36,443 nt of DNA from the IMG/VR virus record IMGVR_UViG_3300045988_129709; one strand, given 5' to 3'. The notes below the pieces were generated by a model. It searched no databases and was not told where the DNA came from. It saw only the letters and a list, made by a program, of their open reading frames with translations. Positions within the stretch are counted from its first letter, which is position 1. The number at the start of each line of letters is the position of its first letter. Made by a program: the position numbers and the translations under genes. Positions 1 to 36,443 of the stretch are shown piece after piece. The stretch is from a virus.

Positions 1-55
1 AACATGAACAAAATTAATAAAAGTCTTGAGGCTGTACACACACACACACACACAC
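1..55. repeat. Terminal direct repeat (copy 1) identical to 36389..36443; assembly overlap of a circular/circularly permuted genome
   Basis: Exact 55-nt identity read directly from both ends, ending within the AC tract. Confidence 0.9.
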
Positions 56-63
56 ACTTATAG
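4..63 (+). CDS. 19-aa leader-type ORF MNKINKSLEAVHTHTHTHL containing the (AC)11 tract (His-Thr repeat); RBS AAAGGAG 8 nt upstream (at 36375-36381 in circular context)
   Basis: ATG at 4, TAG at 61-63, and a strong SD at the wrapped position. It sits 27 nt upstream of the first tail-fibre-cluster gene. Confidence 0.4.
   Translation: MNKINKSLEAVHTHTHTHL
36..57. repeat. (AC)11 dinucleotide microsatellite
   Basis: Perfect 22-nt AC tract in a genome that is otherwise about 70% AT. A second, truncated copy lies at the window end (>=10 units). Confidence 0.95.
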
Positions 64-90
64 TTTAGTGAAGAAAAGAGGTGAGCTTAT

Positions 91-535
91 ATGAGCAAAC
101 CTCTTATTTTAGAGTTAAAAGAAAAAAATATAATTACAGCAACTTCAAATAGGCAAACAATAAATATATCAACACCTTGGGGAAAGCAAACTTTACCGTT
201 AGATGATACAGAAATTGTAGGAAACAAGTTGACAGTGATAAATAATACAATCGTTATAGGAGAGGGAGTTACTAAAATAAAATGCTCGGCAAATTGTGTA
301 GGAGTAAGTCATGCTATTCAGGGAGATAAAATTTTTGAGATTGAAAAGAACTCACAGATAATAAAAAGTCAGTATCATTCTCGGCGAAGATAAAATAGGT
401 TTTTTTGGAGCAAGCGTTAATCCAGTTTTAATTACTGTACAAAAAGGAGATAAAATATCAATAGCAATACAGAGTGGCTTTAAAGGAGATGTAGAATATT
501 TGGGTGCAGATTTAACAGTTGAAGTATTTGAATAA
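91..535 (+). CDS. Putative tail fibre/baseplate-associated protein, interrupted: ORF 91..393 continues in the +1 frame (approx 365..535) after an A5 run at approx 363-367; fused product about 157 aa
   Basis: The track ORF ends ...IIKSQYHSRRR*. The adjacent frame reads KVSIILGEDKIGFFGASVNPVLITVQKGDKISIAIQSGFKGDVEYLGADLTVEVFE* with no start codon. Removing one A gives a coherent single protein. Confidence 0.5.
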
Positions 536-567
536 ACTGTGATTAATATGAAGGGAAAAGATATGAT

Positions 568-1665
568 ATGAAAGATAAGAAAATAAAAGTAGCAGACAAT
601 AGTATGGTATATTTTAATGATAAAGTTCTTGGAATAGATGGAGAAAATTTACAGGGAAAAATAATATTCTATTTTGAGAACTTTAAAAATGGAGTAGCAT
701 GGTTAGAATTTGAAAAAGAAGATGGAACAAAAAAGTACATACCAATGGATAAAGTAAATGAAACATATGAGGTAGAAATAAAACCAAGCTTACTTTCAGA
801 TACGTCAATAATATATTTGCAACTAAGAATAACAGAAGATGAAAACGAAAACGGAATACCAGTGTTTAAATCAAAAAAATTCTATATGAATATCTTGGAT
901 TCAATAAATGCAACATCTACAATAGAAGAAGATTACCCTGATATTTTAGATGTTTTAAACAATAAGCAAGACAAGTTAAAAGCAGGGAAAAATATAACAA
1001 TAGGAAACAACGTAATAAGTGCAAATTTTAAAGAAACAGCAGATAAAGAATACGTTGATAATCAAGACAAAGATATACTAAAAAGTGCTAAAGAATATGC
1101 TGATAATCAAGTACCAAATGTAGTTGAAACATATGTAAATGAACATAAAGAAGAACTAAAGGGAGAAAAAGGAGACATTGGAGAAACTGGACCTCAGGGA
1201 ATACAAGGACCTAAAGGCGATGTTGGTCCTCAAGGAAAACAAGGAATCCAAGGACCGATTGGACCACAAGGAGAGCAAGGAATACAAGGTATTCAAGGAG
1301 AAAAAGGTGTTGATGGAAAAAATGGAAAAGACGGTACTAATGGCAAGGATGGTATAAATGGAACTAATGGGAAAAATTATTCAGTAGAAATAGTAGAAAG
1401 TACATTGACCACACAAGAAATAGAACCAAATAAATTCTATAAATTCGGGGAAGTATCAAGTTTAAATATCACACTTGCAGCAATAACAGATACATCAGTT
1501 TTAAATGAGTTTATGTTTGAATTTATAAGTGGAGCTACTGCAACTACCTTAACTTTACCTAATACAGTTAAATGGCTAGAAACACCGACTATTGAAGCAA
1601 ACAAAATATATCAATGTAGTATAGTAGACAATATTGGTGTGTTGTTGGGGGTGTCAAATGTCTAA
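568..1665 (+). CDS. Tail fibre protein with collagen-like Gly-X-Y triple-helix repeats (about 25 G-X-Y units, residues about 195-270)
   Basis: The uninterrupted run [72 protein letters not shown]. Such collagen-like stretches are typical of Firmicute phage fibre proteins. Confidence 0.8.
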
Positions 1666-2278
1666 TTTCAGAAGAAGACTAATGATGAGTATAAAGAAAC
1701 AAAATGAATATACAGAATTAAATTACATCGAAGGTACAGGAACTCAATATATAAACACAGAAGTGAAAACTAAACAAAGTTTAAAAATAGAATGTACTTT
1801 TAGTGGTAATCAAATATCAACATTATTATTTGGAGCAAGAAAAACTATAATCTTAGACGGATTGACGTGGGGATTCAATAATGCAGAGTCTGCTTTTAGT
1901 GGTTTTGGTGGTAATACACAAAAAAATAATACTACAGTCAACACAATAGATGACAAAAAACATGCAGTTGTACTTTCAAATGAAGTATATACAATTGATA
2001 ATGTAAATCAAATCTTACCAAATAGAGGAACTTTTACAGAATTTTATAATATTTATCTTTTTACGTGGAATAATGCAAATAAAGCAGATAACAGATGTTT
2101 CAAAGGAAAAGTTTATGATTTTAAAATATATGATAATGATGTATTAGTTAGAGATATGATACCAGTTCTTGACAAAAATGGCGTAGCATGTATGTATGAC
2201 AAAGTAAATAAAAAGTTTTACTACAACAAGCGGAACAGGAGATTTCTTATACGGAGAAAAGGAGAGTTAATATGTTAG
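1658..2278 (+). CDS. Tail fibre-associated hypothetical protein (start at ATG 1658 after GGGGGTG RBS; overlaps upstream stop)
   Basis: The in-frame ATG at 1658 has an RBS, whereas the track start at 1634 is TTG with no RBS. It lies in the fibre cluster. Confidence 0.55.
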
Positions 2279-2520
2279 TAAAATATATAAATGAATACAA
2301 TGTAAAATATGCAAATCACAAAAAGATACTTGAATATGATAATAAACAAGTAATAAATCCACGAGAAGAAGATTTCGAAAAAGCAGGTTATAAGACTTTA
2401 GAAATAGAGGAAGAACCTGCTTTTAATATGGAAACACAGTACTTAGAACCTTACTATCAAGAACAAAAAGAAAAGATAATACAGAAGTGGAAAGTTAAAG
2501 AGATAGAGGAGGTGGGATAG
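2272..2520 (+). CDS. Hypothetical small acidic protein (tail/lysis cassette)
   Basis: ORF whose start overlaps the upstream stop, indicating translational coupling. No transmembrane segment. Confidence 0.45.
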   Translation: MLVKYINEYNVKYANHKKILEYDNKQVINPREEDFEKAGYKTLEIEEEPAFNMETQYLEPYYQEQKEKIIQKWKVKEIEEVG

Positions 2521-2646
2521 TGGATAGCACAATAATAGTAGCAATAATAACAGTACTACGGAGTTATTATTAATACATTAATATCAAATCAAACTAATAA
2601 AAAAATTGAGACATTAGAAAGTATAAAGGCAGAATTTAAAAAAGAG

Positions 2647-2862
2647 TTGGAAGCAGTAAAAAAAGAAATGAAGGAAAATCAAAAAGAACATGACAAAACA
2701 TATTTGACAGATTTTCTATCTGACATAGAAAACAAACAACCAAAGTCAGATATTCAAATTAAAAGAGCTTATGAAATATATGAAGAATATACAAACCTTA
2801 AAGGAAATTCATATGTACATAGTAAATGGGAAGAATTAGAAAAGAAAGGGGCATTGAAATGA
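2647..2862 (+). CDS. Hypothetical soluble 71-aa protein immediately upstream of lysin (not holin-like)
   Basis: ORF with a TTG start. Its stop overlaps the lysin start codon (ATGA). No hydrophobic segment. Confidence 0.4.
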   Translation: MEAVKKEMKENQKEHDKTYLTDFLSDIENKQPKSDIQIKRAYEIYEEYTNLKGNSYVHSKWEELEKKGALK

Positions 2863-4241
2863 AAAAACAAGATAGAAATATAACCATAGCAGTTATAGTG
2901 GCTATGGTTATGATATTTTTTAGTGCAATATTTTTTATAGATGATAAGGAGCTAAAAAAAGATGTAGTAGAAAAAGTTACAGACACTGTAACAGATATAG
3001 CAACAAGAGAAATGAGTAAAGAAGAAATAGAATCTTTACCATCTACAGAAATAATAGAACAAACAGAAGAACAAGAGAATGCTGTATCAAATGAGCAAGA
3101 AGGAGAAGAAACAGAAGGATTTCAACTTCAAGGAGAAATAGCTTATGAAGGAGCAAAAGCAGAAACTTGGAATGTAGAATTAGGGGACTATGTTGGATTA
3201 ACATATTATTCACAATTAGATAGTAGATGGGCAAGCAAGATGTATTCTAGTGTAGGCAATCCAAACCAAACAATAGGTTCTAGTGCTTGTGGCCCTACAT
3301 GTGCTTCAATGGTAGTAACAGCTACAAAAGGAGCAATAACACCTGATACTATGTCAGATTTATTCGTAAAATACGGTTATCGTTCAGCTAACAATGGAAC
3401 GTACTGGAGTGCTTTTAGAGCTGTAGCAGATGAGTTCAATATCGGTTATACAGAAATAACAGATATTCAAAGAGCATTACAATTATTGCAAAACAATAAT
3501 TATGTAATAGTAAGTTGTGGAAACGGATTGTTTACAACGGGTGGACACTTTATCGTTCTAGTTGGAATAGATGGAGATACATTAAAGATATATGATCCAT
3601 ATTTATATAGTGGCAAATTCTCAACAAGTACAAGAAGAGGCAAAGTAACTGTAGATGGAAATACAGTATATTGTAGCATAGACAATTTTAGAAACTATGC
3701 TAATTATAGTAAATTCTTTGCATTTGCTCATGATGGAAATGTACAAGTAAACAACACACGTCCAGTTACAACACAAGCATATACTAGATATGTAAATGCT
3801 AAAATAGGATTAAATATAAGAAATAAGCCTAATGGATATATTGTAGGTGGATTATCTAATGGTACAGCAGTAACAGTATATGAAACAGATGGCAATTGGA
3901 GTAGAATAGGGACAAATAAATGGGTTTCTAGTAATTATCTAACAAGTTATATGGCTGTAGCTTCAAATTCGGTTAAAACAATTTCTGGCGTAAAATACAC
4001 TACAGGAAAATACAAAGTTAATGCTAGTATATTAAATGTTCGTACAGGTCCAAGTACAAAATATAAAATAAAAGGATATAAACAATTAACAGCAAATGCA
4101 AGATACCAAAATAAAAGATTAGGAAATCAATATACTAATGGATTAAAACGTGGAGTAGTAACAACAGTTACTAAAGTTCAAAATGGATTTGGATTAATTC
4201 CAAGTGGGTGGATTTCATTAAATTATTGTACTAAATTATAA
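2859..4241 (+). CDS. Cell-wall hydrolase/endolysin: N-terminal signal-anchor TM segment, papain-like cysteine peptidase (C39-like) domain, two C-terminal SH3b domains
   Basis: MKKQDRNITIAVIVAMVMIFFSAIFFI is a TM segment. SSACGPTCASMV...GGHFIVLVGIDGD is a Cys/His peptidase core. The YTRYVNAKIGLNIRNKPNG...SNYL and YKVNASILNVRTGPSTKYK...GWISLNY motifs are SH3_3-like. The start has the RBS AAGAAAGGGG. Confidence 0.75.
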   Translation: MKKQDRNITIAVIVAMVMIFFSAIFFIDDKELKKDVVEKVTDTVTDIATREMSKEEIESLPSTEIIEQTEEQENAVSNEQEGEETEGFQLQGEIAYEGAKAETWNVELGDYVGLTYYSQLDSRWASKMYSSVGNPNQTIGSSACGPTCASMVVTATKGAITPDTMSDLFVKYGYRSANNGTYWSAFRAVADEFNIGYTEITDIQRALQLLQNNNYVIVSCGNGLFTTGGHFIVLVGIDGDTLKIYDPYLYSGKFSTSTRRGKVTVDGNTVYCSIDNFRNYANYSKFFAFAHDGNVQVNNTRPVTTQAYTRYVNAKIGLNIRNKPNGYIVGGLSNGTAVTVYETDGNWSRIGTNKWVSSNYLTSYMAVASNSVKTISGVKYTTGKYKVNASILNVRTGPSTKYKIKGYKQLTANARYQNKRLGNQYTNGLKRGVVTTVTKVQNGFGLIPSGWISLNYCTKL

Positions 4242-4245
4242 TATT

Positions 4246-4286
4246 AGAGCTAGATTAGATTAATTTCTAGTCTAGCTCTTTTTTTG
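4246..4286 (+). terminator. Rho-independent terminator after lysin
   Basis: Inverted repeat AGAGCTAGAT...TCTAGCTCT followed by T7. Confidence 0.7.
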
Positions 4287-4416
4287 TGCAAAAATGCAGT
4301 AAAATCAAGGCATATAACTTGTTGCTTTAAAAATAAAAACGGCTTAAAATTGATTGTGAAGGGTCGTTTTTTAGCTAAGTTTCAAGGAAAAATCAAATTT
4401 GTAAATTTACAAAATT

Positions 4417-4527
4417 TGTGCTATAATATTGACAGATAGAAAAAGAAATGTTACAATTTTGTCACAGAAATGTTACAAAAAAGAAATGTAATATTTATTG
4501 ACAAAAGATAATATTAATATTAATATA
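4417..4527 (+). promoter_or_regulatory. Tandem sigma-A-type promoters (TTGACA-17-TACAAT at approx 4429-4457; TTGACA-17-TAATAT at approx 4498-4526; extended -10 TGcTATAAT at approx 4419-4427) interleaved with direct repeats GAAATGTTACAA (x2, plus partial GAAATGTAATA)
   Basis: Read directly. Repeats at approx 4445-4456 and 4467-4478 lie between and overlapping the -35/-10 elements, an operator-like arrangement. Confidence 0.45.
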
Positions 4528-5007
4528 ATAAAAAAGAATAAGAGCCGAAGCCCTTATTCAATCAGTTGTTTTTTAGGAGTTTGAGATTTATTCGAATCAG
4601 TGGGATTTGGATAAATCTCAAATTTTCTTTTGGTAGACTCGTATTTAAACGAATATCCACGTTTTGAGCAAATATGTATCAAACCGTAAATTCCACCGGA
4701 AGAAAATTATTACACCTAATAACCAGAACAAATAATTTTGCATGGTGTATCCCCCTTCTTTTGTATTTGCACCAACTCATCTTGCGAAAAGTCAGGTGCA
4801 TAAAATAATATTTAAATGTTGGACATAGAAGTTTAAATACTAATCTATGCACCCAACTCGAAGGAGTAAAACAACTTGTGCTTATTATATATAAAAATAT
4901 ATACTGTGTCAACACAAAAATTGACAAAAAATAACAGTAGTCTTCGACAAATTTCAACACAACAATTCAACATAAAATGTTATAATATCATAAAGGAGAT
5001 GATAGTT

Positions 5008-5181
5008 ATGGAAAAAGCATGTAAAGACTCTCTACAAATGATAAAAGTATTAAATATAAAAAATGAGAAAGAGTATAACAAGTTGCTAAAATTCTATTTA
5101 ATATTATCATCAGAAAGTTTAAAAGGAAGATTAAGAACAAGAAGATTCAAAAAAATAATAAAATTAGCAAAAGAAGTCTAA
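5008..5181 (+). CDS. Small basic 57-aa protein (MEKACKDSLQMIKVLNIKNEKEYNKLLKFYLILSSESLKGRLRTRRFKKIIKLAKEV); moron candidate
   Basis: Strong RBS AAAGGAG and an extended -10 TGtTATAAT upstream. A terminator overlaps the stop codon. Confidence 0.5.
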   Translation: MEKACKDSLQMIKVLNIKNEKEYNKLLKFYLILSSESLKGRLRTRRFKKIIKLAKEV

Positions 5182-5197
5182 AGGGCTTCTTTTTTTG
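5171..5197 (+). terminator. Rho-independent terminator (AAGAAG-loop-CTTCTT + T7)
   Basis: Hairpin plus U-tract read directly. Confidence 0.55.
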
Positions 5198-5312
5198 CAT
5201 ACTTTCTAGATATTAGTACATACTAAAGTTGGTGGTAATATGAAAAGCTATTATTTTCATATAAGAAAATGGCACTTTTCCACCATAGTGGACAAAATGT
5301 AAATTTAATAAA

Positions 5313-5329
5313 GTTGCCCAAATGCAACA
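5313..5329. promoter_or_regulatory. Palindromic operator-like site GTTGCCCAAATGCAACA (copy 1) upstream of XRE gene
   Basis: Inverted repeat GTTGC-N6-GCAAC. The same 17-mer occurs at about 5636. Confidence 0.5.
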
Positions 5330-5377
5330 AAATACATGATATACATGAAAATGAGCATACTAAAGATGGGTGATTTT

Positions 5378-5578
5378 ATGAAGGTAAAGATATTATTAAG
5401 AGAAGTCCGACTTAAAAAGAATATTACACTAGAAACATTAGCCAGATTATCTGGAATAAGTAAAGGACATTTAAGTAAAATAGAAAGACAAGAAAGAGAA
5501 CCTAAGATATCTACGCTAATACAAATAGCGATAGCTTTAAATGTAGATGTCAAAGAATTATATAAAGTTATATTATGA
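5378..5578 (+). CDS. XRE-family helix-turn-helix transcriptional regulator (66 aa)
   Basis: LETLARLSGISKGHLSKIERQEREP is a canonical HTH_3 motif. The ATG at 5378 has a GGGTGA RBS. Confidence 0.7.
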   Translation: MKVKILLREVRLKKNITLETLARLSGISKGHLSKIERQEREPKISTLIQIAIALNVDVKELYKVIL

Positions 5579-5635
5579 CACAATAAAACGTGTCATTTTT
5601 TGTTTTCATAAAAGAAAATGCCTCTTTCATAAAAT

Positions 5636-5652
5636 GTTGCCCAAATGCAACA
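5636..5652. promoter_or_regulatory. Palindromic operator-like site GTTGCCCAAATGCAACA (copy 2) upstream of 56-aa ORF
   Basis: Exact second copy. The flanking TCATAwAAGAAAATG motif is also duplicated. Confidence 0.5.
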
Positions 5653-5708
5653 AGATTAAATATATCTTTCGGTTATGAACGTTCTAAATAAATGTAGGAG
5701 GATATGTA

Positions 5709-5879
5709 ATGAAAGATGTAGTATTAAATGACGTTATGAATTTAGAAGAACTTTTAGAAAGAAGAATTGAAGAAAATATAAAAATGTTTTCAAGAGAAGA
5801 ATTAGAAATCTTAAAAAATAATAAAAATATATTATTAAAAATATATTTATTAGGAATGCTAGATAGTTATAGCTTTTAA
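5709..5879 (+). CDS. Small acidic helical protein (56 aa; MKDVVLNDVMNLEELLERRIEENIKMFSREELEILKNNKNILLKIYLLGMLDSYSF)
   Basis: RBS AGGAGG followed by ATG. Not in the track because it is under 60 aa. Confidence 0.4.
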   Translation: MKDVVLNDVMNLEELLERRIEENIKMFSREELEILKNNKNILLKIYLLGMLDSYSF

Positions 5880-5929
5880 ATTTAATTGTTGATTTTTTTA
5901 TAATTCTATATTATAATGTGCCTATAGTA

Positions 5930-6030
5930 TTTGACAACTTTTTGACAACTCTTTAAATAAAAAGAATAGACTAAATAGACAAATAGACAACACTTTTTAA
6001 AAAATAAAAGTTGTCAAATAGACACATATA
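5930..6030. repeat. attP P-arm: integrase arm-type repeats TTGACAAC (2 direct + 1 inverted GTTGTCAA) and ATAGACA (x3)
   Basis: Read directly, for example TATTTGACAACTTTTTGACAACTCTTT, AATAGACAAATAGACAACAC and GTTGTCAAATAGACACAT. Confidence 0.45.
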
Positions 6031-6049
6031 TCAACAAAACAAGCAATAT

Positions 6050-6089
6050 GCCAATATAGCTCAGTTGGTAGAGCAACGGATTCGTAATC
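6050..6089 (+). other. attP core: 5' 40 nt of a tRNA-Thr(CGU)-like gene (acceptor stem, D-arm and anticodon stem-loop GCCAATATAGCTCAGTTGGTAGAGCAACGGATTCGTAATC), then diverges; no T-arm or 3' half
   Basis: The D-arm TAGCTCAGTTGGTAGAGC is canonical. The anticodon loop TTCGTAA gives anticodon CGT. The match to tRNA structure ends 2 nt after the loop. Confidence 0.5.
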
Positions 6090-6140
6090 AAAACGTCAAA
6101 AACTATATAGACCGGACAGCTCTAAAGAAAATCTGACTTG

Positions 6141-6168
6141 CAGTTAATTTTGACAACAAAAATGACAA
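6141..6168. repeat. attP P'-arm: TTGACAAC / TGACAAC direct repeats
   Basis: TTTTGACAACAAAAATGACAACTAATT lies between the core and the integrase gene's 3' end. Confidence 0.4.
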
Positions 6169-7242
6169 CTAATTAACACAATTTTTGATATAATTATTTA
6201 TTAAATCATCTGCATTTTCTCTTTGTTCATCCAAATGAGTATAAACTTCATAAATCATAGAAGCGGAAGCATGTCCCATTAAGGCTTGCGCTTTTTTTAT
6301 TTTGACACCAGCATAATATAACATTGTACAATATGAATGTCTTAATTGATGACATGTAAACTTTATATTATTTTCTTTGTTCTTATTTATACTATATAAA
6401 AAACTTTCTAAGTGTCTTCTTACTGCAACATCAGTCAACATTTTGCCGTCTTTTTCTTTTACAAATAATAATCCATTTTTAGAATTATTAACTAAATTAA
6501 CAACTATATCATATATGTTATCTAAAATAGGTATAGTACGAACTCTATTATTTTTAGTAGTTTTTACTATAGGTTGGTTATGTAGAAGAACAACAGCTTT
6601 GTTAATAGAAATAGTTTTATTTTTTAAGTCAACATCATCAACAGTTAATGGGATTATTTCTTCTTTTCTCATGCCAGTATAACGCATCAAAATAAAAAAT
6701 GGGGCATATTTGTGTGTTGAATTAATAAGAAGATTATCTTCGTCAATTGTTAAAGGCATACGTTCATTTTTTATAACTTTTAACGGTTTTATATTACTAG
6801 CAACATTTTTAATTATTATATCATTATCAATAGCATCATTTAAAATTCTTTTCACATAAGCAAGCGTTTTATTTGCAGTTGTAGGTGTATTTTTCATATC
6901 TGAAAGTAATTGTTCAACATCATATTTTTTTATATCTTTAATTTTTTTAAATCCAAGAGATGGAATAATATGGTTGTTTACAATGGATTTATATTCTTCA
7001 ATTGTTCTAATTTCTTTACCAGCAGAATTTAATTCAATCCACTTAATTGCGAAATTCTTCATCTTTATATTCTCTATATCAGATAGTCCATTATAAGAAT
7101 TATGCATAAATTCAATATATTGTTTGTACAAATCTTTTATATCTTTAGAATATATATATTTAGATTTTCCGTTTGTAGTAATTTTTTTCATTAATCTTCC
7201 GTCTGTTCTGATAGTATAAGTCATATCTTTATATTTGTTCAT
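6169..7242 (-). CDS. int: Tyrosine-type site-specific integrase
   Basis: C-terminal motifs HQLRHSY and LMGHASASMIYEVYTHL match the R..HxxR..Y catalytic signature. The gene is adjacent to attP. Confidence 0.9.
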   Translation of the reverse strand: MNKYKDMTYTIRTDGRLMKKITTNGKSKYIYSKDIKDLYKQYIEFMHNSYNGLSDIENIKMKNFAIKWIELNSAGKEIRTIEEYKSIVNNHIIPSLGFKKIKDIKKYDVEQLLSDMKNTPTTANKTLAYVKRILNDAIDNDIIIKNVASNIKPLKVIKNERMPLTIDEDNLLINSTHKYAPFFILMRYTGMRKEEIIPLTVDDVDLKNKTISINKAVVLLHNQPIVKTTKNNRVRTIPILDNIYDIVVNLVNNSKNGLLFVKEKDGKMLTDVAVRRHLESFLYSINKNKENNIKFTCHQLRHSYCTMLYYAGVKIKKAQALMGHASASMIYEVYTHLDEQRENADDLINNYIKNCVN

Positions 7243-7369
7243 AAATCCTCCTTAAAAAATAAGATAAGTACATTCCACTTATCCTTAGTATATATATCCA
7301 TATTTGTCTTTATAAAATTTTAAAGCACTGCTCATATATTCGATTGTAACTTCAAAATATTCTGCTAGA

Positions 7370-7705
7370 CTATAGAGTGTATTGATTCCGACTCAAAATG
7401 GCTGATTTTAGTTTCTCAAAAGGAATTAATACAAAATAAGACCACTTTTTAGCCCTATATTCTTGTTTATTAATTAAGATTTTATCAGTACAGTTAATTG
7501 AGTATGTTGCATCTTGATAATAATGACCTAATTCTTCTGATAAAGTTTCTTTTTCTATATATGAGTTATCTATATTTGTATAATTTAATGCAATAGCATT
7601 TATTTTATCTATATTTATAAAACAACCATACGCATCTTCTATATAATAATCATAAATTTTAATATGTTCTTTTTCAGCTAAATCATATAAATTATTTAGA
7701 TTCAT
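7370..7705 (-). CDS. ImmA/IrrE (DUF955)-like metallopeptidase homologue with non-canonical motif EELGH in place of HExxH
   Basis: Layout ...GCFINIDKINAIALNYTNIDN..ETLSEELGHYYQD parallels the ImmA core. It lies downstream of the CI-like repressor and upstream of int, as in ICEBs1-type immR-immA-int modules. Confidence 0.45.
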   Translation of the reverse strand: MNLNNLYDLAEKEHIKIYDYYIEDAYGCFINIDKINAIALNYTNIDNSYIEKETLSEELGHYYQDATYSINCTDKILINKQEYRAKKWSYFVLIPFEKLKSAILSRNQYTL

Positions 7706-7716
7706 ATTCCCTCCAA

Positions 7717-8196
7717 TTAAATACTATTTATAAAAGTATTATAGTAAGATTTGCATAAGTCAATATTAGATTTTGACATTTCGTTCAAATATGATTGAAA
7801 CTCAAAATATAAATTATTAATTCTATTTTCTTTGCCTCTTTTTGTTTTTAATTTTTTTAATTTAATATCTAAACTTTCCCAAGCTCTATCTATCATTAAA
7901 TTTGTTTCTCTTTCTTTGTTCTGCATTAAATAAACAAGAGTAGAGGAAGGAGTTCTACCTTTAAATTTTAAAAATCTTTCTAAATTAGAAAGATTCTTTG
8001 TTTCATGCAATAAAATAGAATATCTTTCAAAGAAAATTTTAGGATTTGCAGTAGTATTAACTATTTTTGTTGATTCATTGCAATGTTTTAAAAATTGATT
8101 GGCATAAAATTCAGCCTCTTTCTTGTTTGAAATTTTTATGATAGTACCATCTATATTAATATTAGTAGTTTTATTAAAAAAATCTATTAATCTCAT
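7717..8196 (-). CDS. Hypothetical 159-aa protein inserted between repressor and ImmA-like gene
   Basis: ORF with no recognisable motif. Its position in the lysogeny operon suggests a lysogen-expressed function. Confidence 0.45.
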   Translation of the reverse strand: MRLIDFFNKTTNINIDGTIIKISNKKEAEFYANQFLKHCNESTKIVNTTANPKIFFERYSILLHETKNLSNLERFLKFKGRTPSSTLVYLMQNKERETNLMIDRAWESLDIKLKKLKTKRGKENRINNLYFEFQSYLNEMSKSNIDLCKSYYNTFINSI

Positions 8197-8197
8197 A

Positions 8198-8545
8198 TTA
8201 TTTATTATCCTTTTTATTGTCTTTTAAGACCACTTCAAGCAATCCTTTAATTTGTTGTTTTTGTGTTTCAGTAGGAGGGGTATAATCTTTCATACTAAAT
8301 CCTATTTTGGCTAAACCTAGAGGATCAGATTCTTTGGGTTTTCTTTCATCTGACTTACCTAATAGGAAATCTACACTACAGTCAAGTATCTCTGATAATT
8401 TACTTAAAATATCTATTGAAGGCATATTTTTATTATTTTCGTAATTAGCAATATTTGAACGTGATGTATCAATTTTTTTTGCAAGTTCTTCTTGAGTTAG
8501 ATTGCAATCTTGTCTAATTTTTTTTAAATTATCTCCAAAACTCAT
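8198..8545 (-). CDS. CI-like XRE-family repressor (HTH N-terminus)
   Basis: LTQEELAKKIDTSRSNIANYENNKNMPSIDILSKLSEIL is an HTH_3 motif. It is divergent from the cro-like gene. Confidence 0.8.
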   Translation of the reverse strand: MSFGDNLKKIRQDCNLTQEELAKKIDTSRSNIANYENNKNMPSIDILSKLSEILDCSVDFLLGKSDERKPKESDPLGLAKIGFSMKDYTPPTETQKQQIKGLLEVVLKDNKKDNK

Positions 8546-8582
8546 AAAAGCACTCCTTTCTAAGAAAATTATAACATTTCAT

Positions 8583-8680
8583 TGTCAGTTTTGCAAACAT
8601 TTTTTAAAAAAAATAAAAAAAATTTTAAAAAAGTATTGACAGCCAAACAAACATTATATATAATGTCAGCAGAACAAACA
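8583..8680. promoter_or_regulatory. Divergent early promoter/operator region: consensus promoter TTGACA-17-TATAAT (approx 8636-8664) for cro direction, with three operator repeats TGTCAGC-N3-AACAAAC-like (approx 8583-8599, 8636-8653, 8664-8680)
   Basis: Read directly. A fourth repeat lies at approx 8889-8905 overlapping the cro stop. Confidence 0.6.
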
Positions 8681-8697
8681 GAAAGGAGGGCGAAAAC

Positions 8698-8898
8698 ATG
8701 AGAAAGAAACTTATAGAAATTAGAAAGAAAAAAGGCTATACCCAAGAGCAAATGGCAGAAAGGCTAAATGTTGCCAGAACAACATATACAGGGTATGAAA
8801 AAGGAAATATATCACCATCATTAGAAACAGCTTTAAAAATAAAGAAGATATTAAACTATAAAAAAGATGATATTTTTTTAACTTCTAATGTCAGCTAA
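8698..8898 (+). CDS. Cro-like XRE-family HTH regulator
   Basis: KKGYTQEQMAERLNVARTTYTGYEKG is an HTH motif. It is the first gene of the rightward early operon. Confidence 0.7.
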   Translation: MRKKLIEIRKKKGYTQEQMAERLNVARTTYTGYEKGNISPSLETALKIKKILNYKKDDIFLTSNVS

Positions 8899-8905
8899 AC
8901 AAACT
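8889..8905. promoter_or_regulatory. Fourth operator repeat TGTCAGCTAAACAAACT
   Basis: Matches the consensus of the three sites in the divergent promoter region. Confidence 0.45.
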
Positions 8906-8942
8906 AAAGCACAATAAATAAAAACAAAAGGAGACGAGAAAA

Positions 8943-9149
8943 ATGCCAGCAACAAAATTACAAGAACGAGCGAGAGTCAAATATGTAACACCAAAACAAT
9001 TCATGGAACAATACAGTTTAAGCAAATCACAAGCATATAAAATATTAGCCAGACCAGAAATGCAAGAAGCAAAAATAAAAGTTGGAGAGAAGCTAATAAG
9101 GATAAATTTAGATAGAGCATTTGAAATTATGCAACAAATATATAGTTAG
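8943..9149 (+). CDS. Excisionase-like HTH DNA-binding protein
   Basis: VTPKQFMEQYSLSKSQAYKILARPEM...IKVGEKLIRINLDRAFEIM resembles excisionase-family HTH_17 proteins. Confidence 0.5.
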   Translation: MPATKLQERARVKYVTPKQFMEQYSLSKSQAYKILARPEMQEAKIKVGEKLIRINLDRAFEIMQQIYS

Positions 9150-9165
9150 AAAGAAGGTGAAACAA

Positions 9166-9291
9166 ATGAAAAGAAAACTAAACAAAAACAAACTATATCA
9201 ACTTATAGGACAAGCAGTAGTATATAGCAGTTTATACATAGCAACAGTAGCGTTTTCAGTATGGGCATTTTGCCAAAACAGTATTTATTAG
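9166..9291 (+). CDS. 41-aa single-TM membrane peptide (MKRKLNKNKLYQLIGQAVVYSSLYIATVAFSVWAFCQNSIY)
   Basis: RBS GAAGGTGA followed by ATG. A hydrophobic core. Coordinates approximate. Confidence 0.35.
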   Translation: MKRKLNKNKLYQLIGQAVVYSSLYIATVAFSVWAFCQNSIY

Positions 9292-9307
9292 AAAGGAGGA
9301 AAGAGAG

Positions 9308-9562
9308 ATGTTAACTAAAAAAGATAGAAAGATATTAAATCAAAAATCAATGATACATAACAGAGATATCTTAATAAAAGATATGGAAGGACAAGCAAAG
9401 GTATTACATGAAGAAAATAAAGATTTAAGATTCGAAAATGAAGAGCAAAGGGACTTGATAAGCAGAATTGAAAGACTAGTAAATTCAAATAAATACAACA
9501 ATGAAAAAGCCGTTTTAAGCAAAATAAAAGAACTAGTTAGCGACTACCAATCAATAAACTAG
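9308..9562 (+). CDS. Hypothetical coiled-coil protein
   Basis: ORF with RBS. Confidence 0.45.
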   Translation: MLTKKDRKILNQKSMIHNRDILIKDMEGQAKVLHEENKDLRFENEEQRDLISRIERLVNSNKYNNEKAVLSKIKELVSDYQSIN

Positions 9563-9731
9563 TTCAAATATAAATACATAAATAAATTCATATTTACTTA
9601 TATTTTAGCACGAAAAAGTAAATATGTCAAAGGAGAATTATGGAAGATTACATAGAAAACGATGAAGAAGGAAATATATTCGAATTAATAGCAGAAGAAT
9701 GCTATTACGATGATTTAAGGGAGGAAAGATA

Positions 9732-10583
9732 ATGCAAGAATTAATTAAAAAGCCACAATTTGAAGGCGAGATAAAAGCACAAATTAAAAGTGTTGGAGAA
9801 ATAGAATCTAATATGAAAGAAGTAAAAGGATATGTTGAAAATCTTAATAATTACTATAAAAATATATCTTTTACAGAAGAAACAATGAAAGAGGCTAAAG
9901 ATGAAAAATCTAAAGTAAATAAATTTAAAAAACAAGTTTCTGATTATAGGGAAAATATTATTGCAGAATACAACAAACCAATAAAGGCATTTGAAGATAC
10001 AGCAAAAGAAACAGAAAAACTTTTAACAGAAACATACAACACTATAAATCAACAAGTTGCTAATTATGAAAACAAACAAAAAGAAATAAAAGAACAAGAA
10101 ATAAAAGATTACTTTGAAGAATATAGAAAAGCCAATAACATTGATTTTATTACATATGAACAAACAAAAATAAATGTAACATTGTCAGCGAGTATGAAAA
10201 GTTTGAAAGAACAAGCTAAAAGTTTTATAGACAAAATAACAGATGATTTAAAACTAATTGAAACACAAGAGCATAAAGCAGAGATATTAGTTGAATACAA
10301 ACAAACATTAAATGTAAGTAATGCAATAACAAGTGTGACAAATAGATTTAAGGCTATTGAAGAAGAAAAGAAAAAAATAGAACAAGAAAAAGAACTTCAA
10401 AAATTTGTTGTGGATACTGCAAAAGAGTCAGACAAGTATAGTGAACAAATAATATTAAATTCACCATCCGTAGAAGAAAAAATAGAAGGAATTTTAACTT
10501 TAAAATTTACAGTAAGGGGAACAAGAACAAAATTAAGAGAATTAAAACAATTTTTAGAAAGTGGAGGTTACGATTATGAGTAA
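9732..10583 (+). CDS. DUF1351-like phage protein (commonly precedes RecT)
   Basis: A 283-aa Lys/Glu-rich helical protein positioned directly upstream of the annealing-protein gene and the MBL-fold gene. Family assignment from memory of the module architecture. Confidence 0.45.
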   Translation: MQELIKKPQFEGEIKAQIKSVGEIESNMKEVKGYVENLNNYYKNISFTEETMKEAKDEKSKVNKFKKQVSDYRENIIAEYNKPIKAFEDTAKETEKLLTETYNTINQQVANYENKQKEIKEQEIKDYFEEYRKANNIDFITYEQTKINVTLSASMKSLKEQAKSFIDKITDDLKLIETQEHKAEILVEYKQTLNVSNAITSVTNRFKAIEEEKKKIEQEKELQKFVVDTAKESDKYSEQIILNSPSVEEKIEGILTLKFTVRGTRTKLRELKQFLESGGYDYE

Positions 10584-11259
10584 TGAAGTACAAAAAAATA
10601 ATGAATTAATGGTCAAATTTGATATTGACGGAAATGAAATAAAATTAACACCAAGTATAGTGCAAGAGTATATAGTAGGAACAGATGCAAAAATAACAAA
10701 TCAAGAATTTAAATTATTTACAGAACTTTGTAAAGTTAGAAAATTAAATCCATTTTTAAGGGAAGCATATTTAATTAAATATAAAGCAGGTACTCCAGCA
10801 CAATTAGTCGTAGGAAAAGATGCAATATTAAAAAGAGCAGTTTTAAATCCCAACTACGATGGAATCGAAAGTGGAATTATAGTTCAAAAAGAAGATGGAA
10901 CAGTAGAAGAAAGACAAGGAACATTTAGATTAGGAACTGAACAACTTGTAGGTGGTTGGGCTAGAGTATTTAGAAAAGACTGGTCACACCCTACATATTC
11001 AAGTGTAAGTTTTAATGAAGTAGCACAAAAAACTGGACAAGGACAATTAAATTCAAATTGGAATAATAAAGGTGCAACAATGGTTGAAAAAGTTGCAAAA
11101 GTAAGAGCATTAAGAGAAACATTTGTCGAAGATTTAGCAGGAATGTATGAAGCAGAAGAAATGCAACAAGAGATTCCACAACAAGAACCTATTGAAGTAC
11201 AAGCAGAAATAGAAGAACAAACAGAAAACACAAAAGAGGTATCAATGAATGAACTATAA
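10576..11259 (+). CDS. Putative RecT/Bet-type single-strand annealing protein
   Basis: Its position in the DUF1351-SSAP-MBL module and an acidic Q/E-rich C-terminal tail. The ATG at 10576 follows a GGAGG RBS. Confidence 0.45.
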   Translation: MSNEVQKNNELMVKFDIDGNEIKLTPSIVQEYIVGTDAKITNQEFKLFTELCKVRKLNPFLREAYLIKYKAGTPAQLVVGKDAILKRAVLNPNYDGIESGIIVQKEDGTVEERQGTFRLGTEQLVGGWARVFRKDWSHPTYSSVSFNEVAQKTGQGQLNSNWNNKGATMVEKVAKVRALRETFVEDLAGMYEAEEMQQEIPQQEPIEVQAEIEEQTENTKEVSMNEL

Positions 11260-11884
11260 AATTATATCAAGTTGTAGTACAGGAAATGCAACAATAATAA
11301 AAGACATAATTTTGATAGATTGTGGGGTTACTTTTAAAAGACTAGAGAAGTATTATAAAAAACTAAAAATAGTACTTCTCACACATATACATTCAGACCA
11401 CTTTAAAAAAGAAACAATTAAGAAATTAGCACAAGAAAGACCAACATTAAGATTTGCTTGTTGTGAATGGTTATTAAATCCACTTTTAGAATGTGGAGTT
11501 GAAAGAAAAAATATAGATGTACTTCAAATTGGTACGAAATACAATTATAAGCTATTTAAAATTGTACCAATCAAATTATATCATGATGTATCACAATGTG
11601 GTTATAGAGTACTATTTGACGATTATAAAGCAATCTATATGACAGACACAAAAACAGTTGAAGGAATAAGTGCTAAAAATTATGATTTATATCTTGTTGA
11701 AGGCAATTACGACGAAGATGAAATAGAAGAAAGAATAAAAGAAAAACAACAAGAATGTAAATATGTATATGAATTTAGAGCAAAAGACAGCCATTTAAGT
11801 AAACAACAAGCAAGTGAATTTTTATTAAATAACATGGGAGAAAATTCAGAATATGTTTTAATGCATCAACATGTAGAAAGGTAA
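11249..11884 (+). CDS. Metallo-beta-lactamase-fold hydrolase
   Basis: LLTHIHSDH is the HxHxDH motif. Confidence 0.7.
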   Translation: MNYKIISSCSTGNATIIKDIILIDCGVTFKRLEKYYKKLKIVLLTHIHSDHFKKETIKKLAQERPTLRFACCEWLLNPLLECGVERKNIDVLQIGTKYNYKLFKIVPIKLYHDVSQCGYRVLFDDYKAIYMTDTKTVEGISAKNYDLYLVEGNYDEDEIEERIKEKQQECKYVYEFRAKDSHLSKQQASEFLLNNMGENSEYVLMHQHVER

Positions 11885-11890
11885 TAAAAT

Positions 11891-12355
11891 ATGGAGTTTG
11901 AAAAATTATATATGTTTAATCCTTTTACAATTCAAAATGCAGATAGTAAGCAAATATCAGATACATATACAAAGTTACAAAATGAATTAAAAGACAATTC
12001 AGACACAGGATTTGAGATATCAAAAAACATAGAAATATATGCAAATATGAATTATTTGATAGGGGAAATGATAGCAAGAATACAACAGGAATATGACATG
12101 TTAAAAACAGATATTTCTATATCAGAAAATAAACAAGTATATATGCAAAGGAAACAGTGGCAAGAAACTAATAAAGAAAAAGCACCAGCAATGAGTTATT
12201 TTGAAGCTATGGCAAAGGAATATGTAAAAGAAGATAGCAAGAAATTAGCAGAATTAGGAGCTAGACTGTTTAGATTCAAGAAGGCATATGAGAGTATAGA
12301 CAGCAAACAAAATGCCTTGAAAAAGAAAATAGAGGCGATTAGATATGAAATCTAA
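11891..12355 (+). CDS. Hypothetical protein
   Basis: ORF. Confidence 0.45.
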   Translation: MEFEKLYMFNPFTIQNADSKQISDTYTKLQNELKDNSDTGFEISKNIEIYANMNYLIGEMIARIQQEYDMLKTDISISENKQVYMQRKQWQETNKEKAPAMSYFEAMAKEYVKEDSKKLAELGARLFRFKKAYESIDSKQNALKKKIEAIRYEI

Positions 12356-12654
12356 AAGAAGTAAAGCTTGTGAAATATCACAGAAAGTTAAAGAAATAGT
12401 ATGGAACAGAGATAACCATAAATGTATTTTTTGTGAAAGATATGTTCCAAAAACTTGTGCAAATGCACATTTTATAAAAAGGTCGCAGCGGTGGATTAGG
12501 CATAGAAGAAAATATAGTTACATTATGTCCAGAATGCCATTATCAAGAAGATTTTGGACAAGATACTAAATTATACGAAGATTACATAGAAAACTATTTA
12601 AAAGGCATTTATGGAACAAATTGGAACAAAGAAAAATTGATTTATAAAAAATAT
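12345..12654 (+). pseudogene. HNH endonuclease gene disrupted by a 1-nt insertion at approx 12489 (N-part 12345..12569, C-part continues in +1 frame to approx 12654)
   Basis: Frame A reads ...CIFCE...CANAHFIKRSQ. Frame B reads GGLGIEENIVTLCPECHYQ... Together these make a complete HNH motif, H-x-I-x-RS-x-GG...N-x-V-x-LC-x-x-CH. Confidence 0.55.
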
Positions 12655-12669
12655 TAGGAGGTAAAGAAA

Positions 12670-12900
12670 ATGAAAAAAGTTATAGGGATTTTAATAGCAA
12701 TTATAGGAATTATATTAGGAATATATGTTGGAATATGGTTAATGCTTGCAGGAGGAATAACACAAATAGTTAATTCGATAAATCCGATAAATGGATTAGG
12801 AATAGCATTAGGAATATTAAGAATAATTTTTTGTGAAGTAGGAGGATTTATTGCTTGGTTAGGAATAGGAATAGGTTCAGCAATTGGATTAAGTGATTAA
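12670..12900 (+). CDS. Small two-TM membrane protein rich in GxxxG motifs (holin-like topology)
   Basis: The sequence MKKVIGILIAIIGIILGIYVGIWLMLAGG...GLGIALGILRIIFCEVGGFIAWLGIGIGSAIGLSD. Strong RBS AGGAGG. Confidence 0.5.
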   Translation: MKKVIGILIAIIGIILGIYVGIWLMLAGGITQIVNSINPINGLGIALGILRIIFCEVGGFIAWLGIGIGSAIGLSD

Positions 12901-12943
12901 AAAATAGACAACAGGGGCAGACATAACAAAGTTTGCCCTTATA

Positions 12944-13645
12944 TTGTACAAAAGGAGGACAAACAATGTGGCAAAGGATAGTTTTATATTATATCTAGAC
13001 CAAAAAGAAATATTTGGAATGCTAGAAGATGAAGAAGCAGGACAACTTATAAAAGCAATATTTGAATACGAAGAAGCAGGGCAAATGCCAAAGTTAGATA
13101 AATCTTTAAGAATAGCATTCATACCAATAAAAAATGCTCTAGATAGAAATAAAGAAAAATATCAAAAAGTAGTAGAAAGAAATAAGCAGAACATTGAAAA
13201 AAGATGGAATAAAGAAAATACCAAAAATACCACTGGTAAAAATGGTATACGAAAAAATACCAAAAATACCGATAATGATAATGAACATGATAATGATAAT
13301 GATAGTGATAATGAACATGATAGTGTAAATGATAATGACAATATAGTAAGCGACAGTTGTGTTGACGGCTTACAAAAAATTATTGATTTTTACAATGAAA
13401 ATATAGGACTTATTACTCCTTATGGGGTAGAAGTTTTAGAAGATTATTCTAAAGATATGCCAACAGACTTAATAATTTATGCAATGCAAATTAGTGTAGA
13501 AGCTAATAAAAGAACAATTAAGTACATAAAAGCTATATTAAATAATTGGCAAAAAGCAGGAATAAGAACATTAGTACAAGCAAAGGATGAAAACCACAAA
13601 AAGAAAAATGAAAGTAAAGAAATAGAGGAGTGGTTAAATGAATAA
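12944..13645 (+). CDS. Replisome organiser / DnaD-domain replication initiation protein (likely start GTG 12968); Asp/Asn-rich low-complexity linker
   Basis: The N-terminus FILYLDQKEIFGMLEDEEAGQLIKAIFEYEE resembles a phage replisome organiser N-domain. The C-terminus ...IIDFYNENIGLITPYGVEVLEDYSKDMPTDLIIYAMQISVEANKRTIKYIKAILNNWQKAGIRTLVQAKDE is DnaD/DnaB_2-like. Confidence 0.6.
   Translation: MYKRRTNNVAKDSFILYLDQKEIFGMLEDEEAGQLIKAIFEYEEAGQMPKLDKSLRIAFIPIKNALDRNKEKYQKVVERNKQNIEKRWNKENTKNTTGKNGIRKNTKNTDNDNEHDNDNDSDNEHDSVNDNDNIVSDSCVDGLQKIIDFYNENIGLITPYGVEVLEDYSKDMPTDLIIYAMQISVEANKRTIKYIKAILNNWQKAGIRTLVQAKDENHKKKNESKEIEEWLNE
13214..13342. repeat. Iteron-like direct repeats inside the replisome-organiser gene: GAAAATACCAAAAATACC (x2) followed by tandem GATAATGATAATGAACAT-type 18-mers (about 4 units)
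   Basis: Read directly at approx 13214-13270 and 13271-13342. A candidate internal origin of replication. Confidence 0.4.
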
Positions 13646-13919
13646 ACAAGAGTTTTACAAAAATATACAAAAAATAGAAACAGCATACAATAAAAAGTTC
13701 AGTAAAGAAGAATTGATGTTGTGGTTTAAAGAATTTATGACAACAGAGACTAGCGAGTTTGAAAAAGCAGTTAATAAAACAATAAAAGAAATAAAATTCA
13801 CACCAAAAATAGCAGATGTAAGAGCAAGAATAACAGTAAATCCAAATGATTATTATACAAATGATCCATATGCTTATTTATACAAGAATTTAGAGTGGTG
13901 CGAATTAGTAAAGGAGTGA
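13638..13919 (+). CDS. Hypothetical protein
   Basis: ORF. Confidence 0.4.
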   Translation: MNKQEFYKNIQKIETAYNKKFSKEELMLWFKEFMTTETSEFEKAVNKTIKEIKFTPKIADVRARITVNPNDYYTNDPYAYLYKNLEWCELVKE

Positions 13920-13926
13920 TAAACAA

Positions 13927-14181
13927 ATGAAGACAACTCAAAAGGACAGAATTATAAATTATATACGACAGTTTGGAAGTATAACAAGTTGGGAAGCATA
14001 TCAAGATTTAGGAGTAATGCAGTTAGGAGCAAGAATTGATCAACTAAAAAAAGATGGATATGAATTTACAACAGAATGGGTACAAAAAAAGAATAGATTT
14101 GGAGAAGATGTAAGTTTTAAAAAATATTATTTATCGGATATGGTAGCTCAAAATATGAGTCGTATTCCAAGAATAGATTAG
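13927..14181 (+). CDS. Helix-turn-helix (HTH_39-like) small DNA-binding protein
   Basis: IINYIRQFGSITSWEAYQDLGVMQLGARIDQLKKDGYEF resembles a widespread phage HTH family. Confidence 0.45.
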   Translation: MKTTQKDRIINYIRQFGSITSWEAYQDLGVMQLGARIDQLKKDGYEFTTEWVQKKNRFGEDVSFKKYYLSDMVAQNMSRIPRID

Positions 14182-14189
14182 GAGGAATT

Positions 14190-15020
14190 ATGGATAAAAT
14201 AAATGTTAATTTATATGGAGGAAAAAGTATATTTGGTGGAAGAGAAACACCATTAGAAGCTGAAATGACATATTGCGATAAATATAAAAATTGTAGTTTC
14301 TATAAACAAGGAAAATGTTTTAGTGCAGGAAGGTGGCAACAGAACTGTAAATTTGGAAAAAAAGTTAGACAAAAAGGATATACAAGTAGAGCTCTAAAAT
14401 ACAACGATTTTAGAGATAAATACAGAAAAGATGAATGTTACAACAAGCTAGATGAACCAAATAATACAATTGGAAAAATAGAAGATACATTCGTAATAAA
14501 TGTTAGGTACTTACATGAAAAAGAAGGTGGAGGATATAAAATTGAAACAAATATATTTTCACACCCATTAATTTATATAAATGAAAATGACTTTAAAAAT
14601 GAATTAATATCATTAATTTGCGATGGAAAACCAAGGACATTTATGGATAATGCAGTTATAAAAGACTATCAGGAAAAAACTGTGCCTAGATTCTTATATG
14701 AATTAAAAACAGAGTTTACAGATATTTATAACAGATTTATAACGCAGTATCCTGAATATAGAGAAAAGCAATTAAATTTTATTGGAAGAACAGCTTATAT
14801 ATACTCTTTAAGAGATGGTATTGAATTAAAAAGCAATTATTCAGACGGAGCAAAGTTTGTTAAAGAAGGAGAATACTTAAAAAGCATAACTAACTATAAT
14901 GGTTCATTTATGCCATTTAATGCGAAAGAGGCGGATATAAGGCTTAAAATAGATAAAAAGATGAGTGTAAAAATAACAGACAACAGTATGGTAGATGAAA
15001 ATACAATCTTTAAAGATTAA
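14190..15020 (+). CDS. Hypothetical protein with Cys-rich N-terminus (CDKYKNCSFYKQGKCFSAGRWQQNC)
   Basis: ORF. Confidence 0.45.
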   Translation: MDKINVNLYGGKSIFGGRETPLEAEMTYCDKYKNCSFYKQGKCFSAGRWQQNCKFGKKVRQKGYTSRALKYNDFRDKYRKDECYNKLDEPNNTIGKIEDTFVINVRYLHEKEGGGYKIETNIFSHPLIYINENDFKNELISLICDGKPRTFMDNAVIKDYQEKTVPRFLYELKTEFTDIYNRFITQYPEYREKQLNFIGRTAYIYSLRDGIELKSNYSDGAKFVKEGEYLKSITNYNGSFMPFNAKEADIRLKIDKKMSVKITDNSMVDENTIFKD

Positions 15021-15101
15021 GGAGAGAGCTTGTGAAATATAATTATCCACCGTTAGAACGGTAAATGTGTAAAATGTAGAGGCTGTAACAGGCTTGAATT
15101 A

Positions 15102-15126
15102 GAAAACTTCAAACGGAGTTTGGAGA
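15102..15126 (+). promoter_or_regulatory. Hairpin motif GAAAACTTCAAACGGAGTTTGGAGA (copy 1) upstream of DUF1064 gene
   Basis: Near-identical 25-26-mer recurs at approx 16984-17009. It contains the stem AAACTTC/GGAGTTT. Confidence 0.4.
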
Positions 15127-15160
15127 TGTGAAAATTACATAGAAAAGGAGCTAAAGAAAA

Positions 15161-15490
15161 GTGAACAAATACAGAAATAAAAAAGTAATAGTAGACGGAG
15201 AAGAATTTGACAGTAAGAAAGAAGGAAATAGATATAAAGAATTAAGACTGTTAGAAAGAGCAGGAGAAATAAGCAACTTAGAACTACAACCAAGATTTTT
15301 ATTACAAGATAAATTTAAGAAAAACGGTAAAACTTACAGAAAGATAGAATATGTAGCGGACTTTAAGTACATAGAAAACGGTAAAAAAATAGTAGAAGAC
15401 GTAAAAGGAATACAGACAGATGTATTCAAATTAAAACATAAGATATTTGAAAAAGTTTACCCAGATTTGGAACTAAGAATAATTAAGTAG
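15161..15490 (+). CDS. DUF1064-family phage protein (putative nuclease-like/resolvase-like)
   Basis: MNKYRNKKVIVDGEEFDSKKEGNRYKEL...YVADFKY...EDVKG matches the DUF1064 pattern as recalled. Confidence 0.5.
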   Translation: MNKYRNKKVIVDGEEFDSKKEGNRYKELRLLERAGEISNLELQPRFLLQDKFKKNGKTYRKIEYVADFKYIENGKKIVEDVKGIQTDVFKLKHKIFEKVYPDLELRIIK

Positions 15491-15503
15491 GAGGAAAATT
15501 AAA

Positions 15504-15707
15504 TTGATTAATTGGAAAGAAGAATATAAAAAACTATACAAGTGTTTAATAGCAGTAACAATATTAATAATAACAGCTCTAGCAATGTTTATATTCACAT
15601 TTACAGGAGTAACAAAGAAATTACAAGATAAAGATAAAAAGTTAACAGAGCAAGCAATAGAAATAGTTGACCTAAAAGAAATTATAAATGAAAGGGGAGA
15701 AAAATAA
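15504..15707 (+). CDS. Small single-TM membrane protein with charged C-terminus
   Basis: LIAVTILIITALAMFIFTFTGV is a TM segment. TTG start after GGAGG. Confidence 0.4.
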   Translation: MINWKEEYKKLYKCLIAVTILIITALAMFIFTFTGVTKKLQDKDKKLTEQAIEIVDLKEIINERGEK

Positions 15708-15943
15708 TGAAGAATAAATTAGTTGATTTAAACAATCATTTATTTGAAGAACTAGAGAGGCTAAATGATGAAGAATTAAAAGGCGAAAAATTACAAGAAG
15801 AAAGAGAAAGAGCAAAATCAATAGCAAATATTGCTCAAACAATCATTAATAATGGGGAACTAGCACTAAAAGCAGTAAAACATTACGATGAATTTGGAAA
15901 CAAAAAAGATATACCAGAAATACTACAAATAGGAGATAAGTAA
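15707..15943 (+). CDS. Hypothetical protein
   Basis: ORF. Confidence 0.4.
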   Translation: MKNKLVDLNNHLFEELERLNDEELKGEKLQEERERAKSIANIAQTIINNGELALKAVKHYDEFGNKKDIPEILQIGDK

Positions 15944-15945
15944 TA

Positions 15946-16536
15946 ATGAAATATAACTACAGTGAAGAAAATGTAAAGTTTCTTATAGAGAATGTGAAAG
16001 GAATATCACATAAAGAACTTACAAAAAGGTTTAATAAAAGATTTAATACTAATTTAAGTGAGAGTGCTTTAGCAAATATGAAAAGAAAATTAAATCTAAC
16101 CAATGGAATTAATACTAGGTTTCAGAAAGGACAAGTTTCTTGGAATAAAGGAAAGAAGATGAGCCCAGAACAATATGAAAAATGTAAAAAAACAATGTTT
16201 CAAAATGGAAATTTGTCAAATGCAAGACCAATAGGAGATGAACGAATAGATATTGATGGGTATACGTACATAAAGGTCAAACAACCAAATAAATGGGTAT
16301 TAAAACATAGATGGTTATATGAAAAAGAAAAAGGAAAAATTCCCAAAGGATATAATCTAATATTTGCAGATGGAAACAGACAAAATTTTGACTTAGATAA
16401 TTTAATATTAATATCAAATTCAGAATTGTTTATTATGAATCAAAAAGGATTGTATAAGCAAGATAAAAAATTAACAAAAGCGGGAGCTACGATAGCTAAA
16501 ATACTAGACAAAGTAAATAAAAGAAAAAAAGGATAG
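15946..16536 (+). CDS. HNH_3-type homing-like endonuclease
   Basis: HRWLYEKEKGKIPKGYNLIFADGNRQNFDLDNLILISNSEL is an HNH_3 signature. Confidence 0.7.
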   Translation: MKYNYSEENVKFLIENVKGISHKELTKRFNKRFNTNLSESALANMKRKLNLTNGINTRFQKGQVSWNKGKKMSPEQYEKCKKTMFQNGNLSNARPIGDERIDIDGYTYIKVKQPNKWVLKHRWLYEKEKGKIPKGYNLIFADGNRQNFDLDNLILISNSELFIMNQKGLYKQDKKLTKAGATIAKILDKVNKRKKG

Positions 16537-16539
16537 AAA

Positions 16540-16722
16540 ATGGAAAATATAGATTATGAACAATTATACTATGACAGTTTATATGAAATAAGAAAAAGGA
16601 ATGAAGAAATTAAATATTTAAAAGATGAAATAATGCAGTTAAAAAACAAGAAAACAATAGACTTACAAAAATATATAGATCATGAATTTAAAAAGTATAG
16701 AAAGGAACATAAGAGATGTTAG
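16540..16722 (+). CDS. Hypothetical protein
   Basis: ORF. Confidence 0.35.
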   Translation: MENIDYEQLYYDSLYEIRKRNEEIKYLKDEIMQLKNKKTIDLQKYIDHEFKKYRKEHKRC

Positions 16723-16973
16723 AAGTAAATGATTATGTGAGAATTAATATGGATAACAGAAATTGCATTGGAATAGGAAGAGTATCAAGAATAGTAAATG
16801 AAACAATATATGTAAATATGAATAATAAATATAATCTTCCAGTACCATTTCAAATAGATAAAGTAGTAAAGCACAGCAAACAACTAATAGACTTAATAGA
16901 AGTTCGGAGATTTTGTAAATGGATTTCCTATATTAGAACCAATATACAACGGAAACACTATGTACGGAATTGA
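16716..16973 (+). CDS. Hypothetical protein (possible frameshift or overlap with downstream 41-aa ORF at approx 16959-17084)
   Basis: ORF. An alternative frame continues ...FGDFVNGFPILEPIYNGNTMYGIDEGYENFKRSFGEIK... Confidence 0.35.
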   Translation: MLEVNDYVRINMDNRNCIGIGRVSRIVNETIYVNMNNKYNLPVPFQIDKVVKHSKQLIDLIEVRRFCKWISYIRTNIQRKHYVRN

Positions 16974-16983
16974 TGAGGGATAC

Positions 16984-17009
16984 GAAAACTTCAAAAGAAG
17001 TTTTGGAGA
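16984..17009 (+). promoter_or_regulatory. Hairpin motif GAAAACTTCAAAAGAAGTTTTGGAGA (copy 2) upstream of methyltransferase gene; perfect 8-bp stem AAAACTTC/GAAGTTTT
   Basis: Read directly. Confidence 0.4.
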
Positions 17010-17075
17010 AATAAAAACAATACTAACAAAAGAGCAGTTTGGGGCTAATTGCTATAAAGTAGGAGGAGAAAATGA

Positions 17076-17651
17076 ATGTATGTAGATATATATAACACAA
17101 ATAAAAAATATAACATAATTTATGCAGACCCACCGTGGTCATACAAGCAAAAACAAATAAACTTTCAACATTACGACAGGGGTAAGAAATATATTAATAG
17201 CGTTAATGAACATTATAATACAATGTCTAATAACGAACTAATTGAAATGAAAGAAGTAATAAACAATATATCAGAAAAAGACTGTTTATTGTTTATGTGG
17301 GCAACATCTCCAAATTTAGATGTAGCACTTGATTTGGGCAAAGAATGGGGATTTGAGTTCAAGACAGTGGCATTTGTGTGGGATAAACAAAGAACAAATT
17401 ATGGATTTTATACATTAAGTCAATGTGAATTGTGCTTAGTATTCAAGAAAGGTAAAATACCGAAAAAACAGGCTAATAATATTAAACAATTCTTAAGTAA
17501 AAAAGTAGAAAAACACAGCAAAAAACCAGATGAGATTCGAGAAAGAATAGATGCAATGTTTAATAAGTGTTCTCGAATAGAATTATTTGCAAGACAAACA
17601 GTAGATGGGTGGGATTGTTGGGGAAATGAAGTAGGAGGAGAAGATGAATAG
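17076..17651 (+). CDS. MT-A70-family N6-adenine DNA methyltransferase
   Basis: IIYADPPWSY is the DPPW catalytic motif. WGFEF...FVWDK is the conserved downstream block. Confidence 0.85.
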   Translation: MYVDIYNTNKKYNIIYADPPWSYKQKQINFQHYDRGKKYINSVNEHYNTMSNNELIEMKEVINNISEKDCLLFMWATSPNLDVALDLGKEWGFEFKTVAFVWDKQRTNYGFYTLSQCELCLVFKKGKIPKKQANNIKQFLSKKVEKHSKKPDEIRERIDAMFNKCSRIELFARQTVDGWDCWGNEVGGEDE

Positions 17652-18028
17652 AGAAATAAAGTTTAGAGGAAAATCAAAACGGAGGATGGCATTATGGGGA
17701 TTTAATGACAATGGAACATTTTACAAACGAAGATATATATCAAATAGGAGATTTTGAAAAATCATTTTGCTATAAAGTTAATACAGAAACAATAGGACAA
17801 TACACTGGACTACACGATAAAAACGGAAAAGAAATATATGAAGGAGATATAGTTGAAATAATAAGACCTTGCATACTAGAAAGAGGAGAAGTCAAATTTA
17901 TAAATGGTTGCTTTGCTATTAAATCTAAAGATACATTATTAATGCTATATCAATGTGAAATAAATAACTTTAAGTTAAAAGCAATAGGCAACATATACGA
18001 TAATCCAGAGTTATTAGGAGGAGAATAG
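17643..18028 (+). CDS. YopX-family protein, interrupted by a frameshift at a T4 run (approx 17716-17719): N-part MNREIKFRGKSKRRMALWGFNDNGTF (from 17643) + C-part ...TNEDIYQIGDFE...GLHDKNGKEIYEGDIVEI...
   Basis: IKFR at the N-terminus and GLHDKNGKEIYEGDIV are both YopX hallmarks, but they lie in different frames. The ATG overlaps the methyltransferase stop (ATGAATAG). Confidence 0.55.
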
Positions 18029-18030
18029 AT

Positions 18031-18291
18031 ATGTTAAAAATAAGAGATGATGTAGATTTAAAAGAGCTTGAAAAGTTTCATTTTACACAGCATGATAAAG
18101 AAAATGCAAAAATTTGTTATTATAGACTAATGCCGTTAATTAAAAGAACAACAATGATTTTAGTAGAAATATCTAAAGATAGAACAATTGATTTTCAATT
18201 GCCTCTAGGATGTACAATAAAAAAGCAAGAAATAAATTTAGAAGAATATATACAAGATTTAATTAAAGCAGATTTAATAGTAAAGGAGTAA
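18031..18291 (+). CDS. Hypothetical protein
   Basis: ORF. Confidence 0.4.
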   Translation: MLKIRDDVDLKELEKFHFTQHDKENAKICYYRLMPLIKRTTMILVEISKDRTIDFQLPLGCTIKKQEINLEEYIQDLIKADLIVKE

Positions 18292-18295
18292 TATT

Positions 18296-18511
18296 ATGTG
18301 TGAATACTGTGGAAAAATAATAAATAATAAAAAAATATTAGATATAGACAATGAAGAAGAAACACATATGGAAATTATTAATCAAAAAAAGTCTTGGGGA
18401 TATATGTTATATGTTGAAATAGAAGGACAAGACAATGATGGATATAAACCAAGTCAGTTCTTTCAAATAAATTATTGCCCAATGTGTGGAAGAGAATTAA
18501 AGGAGGACTAA
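18296..18511 (+). CDS. Zinc-ribbon protein (CxxC...CxxC)
   Basis: CEYCGK ... CPMCGR. Confidence 0.5.
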   Translation: MCEYCGKIINNKKILDIDNEEETHMEIINQKKSWGYMLYVEIEGQDNDGYKPSQFFQINYCPMCGRELKED

Positions 18512-18514
18512 CAT

Positions 18515-18681
18515 ATGACAAAAGAACAAGAAGTATTAAAAGATTTAAAAAAGTCACATTAGAAGAATTAGATGAAGCAATAAAAGCTGTTGATAAGCAA
18601 GAACAAGAAGAAGCAATAGAATATTTTAAGAAACATATAAAATATTTTGAAAATAAAGCAAAAGAATTATTAAATAAATAA
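18515..18681 (+). CDS. Hypothetical protein requiring a -1/+1 correction at an A6 run (approx 18547-18552): strong RBS AAGGAGG + ATG 18515 gives only 15 codons, downstream frame continues ...TLEELDEAIKAVDKQEQEEAIEYFKKHIKYFENKAKELLNK
   Basis: The track ORF 18475..18681 lacks an RBS and overlaps the upstream gene. The RBS-bearing ATG is in the other frame. Confidence 0.4.
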
Positions 18682-18708
18682 AAGAGCATACTACAATAAG
18701 GTGGTAGT

Positions 18709-18921
18709 ATGAAAGAAAATGAGATAATAACAAAATGGAAACGAGGTTTAAGTAAAAATCAATTAGCAACAATGTATAGAAGACAATACAATCAAGAAAT
18801 AAAAATAATAAGATCAAGCGTAAGACACAGACATGATGGAAGATACATAAGCAATTATGAAGCATTAGCTTATGTAGAAAGAGTAATATATAGATATTTG
18901 AAAGAAAGGAAAAACAAATGA
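18709..18921 (+). CDS. Small putative regulatory protein
   Basis: ORF. GLSKNQLATMY is weakly HTH-like. Confidence 0.35.
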   Translation: MKENEIITKWKRGLSKNQLATMYRRQYNQEIKIIRSSVRHRHDGRYISNYEALAYVERVIYRYLKERKNK

Positions 18922-19109
18922 CAATAAACCATGTATACAACAAAGTAATAGACACAATGAAAGAATTAGAAAACATAAACTTATTAGACATATCGAAAAG
19001 AAAAGAAAGTCAAGCACAAATAAATAAAGCATATAAAATCTTAGACAATTTTAAAGATGAACTTATAAGAGAAGATATAAAAAGAAAACAAGGAGGCACA
19101 AATGAGTAA
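18918..19109 (+). CDS. Hypothetical protein
   Basis: ORF. Confidence 0.35.
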   Translation: MTINHVYNKVIDTMKELENINLLDISKRKESQAQINKAYKILDNFKDELIREDIKRKQGGTNE

Positions 19110-19656
19110 ATATATAAAAGAAGACGTTGAAACAATGTTGATACATCATAAAGAGAACGAATCAAAATTAACAGAAATTGAAATAAAAGAAGAAGAATAC
19201 AAAGAAAGGTTAGAATATTCAGGAACTGTTTATGAAGACGATGAAAGAGAAGTAATAGAGAATATGCAAATAGCGGGGCAAGTATTTGATAGCATACATA
19301 GCAATACAAATAAAATATCAGACAAGGTGTCAAGTACAGTTCTAAATTATGAAAAAGAATTAAATCATATAAACAAAGAAGATAGAGAGTATCTAAAAAG
19401 ACAAATTGCAAAATTAAATATAGACAAAGGAAAATTAAATAAAATAGTTGTTAGAGTTAAAAATATGATTGAACCATTAACACAAGAAGAAAAATTTGTA
19501 ATAGAAACGTATTATATGAGAAAATCAAAATGGGATTATGTAGAAAAAGCATATTTTAAGGAATTTGAAAAATATAAATGTGTAAAACAATTACAGACAT
19601 ATAGAGACAATGCTATGGAAAAGATGTTAAATATAATAAATGCGGGTTTGGACTAA
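19102..19656 (+). CDS. Putative late-gene transcriptional activator (ArpU / sigma-70 region-4-like C-terminus)
   Basis: LTQEEKFVIETYYMRKSKWDYVEKAYFKEF...VKQLQTYRDNAMEKM matches the ArpU-family layout. Its position before the packaging module supports this. Confidence 0.45.
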   Translation: MSKYIKEDVETMLIHHKENESKLTEIEIKEEEYKERLEYSGTVYEDDEREVIENMQIAGQVFDSIHSNTNKISDKVSSTVLNYEKELNHINKEDREYLKRQIAKLNIDKGKLNKIVVRVKNMIEPLTQEEKFVIETYYMRKSKWDYVEKAYFKEFEKYKCVKQLQTYRDNAMEKMLNIINAGLD

Positions 19657-19740
19657 AACTTCGCAAAAATTACGCAAAAACTTCCTTTTAATTTCTTTTT
19701 GAAAGTACTATAATTATAATAGAAAAAATGTAAGTAGAGT

Positions 19741-19780
19741 AAAGAGTAAATGCAAGCCCTTAGTATTTACTCTTTTTATT
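19741..19780 (+). terminator. Rho-independent terminator (AAAGAGTAAAT...ATTTACTCTTT + T-run)
   Basis: Read directly. Confidence 0.6.
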
Positions 19781-19806
19781 ATGTTATGAAAGGAAGAATA
19801 AAAATT

Positions 19807-20100
19807 ATGAAATTAATGATAAGCCAACCTATGAAAGGTAAAACAAATGAACAAATAAGAGAAGAAAGAGCAGAATTAGTAAGTAGATTACAAGAAGAAG
19901 GAAACGAAGTTATAGATACAGTATTTGAAAATGCACCAGAAGATGAAGATATTGCAATTTACATGTTATCTCAATCAATTAGATACATAGGAAAAGTTGA
20001 TGGAATTGTATTTATGAAAGGTTGGGAAAAAGCAAGAGGATGTAAGATAGAACATGAAGTAGCAGTAGAATACGGAAAGCAAGTATTTTATGAAAATTAA
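19807..20100 (+). CDS. Nucleoside 2-deoxyribosyltransferase-like / DUF4406-like protein (97 aa; start ATG 19807)
   Basis: MKLMISQPMKGKTNEQIREE...IAIYMLSQSIRYIGKVDGIVFMKGWEKARGCKIEHEVAVEYGKQVF. Family assignment tentative. Confidence 0.4.
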   Translation: MKLMISQPMKGKTNEQIREERAELVSRLQEEGNEVIDTVFENAPEDEDIAIYMLSQSIRYIGKVDGIVFMKGWEKARGCKIEHEVAVEYGKQVFYEN

Positions 20101-20327
20101 TTAGTTATTACCAGTATGCTAGGTAACTGATAATATAAAAAAGGTAGTTGTATTTAGTTGAGTATAATTGACCTCCTTTCAGTATTAAATTTGCCAAAGA
20201 ACTTTCCTAGCGAGTTCTAATATCTAGGTAAAGTCTTGATAGTAAGATGCGGGTCTTGGACACCTGAGAGTGTAGGTGTAACTCCTACTACCTAGACCAA
20301 AATGTTTATAAGAAAAGAGGTAATAAT

Positions 20328-20444
20328 ATGACTCTAGAACAAATAAAACAATTCAAAGAAGAAAACTGCAGTAAATGTAATAAAGATATTGACTGTAAAA
20401 TAACACAAGACATAAATGGAAAACTAAAGTGTACAGAGGATTAA
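20328..20444 (+). CDS. 38-aa Cys-rich peptide (CSKCNKDIDCK...KLKC)
   Basis: RBS AAAGAGG followed by ATG. Four Cys residues. Confidence 0.35.
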   Translation: MTLEQIKQFKEENCSKCNKDIDCKITQDINGKLKCTED

Positions 20445-20448
20445 AGAT

Positions 20449-20619
20449 ATGGAACAATGTTTGATAGATAATAAAGTATGTCCAATACAAGGGAAAAAAT
20501 GTAAAGAATGTAAATTGGATGATTGTAAAAGGACAATAGAGATGATAGAAACACAAGAAGAAAGAGAAGAAAAATGGAAAAGAAAATTAATAAATGTACA
20601 ATTACCAGAACGGTTGTAA
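20449..20619 (+). CDS. 56-aa Cys-rich protein (CLIDNKVCPIQGKKCKECKLDDC)
   Basis: ATG. Five Cys residues spaced like a zinc ribbon. A terminator follows. Confidence 0.35.
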   Translation: MEQCLIDNKVCPIQGKKCKECKLDDCKRTIEMIETQEEREEKWKRKLINVQLPERL

Positions 20620-20635
20620 AGACTGTTCTTTTTTA
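20607..20635 (+). terminator. Terminator-like hairpin (GAACGGT...ACTGTTC) + T6
   Basis: Read directly. One mismatch in the stem. Confidence 0.4.
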
Positions 20636-20717
20636 GAAGTTATAGACTTAGATGGGCAGATAGTCAGATGTCCTTATCTAGTTAAAAATAAATGTTTAAT
20701 AAAATAGGAGGAATGAA

Positions 20718-20882
20718 ATGTTAGAAGGAAAAGTCATAAAAGATTTTAACGATAAGCAAAATAACTTAAAGAAGTATACAGTAGGAAAAAAATTCAAAGC
20801 AGAAGATAAAAGATATAAAGAATTAGAAGCAAAAGGATTCGTAGGAGAAGGTAAAGAGGTAACAGTTAAAAGTAACAAGTAG
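20718..20882 (+). CDS. 54-aa basic protein upstream of terS
   Basis: RBS AGGAGG followed by ATG. Confidence 0.4.
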   Translation: MLEGKVIKDFNDKQNNLKKYTVGKKFKAEDKRYKELEAKGFVGEGKEVTVKSNK

Positions 20883-20890
20883 GTGGGGAG

Positions 20891-21358
20891 ATGGCAAAAT
20901 ATGATTGGAAGCAATTAGAAAAAGAATATATATTAAGTGATTGCAAATCGGTAAGTAGTTTCTTGAAATATAAAGGAATAAATAACAATTCATATGCTAG
21001 AAACAACACAAAAGGCTGGAAAGAAAAAAAGAGACAAAATACTGACAAAAAAGTGACAAAAACAATACAAAAAATAACCGAAAAAGAAATTGAGAAAGAA
21101 GTTGATATAAATACAAGGCATTTAAGATTATATGACAATTTTCTTGATGTGCTGGAAGGTAGTTTTAAAAATCCGAGTGAATACATGTATTTAGGAATGC
21201 CAGATTATGATAAACTCAAAAAAATGATAGATGTATTAGAAAAGTCACAAAAAGGCCAAAGATTAGCTAAGGGATTGGACAAAGAAAATGAAAATAACGA
21301 AAATCTAAATAAAGTTGAACAATTATTAACTAAAATAAAAGAAGAGGCAAATAAATGA
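20891..21358 (+). CDS. terS: Terminase small subunit
   Basis: The N-terminus MAKYDWKQLEKEYILSDCKSVSSFLKYKGINNNSYARNNTKGWKEKKRQ resembles a terS DNA-binding domain. It is immediately upstream of terL with overlap. Confidence 0.6.
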   Translation: MAKYDWKQLEKEYILSDCKSVSSFLKYKGINNNSYARNNTKGWKEKKRQNTDKKVTKTIQKITEKEIEKEVDINTRHLRLYDNFLDVLEGSFKNPSEYMYLGMPDYDKLKKMIDVLEKSQKGQRLAKGLDKENENNENLNKVEQLLTKIKEEANK

Positions 21359-22611
21359 TAATAACAGAAAAACAAAAAGAGTTTATCAGGAATGCAACTC
21401 ATAGATATAACTTAAAAATAGGTGCTAGAAGATGTGGTAAAACATATCTAGATATATTATTTACTATTCCTGATAGATTATTAGAAAGAAAAGATTTAGA
21501 TGGACTAAATGTTATTTTTGGAGTATCAAAAGGTACAATTGAAAGAAATGTATTACAACCATTAAGAGAAATATATGGAAAAGATTTAGTAGGATTTATT
21601 AATTCTCAAAATATAGCTAATTTATTTGGACAAGAAGTGTATTGCTTAGGAACTGAAAAAATAAGCCAAGTAAGTAAAATACAAGGTACATCTATCAAAT
21701 ATGCTTATGGAGATGAAATGGCAAAATGGAACAAAGAAGTATTTATAATGATACAAGGTTCTTTAGATAAGCCATATTCGTGCCTAGATGGAGCATTGAA
21801 TCCGGAAAATAAAAATCACTGGTTAAAGAAAGACTTTTTAGATGTGATAAAAGAAAAAGGATTAGATGTATATACACAATATTATACAATATTTGATAAT
21901 CCATTTTTGCCAAAGGATTTCGTTGAAAATCTTTGTAAGGAATACAAGGGAACAGTTTATTATAATAGATTAATATTAGGGCAATGGTGCGATGCTGAAG
22001 GATTAATATTCCAACAAATTGCAAATGATGATAAAAGATTTATTACCACTACAATTCAATATAATTCTATAATAAGCATAGGAATTGACTGGGGTGGAAA
22101 TAAATCAAAACATAGTATAACAGCAACAAAGATAAGCAGAGACTTTAAAAGTGTACAAGTATTAAAATCTAGTACAATGAAAGCGACAGGAACAAATACA
22201 AGGCAAGTATTTAGATGGATAATAAACTTTATAAAAGAGATACAGGATAAATATGGAACTGTGTCTTTTATTTTTGCTGATAGTGCAGAACAGGTATTAA
22301 ATAATTCTTTAAATGGAGAATTAAGAATAAATGAAATTAATTTAGTAGTTCAAGATAGCTTAAAGATTGAAATCAAGAACAGAATTGAACTTTGGAATAG
22401 ATTATTAAACTTAGATAAAATAAGTTTCATTGAAAATCAATGTCAAACATTGATAGAAGCATTGCAAACAGCTTTATATGATGAAAAAGCGAAAGACGAC
22501 AGGTGGATAGATGATGGGGAAACATCGGACATAGATAGTTTAGATAGTTTCAATTACTCATTTGAATATTGGTTTGAAGAAATATCTTATTACATAGGAA
22601 AGGTAGCATAA
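21355..22611 (+). CDS. terL: Terminase large subunit (PBSX/XtmB-like)
   Basis: Walker A GARRCGKT. The size and context fit. Confidence 0.85.
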   Translation: MIITEKQKEFIRNATHRYNLKIGARRCGKTYLDILFTIPDRLLERKDLDGLNVIFGVSKGTIERNVLQPLREIYGKDLVGFINSQNIANLFGQEVYCLGTEKISQVSKIQGTSIKYAYGDEMAKWNKEVFIMIQGSLDKPYSCLDGALNPENKNHWLKKDFLDVIKEKGLDVYTQYYTIFDNPFLPKDFVENLCKEYKGTVYYNRLILGQWCDAEGLIFQQIANDDKRFITTTIQYNSIISIGIDWGGNKSKHSITATKISRDFKSVQVLKSSTMKATGTNTRQVFRWIINFIKEIQDKYGTVSFIFADSAEQVLNNSLNGELRINEINLVVQDSLKIEIKNRIELWNRLLNLDKISFIENQCQTLIEALQTALYDEKAKDDRWIDDGETSDIDSLDSFNYSFEYWFEEISYYIGKVA

Positions 22612-22612
22612 A

Positions 22613-24091
22613 ATGAATAATGTAGTATTAAAATATTTAAAAAGCAAAGGATATAATACAGTATCGACAGATTATTATAATTTTGTGGAAACATGGGAGT
22701 CTTGGTGGAAAAATCAAGTAGACTTTCATAAATATCATGACCAAACAGGAAAAGAAAGAAAAATGTTTAGTCTAGGCATGGCAAAAAGACTAGCAGAGGA
22801 TTGGTCAAGTATATTATTTACAGAAAGAGACGAAATAACAACAAAAGCGAACACGAACGAACAAACTGAGGTAAATAATGAATATTTAAATAATCAGTTA
22901 AAGATATTAAAAGTATATAAAGACTTACCAATAGCGATAGAAAAGGCAATGGCAATGGGAACAGCTGGGGCAACAATGAGAGTTAAACATGCAAAGGTAG
23001 ATAAACAAGGAAGGTTATCTGCGGATAAAAGAACAAAGCTAGATATTATTTATTTAGACGCAAACCAAATTGTGCCTTTAAAAGTTGAACATGGAGTAAT
23101 AATTGATGTTGCTTTTGTAAGTGAAAATACTATAGACAGTAAAAAGGAATATTATATTGAGTTACATCAATTAAAATATAATGAAGAATTAAATCAAGAA
23201 ATATACGAAATATCTAATAATTATTTAGATGAAAGCGGAAATGAAATAAAAAAAGAGGGCATAGCTAAGAGTTATACAGTTAATTCTAGTGTGCCTTTAT
23301 TTAGTATCTTAAAGCCAGCAATAGCAAACCCAATTGATACAGAATACAACAATGTAAACGGGATGGGATTTAGTGTATATGGAACTGCAATTGATCAACT
23401 TATGGCCTGTGATATTACATATAATAATTTTGTTATGGACTTTTACCTTGGAGGGAAAAAAGTATTTTACAATAAAAAAATAACAAGAACTAAGACGAGG
23501 CAAATAAAAGATACAGAAGGAAATATAAGAGAAGAAGAATATGAAGTATATCCTGATGATGTAATGAAACAGCAATGGACAACATACGGAGACGATGAAA
23601 TAAAAAATATAAAAGAAAATCCAGTTGTGATAGAGTATAATCCTGAACTAAGAGTAGAAGAAGACAAAGAAGGAATACAATTTGCATTAAATATGCTAAG
23701 TTTTAAGGCAGGATTAGGAACAAAATATTATGAATTTAATGGAAATTCTGTAGTAACAGCTACACAATATGTTGGAGATAGACAGGACTTAATCGAAAAC
23801 GCTAACAAACACCGCAAGAGTGTTGATGAATTTGTAAGTGGAATATGCAAAGCTATTCTTTTACTAGGAAGAGTATTATTCAAAGAAAAAGTAACAGAAG
23901 ATTGTATTGCAACAATAACAGACAAAGATGGTTTTATGGTTGATACAGAAACGGCAAAACAGGAATTTAGGCAAGATATAGCACAAGGAATAAGACAAGC
24001 TTGGGAATATAGAGTTAAATTCTTAGGGGAGACAGAAGAAAAAGCCAAGGCAATGATAAAAGATGAAGAAATAGAAGATATTGAAGAATAA
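22613..24091 (+). CDS. Portal protein (SPP1 gp6-like)
   Basis: The N-terminus KYLKSKGYNTVSTDYYNFVETWESWWKNQVDFHKYH is typical of SPP1-type portals. It follows terL. Confidence 0.85.
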   Translation: MNNVVLKYLKSKGYNTVSTDYYNFVETWESWWKNQVDFHKYHDQTGKERKMFSLGMAKRLAEDWSSILFTERDEITTKANTNEQTEVNNEYLNNQLKILKVYKDLPIAIEKAMAMGTAGATMRVKHAKVDKQGRLSADKRTKLDIIYLDANQIVPLKVEHGVIIDVAFVSENTIDSKKEYYIELHQLKYNEELNQEIYEISNNYLDESGNEIKKEGIAKSYTVNSSVPLFSILKPAIANPIDTEYNNVNGMGFSVYGTAIDQLMACDITYNNFVMDFYLGGKKVFYNKKITRTKTRQIKDTEGNIREEEYEVYPDDVMKQQWTTYGDDEIKNIKENPVVIEYNPELRVEEDKEGIQFALNMLSFKAGLGTKYYEFNGNSVVTATQYVGDRQDLIENANKHRKSVDEFVSGICKAILLLGRVLFKEKVTEDCIATITDKDGFMVDTETAKQEFRQDIAQGIRQAWEYRVKFLGETEEKAKAMIKDEEIEDIEE

Positions 24092-24103
24092 GAGGTGTTT
24101 TAA

Positions 24104-25711
24104 ATGTTAACACCGGAATATTTGAATTTAATAGAATTTAATGATGTTGTGAATTTATACAACAAGTTAAATATAGATATAACAGCAGATATAATTACAA
24201 GAATAAGCACAATGGATGATATTACAGAAGTAAGTCGCAAACAAATGAAGATATTATTACAGACAAACGGAGCAGAAGTATTTAATAAAGCATTAGAAAA
24301 GACATCATTGTTAACAAGAGAAACAAAAAATGCATTAAAGCTATTATTTGAAAATATGGCAAAAGAAGATATGCAAGGATATAAAGAATTGTATAAATAC
24401 AGGGATAAACTTTTCAAATTAAGTGAAAATCAATATAAGATACTTAATCAAGGATTAAAACAAACTAATAAAACACTAAAGAACATGACAAATACTATAG
24501 CTTTTCAAAGTCAACAAGCATATGTTAACGCAGTAGATGAAGCATATATGAAAGTTATAAGTGGTGCATTTGATTATACGTCTGCTATTAATACAGCTGT
24601 ACAACAATTAGCAGACAAAGGAATAACATTAAAAGATAAACTGGGAAGAAATATACAATTAGAAACAGCAGTAAGAAGAAATGTGTTAAGTGGTATTCAT
24701 GCAACAGCAAACAATATAAATAGAAACATAGAAACAGAGTTAGGTTGCGATGGATATGAGGTTACAGCACATCTAGGGGCAAGACCAAGCCATGCAGAAG
24801 AACAAGGAAAACAATTTGCAGTAAGTAAGAAAGATGCTGGCAAATATGGTTTAGAGTTATGGTCAGATGTTGCAGAATTATGGGAAGAGTACAATTGTAG
24901 ACATAGCTATTTTGGAATAATCTTAGGGGTTTCAGAACCAGTATATACAAATAATGAATTAGAAAAGTTTAAGAATGCAACAGTTACACTAAATGGAAAA
25001 CAAGTACCATATTATAAAGCAACTCAAAGACAAAGACAATTTGAAAGTGATATAAGAAATACAAAACGAAGTATACAAACATTAGATAAAGCAGGCATAG
25101 ACTCATCAAATCAAAGAAGTAAATTAAGACAATTGCAAATGAAACAAACAGCATTTTGCAAAGAGACAGGACTTGAAAAAGATTATTCAAGAATGAAAAT
25201 TGCAAAAATTAAGACAAACGAACAAGCAAAGTATAAAGATATAACAGAACAATTTAATTCAGTAAAGAAATATAAAGTTAAACAGCAACAATACTACAAA
25301 GATACTCAAGGAACTAAATACTTTGTAGATGGAAAAAATGTTTTGATGGAACCATCAGACAGAGAAAGAGAAGTAGCTAAAATTCTTGGAAAAGCTTTTG
25401 GAGGACAAGTAAATATAATACCAAGAATAAATAATCCAGCAAGTATAAAAACACCAGATTATATTATTAACAATGAAAGATTTGACTTAAAAGAAATTAC
25501 TGGTAAAGGTAAATATGTAATAGAAGGTAATTTAAGGAAAAAGAAAAACCAAGCAAATAATTTTATTATAGATGTAACAAATACTAAAATGGATCCAAAA
25601 GAAATAGAAAGGCAAATAAAAAGTATTTATATTTCAAAAAGATTTATGTGGATTGATAAGATATTTGTCATAAAAGAAAACAAAATAATAAATGCATATA
25701 AAAGAAAATAA
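24104..25711 (+). CDS. Minor head protein (Mu F / SPP1 gp7 family) with about 180-aa C-terminal extension carrying a PD-(D/E)xK-like motif set (E...PD...DLK)
   Basis: The MuF core contains ...GIHATANNINRNIETELGCDGYEVTAHLGARPSHAEEQGKQF. The C-terminus contains EREVAKILGKAFGGQVNIIPR...KTPDYIINNERFDLKEITGKG. Confidence 0.8.
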   Translation: MLTPEYLNLIEFNDVVNLYNKLNIDITADIITRISTMDDITEVSRKQMKILLQTNGAEVFNKALEKTSLLTRETKNALKLLFENMAKEDMQGYKELYKYRDKLFKLSENQYKILNQGLKQTNKTLKNMTNTIAFQSQQAYVNAVDEAYMKVISGAFDYTSAINTAVQQLADKGITLKDKLGRNIQLETAVRRNVLSGIHATANNINRNIETELGCDGYEVTAHLGARPSHAEEQGKQFAVSKKDAGKYGLELWSDVAELWEEYNCRHSYFGIILGVSEPVYTNNELEKFKNATVTLNGKQVPYYKATQRQRQFESDIRNTKRSIQTLDKAGIDSSNQRSKLRQLQMKQTAFCKETGLEKDYSRMKIAKIKTNEQAKYKDITEQFNSVKKYKVKQQQYYKDTQGTKYFVDGKNVLMEPSDREREVAKILGKAFGGQVNIIPRINNPASIKTPDYIINNERFDLKEITGKGKYVIEGNLRKKKNQANNFIIDVTNTKMDPKEIERQIKSIYISKRFMWIDKIFVIKENKIINAYKRK

Positions 25712-25763
25712 TTGAAGGTCAACTGCGAACCAAATATATGGGGTTCTCAACTGACCTTCAATA
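25711..25763 (+). promoter_or_regulatory. Long imperfect hairpin (11-bp outer stem ATTGAAGGTCA/TGACCTTCAAT, inner stem GAACC/GGTTC) abutting the MuF stop codon
   Basis: Read directly. It contains the direct repeat TCAACTG x2. Confidence 0.5.
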
Positions 25764-25870
25764 ATAATATTATTAACTTAATTATACAATAAATTAGGCT
25801 AATAATCAATAGTTTATGCAAAAAAATACAATTTATACATTAAATTAGTTATTAACATTTTAATATATAT

Positions 25871-25896
25871 AAGAAGCTGACGAGCTTCTTTTTTAA
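25871..25896 (+). terminator. Rho-independent terminator AAGAAGCT-GACG-AGCTTCTT + T6
   Basis: Read directly. It lies inside the late operon between the MuF and scaffold genes. Confidence 0.6.
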
Positions 25897-26017
25897 TGTC
25901 TTTTTTCAATTAGACGTAAAAGAAATTGAAATGTTGGGCATACGACGTTAAAAATAGCAAATATTATCAAATTCGAGGGAAGAAAAACCCGTAGAAAATC
26001 GTAGGAGGAGAAATATT

Positions 26018-26581
26018 ATGAAAAGAAGTTTTTTAGAAGGATTATTCAAAGATTTAGAAGCGGAGGATAGCGTTAAGAAAAATATCATTGATAGCATTAT
26101 GACTGAAAATGGTAATGATGTTAACGCAGAAAAAACAAAAACTTTAACTGCACAAAATGATTTAAAAGTAAAGGAAGGATTAATCGAAGAACTAAACAAA
26201 AAAATAAAAGAAAATGGCTCTGTCGATATAGAAGAAATCAAAAGAGTAGCTAAAGAGGAAGGCTTTGCCGAAGGTTCTAAAGAAGTTGAAGAATTTAAGA
26301 AAACAAACGCACTAAAAAGTTCCATAAAAGGAGCAAAAGACTTTGACTTAGTTTATAGCAAACTAGACAAAGACAAAATTAAATATGAAAAAAATGATAA
26401 AGGAGAGTACACAGTAAGTGGCATTGATGAACAAATCAAAGATGTCAAAGAAAAGTATTCTTTTTTGTTTGATGAAGAAGATGATGGAAACTCAGAAATT
26501 AATCTTGGTGGAAATCATACAGAAAAACCACAAGATACAACTCCAACGTTATATGGAGCATTAAAAGAAAAATTTAATTAA
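26018..26581 (+). CDS. Scaffolding protein
   Basis: Acidic, helical, K/E-rich. It lies between the portal/MuF genes and the major capsid gene. Confidence 0.65.
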   Translation: MKRSFLEGLFKDLEAEDSVKKNIIDSIMTENGNDVNAEKTKTLTAQNDLKVKEGLIEELNKKIKENGSVDIEEIKRVAKEEGFAEGSKEVEEFKKTNALKSSIKGAKDFDLVYSKLDKDKIKYEKNDKGEYTVSGIDEQIKDVKEKYSFLFDEEDDGNSEINLGGNHTEKPQDTTPTLYGALKEKFN

Positions 26582-26596
26582 TAGGAGGAAATAAAA

Positions 26597-27700
26597 ATGA
26601 TAACATTAGAAGAAGCAAAAGTAGGAATGGCTGATAAAGTAGATCAAGCAGTCATTGATGAATTTAGAAGAGGGTCTTTATTATTAGATAAATTAGTATT
26701 TGATAATGCTGTAGCACCAGGAACAGGGGGAAGTACATTAACTTATGGATACACAAAATTAAAAACACCATCAACAGCAGGATTTAGAAAAATAAATGGT
26801 GAGTATACAAATAATGAAGCTAAAAGAGAAAAAGCAAGTGCAGACTTAAAAATATTCGGAGGTAATTTCAAAATTGACCGTGTATTAATAAATACATCTG
26901 GTGCAGTAGATGAATTAGACTTCCAAATGAAAGAAAAAATAAAGGGAGCTATAAATTTATTTCACAATACTGTAATAAATGGAAATGAATCAGTGAACGA
27001 AGATGAATTTAATGGACTAGATGTTATGTTAAAAGGTTCTAGCACTGAATATAATGCATCTGAATATGCGATAACAAAAGATACTGATGTAACAGCAGGG
27101 AAGGTATATTACACTAGAAGTGGTTCAGGAACTACAAGTTCTCCATACAAATATACAAAAGTAGCAAATCCACAAAAAGCCAATATAGCTACATATTATG
27201 AAGTATCTAATGAGTTTGATTTATCAACATCTAAAAAAATGGATGATAATTATCAAGAATTTTTAGATAAAATGGATGAATTTGTTTCAATTATGCAAGG
27301 AAAACCAACAATGTTTTTAGGTAATAACAAATTAATTACAAAAATTAAAGGTATTGCAAGAAGAGCAGGATATTATACTAAATCAGAAGATGCGTTTGGT
27401 AGAAGTGTTGATATGTGGGATAACATTCCATTAGTAGACTTAGAAGAATATTTCGATGGAACTAATACAACACCTTGCGTAAAAATTTCTGAAGATGGAT
27501 TGACAGACTTATATGCGGTTCAAATTGCAAAAGATGGATTCCACGGAGTTTCTCCAACTGGAAATGGAGTTTTAAGCACTTGCTTACCAGATATGAAAGC
27601 TCCTGGAACAGTTAAAGAAGGAGACGTAGAAATGGTTGCTGCAGTTGTGTTAAAAAATACACTAAAAGCTGGAGTATTTAGAAACATAAAAGTAAAATAG
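26597..27700 (+). CDS. Major capsid protein (HK97-fold)
   Basis: Size, position after the scaffold gene, and a typical N-terminal delta-like segment. Confidence 0.8.
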   Translation: MITLEEAKVGMADKVDQAVIDEFRRGSLLLDKLVFDNAVAPGTGGSTLTYGYTKLKTPSTAGFRKINGEYTNNEAKREKASADLKIFGGNFKIDRVLINTSGAVDELDFQMKEKIKGAINLFHNTVINGNESVNEDEFNGLDVMLKGSSTEYNASEYAITKDTDVTAGKVYYTRSGSGTTSSPYKYTKVANPQKANIATYYEVSNEFDLSTSKKMDDNYQEFLDKMDEFVSIMQGKPTMFLGNNKLITKIKGIARRAGYYTKSEDAFGRSVDMWDNIPLVDLEEYFDGTNTTPCVKISEDGLTDLYAVQIAKDGFHGVSPTGNGVLSTCLPDMKAPGTVKEGDVEMVAAVVLKNTLKAGVFRNIKVK

Positions 27701-27712
27701 GAGCTGATAAAG

Positions 27713-28069
27713 ATGAAATATGCAGATTATAGCTATTATTTACTTGAGTATAAAGGAAAATCACAAGAAATCTTTTTTGATTCACTAATAATAAAAGCAA
27801 GCAGAGAAATTGATAAGAATGTCAATACAAGACTAACAGAAACAAAAATAAATAATTTGCCAAAAGAAGCACAAGAACAGTTGAAATATACTGCTTGTGC
27901 TTTAGTTGATTTAATAAATAAAAAGGAAGAAAGTACAAACAGAAAAATTACTTCATATTCGATAGATGGAGTAAGTAAAAACTTTAAAGTGCTTTCTGAT
28001 GAAGAATATAAAGTGGCTAAAAAGGAAATAATCAATTGTTTGCCTGATGAATTAACATGCTTTTTATAG
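27713..28069 (+). CDS. Head-tail connector / DNA-packaging adaptor
   Basis: Position and size. Confidence 0.5.
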   Translation: MKYADYSYYLLEYKGKSQEIFFDSLIIKASREIDKNVNTRLTETKINNLPKEAQEQLKYTACALVDLINKKEESTNRKITSYSIDGVSKNFKVLSDEEYKVAKKEIINCLPDELTCFL

Positions 28070-28079
28070 GGAGGTTAGT

Positions 28080-28442
28080 ATGGAAGATTTTCCAATGCAA
28101 GATATAACGATATACCATAAAAGTAATAACAAATGGGATAGATATGTTGTAGAGGCTAGTTATAGAAATACTTCAATAACAAATCATAACAGAAATGGGT
28201 CAGATTCAACTGACAATGCCTTAATTAGGATTTTTGACATCAATGGATATAATTTAAAGTGGTTTGTAGAAAATGACGATATTATTGTAAATAAAAAGGT
28301 AGAAGATGTAATAGAAAGAGTACCATTAACAGAACTAAGTAAAAAATATGGCACTCAAAATGTTCACAAAGTAACTTCTATTGATAAATTTATATTTGAT
28401 GATGAGGATTTACCAAATCATATCAAGATAGGTGCAATATGA
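28080..28442 (+). CDS. Head-tail joining protein (hypothetical)
   Basis: Position. Confidence 0.4.
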   Translation: MEDFPMQDITIYHKSNNKWDRYVVEASYRNTSITNHNRNGSDSTDNALIRIFDINGYNLKWFVENDDIIVNKKVEDVIERVPLTELSKKYGTQNVHKVTSIDKFIFDDEDLPNHIKIGAI

Positions 28443-28852
28443 GTTATATTATTAAGACAAAACCACTACAAACTATTTATAGAGAATTAGGTCTAGAAGA
28501 GCGAGGGAAAGTACAGCAATTTTTAGGAAAAACGGTTGCTGACAATCTCAAAAAATATGTTTCTTTAAAAAGTGGAACACAAAAAGACTCTGTAAATCCT
28601 ATTAATGGAGGAAAACAAGTAATAATAAACGTTCCTTATGCAAGATTCCAAGCAGAAGGAAAAGTTATGGTAGGAGTAAAAAGTAGAAGTGCTTATGCTA
28701 GACGTGGAGAAAGAAAAGTAGTTATAAGTAAAGACTTAAAATATCATAGCGACAGATTAAGAGGTTCACATCCTTTTGAAAGAATGAAAGCGGATAAAGG
28801 ACAAAGTATATTAAATCAAACAGCAAAAGAAGCAAGGAGGGTAAGTAAATAA
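28439..28852 (+). CDS. Head closure / minor capsid protein (HK97 gp10-like)
   Basis: Position. Basic C-terminus. Confidence 0.45.
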   Translation: MSYIIKTKPLQTIYRELGLEERGKVQQFLGKTVADNLKKYVSLKSGTQKDSVNPINGGKQVIINVPYARFQAEGKVMVGVKSRSAYARRGERKVVISKDLKYHSDRLRGSHPFERMKADKGQSILNQTAKEARRVSK

Positions 28853-29271
28853 TGGACAAAGCAATAAATGATTGGTTGTTACAATATGAACCAATAAAAG
28901 AAATAGCAAAGACGATAAATACAGAAGAGCTTCCAAAAGAAACTGATACTTTAGCTTTACAAAGAAGTGGAGTAGAAAACTTACCATTAAAATATATTAC
29001 AGATACAGGATGGTATAGACAATATCAATACGCATTGCTTTTAAAAATAAACAGTGAAGATAACTTACAAAGATTAGAAAATTTAGATTGGTTAGATGAT
29101 TTAAGCGATTGGATAGATAAACAAAATCGTTTAAGAAACTATCCAGTCTTAAAAAATAAACAAGTAAAACAAATAAGCTGTGCTGATGCGATAACTTATG
29201 AAACTAACGAAGATGGGACAATAAGTACGTATTATTTACAGCTTTATTTTAATATTAAAGGAGGAATTTAA
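28852..29271 (+). CDS. Tail completion / minor capsid protein
   Basis: Position. Confidence 0.45.
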   Translation: MDKAINDWLLQYEPIKEIAKTINTEELPKETDTLALQRSGVENLPLKYITDTGWYRQYQYALLLKINSEDNLQRLENLDWLDDLSDWIDKQNRLRNYPVLKNKQVKQISCADAITYETNEDGTISTYYLQLYFNIKGGI

Positions 29272-29272
29272 A

Positions 29273-29767
29273 ATGGCAGAAACTATAGCAGAAACATTAA
29301 AAGATATAATGCAATATGACGAAGCACATTATTTCGGAATAAATGACGAAATTGTATTGGGTGGAGTTATTACAGAAATGACAGAAAGCTCAAATCCAAC
29401 TGAAAAAGAAAAACAATACATTCATCAAAAATCGAAACAATATGCAGTGACAGGTTTTTCAAATGAATTTCCAATTACAATGGATATGGTAAAAGGAGAC
29501 AAAGTATTTGATTATATGTACAACTTATTCTATGAAAGAAAAGTAACTCCGGACTTAGATATAGATCATTACATTGTTAATCTATGGGAACCAGTTGCAA
29601 GTCAAGAAAATACATATAAAGCAAGAAAAATAACACAAACTTGTGAGATAACGGAATGTAATGGCGCAGCAGGAGAACAAAAACAAATGACAGGTTCATT
29701 AAAAGGTGGAGATTTTGTTTATGGTACTTTTGATGTATCAACAAAAAAATTCACAGAGAATGCATAA
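29273..29767 (+). CDS. Major tail (tube) protein
   Basis: Position upstream of the chaperone and tape measure genes. Size 164 aa. Confidence 0.5.
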   Translation: MAETIAETLKDIMQYDEAHYFGINDEIVLGGVITEMTESSNPTEKEKQYIHQKSKQYAVTGFSNEFPITMDMVKGDKVFDYMYNLFYERKVTPDLDIDHYIVNLWEPVASQENTYKARKITQTCEITECNGAAGEQKQMTGSLKGGDFVYGTFDVSTKKFTENA

Positions 29768-29815
29768 ATAATAGGTAGATGTTAAGTGTAATTATATTAA
29801 GAGGAGAATAGGAAA

Positions 29816-30253
29816 ATGGAAGATAAGAAAAGATTAAGTTTTGGTTATGAGGATACAGACAAAAGTATAGAGATAGAATTATATGGATTAGTTTTTGAAA
29901 TTAATGATTTAGATAATATAAAAGAGTTAGAGAGTTTAGATAAAAATAATAATAATGCTATAGAAACACAATTTGAAAAGATATTAGGCAAAGGTGCTAT
30001 TGATAAAATAAATAAAAAAAGAGTAAGCGATGGATATAAAAAATTAGATTTAAATATAGAATTAGGAATCTTAGGTTGCGTATTTGAAACGTATGCAAAA
30101 GGAATAATGGGAAATATGTTAAGTAAAGTAACAAAGACAGCTGACGATATCAATAAAGATATGAATAATACTGTAAACATGAATAGAGAGCAAAGAAGAA
30201 ATTATAATAGAAATCAATATAGAGGAAATAGAAGAAATTATAGGAGATATTAA
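29816..30253 (+). CDS. Tail-module hypothetical protein with Arg/Asn/Tyr-rich C-terminal tail
   Basis: ORF. Confidence 0.4.
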   Translation: MEDKKRLSFGYEDTDKSIEIELYGLVFEINDLDNIKELESLDKNNNNAIETQFEKILGKGAIDKINKKRVSDGYKKLDLNIELGILGCVFETYAKGIMGNMLSKVTKTADDINKDMNNTVNMNREQRRNYNRNQYRGNRRNYRRY

Positions 30254-30254
30254 T

Positions 30255-30831
30255 ATGATTATGTTTAATAAGCTACCCTATTTTGTAATATTACAAGGAA
30301 AAAAATATAAAATAAATGTAGACTTTAGAACTATGATATCTTTCGAAAATAAAGTGCAGGATAAAAGTGTCGACAAGTCGGAAAAGATAAAGTATGGACT
30401 AAGGCATTTTTATCCTGCTTTTTTTTATGCAGAAAATTATAATAAACTACTATACAATCCACAATTATATAAAGAAGCTTGTGAAAAGCTAATATGGTTT
30501 TATAAATGTGGCAGAGATAATTATCACAAAACAAAAGGAAATGGCAAAGGAAACAATAAACAAATATATTCTTATGAGTATGATGATGAATACATTTATG
30601 GTGCTTTTTACGAATTACGGAATAGATTTAGCTTATGATAAAGTACATTGGTGGAAATTTAAAGCATTGCTAAAATCTTTAAAAGATGACACGGAATTTG
30701 TGAAAATAAAAGGTTATCGAGCTTATACAGGCAAAGATGAAAATATGCTAGAATTAAGGGCGTATTGGGAATTACCAAAACCAGTTGAAGAACAGGAAAG
30801 AATAAATAAAATATATGAGGCATTGAAATAA
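30255..30831 (+). CDS. Tail assembly chaperone pair: G-like ORF 30255..30638 with extension in the +1 frame (open from approx 30493) to 30831 (GT-like fusion, about 190 aa)
   Basis: Two overlapping ORFs in different frames (30255..30638 and 30508..30831) lie immediately upstream of the tape measure region. This is the classic G/GT arrangement. Confidence 0.5.
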
Positions 30832-30919
30832 TTTTATTTTTCGACCTTTTTCGACACAAAAGTACAAGAAAAAATGATATACTCTTTTTATAATATAAAT
30901 AAAAGGAGATGCGATATAT

Positions 30920-31168
30920 ATGAAATGCCCTAAATGTGGAAGTGATAATACAAATGTTCAAATGGTTACAGAAAGCCAATTAAAAAACAAACATCATAGT
31001 ATAGCATATTGGATATTTATTGGTTGGTGGTGGAGACCTTTATTATGGATATGTTTAACTTTGCCAATGTTACTTGGAAGTTTGTTTGGACATAAAAAAC
31101 AAAAACTAGTTATAAAACATAAAAGTATGGCAGTCTGCCAAAATTGTGGTTATTATTGGAAAGTATAA
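30920..31168 (+). CDS. Small membrane protein with split zinc ribbon (CPKCGS...CQNCGYYW) and Trp-rich TM segment
   Basis: The sequence MKCPKCGSDN...IAYWIFIGWWWRPLLWICLTLPMLLGSLFG...CQNCGYYWKV. It has its own RBS. Confidence 0.45.
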   Translation: MKCPKCGSDNTNVQMVTESQLKNKHHSIAYWIFIGWWWRPLLWICLTLPMLLGSLFGHKKQKLVIKHKSMAVCQNCGYYWKV

Positions 31169-31245
31169 AGAATTTTTAAAGATTTCATAACACTTACATA
31201 AATGTAGGTGTTTTTTATTTTGTCTACATTGGAAAGGACAAAATA

Positions 31246-33147
31246 ATGGCAGTAGCAGGAAGCTTAACGTACGATACAAATATAGATAAAAGTGGATTTG
31301 AAAAAGGATTAAATAGCTTAAAAAACAGTACACAAAACGTTGGAACAAAAATAAAAAACATAGTAGTTGCACTTGGAATAGATAAAATAATATCAGCAAC
31401 GATGAATACAATAAAAAATTCGGTAAATGATGCAGTTTCAAGAATAGACACGTTAAACAACTATCCTAAAGTAATGAAGAATTTAGGAATAAGTAGTGAG
31501 GAATCAGAGGCTTCTATAAAAAAGTTAAGCGAAAAATTAACAGGATTACCAACTACATTGGATAGTGCTTCATTAGCAGTACAAAGATTCACAAGTAAAA
31601 ACAGCGACATAGAGAAAAGCACTGATTATTTCTTGGCGTTAAACAATGCGTTATTGGCTGGTGGTGCATCAGCAGATATACAATCATCTGCTATGGAACA
31701 GTTAAGCCAAGCATATGCTAAAGGCAAACCAGACATGATGGAATGGAGAAGCTTACAGACTGCAATGCCAGCACAATTAAACCAAGTGGCAAAAGCTTTT
31801 AATATGACATCTGATGAGCTTGGAGAAGCTTTAAGAAATGGCAAAATATCAATGGACGATTTTATGGATAAAATCGTTGAACTAAACGAAAATGGTGCTG
31901 GAGAATTTCAATCATTTGAAGAGCAGGCAAAAAATTCAACAGGTGGTATAGCTACATCAATTACAAATATGAAAACCGCTATAACACGTGGGGTTTCAGA
32001 AATAGTAAAATCAATAGATAAGCTTTTGGATAGTATAGGTTTGGGAGGAATTAGTAATGTACTAAATCAAATAGGAAAAGAATCAGAAGGAATATTAAAA
32101 AATATTGCCAATGTTTTAAATGAAATAGCTGAAAATGGGATAAGTTCTGTATTAGAAACAGCCAAACAGAAAGGGCCTGAAATAATAACCAACTTAGTAA
32201 ATGGTATTGTATCAAAAATTCCAGATATAATCAGCACAATCTCAAACATACTTATACAATTTATACAAGTTATAATTGCAAATTTACCTGCTATAATTAG
32301 TGGTGGTATGCAAATAATATCGGCATTAATAACAGGAATAGCTCAGCAGTTACCAACTTTAATTCCTATGGCATTAGAGCTAATTCTAACCTTAGTAACA
32401 AGTTTGTTAGACAACATAGATCAGTTAATAGATGCAGGAATCAACTTAATTATAGGATTAGCAGAAGGATTAATTAATGCAATTCCTATACTAATAGAAA
32501 AAATACCAATAATAATAGAAAAATTAATAAATGCAATAGTTAATAATTTACCTAAAATAATTCAAATGGGTATAACATTAATAGTGAAGTTGGCAGAAGG
32601 ATTAATAAAAGCAATTCCTCAATTAGTTAGCAAAATACCACAAATAATAGGTGCATTAGTTTCTGGATTTGGACAGTTTTTAAGTAATATGTGGGATGTT
32701 GGCAAAAATATTGTTGAAGGAATATGGAATGGAATAAAAAATGCAAAAGATTGGCTACTAGGAAAAGTAAAAGAATGGTGTGGAAACATTCTAAATGGAA
32801 TAAAAGCTTTTTTTGGTATACATTCACCTTCGAGAGTAATGAGAGATGAAATTGGTAAACGTCTACCACAAGGTGTTGCAGTGGGTATAGAAGCGGATAC
32901 AGATGAAGCATTAAAAGCAATAGACAATATGAATAACGACATTATGTCTGAAATGAATAAAGCAGTAGCATTCGAAACTGGTTCGATAAATGCTAATGCA
33001 AGTGTAAAATCTAACAATTCTATGCTAAATGTAATACATGCAACATTTAATATAGATGGAAGTGTAGAGATAGATGGACAAAAAACAGGAAGAATTTTAA
33101 CACCTTATATGACTAAAACATTAAAGACAGGAGGTGCATTCGCATAG
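31246..33147 (+). CDS. Tape measure protein
   Basis: N-terminal TMP region, a long hydrophobic/helical central segment and a C-terminal region. 633 aa. Canonical position. Confidence 0.85.
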   Translation: MAVAGSLTYDTNIDKSGFEKGLNSLKNSTQNVGTKIKNIVVALGIDKIISATMNTIKNSVNDAVSRIDTLNNYPKVMKNLGISSEESEASIKKLSEKLTGLPTTLDSASLAVQRFTSKNSDIEKSTDYFLALNNALLAGGASADIQSSAMEQLSQAYAKGKPDMMEWRSLQTAMPAQLNQVAKAFNMTSDELGEALRNGKISMDDFMDKIVELNENGAGEFQSFEEQAKNSTGGIATSITNMKTAITRGVSEIVKSIDKLLDSIGLGGISNVLNQIGKESEGILKNIANVLNEIAENGISSVLETAKQKGPEIITNLVNGIVSKIPDIISTISNILIQFIQVIIANLPAIISGGMQIISALITGIAQQLPTLIPMALELILTLVTSLLDNIDQLIDAGINLIIGLAEGLINAIPILIEKIPIIIEKLINAIVNNLPKIIQMGITLIVKLAEGLIKAIPQLVSKIPQIIGALVSGFGQFLSNMWDVGKNIVEGIWNGIKNAKDWLLGKVKEWCGNILNGIKAFFGIHSPSRVMRDEIGKRLPQGVAVGIEADTDEALKAIDNMNNDIMSEMNKAVAFETGSINANASVKSNNSMLNVIHATFNIDGSVEIDGQKTGRILTPYMTKTLKTGGAFA

Positions 33148-33278
33148 ACTTACGATATAATGGAAAAAGTTATAAAGTATTAGATAGCATAGAAATACAA
33201 AAATCTTCAAGAGAACTAAAATATACAGATATAAAAATAGATTTTAAGGGAGGAACAATAGAAGACCTCCCTTTTTAT

Positions 33279-34688
33279 ATGCAAGAAATGCAAATATACG
33301 ATATAAATAATAAACTGTTATTTACAGGATATTTAGAAAGTTATAAGATGCCTGAATTAACAATGTTAAATAGCATAGAAAACGAATTAACATTAACTTT
33401 AATGACTCCACGTACAATGACAATAAAAAAGACTGTAACAATCGTAACAACAGACACAATGTTAAATATTATTAATAGAATCTTTCAACCACTTTACAAC
33501 GATGGGTTTGTATTAAAAGAAAGTAATTTCGACAACAAAGCTATAACAGTAAAATTAATAGCGAGAACAATAGAAGAATGCATGAAAATTTTGTCTACTA
33601 GATATGCACTATATTGGAATATAAACGAATTAAAAGAAATTACAGTAAACAGCATTGAATATCAGTTTAATAAACCTTTTACAAAATCGATAAATATAAA
33701 CAATTATAAAAAACAAATAAAAGGATTTACAAAGTTGGTTCCAAGTGTAGAAGGAACAGACTATGCTAATATAATAAATGTAAAAAATGCAAGAGTATTT
33801 TATAGCTTTATAAATAAAGATATGAACATAACATTAAAAAAAGACGGAAAACTTGAGTTTGAAAATCCTGTCGACATTAGCTATAGTACTGCGAAAAGGT
33901 TAAATGCAGGAAGTTTTATAGATGGTGCTGAAATTGCAGTTAGCAATCTACAAATCATATATCATGATAGTAGTGGAAATTCTAAAGATGCTTATATTAT
34001 AAGCGGAATTAATACAAGTGGAGACATAAAACCTGGTTTAAATGTAAAAGATATAGGAACAGATAGCAAAGAAGATAGCTTATTTGTTTTAGATATGGAT
34101 AGTATGTTTAATTATTTAGCAACAGGATTTACATATAAAGGTGAGGACACCATAACAATAGACCAAATTTATTCTGAGGCAGCTTTAAGATATTCAAGTA
34201 TGAAACTTCTTAATTGGCATGAAATAGAAAAAAACGCAGGCACTATAACGACAACCGGTCAAATAGAAAAAACTCTTGATGCTAAAGAAAAGTGGTTTAC
34301 TGTACAAGAATTAATAGAATATGTCAGAGGAAACTTTGTTTCTAATGATAAAAATACAAATATTATAAAAATTTATTGTGATAAAGATAACAAAATAGAA
34401 ATAGGAGATAGGTTAGAAATAGATTTACCAGAACTATATACACAAGGAAATTATATAGCTACAGATATGACAATTTCAAAAGAATGGAATAATCCTTATG
34501 AATATATTATAGAACTAAGAAACACAGCATTATCTGAAAATTATGCTAATTTATTTCAAGATTCATTAGATACAGAAGAACAAGCAAATCAAGTAGAGGT
34601 TGAATACGTTGTAGAATATGCAGAAGAAGAAACAATAGCAGAGGTACACGACATCGAATACTTACCTTCTCAGGAGGTGCAATCATGA
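33279..34688 (+). CDS. Distal tail protein (Dit-like, extended)
   Basis: First gene after the tape measure gene. 469 aa. Confidence 0.5.
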   Translation: MQEMQIYDINNKLLFTGYLESYKMPELTMLNSIENELTLTLMTPRTMTIKKTVTIVTTDTMLNIINRIFQPLYNDGFVLKESNFDNKAITVKLIARTIEECMKILSTRYALYWNINELKEITVNSIEYQFNKPFTKSININNYKKQIKGFTKLVPSVEGTDYANIINVKNARVFYSFINKDMNITLKKDGKLEFENPVDISYSTAKRLNAGSFIDGAEIAVSNLQIIYHDSSGNSKDAYIISGINTSGDIKPGLNVKDIGTDSKEDSLFVLDMDSMFNYLATGFTYKGEDTITIDQIYSEAALRYSSMKLLNWHEIEKNAGTITTTGQIEKTLDAKEKWFTVQELIEYVRGNFVSNDKNTNIIKIYCDKDNKIEIGDRLEIDLPELYTQGNYIATDMTISKEWNNPYEYIIELRNTALSENYANLFQDSLDTEEQANQVEVEYVVEYAEEETIAEVHDIEYLPSQEVQS

Positions 34689-35692
34689 AAATAAAAAACG
34701 AAAGCGTAACAATAAAAATAGGAAACAAAGAAAAATCTTTTCACAATCTAATTTTAAATAGCTATATAGACTTATTTGCAGATAGTTTTTTGAAATTTAA
34801 AAATAAATTACTTACATATTGCTACGTTAAATTTGATACAACCCAGACTATAAATGAAAATAGTACTACAATGGAATATGACACTATATTAGAAACAAAC
34901 TTTTACAAGACAAAAGAATCTTTCTCAGAAAACAATATTATAAATGATTATATATATGATATCCCTGTAATGGAACAAGAGGAAATATCAACTTTTGTCG
35001 GAAAGAAAATAACAGGAATAGGATTTGGTGACTATGACAATGACAGTGGACAATATTTATTATATGCATTTTTAGACGTTAGTAAATATCAAATTATAGT
35101 ACAAGAAGGACAAGAAGTTGTAATATCAAGAAAAGATAAAATAACGAGTGATTTGCAATTTTATTCACCATTTTCAAGCGTGAAATATCCAACACATTTG
35201 ACATCAAGAGGAATAATAGAAAAAATAGGAATGGAATACAACGAAATCTTTTCACAACTATACTCTGTAGGTTTTGGAACGCTATATAGTAAAATAGATA
35301 CTGAAGAAATACCTGTTTCGGAATTAGATTTTAAGAAAGAAGGAACAGGAATAGTAACTTTAATAGGAGCGCAAGACTATGCGGTATACCCAAATACTGA
35401 TTTATTTCCAAGCCCTGAGTTATATCCAGGGCGAAGTTCGGAAGGATTAAAAAAATTAGAAATACCAGATAGAGGAGAAGGACAATATCCTTCTTTTTTG
35501 CTTTTTCCGTCTACAGAGTTGTACCCAAAGCAATCTTCTCCAAAATATGTAATTTATAAGTTTAAATTGTATCGAAGACGATATGAAGGAGAATTAGAAA
35601 TAGTCGAGGATACAGGATTGTATTATTATCAATCACAATCAATAGATGGGACAGGAGCAATAAAACTAACTATAAAATATGAAAGGGGTTAA
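34685..35692 (+). CDS. Tail-tip/baseplate protein with tandem LFPS(P/T)ELYP repeats
   Basis: DLFPSPELYPGRSSEG and LFPSTELYPKQSSP. Confidence 0.45.
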   Translation: MKIKNESVTIKIGNKEKSFHNLILNSYIDLFADSFLKFKNKLLTYCYVKFDTTQTINENSTTMEYDTILETNFYKTKESFSENNIINDYIYDIPVMEQEEISTFVGKKITGIGFGDYDNDSGQYLLYAFLDVSKYQIIVQEGQEVVISRKDKITSDLQFYSPFSSVKYPTHLTSRGIIEKIGMEYNEIFSQLYSVGFGTLYSKIDTEEIPVSELDFKKEGTGIVTLIGAQDYAVYPNTDLFPSPELYPGRSSEGLKKLEIPDRGEGQYPSFLLFPSTELYPKQSSPKYVIYKFKLYRRRYEGELEIVEDTGLYYYQSQSIDGTGAIKLTIKYERG

Positions 35693-35695
35693 ATT

Positions 35696-36001
35696 ATGAT
35701 AATTTTTGAAAATCTGCCAAGTGAAAAAACACCGATAGATGCAGACAATTTAAATGCAATTCAACACACGAAAAGAGTATTGGTAACAACAAACACAGAA
35801 ATAACAGCAAATACAAATTACACAGTTCCTGAAAAGTATTACGTAGGTAAAAATCATCTATGGATATACTTCGAAGGAACTTTGTTAATTAAGAATGAGA
35901 ATTACATAGAAACAGGAATAAACGGAGAAGAAAGTACAGCAATTCAATTCCTAGATTGGGATGTACCAATAGGAAGTAAATTAGAATTTTTATATAAGTA
36001 A
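35696..36001 (+). CDS. Tail fibre-associated hypothetical protein
   Basis: ORF. Confidence 0.4.
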   Translation: MIIFENLPSEKTPIDADNLNAIQHTKRVLVTTNTEITANTNYTVPEKYYVGKNHLWIYFEGTLLIKNENYIETGINGEESTAIQFLDWDVPIGSKLEFLYK

Positions 36002-36013
36002 AGGAGTGAGAAT

Positions 36014-36367
36014 ATGAGTAAGCCAAACAATTTAAAAATATGTTCAACAGAAGAAGTAAAAACAGGAGAATACTGGATAGATGGAAAGCCTTTATATAGA
36101 AAAGTTATATCATGTGGAGCTTTGCCAAATTCAACCTCAAAATTAGTGAATCATAATATCTCAGACATAGATAATATCAGAATGTATGGTTTTGCAGTTA
36201 GAACAAGTGATAGAAGAACATTTCCATTACCATTTTCAAGTGTAGATGGTGTAGGACATATTCAATTAGATTTGACATCAACACAAATACAAATAACAAC
36301 AAATAATGATAGAAGTTCATTTAATACAAGTTATGTAATATTAGAATACACAAAAACAACAGATTAA
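36014..36367 (+). CDS. Putative tail fibre / receptor-binding protein N-terminal module
   Basis: GEYWIDGKPLYRKVI resembles a motif recalled from Firmicute phage fibre N-termini. It is followed in the circle by the (AC)n leader ORF. Confidence 0.45.
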   Translation: MSKPNNLKICSTEEVKTGEYWIDGKPLYRKVISCGALPNSTSKLVNHNISDIDNIRMYGFAVRTSDRRTFPLPFSSVDGVGHIQLDLTSTQIQITTNNDRSSFNTSYVILEYTKTTD

Positions 36368-36388
36368 ATGAAGATGAAAGGAGAAATA

Positions 36389-36443
36389 AACATGAACAAA
36401 ATTAATAAAAGTCTTGAGGCTGTACACACACACACACACACAC
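36389..36443. repeat. Terminal direct repeat (copy 2), truncated inside (AC)n tract
   Basis: Identical to 1..55. Confidence 0.9.

Follow-up and report, generated by a model that had tools for sequence, protein, structure and literature searches.

The perfect (AC)11 tract at the beginning of this phage DNA raises the question of whether a simple repeat, lying in a short reading frame just ahead of a tail gene, may turn that gene up and down at random. The window (the whole stretch of 36,443 nucleotides, or 36.4 kb, that was analysed) has a GC content of 28%, and its last 55 bases repeat its first 55 as an assembler overlap, so that the contig represents a circle of 36,388 bp. The tract (22 nt, positions 36-57) lies inside a 19-codon upstream ORF (uORF) and is the only non-AT repeat among the dinucleotide repeats of at least four units in the window. 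Under a first-order Markov model about 3e-9 tracts of this kind would be expected there by chance. Homopolymer runs of nine or more bases were not found in the window, and on the minus strand no ORF runs across the tract. The sequence-only reading had described (AC)11 in a small ORF at 4-63, with a good RBS and with an ATG 27 nt further on, and the same arrangement was obtained when the sequence was read again. The elements of this leader are the following.

36377..36383, plus strand: Shine-Dalgarno (SD) sequence AAAGGAG of the uORF, 8 nt before its ATG, read directly

4..63, plus strand: uORF, 19 codons in this allele, MNKINKSLEAVHTHTHTHL followed by the stop; ATG at 4-6 and TAG at 61-63, the ATG occurring again at 36392-36394

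36..57, plus strand: (AC)11, the hypermutable dinucleotide repeat, with a partial second copy at 36424-36443 from the 55-nt assembler overlap

61..68, plus strand: two out-of-frame stops just 3' of the tract, TAG 61-63 (used at n = 8 or 11) and TAG 66-68 (used at n = 10)

92..94, plus strand: TGA overlapping the downstream ATG (as ATGA), the uORF stop when n = 9 or 12, i.e. the coupled state

The copy number of the tract sets where the uORF stops relative to the ATG of the downstream gene, which stands at position 91 directly after AGAGGTGA, and only three positions occur (+1, -25 or -30). With n = 9 or 12 the uORF runs on to the TGA at 92-94, over the ATG at 91, while it ends at GTT TAG with n = 10 and at TTA TAG with n = 8 or 11. 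The earlier prediction that (AC)12 leads to a TGA over the start codon and (AC)10 to GTT TAG was recomputed and is right. In the window allele (n = 11) the uORF stop lies 30 nt upstream of the ATG, and stop and start do not overlap. A hidden fusion between the leader and the downstream gene was ruled out, since none of the three frames stays open beyond the ATG, and that of the ATG itself contains a TGA at 82-84.

Whether the tract varies in length was addressed with relatives from IMG/VR, which were recovered only via the conserved start of the downstream gene; the leader sequence had no exact match in IMG/VR, and the junction matched nothing in the phage GenBank collection. Among phages with 0-1 mismatches in a 4-kb flank (2 kb on each side) the tract is present as (AC)8, 9, 10 and 11 (16, 18, 20 and 22 nt), and an additional (AC)11 was found in a third sample of the same project. 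The alleles recur in independent samples, that with 8 units twice and those with 10 and 11 units three times each. The AC tract is hypermutable, as it differs between otherwise near-identical phages, and the check proposed with the sequence-only reading, to look in related prophages for the same leader with other repeat numbers, therefore came out positive. A sister clade has an interrupted tract, (AC)4-6GC(AC)4, in three lengths, and the contig of one relative (L020) begins inside a tract of at least 15 AC units. Another clade has, at the same position in the middle of the uORF, an (AG)n tract that ranges from (AG)3 to (AG)10 and includes (AG)4, 5, 6 and 10; its (AG)4 and (AG)6 phages differ by one mismatch in 2 kb. 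In a further relative (TA)7 stands at the same spot of the homologous uORF. The window circle was broken at a k-mer that ends after (AC)10 (k = 55), which agrees with a mixture of (AC)10 and (AC)11, as we infer, and the contig of L006 ends after (AC)7 (k = 31), which would likewise agree with a mixture of alleles. One different IMG/VR phage carries two leader modules in tandem.

The gene that follows the leader and its surroundings on the circle are given below.

36014..36367, plus strand: upstream neighbour, a distal-tail protein of 117 aa without family matches and with no assigned fold

91..393, plus strand: downstream gene as called, 100 aa, the predicted N-terminal two thirds of a C1q/TNF-like fibre-tip knob

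365..535, plus strand: continuation in the +1 frame with the last four knob strands, KVSIILGEDK...ADLTVEVFE and a stop, a putative translation; candidate shift site in the A5 run at 363-367

548..571, plus strand: seven-codon ORF, MKGKDMI and a stop, with its TGA over the ATG (568) that starts the collagen-like fibre gene

568..1665, plus strand: collagen-like tail fibre gene, 365 aa, matching PF01391 Collagen and several tail-fibre PHROGs

PHROGs and Pfam profiles gave no match for the downstream gene or for its four upstream neighbours, and the fold was assigned by structure prediction of an intact homologue. According to this model the gene is a C1q/TNF-like fibre-tip knob of receptor-binding type within a distal-tail module. 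It had been taken as the first distal-tail gene, which is not correct, because the tape measure gene (31246-33147) and four further tail genes (33279-36367) come before it on the circle. Nor does the leader head a cluster of fibre genes, as had been supposed; its target is one small fibre-tip knob gene, which is frame-broken in this clade. The seven-codon ORF at 548..571 forms a second coupling mini-ORF of the same module. Since the 117-aa neighbour had no more than two relatives, both distant (29-37% identity), among species-representative genomes, the host was assigned via the GroEL encoded next to the integrase; it is a Clostridia bacterium, in line with the Firmicute phage that had been suspected.

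The repeat-poor relatives (L021-27, L042 and copy 1 of L038) indicate what the leader looks like when no long tract is present. Their uORF of 25-28 codons is unbroken and its stop overlaps the downstream start; copy 1 of L038, for instance, uses the overlapping TGA without a long repeat. The coupling geometry that had been postulated from the window is thus real in relatives that exist. The overlap of stop and start is also found in L004, L031, L046, L048 and L049, and natural repeat alleles in the coupled state are (AC)9 in L004, (AC)4GC(AC)4 in L031, and (AG)4 and (AG)10 in L048 and L049. Homologous uORFs of 17-32 codons are present in all related clades, and each diverged clade retains an SD and an ATG for the uORF, 7-10 nt apart, with different sequence between them.

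The second part of the proposed arrangement is a predicted RNA hairpin, which covers the start of the knob gene.

71..110, plus strand: predicted hairpin over the downstream initiation region, outer stem 71-74/107-110

76..82 with 99..105, plus strand: SD stem of the hairpin according to folding, AAGAGGU pairing with ACCUCUU (codons 4-6)

85..88 with 93..96, plus strand: predicted inner stem with loop 89-92, which holds the first two bases of the start codon (A and U, 91-92), while the third (G, 93) begins the 3' arm of the stem

The hairpin has a calculated energy of -15.1 kcal/mol (z -5.0), and equally good folds were obtained in 0 of 200 shuffles. Across 7 sequence types the pairing is kept in 94% of the cells, compared to 41-55% when the register is slid. 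Compensatory double changes are observed at three pairs, corresponding to roughly three independent events, and the pairing is also kept by two independent G-U changes. The inner stem has changed from GCUU/GAGC to AGAC/GUCU together with a switch of the Ser codon. These folding data indicate that the hairpin masks the SD and start of the knob gene. Rfam 15 gave no match at gathering score across the junction; two sub-threshold matches fell on the GT-repeat strand.

The uORF has an SD and a start of its own (AAAGGAG-N8-ATG) and the initiation region behind it is predicted to be masked, as would be expected for translational coupling. The uORF probably helps ribosomes to reach the gene for the tail-fibre tip, and a repeat of variable length inside such a uORF may switch the knob gene up or down at random, which we find plausible. 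In the mechanism that we propose, (AC)n would act as a slippage-prone DNA repeat within a short translated uORF, the ancestral role of which would be to carry ribosomes through the hairpin that hides the SD and the start codon of the knob gene. The uORF would normally end over the knob start codon, as ATGA, ATGTCTAA or ATGAGTAA, and because of this stop on the start the knob gene is proposed to be translated by coupling. Gain or loss of one AC unit would shift the frame of the uORF. At n = 0 mod 3 (9, 12) the overlap would be restored, giving the coupled and presumably high state, at n = 1 mod 3 (10) the stop would fall 25 nt before the ATG, and at n = 2 mod 3 (8, 11, the latter in the window) the uORF would end before the SD stem is reached, with its stop 30 nt from the ATG. 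The outcome would be a heritable and reversible variation with three states in the amount of knob after induction. The expected effect of copy number on the knob derives from the coupling geometry and the hairpin, and since the knob gene has a strong SD of its own and the out-of-frame stops are no more than 25-30 nt away from its ATG, ribosomes might re-initiate whichever of the three states is present. Three points are inferred here: ribosomes translate the uORF, coupling makes a difference to how much knob is produced, and selection keeps the variation in place. In our judgement the whole explanation, from slippage of the repeat through the frame of the coupling uORF to the output of knob, is evenly poised between being right and being wrong. 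The hypermutable repeat is real and belongs to a coupling leader; it is uninterrupted and can slip, its copy number differs in near-identical genomes and its target lies in host interaction, so that the locus is a candidate phage contingency locus.

The alternative that must be weighed most carefully is that the tract is a microsatellite not under selection, located in DNA that is decaying or poorly constrained, its length polymorphism being real and functionally silent. The middle of the uORF would then be without sequence constraint, the knob cassette possibly dead, and proto-repeats would slip unseen by selection. The state of the knob gene speaks for this, as a frame break was seen in the window and wherever the gene was read in the clades with AC8-11, interrupted AC and AG. 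The +1 continuation is without third-position bias (differences by codon position 18/10/19). The tract of the sister clade has been point-mutated in the manner of decaying microsatellites, and among the 8 loci of this interrupted-tract clade ATG has changed to ATA in two and the RBS is weakened in one. Frame states also look random, coupled frames making up at most about one third of the repeat-bearing alleles, as random frames would give, and all three of the readable-frame leaders ahead of clearly intact knob genes are coupled. The contrast of intact genes with coupled leaders versus frame-broken genes with repeats fits drift in a decaying cassette (p ~0.055 from counts). Other observations speak against neutrality. 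Dinucleotide repeats have arisen independently at least three times (as AC, AG and TA) in the same spot of about 15 nt, while elsewhere the only such repeats in the genome are short AT runs, and long pure tracts persist (8-11, 10 and at least 15 units). The (AC)≥15 of L020 and the (TA)7 are followed by intact knob genes. The frame break is common to clades that have diverged by about 17-19% and is shared by fused versions at the main receptor-binding position, which would be odd if the gene were dead; both the hairpin and the signals of the uORF have been conserved. We regard the neutral reading as a serious possibility, although a somewhat less than probable one.

It could also be imagined that the length of the tract matters and not the frame of the uORF, an unstructured CA-rich spacer serving as standby site or enhancer, or setting the distance to the hairpin, with an effect that is gradual and without a period of three. 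The tract is indeed predicted to be unpaired at every length, and graded repeats in leaders are known from H. pylori tlpB (PMC8295292) and H. influenzae hmw1A (PMC12721329). However, the fold of the hairpin and the accessibility of the SD were identical from n = 2 to 15 (SD unpaired probability 0.25 throughout), which rules out a structure that depends on tract length, and a property specific to CA would be lacking in the AG and TA repeats of the sister clades. That stop and start overlap in a conserved manner points instead to the frame as the variable that matters, and an effect of length as such appears unlikely.

Somewhat less credible still is a role of the leader with its (AC/GT)n tract as a recombination linker, i.e. 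a homology patch or hotspot for swapping knob cassettes. The leader and the first 12 knob codons (MSKPLILELKEK) are conserved ahead of unrelated heads, and the left half of the leader with (AC)7 is also found in a different neighbourhood, after a holin, both of which speak for a linker. The visible mosaic breakpoints, on the other hand, lie after codon ~12-17 of the downstream gene, away from the tract, and a repeat is not needed for this role, which leaves AG and TA at the same site unexplained.

In the hif locus of H. influenzae a (TA)n repeat acts as promoter spacer, and hexamer-like words are present on both sides of the AC tract, TTGAGG (26-31) as a possible -35 and TATAGT (59-64) as a possible -10 element, with a spacing set by the tract; in L019, which has n = 7, TAGTAT lies at a spacing of 18 nt. 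For n = 8-11, however, the spacing is 21-27 nt, against the 16-18 nt expected of at least the ON allele, and the hexamers match at 8 of 12 positions. Neither the AG nor the TA clade has them, and a promoter scan of L019 and L001 did not list them; its hits in these two sequences were no commoner than in shuffles. The site moreover lies within a long late operon. The promoter-spacer reading was rejected on spacing and hexamer quality and is very improbable. An assembly or sequencing artefact, by PCR stutter or assembler choice, is the least credible source of the length differences and was rejected, because every k-mer used (31, 55, 127, 141) exceeds the tracts of 16-22 nt in length and clean, discrete alleles are found across assemblers and projects and recur in independent samples, even though dinucleotide repeats do stutter in PCR-based libraries and three contigs (window, L006, L020) break in or at the tract.

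If the coupling switch operates as proposed, prophages that are identical outside the tract would give virions with different host-recognition equipment, which would bear on host-range prediction and on phage-based manipulation of the microbiome. Contingency loci would be extended to temperate phages of abundant gut Firmicutes, and phage contingency loci to dinucleotide repeats, with a new logic, whereby slippage would change the frame of a coupling leader and leave that of the gene alone. It is tempting to go further and to propose that a lineage of temperate gut-Clostridia phages has repeatedly evolved AC, AG and TA repeats in a coupling leader before exchangeable knobs, creating a stochastic, heritable translational switch with three states, so that the virions of a burst differ in the amount or presence of an accessory knob; this wider scenario is advanced tentatively, with distinctly less confidence than the mechanism itself. 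The combination of a repeat in a short ORF with an ancestral stop over the start of a receptor-binding gene, the RBS of which is masked by a hairpin, is a signature that can be searched for in metagenomes. Even if neutral, the tract is a handy hypervariable marker by which the prophage can be tracked between samples.

To our knowledge phage contingency loci have been recognised only recently, and only as homopolymers within genes (Campylobacter phages, T-even coliphages). The sequence-only reading was aware of no such locus for phage fibre expression in Firmicutes. In its general form this does not hold, since phage contingency loci are known from the polyG tracts of Campylobacter phages and the homopolymers of T2 and T4; for the present type our literature search found no phage contingency locus with a dinucleotide repeat or a leader ORF, and the leader-ORF type would, if true, be one for which no description was found. 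Sorensen et al. (2021, Cell Rep 35:109214) reportedly described polyG tracts that are hypermutable, in the receptor-binding-protein genes of Fletchervirus phages of Campylobacter, and these are said to give mixed progeny. A later paper refers to the Fletchervirus polyG work and treats phages as known to diversify the expression of receptor-binding-type genes (PMC10877375). The present locus resembles the Fletchervirus tracts in being a phage-borne simple repeat, variable by slippage and tied to a host-recognition gene. Fletchervirus, however, is lytic and infects a Gram-negative host, and its repeat, a homopolymer within the receptor-binding gene's own coding sequence, acts as a direct on/off frameshift, whereas here there is no G homopolymer in receptor-binding coding sequence, the repeat is a dinucleotide in a separate uORF of a temperate Clostridia phage, and the action would be indirect, via coupling. 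In T2 and T4, slippage-prone repeats have been proposed to serve bet-hedging (Gomez, Barrick, Waters, bioRxiv 10.1101/2025.10.21.683753). That study covers homopolymers of at least 6 nt within ORFs only, makes no mention of dinucleotides and found tail-fibre genes to be depleted of repeats (bioRxiv 10.1101/2025.10.21.683753). Our locus shares with these loci a slippage-prone repeat in a phage genome but differs in having a dinucleotide, placed before a fibre-tip gene.

Among bacterial systems, outer-membrane protein genes of H. pylori have 5' CT/AG dinucleotide repeats whose copy number sets the reading frame and with it translation, and in lic1 of H. influenzae a (CAAT)n repeat together with alternative starts gives three expression levels by frame. 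As in these genes, a repeat of short units near the 5' end sets a frame through its copy number; in H. pylori and lic1 the repeat lies in the frame of the regulated gene itself, whereas here a separate leader ORF shifts and the frame of the gene is untouched. Transcribed repeats upstream of the regulated coding sequence are found in the heptamer repeat in the 5'-UTR of H. influenzae hmw1A, which acts via RNA structure with RNase III and is graded by length (PMC12721329), and in the G-repeat of H. pylori tlpB, which is targeted by the sRNA RepG and likewise graded by length (PMC8295292). With both of these our locus would share modulation after transcription, but folding predicts no structure for its tract, and the property that we propose to vary is the frame in which the leader is translated.

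Tail fibres are also switched by DNA inversion (Gin of Mu, Cin of P1) and by diversity-generating retroelements (Bordetella phage BPP-1). The likeness to these is only in the possible outcome, a phage population mixed in its host-recognition apparatus; Gin and Cin are site-specific recombinases and BPP-1 employs a reverse transcriptase, neither type of enzyme being involved here. Classical translational coupling is known from the coat and replicase genes of MS2 and from operon junctions with overlapping ATGA or TGATG, where a structured RBS is unmasked. As in coupling of the MS2 type, the upstream frame ends on or near the downstream start and the downstream SD is predicted to lie in a hairpin. 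Classical coupling is fixed, whereas in the present leader the hypermutable repeat would make the coupling state heritable but unstable.

The last 55 bases of the window are identical to the first 55 (1-55 and 36389-36443), so the contig closes into a circle of 36,388 bp, its ends sharing an assembler overlap (k = 55), and features at 1-55 appear twice; a biological terminal repeat was rejected as the source of this 55-nt direct repeat. The G+C content is 28%, and the perfect (AC)11 reported by the sequence-only reading was found exactly at 36-57. It is the only dinucleotide repeat of at least 4 units in the window apart from AT/TA, about 3e-9 such tracts being expected by chance under a first-order model of the window, and it is uninterrupted, as required of a contingency locus. 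The tract lies in a small leader ORF upstream of a gene for a C1q/TNF-like fibre-tip knob. This knob gene had been taken for the first distal-tail gene, which does not hold, as the locus is mid-module behind the tape measure and four tail genes.

Features of the window around the repeat
31246-33147, tape measure
33279-36367, four unannotated tail proteins
36377-36383, small-ORF RBS AAAGGAG, 8 nt 5' of the same ATG at 36392
4-63, small ORF read from the sequence, ATG 4-6 to TAG 61-63, product MNKINKSLEAVHTHTHTHL*
91 onward, knob gene, start preceded by AGAGGTGA
548-571, seven-codon ORF, TGA overlapping the next start
568-1665, collagen-like fibre
2826-4241, lysin
6169-7242, minus strand, integrase

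The integrase adjoins groES/groEL in long metagenomic contigs, where the GroEL is labelled Clostridiaceae or Clostridia bacterium by its sources, and together these indicate a temperate phage of siphovirus type whose host is a Clostridia bacterium of the human gut. In L013-L018 (11304-13294) the prophage integrase is the immediate neighbour of the groEL/groES of a Clostridiaceae MAG, and the integrase protein is present in 237 blocks of the collection; the prophage family appears to be widespread in gut metagenomes, with a mosaic early region. The replication region of the window also holds a hexanucleotide tandem repeat, (GATAAT)12 with 74% matches, at 13271-13342 in the ORF 12944-13645.

Independent assemblies were recovered by exact-protein look-up of the flanking genes. 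As predicted, relatives carry the same leader with other repeat numbers, base-for-base identical save for copy number.

Copy number of the AC tract in near-identical phages
(AC)8, L001 (SRR24556891) and L007 (ERZ27244772)
(AC)9, L004 (SRR35113978)
(AC)10, L002 (SRR34974935), L003 (ERZ501947) and L005 (ERZ913296)
(AC)11, window, L009 (ERZ913871) and L050 (ERZ913879)

Most pairs of these (AC)8-11 phages show 0-1 mismatches over 2 kb on each side, and varying copy number between near-identical flanks means that the mutation rate of the tract is far above that of ordinary sites. A sister clade (knob protein 92% identical) has (AC)4-6 GC (AC)4 in three lengths, one contig (L020) starts within at least (AC)15, and another (L006) ends after (AC)7. 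The terminal 55-mer of the window ends exactly after (AC)10, and we infer that this break is the branch vertex expected if reads with (AC)10 and (AC)11 were mixed.

More distant relatives indicate that the small ORF is itself a conserved element. In the repeat-poor P0004 clade (L021-27), which has ACAC only and no microsatellite, the upstream ORF has 26 codons (MKRKSVGELRENYTLINGKMGGEDNV*) and its TAA overlaps the downstream start (ATGTCTAA). The upstream ORF of L046, MNKIAKTLQSVYIYISNSINRKEVSLYE*, has (TA)7 in its middle and a stop overlapping ATGAGTAA. L038 has two tandem leader modules, the first with ctgtATATATACACttatag where the tract would be, encoding MKKLIKALRLYIYTYSLVKKRGELI*, with its terminal TGA overlapping the ATG of another gene, one of 114 aa. 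Both modules lie on the minus strand at 4796-4236 of that record (IMGVR_UViG_3300045988_149678), the coupled uORF of TA/AC type 5' of the 114-aa gene and one of AG type 5' of the knob gene; the record is also exactly 36,388 bp like the circle of the window, yet is a different phage. In yet another clade the position corresponding to the AC tract is occupied by an (AG)n of variable length, L047 and L048 differing by 1 mismatch in 2 kb.

Copy number of the AG tract and position of the leader stop
(AG)4, L048, coupled (stop overlapping the downstream start)
(AG)5, L039/40, stop 30 nt 5' of the ATG
(AG)6, L047, stop 23 nt 5' of the ATG
(AG)10, L049, coupled

In alignment the leader is homologous end to end across clades, with the repeat-bearing middle as the main indel, and SD and ATG are kept at proper spacing in every clade despite differing bases between them. 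The earlier frame arithmetic was correct throughout: n = 0 mod 3 gives a stop overlapping the knob-gene start, and the other frames stop 25 or 30 nt upstream. With n = 9 or 12 the window would be read in the frame (...TYSLVKKRGELI*) that matches the uninterrupted ORFs of the relatives; the stop/start overlap that marks coupling is absent from the window allele, the one feature among those examined that it lacks. L019 (SAMEA3663046 co-assembly, 2071-2117) has the left half of the leader with (AC)7 in a different neighbourhood, 3' of a holin and 5' of two small ORFs and an amidase; a 1-nt indel changes its peptide frame, which places conservation there at the DNA or RNA level and not in the peptide.

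Leader and knob-gene start are predicted to fold into one dominant hairpin, in which the SD, AAGAGGU at 76-82, is paired to ACCUCUU in codons 4-6 (99-105) and an inner stem joins GCUU (85-88) to GAGC (93-96); of the start codon, A and U fall in the loop and G begins that inner stem. The free energy is -15.1 kcal/mol (z -5.0, none of 200 shuffles folding as well), and folding at n = 2 to 15 leaves the hairpin unaffected and the tract unpaired. Across seven sequence types 94% of the hairpin cells are paired, against 41-55% when the register is slid. The inner stem GCUU/GAGC is replaced by AGAC/GUCU alongside a synonymous switch of a Ser codon from AGC to UCU, and two further single changes (L042, L046) yield G-U pairs. 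About three independent events thus lend the structure moderate, not overwhelming, support.

The established elements, namely a hypermutable repeat, its effect on leader frame and stop, conserved leader initiation signals, an SD-masking hairpin and a target of receptor-binding type, can be joined in one mechanism. At n = 0 mod 3, ribosomes on the leader would traverse the hairpin's 5' arm and end translation on the start codon, thereby exposing it and permitting re-initiation at the knob gene. In the other two frames they would halt 25 or 30 nt upstream and not reach the SD stem, which would remain masked. Slippage would then set knob synthesis to a high or a low state, heritable yet unstable. 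For this frame-dependent mechanism as a whole we consider the chances evenly poised.

The state of the target gene bears on the main rival, a possible though rather doubtful one, that the tract is an unselected microsatellite where selection no longer watches. The called knob product (100 aa) is truncated at TAA 391-393, and the +1 frame (365-535) runs on for 56 codons with homology to the C-terminal end of intact relatives; a TAG stands at codon 5 of this frame in L021, L038 and L039. The likely shift point is ATA AAA AGT, in the A5 run 363-367. In favour of the rival, the knob gene proved frame-broken wherever it was read in a clade carrying a long AC or AG tract, and the +1 continuation lacks third-position bias. 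The sister-clade tract is interrupted, ATG is changed to ATA at two loci and the RBS is weakened at one; coupled frames make up at most one in three among repeat-bearing leaders, and leaders of clearly intact genes with a readable frame are coupled in 3/3 cases. Against this, three different dinucleotide repeats (AC, AG, TA) occur at one spot in a genome otherwise devoid of them save AT/TA, long pure tracts are still present, and intact genes follow at least (AC)15 and (TA)7. The same frame break is also common to clades 17-19% diverged, including fused versions (L036, L037) at the main receptor-binding position, which suggests recoding and not decay; the break may reflect programmed +1 frameshifting or else a gene that is dead yet conserved. 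Minor alternatives are a spacer or enhancer acting through its length, a promoter spacer, a recombination linker and an assembly artefact.

The knob domain also forms the C-terminal part of longer proteins in other phages, placed immediately behind Dit and Tal. The 12-residue start MSKPLILELKEK, which is conserved (L020 64, L046 679 and, on the minus strand, L042 5585), precedes C1q-like knobs except in L042, where it heads an unrelated 127-aa head. Since the start is shared before unrelated heads, leader and start would form a common front end for exchangeable heads, and the 12 codons may act as an adaptor and as a front end for recombination. The tail module seems given to short coupling ORFs: the ORF at 548-571 (MKGKDMI*), with its TGA overlapping the start codon (ATG, 568) of the collagen-like fibre gene, is also conserved in L020, L021 and L028, and in L043-45 the knob start is overlapped by a similar ORF of seven codons, MERRIIV*. 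The collagen-like fibre gene has 9-nt periodic repeats at 1158-1377, a second length-variable repeat of the module, in frame, and among near-identical phages the fibre has 365 aa (window), 284 (L003), 362 (L047) or 371 (L049).

The locus has the sequence-level features of a contingency locus and is a candidate switch. Among phages, contingency loci include polyG tracts in Campylobacter phage receptor-binding genes (referenced in PMC10877375) and homopolymers in T2/T4 genes (bioRxiv 10.1101/2025.10.21.683753), the latter preprint reporting repeats as depleted in tail fibres and leaving dinucleotide repeats unmentioned. Repeats in bacterial mRNA leaders work via RNA structure or sRNAs (PMC12721329, PMC8295292). 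In the literature searched, of incomplete coverage, neither a repeat within a leader ORF used for coupling nor a dinucleotide repeat in a phage tail module was found described. Whereas the Campylobacter phage and T2/T4 loci are homopolymers, that of the window is a dinucleotide repeat, and it would represent a variation on the known phage contingency loci in which the repeat is placed within a coupling leader ORF.

Follow-up and report, generated by a model that had tools for sequence, protein, structure and literature searches.

A probable type I toxin-antitoxin module, possibly dependent on a programmed +1 frameshift, in the cargo slot of a temperate gut phage

The window analysed here, a 36,443-nt stretch of viral DNA, raises the question of what is encoded at the right end of the phage, between the lysin gene and attR. 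The initial annotation saw no credible ORF in this region and described an accessory island in which plus-strand promoters with operator repeats, a riboregulator-like leader or sRNA, and a downstream gene for a 57-aa basic protein formed one unit. Comparison with related prophages and examination of both strands point to another answer, in which a temperate phage infecting a low-GC gut Firmicute carries, as cargo at its right end (positions 4398 to 4942), what is probably a type I toxin-antitoxin module. As read from its sequence, the toxin with its antisense RNA probably represents a new type I family without database annotation, in which a programmed +1 frameshift may be needed.

The cargo cassette and its backbone neighbour

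Comparison with relatives delimits a mobile cargo cassette at 4398..4942, assigned to neither strand as a unit, that holds the complete toxin/antisense-RNA module. The cassette is missing from 10 close relatives (L001-L010), which share both flanks and hold other cargo in the slot, upholding the description of an accessory island for this segment. Across about 45 related prophage loci, the slot between lysin and attR contains HicB/HicA, PIN_3 with a 59-aa partner, PemK, DUF3800 or PBECR3. Adjoining it, outside the module, lies a conserved backbone spacer (4290..4397, no strand assigned) that most relatives carry, on one side of their cargo or the other. A spurious 93-aa ORF served as bait to recover the diverged copy L019, and degenerate DNA patterns recovered L011, L015, L018, L020, L051-L055 and L058; 18 extra loci, reached via three further members of the 57-aa family, contained no cassette. 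Identity of the cassette to the window is 100% in L028, 93-95% in L011, L015 and L018, 87% in L019, 80% in L041 and L042, and 73% in L020. The module of L015 is 95% identical to that of the window while the adjoining lysin reaches just 77%, which is cassette-like behaviour.

The 57-aa ORF (5008..5181, plus strand) is a real gene, as initially annotated, its exact protein sequence occurring in 1338 blocks of public assemblies with 127 homologues found. Homologues and flank comparison nevertheless place it in the backbone and not in the island. Its own promoter belongs to the backbone (4943 onward), where relatives lacking the cassette show 96-100% identity, and promoter and context are retained in more than 40 cassette-free relatives; the gene is therefore a neighbour of the element, not part of it. 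The protein has no Pfam, NCBIfam or PHROG match, and its AlphaFold model is all-alpha (pLDDT 66.5), with nothing below E = 5 in a Foldseek search against the PDB.

Predicted convergent transcripts and folding of the toxin mRNA

Sequence and conservation define a predicted plus-strand tandem promoter block for the antisense RNA at 4399..4526, in which a promoter scan placed P1 at 4399-4427, P2 at 4429-4457 and P3 at 4498-4526. P2 (TTGACA-17-TACAAT, 11/12 with an extended -10 TG) and P3 (TTGACA-17-TAATAT, 10/12) are the two promoters already annotated, to which P1 adds a third, and the positions of all three are conserved in 10 aligned loci, toxin-less remnants included. The direct repeats reported at about 4445-4478 proved to be two exact copies of GAAATGTTACAA (4445-4456 and 4467-4478) within this block, with no other exact copies in the window and a degenerate third repeat, GAAATGTAATAT, at 4483-4494. 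They coincide with extended -10-like elements in the conserved promoter block. A role of GAAATGTTACAA as the site of the neighbouring HTH protein was considered and set aside, as nothing obvious supports it and the likely palindrome of that protein, GTTGCCCAAATGCAAC, is unrelated. Promoter-like sites as a class showed no significant enrichment (13 found, 8.3 +/- 3.2 in shuffles), and terminator-like sites were enriched (5 found, 0.3 in shuffles).

The short form of the predicted antitoxin RNA would start from P3 and span about 100 nt (4533..4632, plus strand), with a predicted fold of -34.4 kcal/mol (z = -5.7) that consists of a hairpin at 4536-4559, a linker, a terminator hairpin at 4579-4623 and a U-run. 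The inverted repeat previously given as 9 bp lies in this terminator and is longer than described, with arms of about 19-20 bp followed by TTTCTTTT. Hairpin and U-run are kept in all variants, and one stem position of L041 forms U-G on the antisense strand and a C-A mismatch on the mRNA strand.

The minus strand contradicts the statement that the region lacks a credible ORF, carrying a promoter, a Shine-Dalgarno (SD) sequence, an ATG at 4743 and a terminator. The toxin promoter TTGACA-17-TATAAT (4884..4912, predicted start about 4877) is the only 12/12 match to the sigma-70 consensus within 4200-5400, and relatives hold a -35/-10 pair of other sequence in the same place (TTGACT-18-TATATT, TTGACT-18-TATAGT or TTGACA-17-TATACT). 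The predicted toxin mRNA comprises about 350 nt, including a 5' UTR of about 134 nt. The SD, read from the sequence as AAGGGGGA (4750..4757, minus strand), stands 6 nt upstream of the ATG and has equivalents in the same place across all relatives (GAAGGAGG, GAAAGGGG or GAAGGGGG). A predicted intrinsic terminator, GAATAAGGGCTTCGGCTCTTATTC followed by T6, would end the mRNA at 4530..4559 (minus strand, stem 4559-4536) and is kept in all variants; the toxin stop codon falls within its stem. The predicted antisense RNA is fully complementary to the last approximately 27 codons of the toxin mRNA and to its terminator, so that the overlap (4533-4632) covers the 3' end and not the SD. A cis-antisense RNA with its own promoters and a terminator at 4579-4632, the hallmark of type I systems, is thus present at the level of sequence.

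Fold prediction assigns a structured 5' UTR to 4744..4877 on the minus strand, the GC-richer segment that the initial annotation had correctly pointed out. GC rises to 31-36% across about 4550-4850, and flanking sequence stands at 19-28%. The whole toxin mRNA has a predicted fold of -106.3 kcal/mol (z = -7.1), and the same architecture is predicted in L020 and L041 (z = -10.3 and -9.3). A 5'-3' clamp helix is predicted between its 5' strand AGUUGUUUU (4868..4876, minus strand) and 4564-4573; the predicted duplex occurs in 9/9 variants at -6 to -10.5 kcal/mol, and L020 retains it through a wholly different sequence pair. Long-distance pairing of this kind belongs to the folding control of hok/sok and aapA1/IsoA1. 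Next to the clamp, the anti-SD CUCCUUC (4860..4866, minus strand) pairs with the SD in every variant, with a compensatory C-G to U-A change in L019. In the predicted conserved fold this helix stacks on a long 5' UTR hairpin (4790..4858, minus strand), formed by a 27-nt inverted repeat (4790-4816 / 4832-4858) whose 5' arm is one copy of the duplicated motif TGCACC(C)AACTC. The second copy, GAGUUGGUGCA (4768..4778, minus strand), emerges from covariation as an alternative partner for the 3' arm of the hairpin.

Both pairings are supported by comparison of the relatives, on whose covariation the initial annotation had made its helices depend. Over 8 UTRs, 94.9% of the cells of the anti-SD:SD helix and long hairpin pair, with 7 double-sided changes (shuffles reaching that, 0/500), and in 8 relatives 95.2% of the cells of the alternative helix pair, with double-sided changes at 2 pairs, figures that stand for few independent events because the module copies number about 9 distinct ones from 6 lineages. 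The hairpin arm and both motif copies of L051 are altered together. In predicted folds of a 5'-truncated RNA the alternative hairpin forms and the SD is freed in 8/8 variants. The predicted folds yield a toxin mRNA that is strongly folded and hides its ribosome-binding site, as is characteristic of type I toxins, and covariation supports the mutually exclusive helices, although they belong to a minus-strand toxin mRNA and not to a plus-strand leader.

That the 57-aa gene is controlled by an upstream plus-strand RNA (riboregulator, leader or sRNA) with operator repeats is extremely improbable. Plus-strand promoters are present, and the helices are in principle possible on both strands, but transcripts from those promoters would meet the terminator at 4579-4632 before the structured segment. 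The 12/12 promoter, SD, ORF and terminator all lie on the minus strand, the G-U pairs and the anti-SD:SD pairing are sensible there only, and the 57-aa gene keeps its own promoter in the cassette-free relatives. What survives of the earlier proposal is a predicted small RNA and an alternative-helix element, without a leader of the 57-aa gene.

Under the type I reading, the primary toxin transcript would be translationally inert through sequestration of its SD, and removal or opening of its 5' part would let the alternative hairpin form and free the SD. The abundant antisense RNA would pair with the 3' end of the mRNA, including the clamp site, and cause decay, presumably via RNase III, an action likened to that of SR4 on bsrG and RatA on txpA. 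If the prophage were lost, the antitoxin would decay first and the stable folded toxin mRNA would kill or arrest the cell, stabilising the prophage.

The split toxin frame and the proposed +1 shift

The toxin ORF on the minus strand is divided between two frames. Part 1 comprises 15 zero-frame codons, MQNYLFWLLGVIIFF (4699..4743), with pN/pS of 0.19-0.56 against relatives. Part 2, recognised by homology and selection, comprises 47 codons and a stop in the +1 frame, GGIYGLIHICSKRGYSFKYESTKRKFEIYPNPTDSNKSQTPKKQLIE (4554..4697). At the junction stands a zero-frame CGG (4696..4698, minus strand), proposed from codon rarity and conservation as the shift site, at which C4698 would be skipped and GGU read next. 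The composite protein of 62 aa has one predicted hydrophobic membrane helix followed by a Lys/Arg-rich basic tail. Part 2 corresponds by homology to the C-terminal portion of the 62-aa ORF that L053 carries unbroken, and a second unbroken homologue, of 59 aa, occurs in L051. The product without frameshift, taken from the ORF list, is a zero-frame ORF of 32 aa (4645..4743, minus strand).

Substitution patterns distinguish the two continuations. The +1 tail shows pN/pS of 0.11-0.55 in four split lineages, mostly with p < 0.005, and comparison of the window with L011, both split, gives 5 synonymous and 2 non-synonymous changes (p = 0.005); between the junction and the antisense overlap, 5/5 changes between these two fall at third positions of the +1 frame. 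The last 17 codons of the 32-aa ORF show no purifying selection (pN/pS at least 0.9), and lineages differ in its length (27 to 32 aa). A model in which a long 3' UTR follows a 32-aa toxin ORF was accordingly dropped, the intact homologues and the substitution pattern marking the +1 frame as coding. An internal start at TTG 4682 was likewise rejected, as it is absent in L020 and L041, whose +1 frames, read from the sequences, contain no ATG, GTG or TTG, and changes upstream of it are synonymous only. Transcriptional slippage is unlikely, since T runs are just 3-5 nt. Two overlapping frames, both under purifying selection and the second without an independent start, are the pattern expected of +1 frameshifting.

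The split is common to four lineages at 66-81% identity, and the junction differs by one codon between two groups. A zero-frame CGG stands at the junction in 4/4 split lineages, and the codon accounts for 2/6484 codons in the long ORFs of the window (0.31 per 1000). Shifts in the +1 direction at rare, slowly decoded codons are documented for the Ty3 type and for the glass-sponge mitochondrial sites CGG_A and UGG_A (reviewed in PMC5009743). As in those sites, an extra C 5' of GGN (Gly) creates a rare zero-frame CGG here and the downstream frame is conserved, CGG providing the conserved, slowly decoded A-site codon, whereas here the site lies in a toxin gene of a bacteriophage. Re-pairing of the P-site tRNA in the +1 frame fits in L011, L015, L019 and L020 (UUU to UUC) and fails in the window (UUC to UCC) and in L041 and L055 (UUG to UGC). 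Because the codon preceding CGG in the window is UUC and not UUU, the P-site tRNA cannot pair well again after a +1 move; the window, L041 and L055 would have to shift in the Ty3 manner, without slippage. No prfB-like upstream SD stimulator was seen at the shift site.

On these grounds, the arguments are evenly poised as to whether toxin synthesis needs a programmed +1 frameshift at a near-unused CGG, four lineages having either kept the split or regained it one codon away. Little toxin would be made if the full-length 62-aa protein depended on a shift at the rare CGG (4698-4696), and without frameshifting just the 32-aa peptide with its unconstrained tail would result, in which case the toxin may be inactive. 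If the proposal is true, frameshifting would be a further gate beyond the bistable 5' UTR, the 5'-3' clamp and the antisense RNA, giving one small gene five controls (SD occlusion, clamp, duplicated-arm switch, antisense RNA and recoding), and toxin output could be coupled to tRNA-Arg availability or translational stress.

The same split admits a simpler explanation, a type I relic whose toxin was inactivated by a 1-nt insertion without any frameshifting, the antisense RNA and perhaps the 32-aa peptide still mattering, for instance as an anti-addiction RNA. Toxin genes are indeed often lost in this group with the antisense side retained, as the toxin-less remnants L043, L045, L049, L052 and L054 keep the antisense promoter block or RNA; the degenerate L019 has an additional stop codon and has lost its normal one through a hairpin deletion, and UUC-CGG in the window re-pairs poorly. 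A relic is nonetheless unlikely, since purifying selection acts on the +1 tail both inside split lineages and in comparisons among them, all five changes between window and L011 in the stretch described above are +1-frame third positions, and the same split recurs across the four lineages. The junction also lies one codon apart in two groups with a zero-frame CGG in both, and SD, anti-SD and promoter, which a dead gene would not need, are maintained.

Loss of the toxin ORF with the antisense side retained is expected where the ORF is harmful, a pattern that also bears on whether the product is a toxin. A small membrane protein regulated by a cis-antisense RNA that tunes its level, acting in lysogenic conversion, superinfection exclusion or lysis timing, would accord with the lack of a sequence relative of known function, with the many roles served by small single-helix phage proteins and with the position of the module beside the lysis genes. 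Such a non-toxic protein is decidedly improbable, as four layers of repression (SD occlusion, 5'-3' clamp, three tandem antisense promoters and split ORF) fit a harmful product better, the ORF has been repeatedly deleted with the antisense RNA retained, and the slot otherwise holds toxin-antitoxin genes.

Relation to known systems and database searches

Among known systems, bsrG/SR4 and txpA/RatA of Bacillus subtilis prophage-like elements share with the module convergent genes overlapping at their 3' ends, a small single-helix toxin (predicted here), a sequestered SD, a prophage location and an antitoxin RNA of about 100-200 nt with a terminator hairpin (likewise predicted here), and by analogy RNase III-dependent decay would be the expected action (PMC3834814, PMC3531473). 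No similarity of toxin or RNA sequence to these systems was found, and the module goes beyond them in its 5'-3' clamp, duplicated-arm alternative helix, three tandem antisense promoters and split ORF.

CD0977.1-RCd11 of Clostridioides difficile and its relatives likewise occupy low-GC Clostridia prophages with convergent overlap, use an AGGAGG-type SD 6-8 nt before the ATG as the module does, and have prophage maintenance as the proposed role (PMC7699646, PMC6563280). The C. difficile prophage type I toxins are, like the composite protein, hydrophobic at the N-terminus and positively charged in the tail, and tandem antitoxin promoters with one common terminator are documented for RCd11 (PMC7699646). 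In contrast to the C. difficile toxins of 34-47 aa, the toxin here is longer (59-62 aa), its ORF is split by a frameshift, and no riboswitch lies upstream of the antitoxin. The CD0956.2 / CD0977.1 group is defined by tBLASTn-detectable homology (PMC7699646), and tBLASTn against 50,697 phage records gave no such homology for the toxin.

The predicted full-length mRNA, locked 5' to 3' with an occluded SD and with an alternative fold as the expected translatable form, resembles those of aapA1/IsoA1 of Helicobacter pylori and hok/sok (PMC5416894, PMC6733600). The antisense RNAs of those two systems act on the 5' or translation-initiation region of mRNAs that are activated by 3' processing, whereas here the target is the 3' end, including the 3' strand of the clamp. 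Judging from the alternative helix, activation may come from the 5' side, unlike in hok/sok and aapA1/IsoA1. A literature search for frameshifting in type I toxin-antitoxin systems gave a single match, which concerns type II MazEF; a review of clostridial type I systems does not mention frameshifting, and the literature searched contained no account of a type I toxin made by recoding.

Type I toxin-antitoxin systems are badly under-annotated, and none of the protein and RNA libraries searched revealed the present family, though its carrier prophage group is widespread in human gut metagenomes, with over 1300 blocks of public assemblies containing a backbone gene of the group. The 32-aa, composite and intact forms of the toxin had no above-threshold match in Pfam, NCBIfam or PHROGs, and an exhaustive phmmer search of 1.84 billion protein representatives returned 0 matches. 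With the 32-aa and 62-aa sequences as queries, tBLASTn on a phage collection of 50,697 records gave only Aeromonas and Escherichia phages at E of about 9, a padded 43-aa peptide query gave no matches, and a genome-contig scan yielded chance matches only (Pelagibacterales, Woesebacteria, Tenacibaculum). The Rfam scan proposed in the initial annotation produced none at gathering score, with chance-level matches only at E up to 10. As the toxin has no match in any family or in Rfam, its membership of the type I class is an assignment by architecture. Standard ORF finding cannot predict the proposed 62-aa product, a caution for gene callers, and the lysin-attR slot, which swaps type I and type II modules, is a useful place to find new ones.

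At the nucleotide level, neither the region (megablast, blastn) nor 25 kb of the window (megablast) matched GenBank phages. In exact look-ups, the 32-aa peptide was on no record, and the L051 toxin alone was found in the clustered collection, without a name. The portal and lysin proteins, searched by tBLASTn against GenBank phages, matched gut 'Bacteriophage sp.' records, all below 60% identity and at best <=42%.

The cargo slot and its module

Ten related prophages lack window positions 4398-4942 although the flanks 4200-4284, 4290-4397 and 4943 onward are common to them. The studied module lies between the lysin terminator (4246-4279) and the 57-aa gene (5008-5181). About 45 loci recovered via the 57-aa protein family were surveyed, and their slots hold one cargo each, mostly on the minus strand: HicB with or without HicA, PIN_3 with a 59-aa partner, PemK fusions, DUF3800 or PBECR3, or unknown ORFs. 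The slot is a toxin-antitoxin hotspot, holding the window's module as a cassette. The basic 57-aa protein, initially grouped with this island, is real, conserved and all-alpha, has its own extended -10 promoter, and occurs in exact form in 1338 indexed public-assembly blocks, many from gut metagenomes, but it is a phage backbone product outside the cassette.

Among related prophage loci (L-numbers), cassette identity to the window is 100% in L028, 93-95% in L011, L015 and L018, 87% in L019, 80% in L041 and L042, and 73% in L020, with more diverged copies in L053, L051 and L055/L058; the comparisons cover only about nine distinct copies in six lineages. The L015 cassette is 95% identical to the window whereas its adjoining lysin reaches only 77%, the pattern expected of a mobile module. 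About 1 kb without a called gene separates a HicA/HicB pair from the 57-aa gene in L075 (1493-2501) and L078 (707-1715); comparison found no similarity to the window cassette, and a further small-gene or RNA module, so far unannotated, may be hidden there.

Putative toxin mRNA and its split reading frame

The initial annotation saw no credible ORF here, overlooking the minus strand, which carries the region's only 12/12 consensus promoter (4912-4884; TTGACA at 4912, 17-nt spacer, TATAAT ending at 4884), a strong Shine-Dalgarno (SD) sequence (AAGGGGGA) upstream of ATG 4743, and an intrinsic terminator (4559-4536) followed by T6. Terminator-like sites are strongly enriched (5 found versus 0.3 expected), and GC content is higher across 4550-4850, in line with the GC-richer segment originally described. 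The predicted toxin transcript of 348 nt (4877 to 4530, ends predicted) folds at -106.3 kcal/mol (z = -7.1), with the same architecture in independent folds of L020 (z = -10.3) and L041 (z = -9.3). In the predicted fold, the 5' end (AGUUGUUUU) pairs with AAAAACAACU, immediately 5' of the terminator, and the anti-SD CUCCUUC (4866-4860) pairs with the SD in a helix stacked on a long hairpin (4858-4790; 27-nt inverted repeat 4790-4816 / 4832-4858).

Covariation was assessed in an alignment of eight 5' UTRs, with slid partners and 500 shuffles as controls. For the anti-SD:SD helix and hairpin, 94.9% of cells pair, compared with 40-53% when partners are slid, and seven pairs are changed on both sides, a number matched by none of the 500 shuffles; L019 shows a compensatory change, CCCUUUC with GAAAGGG replacing CUCCUUC with GAAGGGG. 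The 5'-3' clamp is predicted in all nine variants at -6 to -10.5 kcal/mol, a strength equalled by 0.1% to 2% of shuffled 5' ends, and L020 builds its clamp from other sequences, GUGAUUUA and UAAAUCAC, which do not cross-pair with the window's.

The mutually exclusive helices and the duplicated motif TGCACC(C)AACTC, formerly read as a riboregulator-like architecture, do exist, but they sit in the minus-strand mRNA. Copy 1 of the motif is the hairpin 5' arm and copy 2 lies at 4778-4768, with the hairpin 3' arm able to pair with either. Pairing in this alternative helix holds in 95.2% of cells, against 29-46% if the partners are slid, and two changes are double-sided. The L051 arm (UGCAUCC) has changed in concert with both motif copies (GGAUGCA, GGAUGUA), and the two L015 conformers are predicted to be equal in energy. 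In RNA lacking the 5' arm, the alternative hairpin is predicted to form, leaving the SD unpaired, in all eight variants.

The ATG (zero) frame yields a 32-aa product (MQNYLFWLLGVIIFFRWNLRFDTYLLKTWIFV) that had no match in any protein library searched. On the same RNA chassis, L053 and L051 carry single unbroken ORFs of 62 aa (MTIKSIIIALLVGSFFLLALCILIHRCSKDGYSLKYQSKKRKIEIYPNPIDKSQNPKKTTFE) and 59 aa, the L053 tail being homologous to the window's +1 frame (4697-4554, ending in GGIYGLIHICSKRGYSFKYESTKRKFEIYPNPTDSNKSQTPKKQLIE and a stop). Four lineages, namely the window type, L041/42, L020 and L055/58, carry the split form, in which a 27-32-aa ATG frame is combined with a conserved +1 tail; they share 66-81% nucleotide identity. 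Nei-Gojobori counts with Fisher p values support a coding role for the +1 frame: pN/pS of the +1 tail is 0.11 when the window is compared with L011, which is likewise split (5 synonymous versus 2 non-synonymous changes, p = 0.005), and 0.22-0.55 among split lineages (mostly p < 0.005), against 0.9 or higher for the zero-frame tail. Entry into the +1 frame by other routes is unlikely, as inspection of L020 and L041 found no ATG, GTG or TTG in that frame and every lineage has +1-frame stop codons a short way 5' of the junction.

Zero-frame codons at the junction are UUC UUC CGG UGG in the window, UUC UUU CGG UGG in L011, L015, L019 and L020, UUU UUG CGG AUU in L041, and GCA UUG CGG AUU in L055. 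Every split lineage has CGG there, a codon used 2 times among 6484 in the phage, with the junction position differing by one codon between two groups. In glass-sponge mitochondria, +1 shifting is documented at CGG_A, a rare codon there, where an additional C precedes GGA (review PMC5009743). Because of the unbroken homologues, the +1-frame selection and the shared CGG junction, we read the putative toxin gene as 4743-4699 followed by 4697-4554, C4698 being skipped, with a 62-aa product comprising one hydrophobic helix (YLFWLLGVIIFFGGIYGLIHIC) and a basic tail. The odds that the +1 frameshift is actually used are even or slightly better, the main alternative being an inactivated allele. The L019 copy (469-811) looks degenerate, with a zero-frame TGG-to-TGA change and an antisense-terminator hairpin 6 nt shorter that carries the +1 frame beyond its normal stop, despite its compensatory anti-SD/SD change.

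Predicted antisense RNA and proposed mechanism

The promoter scan recovered both plus-strand promoters of the initial annotation (P2, 4429-4457; P3, 4498-4526) and added a third (P1, 4399-4427), all conserved in position in 10 loci. The direct repeats were likewise confirmed as two exact GAAATGTTACAA copies, starting at 4445 and 4467 and overlapping extended-10-like elements of the tandem promoter block. Within this block (4449-4477), 7-bp palindromes TGTTACA, TGTCACA and TGTTACA recur at 4449, 4460 and 4471 with exact 11-nt spacing, and akin motifs are conserved in relatives; these may be candidate regulator sites or simply overlapping extended-10 elements.

In the predicted P3 transcript, which would start at about 4533 and run for ~100 nt, a single-stranded linker joins a first hairpin (4536-4559) to a terminator hairpin (4579-4623) with a U-run behind it, and the RNA folds at -34.4 kcal/mol (z = -5.7). 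The last hairpin is the previously noted inverted repeat, real but spanning 19-20 bp rather than 9. The antisense RNA is fully complementary to the toxin mRNA's last ~27 codons, clamp 3' strand and terminator. One stem position in L041 pairs as U-G on the plus strand and is mismatched as C-A in the mRNA, which suggests selection on the plus-strand hairpin. RCd11 has long and short antitoxin forms from tandem promoters with one common terminator (PMC7699646).

At several loci the toxin is gone and the antisense side kept, among them L052, with an internal toxin deletion, and L054, retaining only the 3' end. In the same group, L043 (2209-2440), L045 (111-340) and L049 (744-980) carry the same three-promoter block with a different ~95-nt two-hairpin RNA (GAGTAAGGCTTTCGCCTCACTC, then GGTTGGAG...CTTCAACC, then T6), and neither a toxin ORF nor an ATG was found on the opposite strand; this RNA may be either an orphan antitoxin or a phage sRNA in its own right.

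In the proposed mechanism, the primary toxin mRNA would be inert because its SD is occluded and its ends are clamped. Truncation or opening of the 5' end would allow the copy-2 hairpin to form, exposing the SD, and full-length toxin would still depend on the +1 shift at CGG. Abundant antisense RNA would pair with the mRNA 3' end and lead to decay, by analogy with SR4/bsrG (PMC3834814) and with prophage toxin silencing by RNase III (PMC3531473); displacement of the clamp may be a further effect. The module would probably serve to stabilise the prophage, a role demonstrated for phiCD630-1 (PMC7699646).

The layout fits that of type I systems overlapping at the 3' end, here joined to a long-distance lock likened to that of aapA1/hok (PMC5416894). 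Protein and RNA family searches found no membership in known toxin or RNA families at the sequence level, including the Rfam comparison proposed initially. In the literature collection searched for frameshifting in type I toxins, the single paper retrieved deals with the type II MazEF system, and frameshifting is absent from the review of clostridial type I systems. On sequence and architecture, we place the module in a known class, type I toxin-antitoxin, as a new family, possibly with a new regulatory layer.

Other features of the phage

The phage is temperate, with 28% GC, and no close relative was found among GenBank phages. Its plus-strand lysin gene (2826-4241) encodes a hydrophobic N-terminal segment (ITIAVIVAMVMIFFSAIFFI) preceding a Peptidase_C39_2 domain and SH3_3 repeats, an order that suggests a membrane-anchored or signal-anchor-release endolysin; Amidase_2 lysins replace it in some relatives. 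A serine recombinase likewise replaces the minus-strand tyrosine integrase (6169-7242) in some, and host contexts in the L001-L040 flanks are of at least three kinds (AgrB with histidine kinase; Big_7 with ABC transporter; MraZ). A weak tRNA-like match (6050-6113; 18.4 bits, sub-threshold) between the last cargo ORF and the integrase may belong to attP. The 16-bp palindrome GTTGCCCAAATGCAAC on both sides of a small HTH_3 gene (5380-5578), at 5313-5328 and 5637-5652, is likely an operator pair for the Xre-type regulator encoded there, and appears in relatives as blast cross-matches of 5304-5333 with 5625-5656. Positions 20224-20296 are called a tRNA by Rfam (47.8 bits, E = 2e-7) and not by ARAGORN; the anticodon loop, CUUGGAC, reads as UGG (Pro), and a phage tRNA of non-canonical form seems likely.

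Follow-up and report, generated by a model that had tools for sequence, protein, structure and literature searches.

The stretch of DNA analysed here, called the window, is 36,443 nt long and the phage that carries it is a temperate phage of a Firmicute. The gene of interest is placed within the late head operon, directly after the portal gene, which ends 12 nt upstream of its start. The product is a match to PHROG 581, 'minor head protein', and it carries a toxin domain at its C-terminal end. The genes and features of the locus, together with those of the lysogeny region that are referred to below, are:

6169-7242, minus strand: integrase gene
7370-7705 and 7717-8196, minus strand: two unannotated ORFs in the lysogeny module
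8198-8545, minus strand: gene for a CI-type HTH protein
22613-24091: portal gene (TIGR01542, E=1e-24, but 87 vs 277 bits and thereby under the curated cut-off of the model)
24104-25711, plus strand: minor head protein gene, MuF2-type with a C-terminal toxin domain, ATG start, 535 aa
24107-25162, plus strand: MuF2 / Phage_min_cap2 core, residues 2-353 (PF06152, E=5e-69, full-length profile match)
25226-25708, plus strand: toxin module, residues 375-535, CdiA_C-type PD-(D/E)xK fold with E421, D452, D461-x-K463, Q483 and D490
25932-26003, plus strand: GP20-b-like leader 5' of the scaffold gene (RF03003, 24.9 bits, under the gathering score, E=0.005)
26018-26581: scaffold gene (PF06810), the next gene 3' of the MuF-toxin gene

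The initial annotation had let the MuF gene run from 24104 to 25900. The start was right, but the ORF stops at 25711 and the rest is part of the downstream gap. The assignment to the MuF family stands, as does the extension of approximately 180 aa after the MuF core; the PF06152 core ends at residue 353, which leaves a C-terminal extension of 182 aa. The MuF superfamily is divided into MuF1 (PF04233), MuF2 (PF06152), MuF3 and MuF4, and the toxin domain cd13442, from CdiA-2 of Bp1026b, is already listed on MuF proteins (Jamet et al. 2017, PMC5576092). The locus fits the polymorphic-toxin architecture described there, as had been proposed: an N-terminal MuF domain, a gene right after the portal gene, a temperate Firmicute phage, and a C-terminal toxin domain common to other polymorphic toxin families. 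The combination of MuF2 and this toxin domain is thus an ordinary one, published before. When the head module was compared to 50,697 phage records by megablast, no useful near-identical phage came up. The leader in front of the scaffold gene is outside the toxin module, and at the equivalent position in two other loci RF03003 scores above the gathering threshold (53.5 bits in L065 and 37.7 bits in L035).

The toxin module and its family

Pfam assigns residues 449-528 of the C-terminal region to PF18451 (CdiA_C; E=9e-17, 61.5 bits with the cutoff at 26.6), a nuclease-fold domain also present in CdiA and SitA3 toxins; PADLOC and NCBIfam hold no model for it. The AF2 model of the module has a pLDDT of 93.1, and Foldseek with this model found 4g6v_A (E=3.8e-5, probability 1.0, TM 0.53/0.62) and nothing else below E=0.3. 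A restriction-endonuclease-fold toxin domain had been suggested from the order of three motifs, and both the Pfam and the Foldseek match agree with it. The motifs are located at residues 421-429 (EREVAKILG), 449-455 (KTPDYII) and 458-467 (ERFDLKEITG). In an alignment of 30 homologues E421, P451-D452-Y453, D461-L462-K463, Q483 and D490 are invariant, which implies that the motifs are a family signature and not a product of chance, and that the catalytic motif (E421, D452, D461, K463) is not mutated.

The family comprises 1496 cluster representatives (about 1,500 clusters at 50% identity). Among the best 150 of the 1496 matches, the match runs to the C-terminus or ends at most about 35 residues short of it, and the module is collinear with free-standing proteins of 160-200 aa. 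Judged from these comparisons, the toxin module is most likely a self-contained CdiA_C-type PD-(D/E)xK nuclease, with action on tRNA as the most likely activity.

The closest known counterpart is the toxin of the CdiA-CT(II)/CdiI system of B. pseudomallei Bp1026b (4G6V), a nuclease cutting the acceptor stem of tRNA-Ala. It shares PF18451 with the module and is its only significant structural match. Of the acidic residues, that of PD aligns with D214 and that of FD, nine residues on, with D223, and the conserved Q-A-x-N helix is found in both, but the two sequences are no more than about 27% identical. The invariant lysine of the module has the classical D-x-K position (K463), where Bp1026b has a tyrosine. 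The Bp1026b toxin reportedly uses a lysine in a later helix, K242; the residue equivalent to K242 is K479, which is not conserved among the homologues. The systems also differ in delivery, by CdiB/CdiA in Bp1026b and by a phage capsid or not at all here, and in the CdiI protein, for which no counterpart is present here.

It was also possible to observe tRNA-Pro(UGG) genes that recur close to the toxin genes, which is circumstantial for a tRNase activity; the tRNA-Pro gene of the window itself is at 20224-20296. A strict co-occurrence of this tRNA and the toxin was rejected: a locus from which the toxin is deleted (L132) lacks the tRNA, yet two toxin-bearing loci (L018 and L140) lack it too.

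The search for a protein partner

The gap between the toxin gene and the scaffold gene (25712-26017) has TTG-started ORFs of 22-38 aa only and no ATG ORF. The 300 bp after the gene had been described as free of protein genes, and this is correct. Among MuF toxin genes a small ORF (<150 aa) lies immediately downstream in 89.4%, taken as the immunity protein, and RNA partners are not mentioned (Jamet et al. 2017, PMC5576092). Here, where MuF polymorphic toxins usually have such an ORF, there is none, and a conserved element that we read as a convergent sRNA gene is found instead.

Relatives were searched for an immunity ORF, as the initial annotation had proposed, by clustering every ORF that lies 1.5 kb or less from any of 82 loci. 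The 46 standalone toxin loci, which are chromosomal, have no conserved protein neighbour. The largest recurring neighbour groups at these loci comprise 6 loci each, and the three that were inspected are syntenic housekeeping genes, which from their sequences were read as comM and dprA. At the fused loci a gene of 180-218 aa is next downstream in 17 loci and was read as the scaffold gene, though not itself profile-scanned. The clustering otherwise gave phage structural genes, as judged by position and size, while those of the window were identified by Pfam/NCBIfam. A Pfam scan of 20 other proteins of the window found no CdiI-like family.

A conventional immunity gene might instead be located elsewhere in the prophage, and the RNA-like element would then be incidental to immunity. 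The two unannotated ORFs at 7370-7705 and 7717-8196 are the candidates, as they have no Pfam/NCBIfam family and are sited where lysogen-expressed genes sit. Their matches are weak ones only, to capP (E=0.008), which we take to be an IrrE-like peptidase, and to Cas12d (E=8e-4). It speaks for this explanation that 10.6% of the MuF toxin genes have no adjacent small ORF (Jamet et al. 2017, PMC5576092), and that small ORFs are present downstream in both streptococcal relatives inspected. A partner elsewhere in the prophage does not, however, account for the standalone toxin genes, which at no fewer than 46 chromosomal loci have no common protein neighbour, and it leaves unexplained a noncoding block that is conserved better than the coding DNA of the toxin. 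We consider it improbable. It appears more likely that the partner occupies the canonical position in the form of an RNA than that it is absent or elsewhere, the options that had been suggested.

The element downstream of the toxin gene

The initial annotation saw only a long hairpin and a terminator in the gap. Both are real, but the hairpin appears to be part of a minus-strand sRNA gene, whose near-invariant promoter had been missed. The features of the gap are:

25695-25777, minus strand: predicted sRNA of about 75-85 nt, its start probably at about 25774-25777; the ends follow from the geometry of promoter and terminator
25712-25761, minus strand: HP1, a long hairpin with bulges directly adjoining the stop codon, read as body and terminator stem of the predicted sRNA
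25762-25775, minus strand: HP2, the 5'-terminal hairpin of the predicted sRNA, a short palindrome of A and U only, TAATAATATTATTA
25781-25809, minus strand: sigma-70-type promoter, -35 TTGATT at 25809-25804, spacer of 17 nt, -10 TATAAT at 25786-25781
probable 3' end of the sRNA, minus strand: U-tract UUAUUUUCUUUU, the reverse complement of the last codons of the toxin (K-R-K-stop)
25871-25895, plus strand: intrinsic terminator, stem AAGAAGCT/AGCTTCTT (25871-25890) followed by TTTTTT, downstream of the antisense promoter

HP1 is conserved as a structure. In a model-fitted alignment of related sequences, on which these counts rest, 16 of its 17 pairs have compensatory changes and 95% of the cells are paired. 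The covariation score is 0.505, as compared to 0.176 in shuffles, of which none in 500 reached 0.505, and at most 0.147 in slid controls. HP2 covaries as well; its variants are TAATAAT/ATTATTA and TAATAAA/TTTATTA, and 4 of the 6 pairs have changes on both sides. A covariance model of the element matches 25687-25780 on the minus strand with 88.2 bits (E about 3e-13), the only match in the window at E 1e-3 or better; up to E=1 there is one other, 26 bits, on the plus strand of the same spot. With E values of up to 10 allowed, no family of Rfam 15 matched 25712-25830 on either strand, and at the gathering score none was found for the element in 11 related loci.

The strand of the RNA is given by the folding energies. 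As a minus-sense RNA HP1 has -24.7 kcal/mol (z = -5.3 against shuffles), and the minus sense is the more stable one in 41 of 42 elements (-23.3 vs -17.9 kcal/mol, p=2e-8), with 111 G-U pairs. We therefore rejected HP1 as the plus-strand terminator of the toxin gene, and there is also no T-run on the plus strand after the stem. If the separate plus-strand terminator at 25871-25895 is used, the 3' UTR of the toxin mRNA spans the whole sRNA gene. The U-tract of the sRNA is interrupted, and it is a sequence also constrained by the coding sequence of the toxin.

The promoter is the best promoter-like site of the region, with 10 of 12 matches. It is present, with the 17-nt spacing, in all 42 distinct elements, in 41 of them as TTGAT[TA]-N17-TATAAT and in the remaining one with TACAAT. 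It is situated inside a near-invariant block, approximately 25772-25822, where the mean pairwise identity is 89%, as compared to 70% for the toxin coding DNA. In one locus (L020) this block is followed directly, on the minus strand, by a protein ORF that has an RBS of its own. Based on these features, the hairpin and the promoter block together are predicted to be a convergent sRNA gene on the minus strand.

The hairpin and the palindrome could also act as DNA, as a site for recombination or cassette mobility comparable to integron attC, which would explain how the toxin ORF and its 3' element move as a unit between phages and chromosomes. Such a site would look like what is seen here, an imperfect hairpin that directly follows a cassette-like ORF and in which the structure and not the sequence is conserved, and the module indeed exists in many contexts in fused, split, standalone and tandem form. 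The strong asymmetry of G-U pairs towards one strand points to RNA, however, and the invariant -35 and -10 hexamers with their fixed 17-nt spacing point to a promoter, as does the promoter-like position of the block in L020. In the loci examined there was no sign of an integron-type integrase or of R'/R'' core sites, and we find a DNA site very improbable.

Even less credible is that the minus strand encodes a small immunity protein, for instance the 38-aa ORF at 25750-25634. The window, like many type-A elements, does have a TTG-started antisense ORF that begins within HP1, but the start codon of this ORF is buried in the HP1 stem and its length varies from 23 to 40 aa. About half of the elements have no TTG at +24, six lack any antisense ORF of at least 20 aa, the frame is not kept across the hairpin types, and the transcript is predicted to end before most of the ORF.

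The element is linked exclusively to the toxin. It is near the toxin in about 38 of 40 near-clade genomic loci; of the exceptions, the frameshifted L055 has it as well, beyond the stretch that was matched, and in L062 the layout is present in diverged form. When 37 metagenome loci were found by the promoter pattern, all 37 had the hairpins, and a convergent toxin homologue was present in 32, while the contig end was reached in 3 and the toxin was deleted in 2. Two of the 32 (L118 and L122) have only the last 46 residues or so of the toxin left. In the two deletions, L124 and L132, the RNA gene is kept; the MuF protein of L132 is about 93% identical, with the toxin domain excised. The element accompanies fused as well as standalone toxin genes, in phages and in the chromosomes of gut bacteria, and in a locus with tandem toxin modules (L041) each module has its own hairpin type. 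In a distant clade, a convergent promoter (at least 10 of 12 matches) lies 20-110 nt past the stop codon in 22 of 36 toxins, as compared to 2 of 70 control genes, which were other genes of the same loci (p=2e-11). The S. pyogenes prophage 315.6 and the S. pneumoniae phage IPP24 have the same layout with diverged sequence. These two are the relatives with small ORFs downstream, which suggests that a protein partner may coexist with the RNA there. Toxin-less MuF2 genes were also sought in viral contigs with a single-protein query, which returned close relatives only.

It is conceivable that the convergent RNA is real but regulatory or insulating, and not an antidote. The strong antisense promoter and the shared hairpin could, for example, interfere with transcription or terminate it where the MuF-toxin gene ends, by which the dosage of the toxin would be tuned, or the portal-MuF transcript kept apart from the scaffold-capsid transcript. 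Immunity would then be unneeded, because the fusion would be made only in cells already committed to lysis. The place of the toxin within the late head operon is in line with this, and so are the separate plus-strand terminator and the GP20-b leader ahead of the scaffold gene; the conservation of an antisense promoter and a terminator hairpin would fit such a role too. Furthermore, the element outlives the deletion of the toxin in L132, which suggests that it may have a value of its own. On the other hand, it is also found at free-standing toxins among chromosomal housekeeping genes, where there is no phage operon and the cells are not lysing, the control genes of the same loci lack convergent promoters, and each tandem toxin module has its own copy. 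A purely regulatory role is in our opinion unlikely.

An RNA antitoxin as the candidate partner

The explanation we favour, with somewhat better than even confidence, is that the MuF2 head protein carries a tRNase-like toxin module whose partner is a convergent RNA antitoxin of about 80 nt, and not a protein. The sRNA would be transcribed convergently from the near-consensus promoter 70 nt past the stop codon of the toxin, and would consist of the short A/U hairpin, the long bulged hairpin and a U-tail templated by the final codons of the toxin. It would be fully complementary to the 3' end and the 3' UTR of the toxin mRNA. Such an RNA could silence the toxin or render it harmless, both in lysogens and in cells with free-standing chromosomal copies, either by antisense pairing that leads to mRNA decay, as in type I toxin-antitoxin systems, or by binding the RNA-cleaving toxin directly, as in type III systems. 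In the lytic cycle, large amounts of the MuF-toxin fusion would be synthesised and packaged, and would presumably be injected along with the DNA, a route that has been proposed for MuF toxins generally.

Convergent antisense RNAs that overlap the 3' end of the toxin gene are known from the type I systems par (Fst/RNA II) of pAD1, and txpA/RatA and bsrG/SR4 of B. subtilis prophages, and type I systems with nuclease toxins are SymE/SymR and RalR/RalA. RalR is cited among the references of Jamet et al. 2017 (PMC5576092, ref. 44). As in these systems, the toxin and the sRNA genes face each other with 3' ends that, as predicted here, overlap, the RNA has a terminator hairpin, the modules are found in prophages and in chromosomes, and orphan antitoxin remnants exist. 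The features of an antisense sRNA gene are present in the sequence, that is, a promoter, a covarying terminator hairpin and a minus-strand G-U bias. Type I toxins are, however, mostly small and hydrophobic peptides of less than 60 aa, with the RNA controlling their translation or the stability of their mRNA, whereas the toxin here is a soluble nuclease domain of 161 aa, which is often the C-terminus of a virion protein (535 aa, of which the MuF part is about 370 aa). That nearly all known type I toxins are small membrane peptides counts against an antitoxin role.

In the type III systems (ToxIN, CptIN, TenpIN) the toxin cleaves RNA and is inhibited by a structured RNA from an adjacent gene, an analogy that is plausible provided that the hairpin here binds the tRNase-like domain. 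The antitoxins of these systems consist of tandem repeats located upstream on the same strand, co-transcribed with the toxin and processed by it, whereas the element here is single-copy, downstream and convergent, with its own promoter; no tandem repeats were seen in the downstream gap.

A further argument against an antitoxin is that an antisense RNA acting in cis can do nothing against toxin protein that a superinfecting sibling phage injects. This implies that the sRNA alone is no substitute for immunity as the term is used for polymorphic toxins, except if it binds the protein.

More tentatively, and with clearly less confidence than for the RNA antitoxin as such, we propose that a polymorphic-toxin domain, a tRNase-like PD-(D/E)xK nuclease, is neutralised by a structured sRNA in place of an immunity protein, and that toxin and RNA form a mobile cassette, which is free-standing in the chromosomes of gut Firmicutes and has repeatedly been captured at the C-termini of phage MuF proteins, among them those of the two inspected prophages of S. 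pyogenes and S. pneumoniae. Taken furthest, this would make the hairpin a protein-binding substrate mimic, lysogens would also be shielded from the toxin of sibling phages, and some phages would carry tRNA-Pro(UGG) to replace the tRNA destroyed.

To our knowledge, polymorphic toxins (CDI, T6SS, Rhs, MuF) have always been described with protein immunity factors, and this pairing shapes both their annotation and how their ecology is understood. No report of an RNA partner for MuF toxins, or of an sRNA at SpyM3_1433, was found in the literature. The toxin family is present in cultivable pathogens, in S. pyogenes MGAS315 (prophage 315.6), S. equi (P9) and S. pneumoniae (IPP24), which makes the antitoxin explanation directly testable. 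If it is true, 'orphan' toxin genes without an immunity ORF would merit a re-check for RNA partners, and an arrangement of an enzyme toxin with a convergent structured RNA would be added to the toxin-antitoxin systems. It would also explain how a potentially lethal nuclease can be kept in the late operon of a prophage, or beside housekeeping genes, among them obg, ftsH and dprA.

The MuF-toxin protein and its nuclease domain

The genes around the toxin gene make up a head module, and the phage is temperate and siphovirus-like. A large terminase subunit and a CI-type HTH protein are also encoded by the phage, and DUF1064 and DUF4406 proteins are found in its replication region.

Features of the window
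568-1665, plus strand, collagen-repeat protein (left end, upstream of the integrase)
2826-4241, plus strand, Peptidase_C39_2 + SH3 protein (left end, upstream of the integrase)
6169-7242, minus strand, tyrosine integrase
17076-17651, plus strand, MT-A70 family DNA methyltransferase
22613-24091, portal gene (TIGR01542, E=1e-24, under that model's curated cut-off)
24104-25711, plus strand, MuF-toxin ORF, 535 aa, between the portal and scaffold genes
26018-26581, scaffold gene (PF06810)

Pfam places PF06152 (Phage_min_cap2) on residues 2-353 of the 535-aa protein and PF18451 (CdiA_C) on residues 449-528. The initial annotation had described a MuF core fused to a nuclease-type domain, and these matches, together with a fold match to 4G6V, agree with it; the three nuclease motifs it had named were located at residues 421-429, 449-455 and 458-467. 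Across 30 aligned homologues, E421, P451-D452-Y453, D461-L462-K463, Q483 and D490 are invariant. The AlphaFold model of residues 375-535 has a mean pLDDT of 93.1, and of the solved structures 4G6V chain A alone matches it significantly (Foldseek E=3.8e-5, probability 1.0); a sequence-only search also recovered this chain. This is the CdiA-CT toxin of B. pseudomallei 1026b, a PD-(D/E)xK enzyme cutting the acceptor stem of tRNA-Ala. The two differ in their lysines: the invariant lysine of the window family is at the classical D-x-K position (K463), where the Bp1026b toxin has Y. The latter reportedly uses a later lysine, K242, and the counterpart of this residue in the window protein, K479, is variable in the family.

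The proposed MuF polymorphic-toxin architecture is right, but it had already been published. Jamet et al. 2017 (PMC5576092) name PF06152 'MuF2', describe portal genes as preceding muf genes, and record cd13442 (the toxin domain of Bp1026b CdiA-2) on MuF proteins. Since the combination of MuF2 and cd13442 is found there, the window protein is one more member of the class they describe.

Residues 383-535 as query retrieved 121 proteins, mostly free-standing, with PF18451 only and about 161 aa long, and an exhaustive profile search gave 1,496 cluster representatives, 641 of them at E<=1e-10. Among the 150 best of the 1,496, the match ends at the C-terminus or at most about 35 residues short of it; these proteins measure about 100-200 aa (fragments among them) or 200-1,160 aa. 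The toxin domain forms an independent module. It occurs fused to MuF, as in the window; as its own gene between a MuF gene (PF06152 or PF04233) and the scaffold gene, e.g. in the related loci L007-L011; and as solitary chromosomal genes adjoining ftsH, obg or comM/dprA (the last pair read from the sequences). The upstream regions of the standalone genes are unrelated and TTG or GTG starts are frequent (L001, L025, L031, L037, L044, L045, L056, L057, L061), as might be expected if translation of a toxic product were deliberately kept low. In L007 (7139-8780), as in L008-L010, L016 and L019, the MuF gene is split into two ORFs; in L007 a 290-aa PF06152 ORF overlaps by 11 nt a 259-aa ORF with the end of the MuF domain and the toxin. 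The split may reflect a recent disruption or a frameshift, whether programmed or not.

The gap after the toxin gene

As annotated initially, no protein gene follows the toxin: the gap of 306 nt has only TTG-started ORFs of 22-38 aa, and in this the locus is unusual for a MuF toxin. No recurring protein family was found beside 46 standalone toxin genes either, and the largest recurring neighbour groups at these loci (6 loci each; three inspected) are syntenic housekeeping genes. That a protein immunity gene lies elsewhere in the prophage is quite improbable, and it would explain the chromosomal standalone modules less well than an RNA partner. The gap had also been said to hold just a hairpin and a terminator, and this description has to be replaced: a conserved, covarying, toxin-linked antisense small-RNA gene is predicted there.

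The DNA past the stop codon was lined up across phage and chromosomal loci. On the plus strand the stop is followed by a long bulged hairpin (HP1, window 25712-25761), a short A/T palindrome (HP2) and a block that hardly varies, AACTTAATTATACAATAAATTAGGTTAATAATCAATAGTTTATGC. Read as its reverse complement, this block gives TTGATT-N17-TATAAT. The exact hexamers and spacing are found in 41 of 42 distinct elements, with TACAAT in the remaining one, and the top promoter-like site of the region in a promoter scan runs from 25809 to 25781 on the minus strand (10/12 matches). Mean pairwise identity is 89% in the 44-nt promoter block as compared to 70% over the final 450 nt of toxin coding DNA, and no other part of the toxin locus is as well conserved as the gap.

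A block identical to that of the window was also observed in the viral contig L020 (IMGVR_UViG_3300039378_000136), without hairpins and without toxin. There it is located like a promoter: a minus-strand gene with its own RBS directly follows it and encodes a type IV pilin-like protein (MKLNRKGYTLIELLAVILIIGLV...). The block appears to have been recombined onto this different gene.

HP1 comes in at least five stem types, unrelated by sequence, with one common architecture. In a covariance-model alignment of 53 elements, compensatory double changes were seen in 16 of 17 pairs, 95% of cells were paired, and the covariation score was 0.505 as compared to 0.176 when shuffled (0/500 reach 0.505) and at most 0.147 with slid partners, all of these counts being drawn from related sequences in a model-fitted alignment. 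RNAalifold with a plain MAFFT alignment concurs, with compensatory changes in 9 of 11 pairs. The internal loop is conserved and flanked by near-invariant pairs, U-A (50/53) and G-C (52/53). The fold is stabler in the minus sense in 41 of 42 elements (mean -23.3 vs -17.9 kcal/mol, Wilcoxon p=2e-8), because the G-U pairs of the minus-read stems, 111 in all, turn into A-C mismatches when the plus strand is read. The plus-strand HP1 stem is not followed by a T-run. Directly 3' of HP1 on the minus strand is UUAUUUUCUUUU, the complement of the conserved terminal K-R-K-stop codons of the toxin, and the hairpin is always at the stop codon because UUAUUUUCUUUU is templated by these codons. Judged from these comparisons, HP1 is an RNA structure of the minus strand. 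A DNA recombination site is very improbable, and an antisense micro-ORF hardly credible; both explain the strand bias less well than an RNA partner.

The predicted small RNA spans about 80 nt of the minus strand, between about 25774 and about 25697 (-24.7 kcal/mol, z = -5.3). In the 36-kb window the covariance model has one strong hit (E<=1e-3), 88 bits at the predicted small-RNA site, and the sole further match up to E=1 is 26 bits on the plus strand at the same spot. No Rfam family matches the element, and no description of the predicted antisense RNA gene was found in Rfam or the literature searched.

Just upstream of the scaffold gene there is also a sub-threshold match to the GP20-b motif RF03003 (25932-26003, plus strand, 24.9 bits, E=0.005). 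At the corresponding site of L065 and L035 RF03003 clears its gathering threshold, with 53.5 and 37.7 bits, and the window match is probably a diverged scaffold-gene leader.

Linkage of the predicted RNA gene and the toxin

The linkage was examined in both directions. Among 80 genomic loci found from the protein alone, the 40 closest have at least about 44% identity. In about 38 of them the element is 57-72 nt past the stop; as to the remaining pair, L055, which is frameshifted, has the element beyond its match end and L062 has a diverged layout. A metagenome scan by the promoter pattern alone gave 37 loci, in each of which the promoter is directly followed by HP2 and HP1. A convergent toxin homologue is present in 32, three run off the contig end, and two have toxin remnants (L124, L132). 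Only the last ~46 toxin residues are left in L118 and L122, which belong to the 32, and together with L124 they retain the last 37-46 toxin residues and the RNA gene. In L132 (4665-6009 of the metagenome contig UMAL01083259.1) the MuF is ~93% identical to that of the window and the toxin domain is cleanly deleted, the protein ending in ...DYSRMKIAKKMHIKEND and a stop; the RNA gene, including the U-tract, is retained despite the loss. An intact toxin of the near clade, the closest relatives, is almost never without the element (one partial exception, L062), and the element can outlast the toxin. This asymmetric loss pattern is what a toxin-antitoxin pair would produce.

The relative L132 is a mosaic, since its terminase/portal region has no nucleotide match to the window. 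L041 has two toxin-plus-element modules in tandem (3284-3836 and 4001-4553). They differ in subtype, and each carries a hairpin type of its own. They lie between genes read as comM and dprA, at an insertion site common to about six related genomes, and the second toxin has a premature stop.

The distant clade, the remoter toxins of the family, is without the conserved block and keeps the hairpin at the stop codon, with a minus-strand promoter (TTGACA/TTGCAT-N17-TATAAT/TATAAA) about 50-75 nt past the stop. When a convergent promoter was scored uniformly (>=10/12 matches, 20-110 nt past the stop), it was found at 34/36 near-clade and 22/36 distant-clade toxin genes, and at 2/70 other genes of the same loci with comparable downstream gaps (Fisher p=2e-11). 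By this scoring the predicted convergent-promoter layout is family-wide.

The toxin domain is present on MuF proteins in 41 Streptococcus prophages. The promoter is TTGATA-17-TATAAT, 60 nt past the stop, in S. pyogenes prophage 315.6, and TTGAAA-17-TATAAT, 67 nt past the stop, in S. pneumoniae phage IPP24. In both, the hairpins are more stable in the minus sense, and small same-strand ORFs come after the RNA layout. An annotated 62-aa ORF of prophage 315.6, SpyM3_1432 (L141 2933-3121 and 3006-3121), shares sequence with both the hairpin and the antisense promoter predicted there; its start has probably been placed wrongly. Next in 315.6 (L141) and IPP24 (L142 3263-3385) is a conserved hydrophobic 38-40-aa peptide ORF (MFIW...).

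The only tRNA of the window is a tRNA-Pro(UGG)-like gene (20224-20296, plus strand), 3.8 kb upstream of the toxin gene. It scores 47.8 bits with the Rfam tRNA model as compared to the gathering score of 29 (E=5e-9) and is missed by ARAGORN; it has a C1-G72 pair, discriminator A, an encoded CCA and an atypical T-loop.

tRNA-Pro(UGG) genes in toxin phages
L066, 4622-4698
L069, 4576-4652
L070, 4559-4636
L093, 4585-4661
L094, 4557-4633
L110, 4397-4472
L130, 7497-7572

In the relatives of the window the tRNA gene is 4-5.6 kb upstream of the toxin gene; in five distant MuF-toxin loci it comes 60-125 nt after it. The phage tRNA-Pro may replace a tRNA cut by the toxin. An obligatory link is ruled out by the toxin-bearing L018 and L140, from which the tRNA is absent. 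In the toxin-deleted L132 the tRNA slot holds an unrelated 201-nt segment.

A possible RNA partner

Most simply read, the toxin would have the predicted convergent small RNA as its partner, in the place of an immunity gene. There is a small chance, greater than for the other alternatives, that the antisense RNA is purely regulatory or insulating; this, like the other three, explains the invariant promoter, the strand bias and the chromosomal standalone modules less well than an RNA partner.

In arrangement, such a partner RNA most closely resembles par of pAD1, txpA/RatA and bsrG/SR4, type I systems with 3'-overlapping antisense RNAs, with the difference that the window toxin is an enzyme. SymE/SymR and RalR/RalA are precedents for nuclease toxins with RNA antitoxins. 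It is conceivable that the RNA acts in a type I-like manner, as an antisense RNA overlapping the 3' end of the toxin gene. A type III-like mode, with the predicted RNA binding the toxin protein, is also possible, because the internal loop of HP1 is conserved and relatives of the toxin bind structured RNA. Only under the protein-binding mode would the RNA protect a lysogen from injected toxin.
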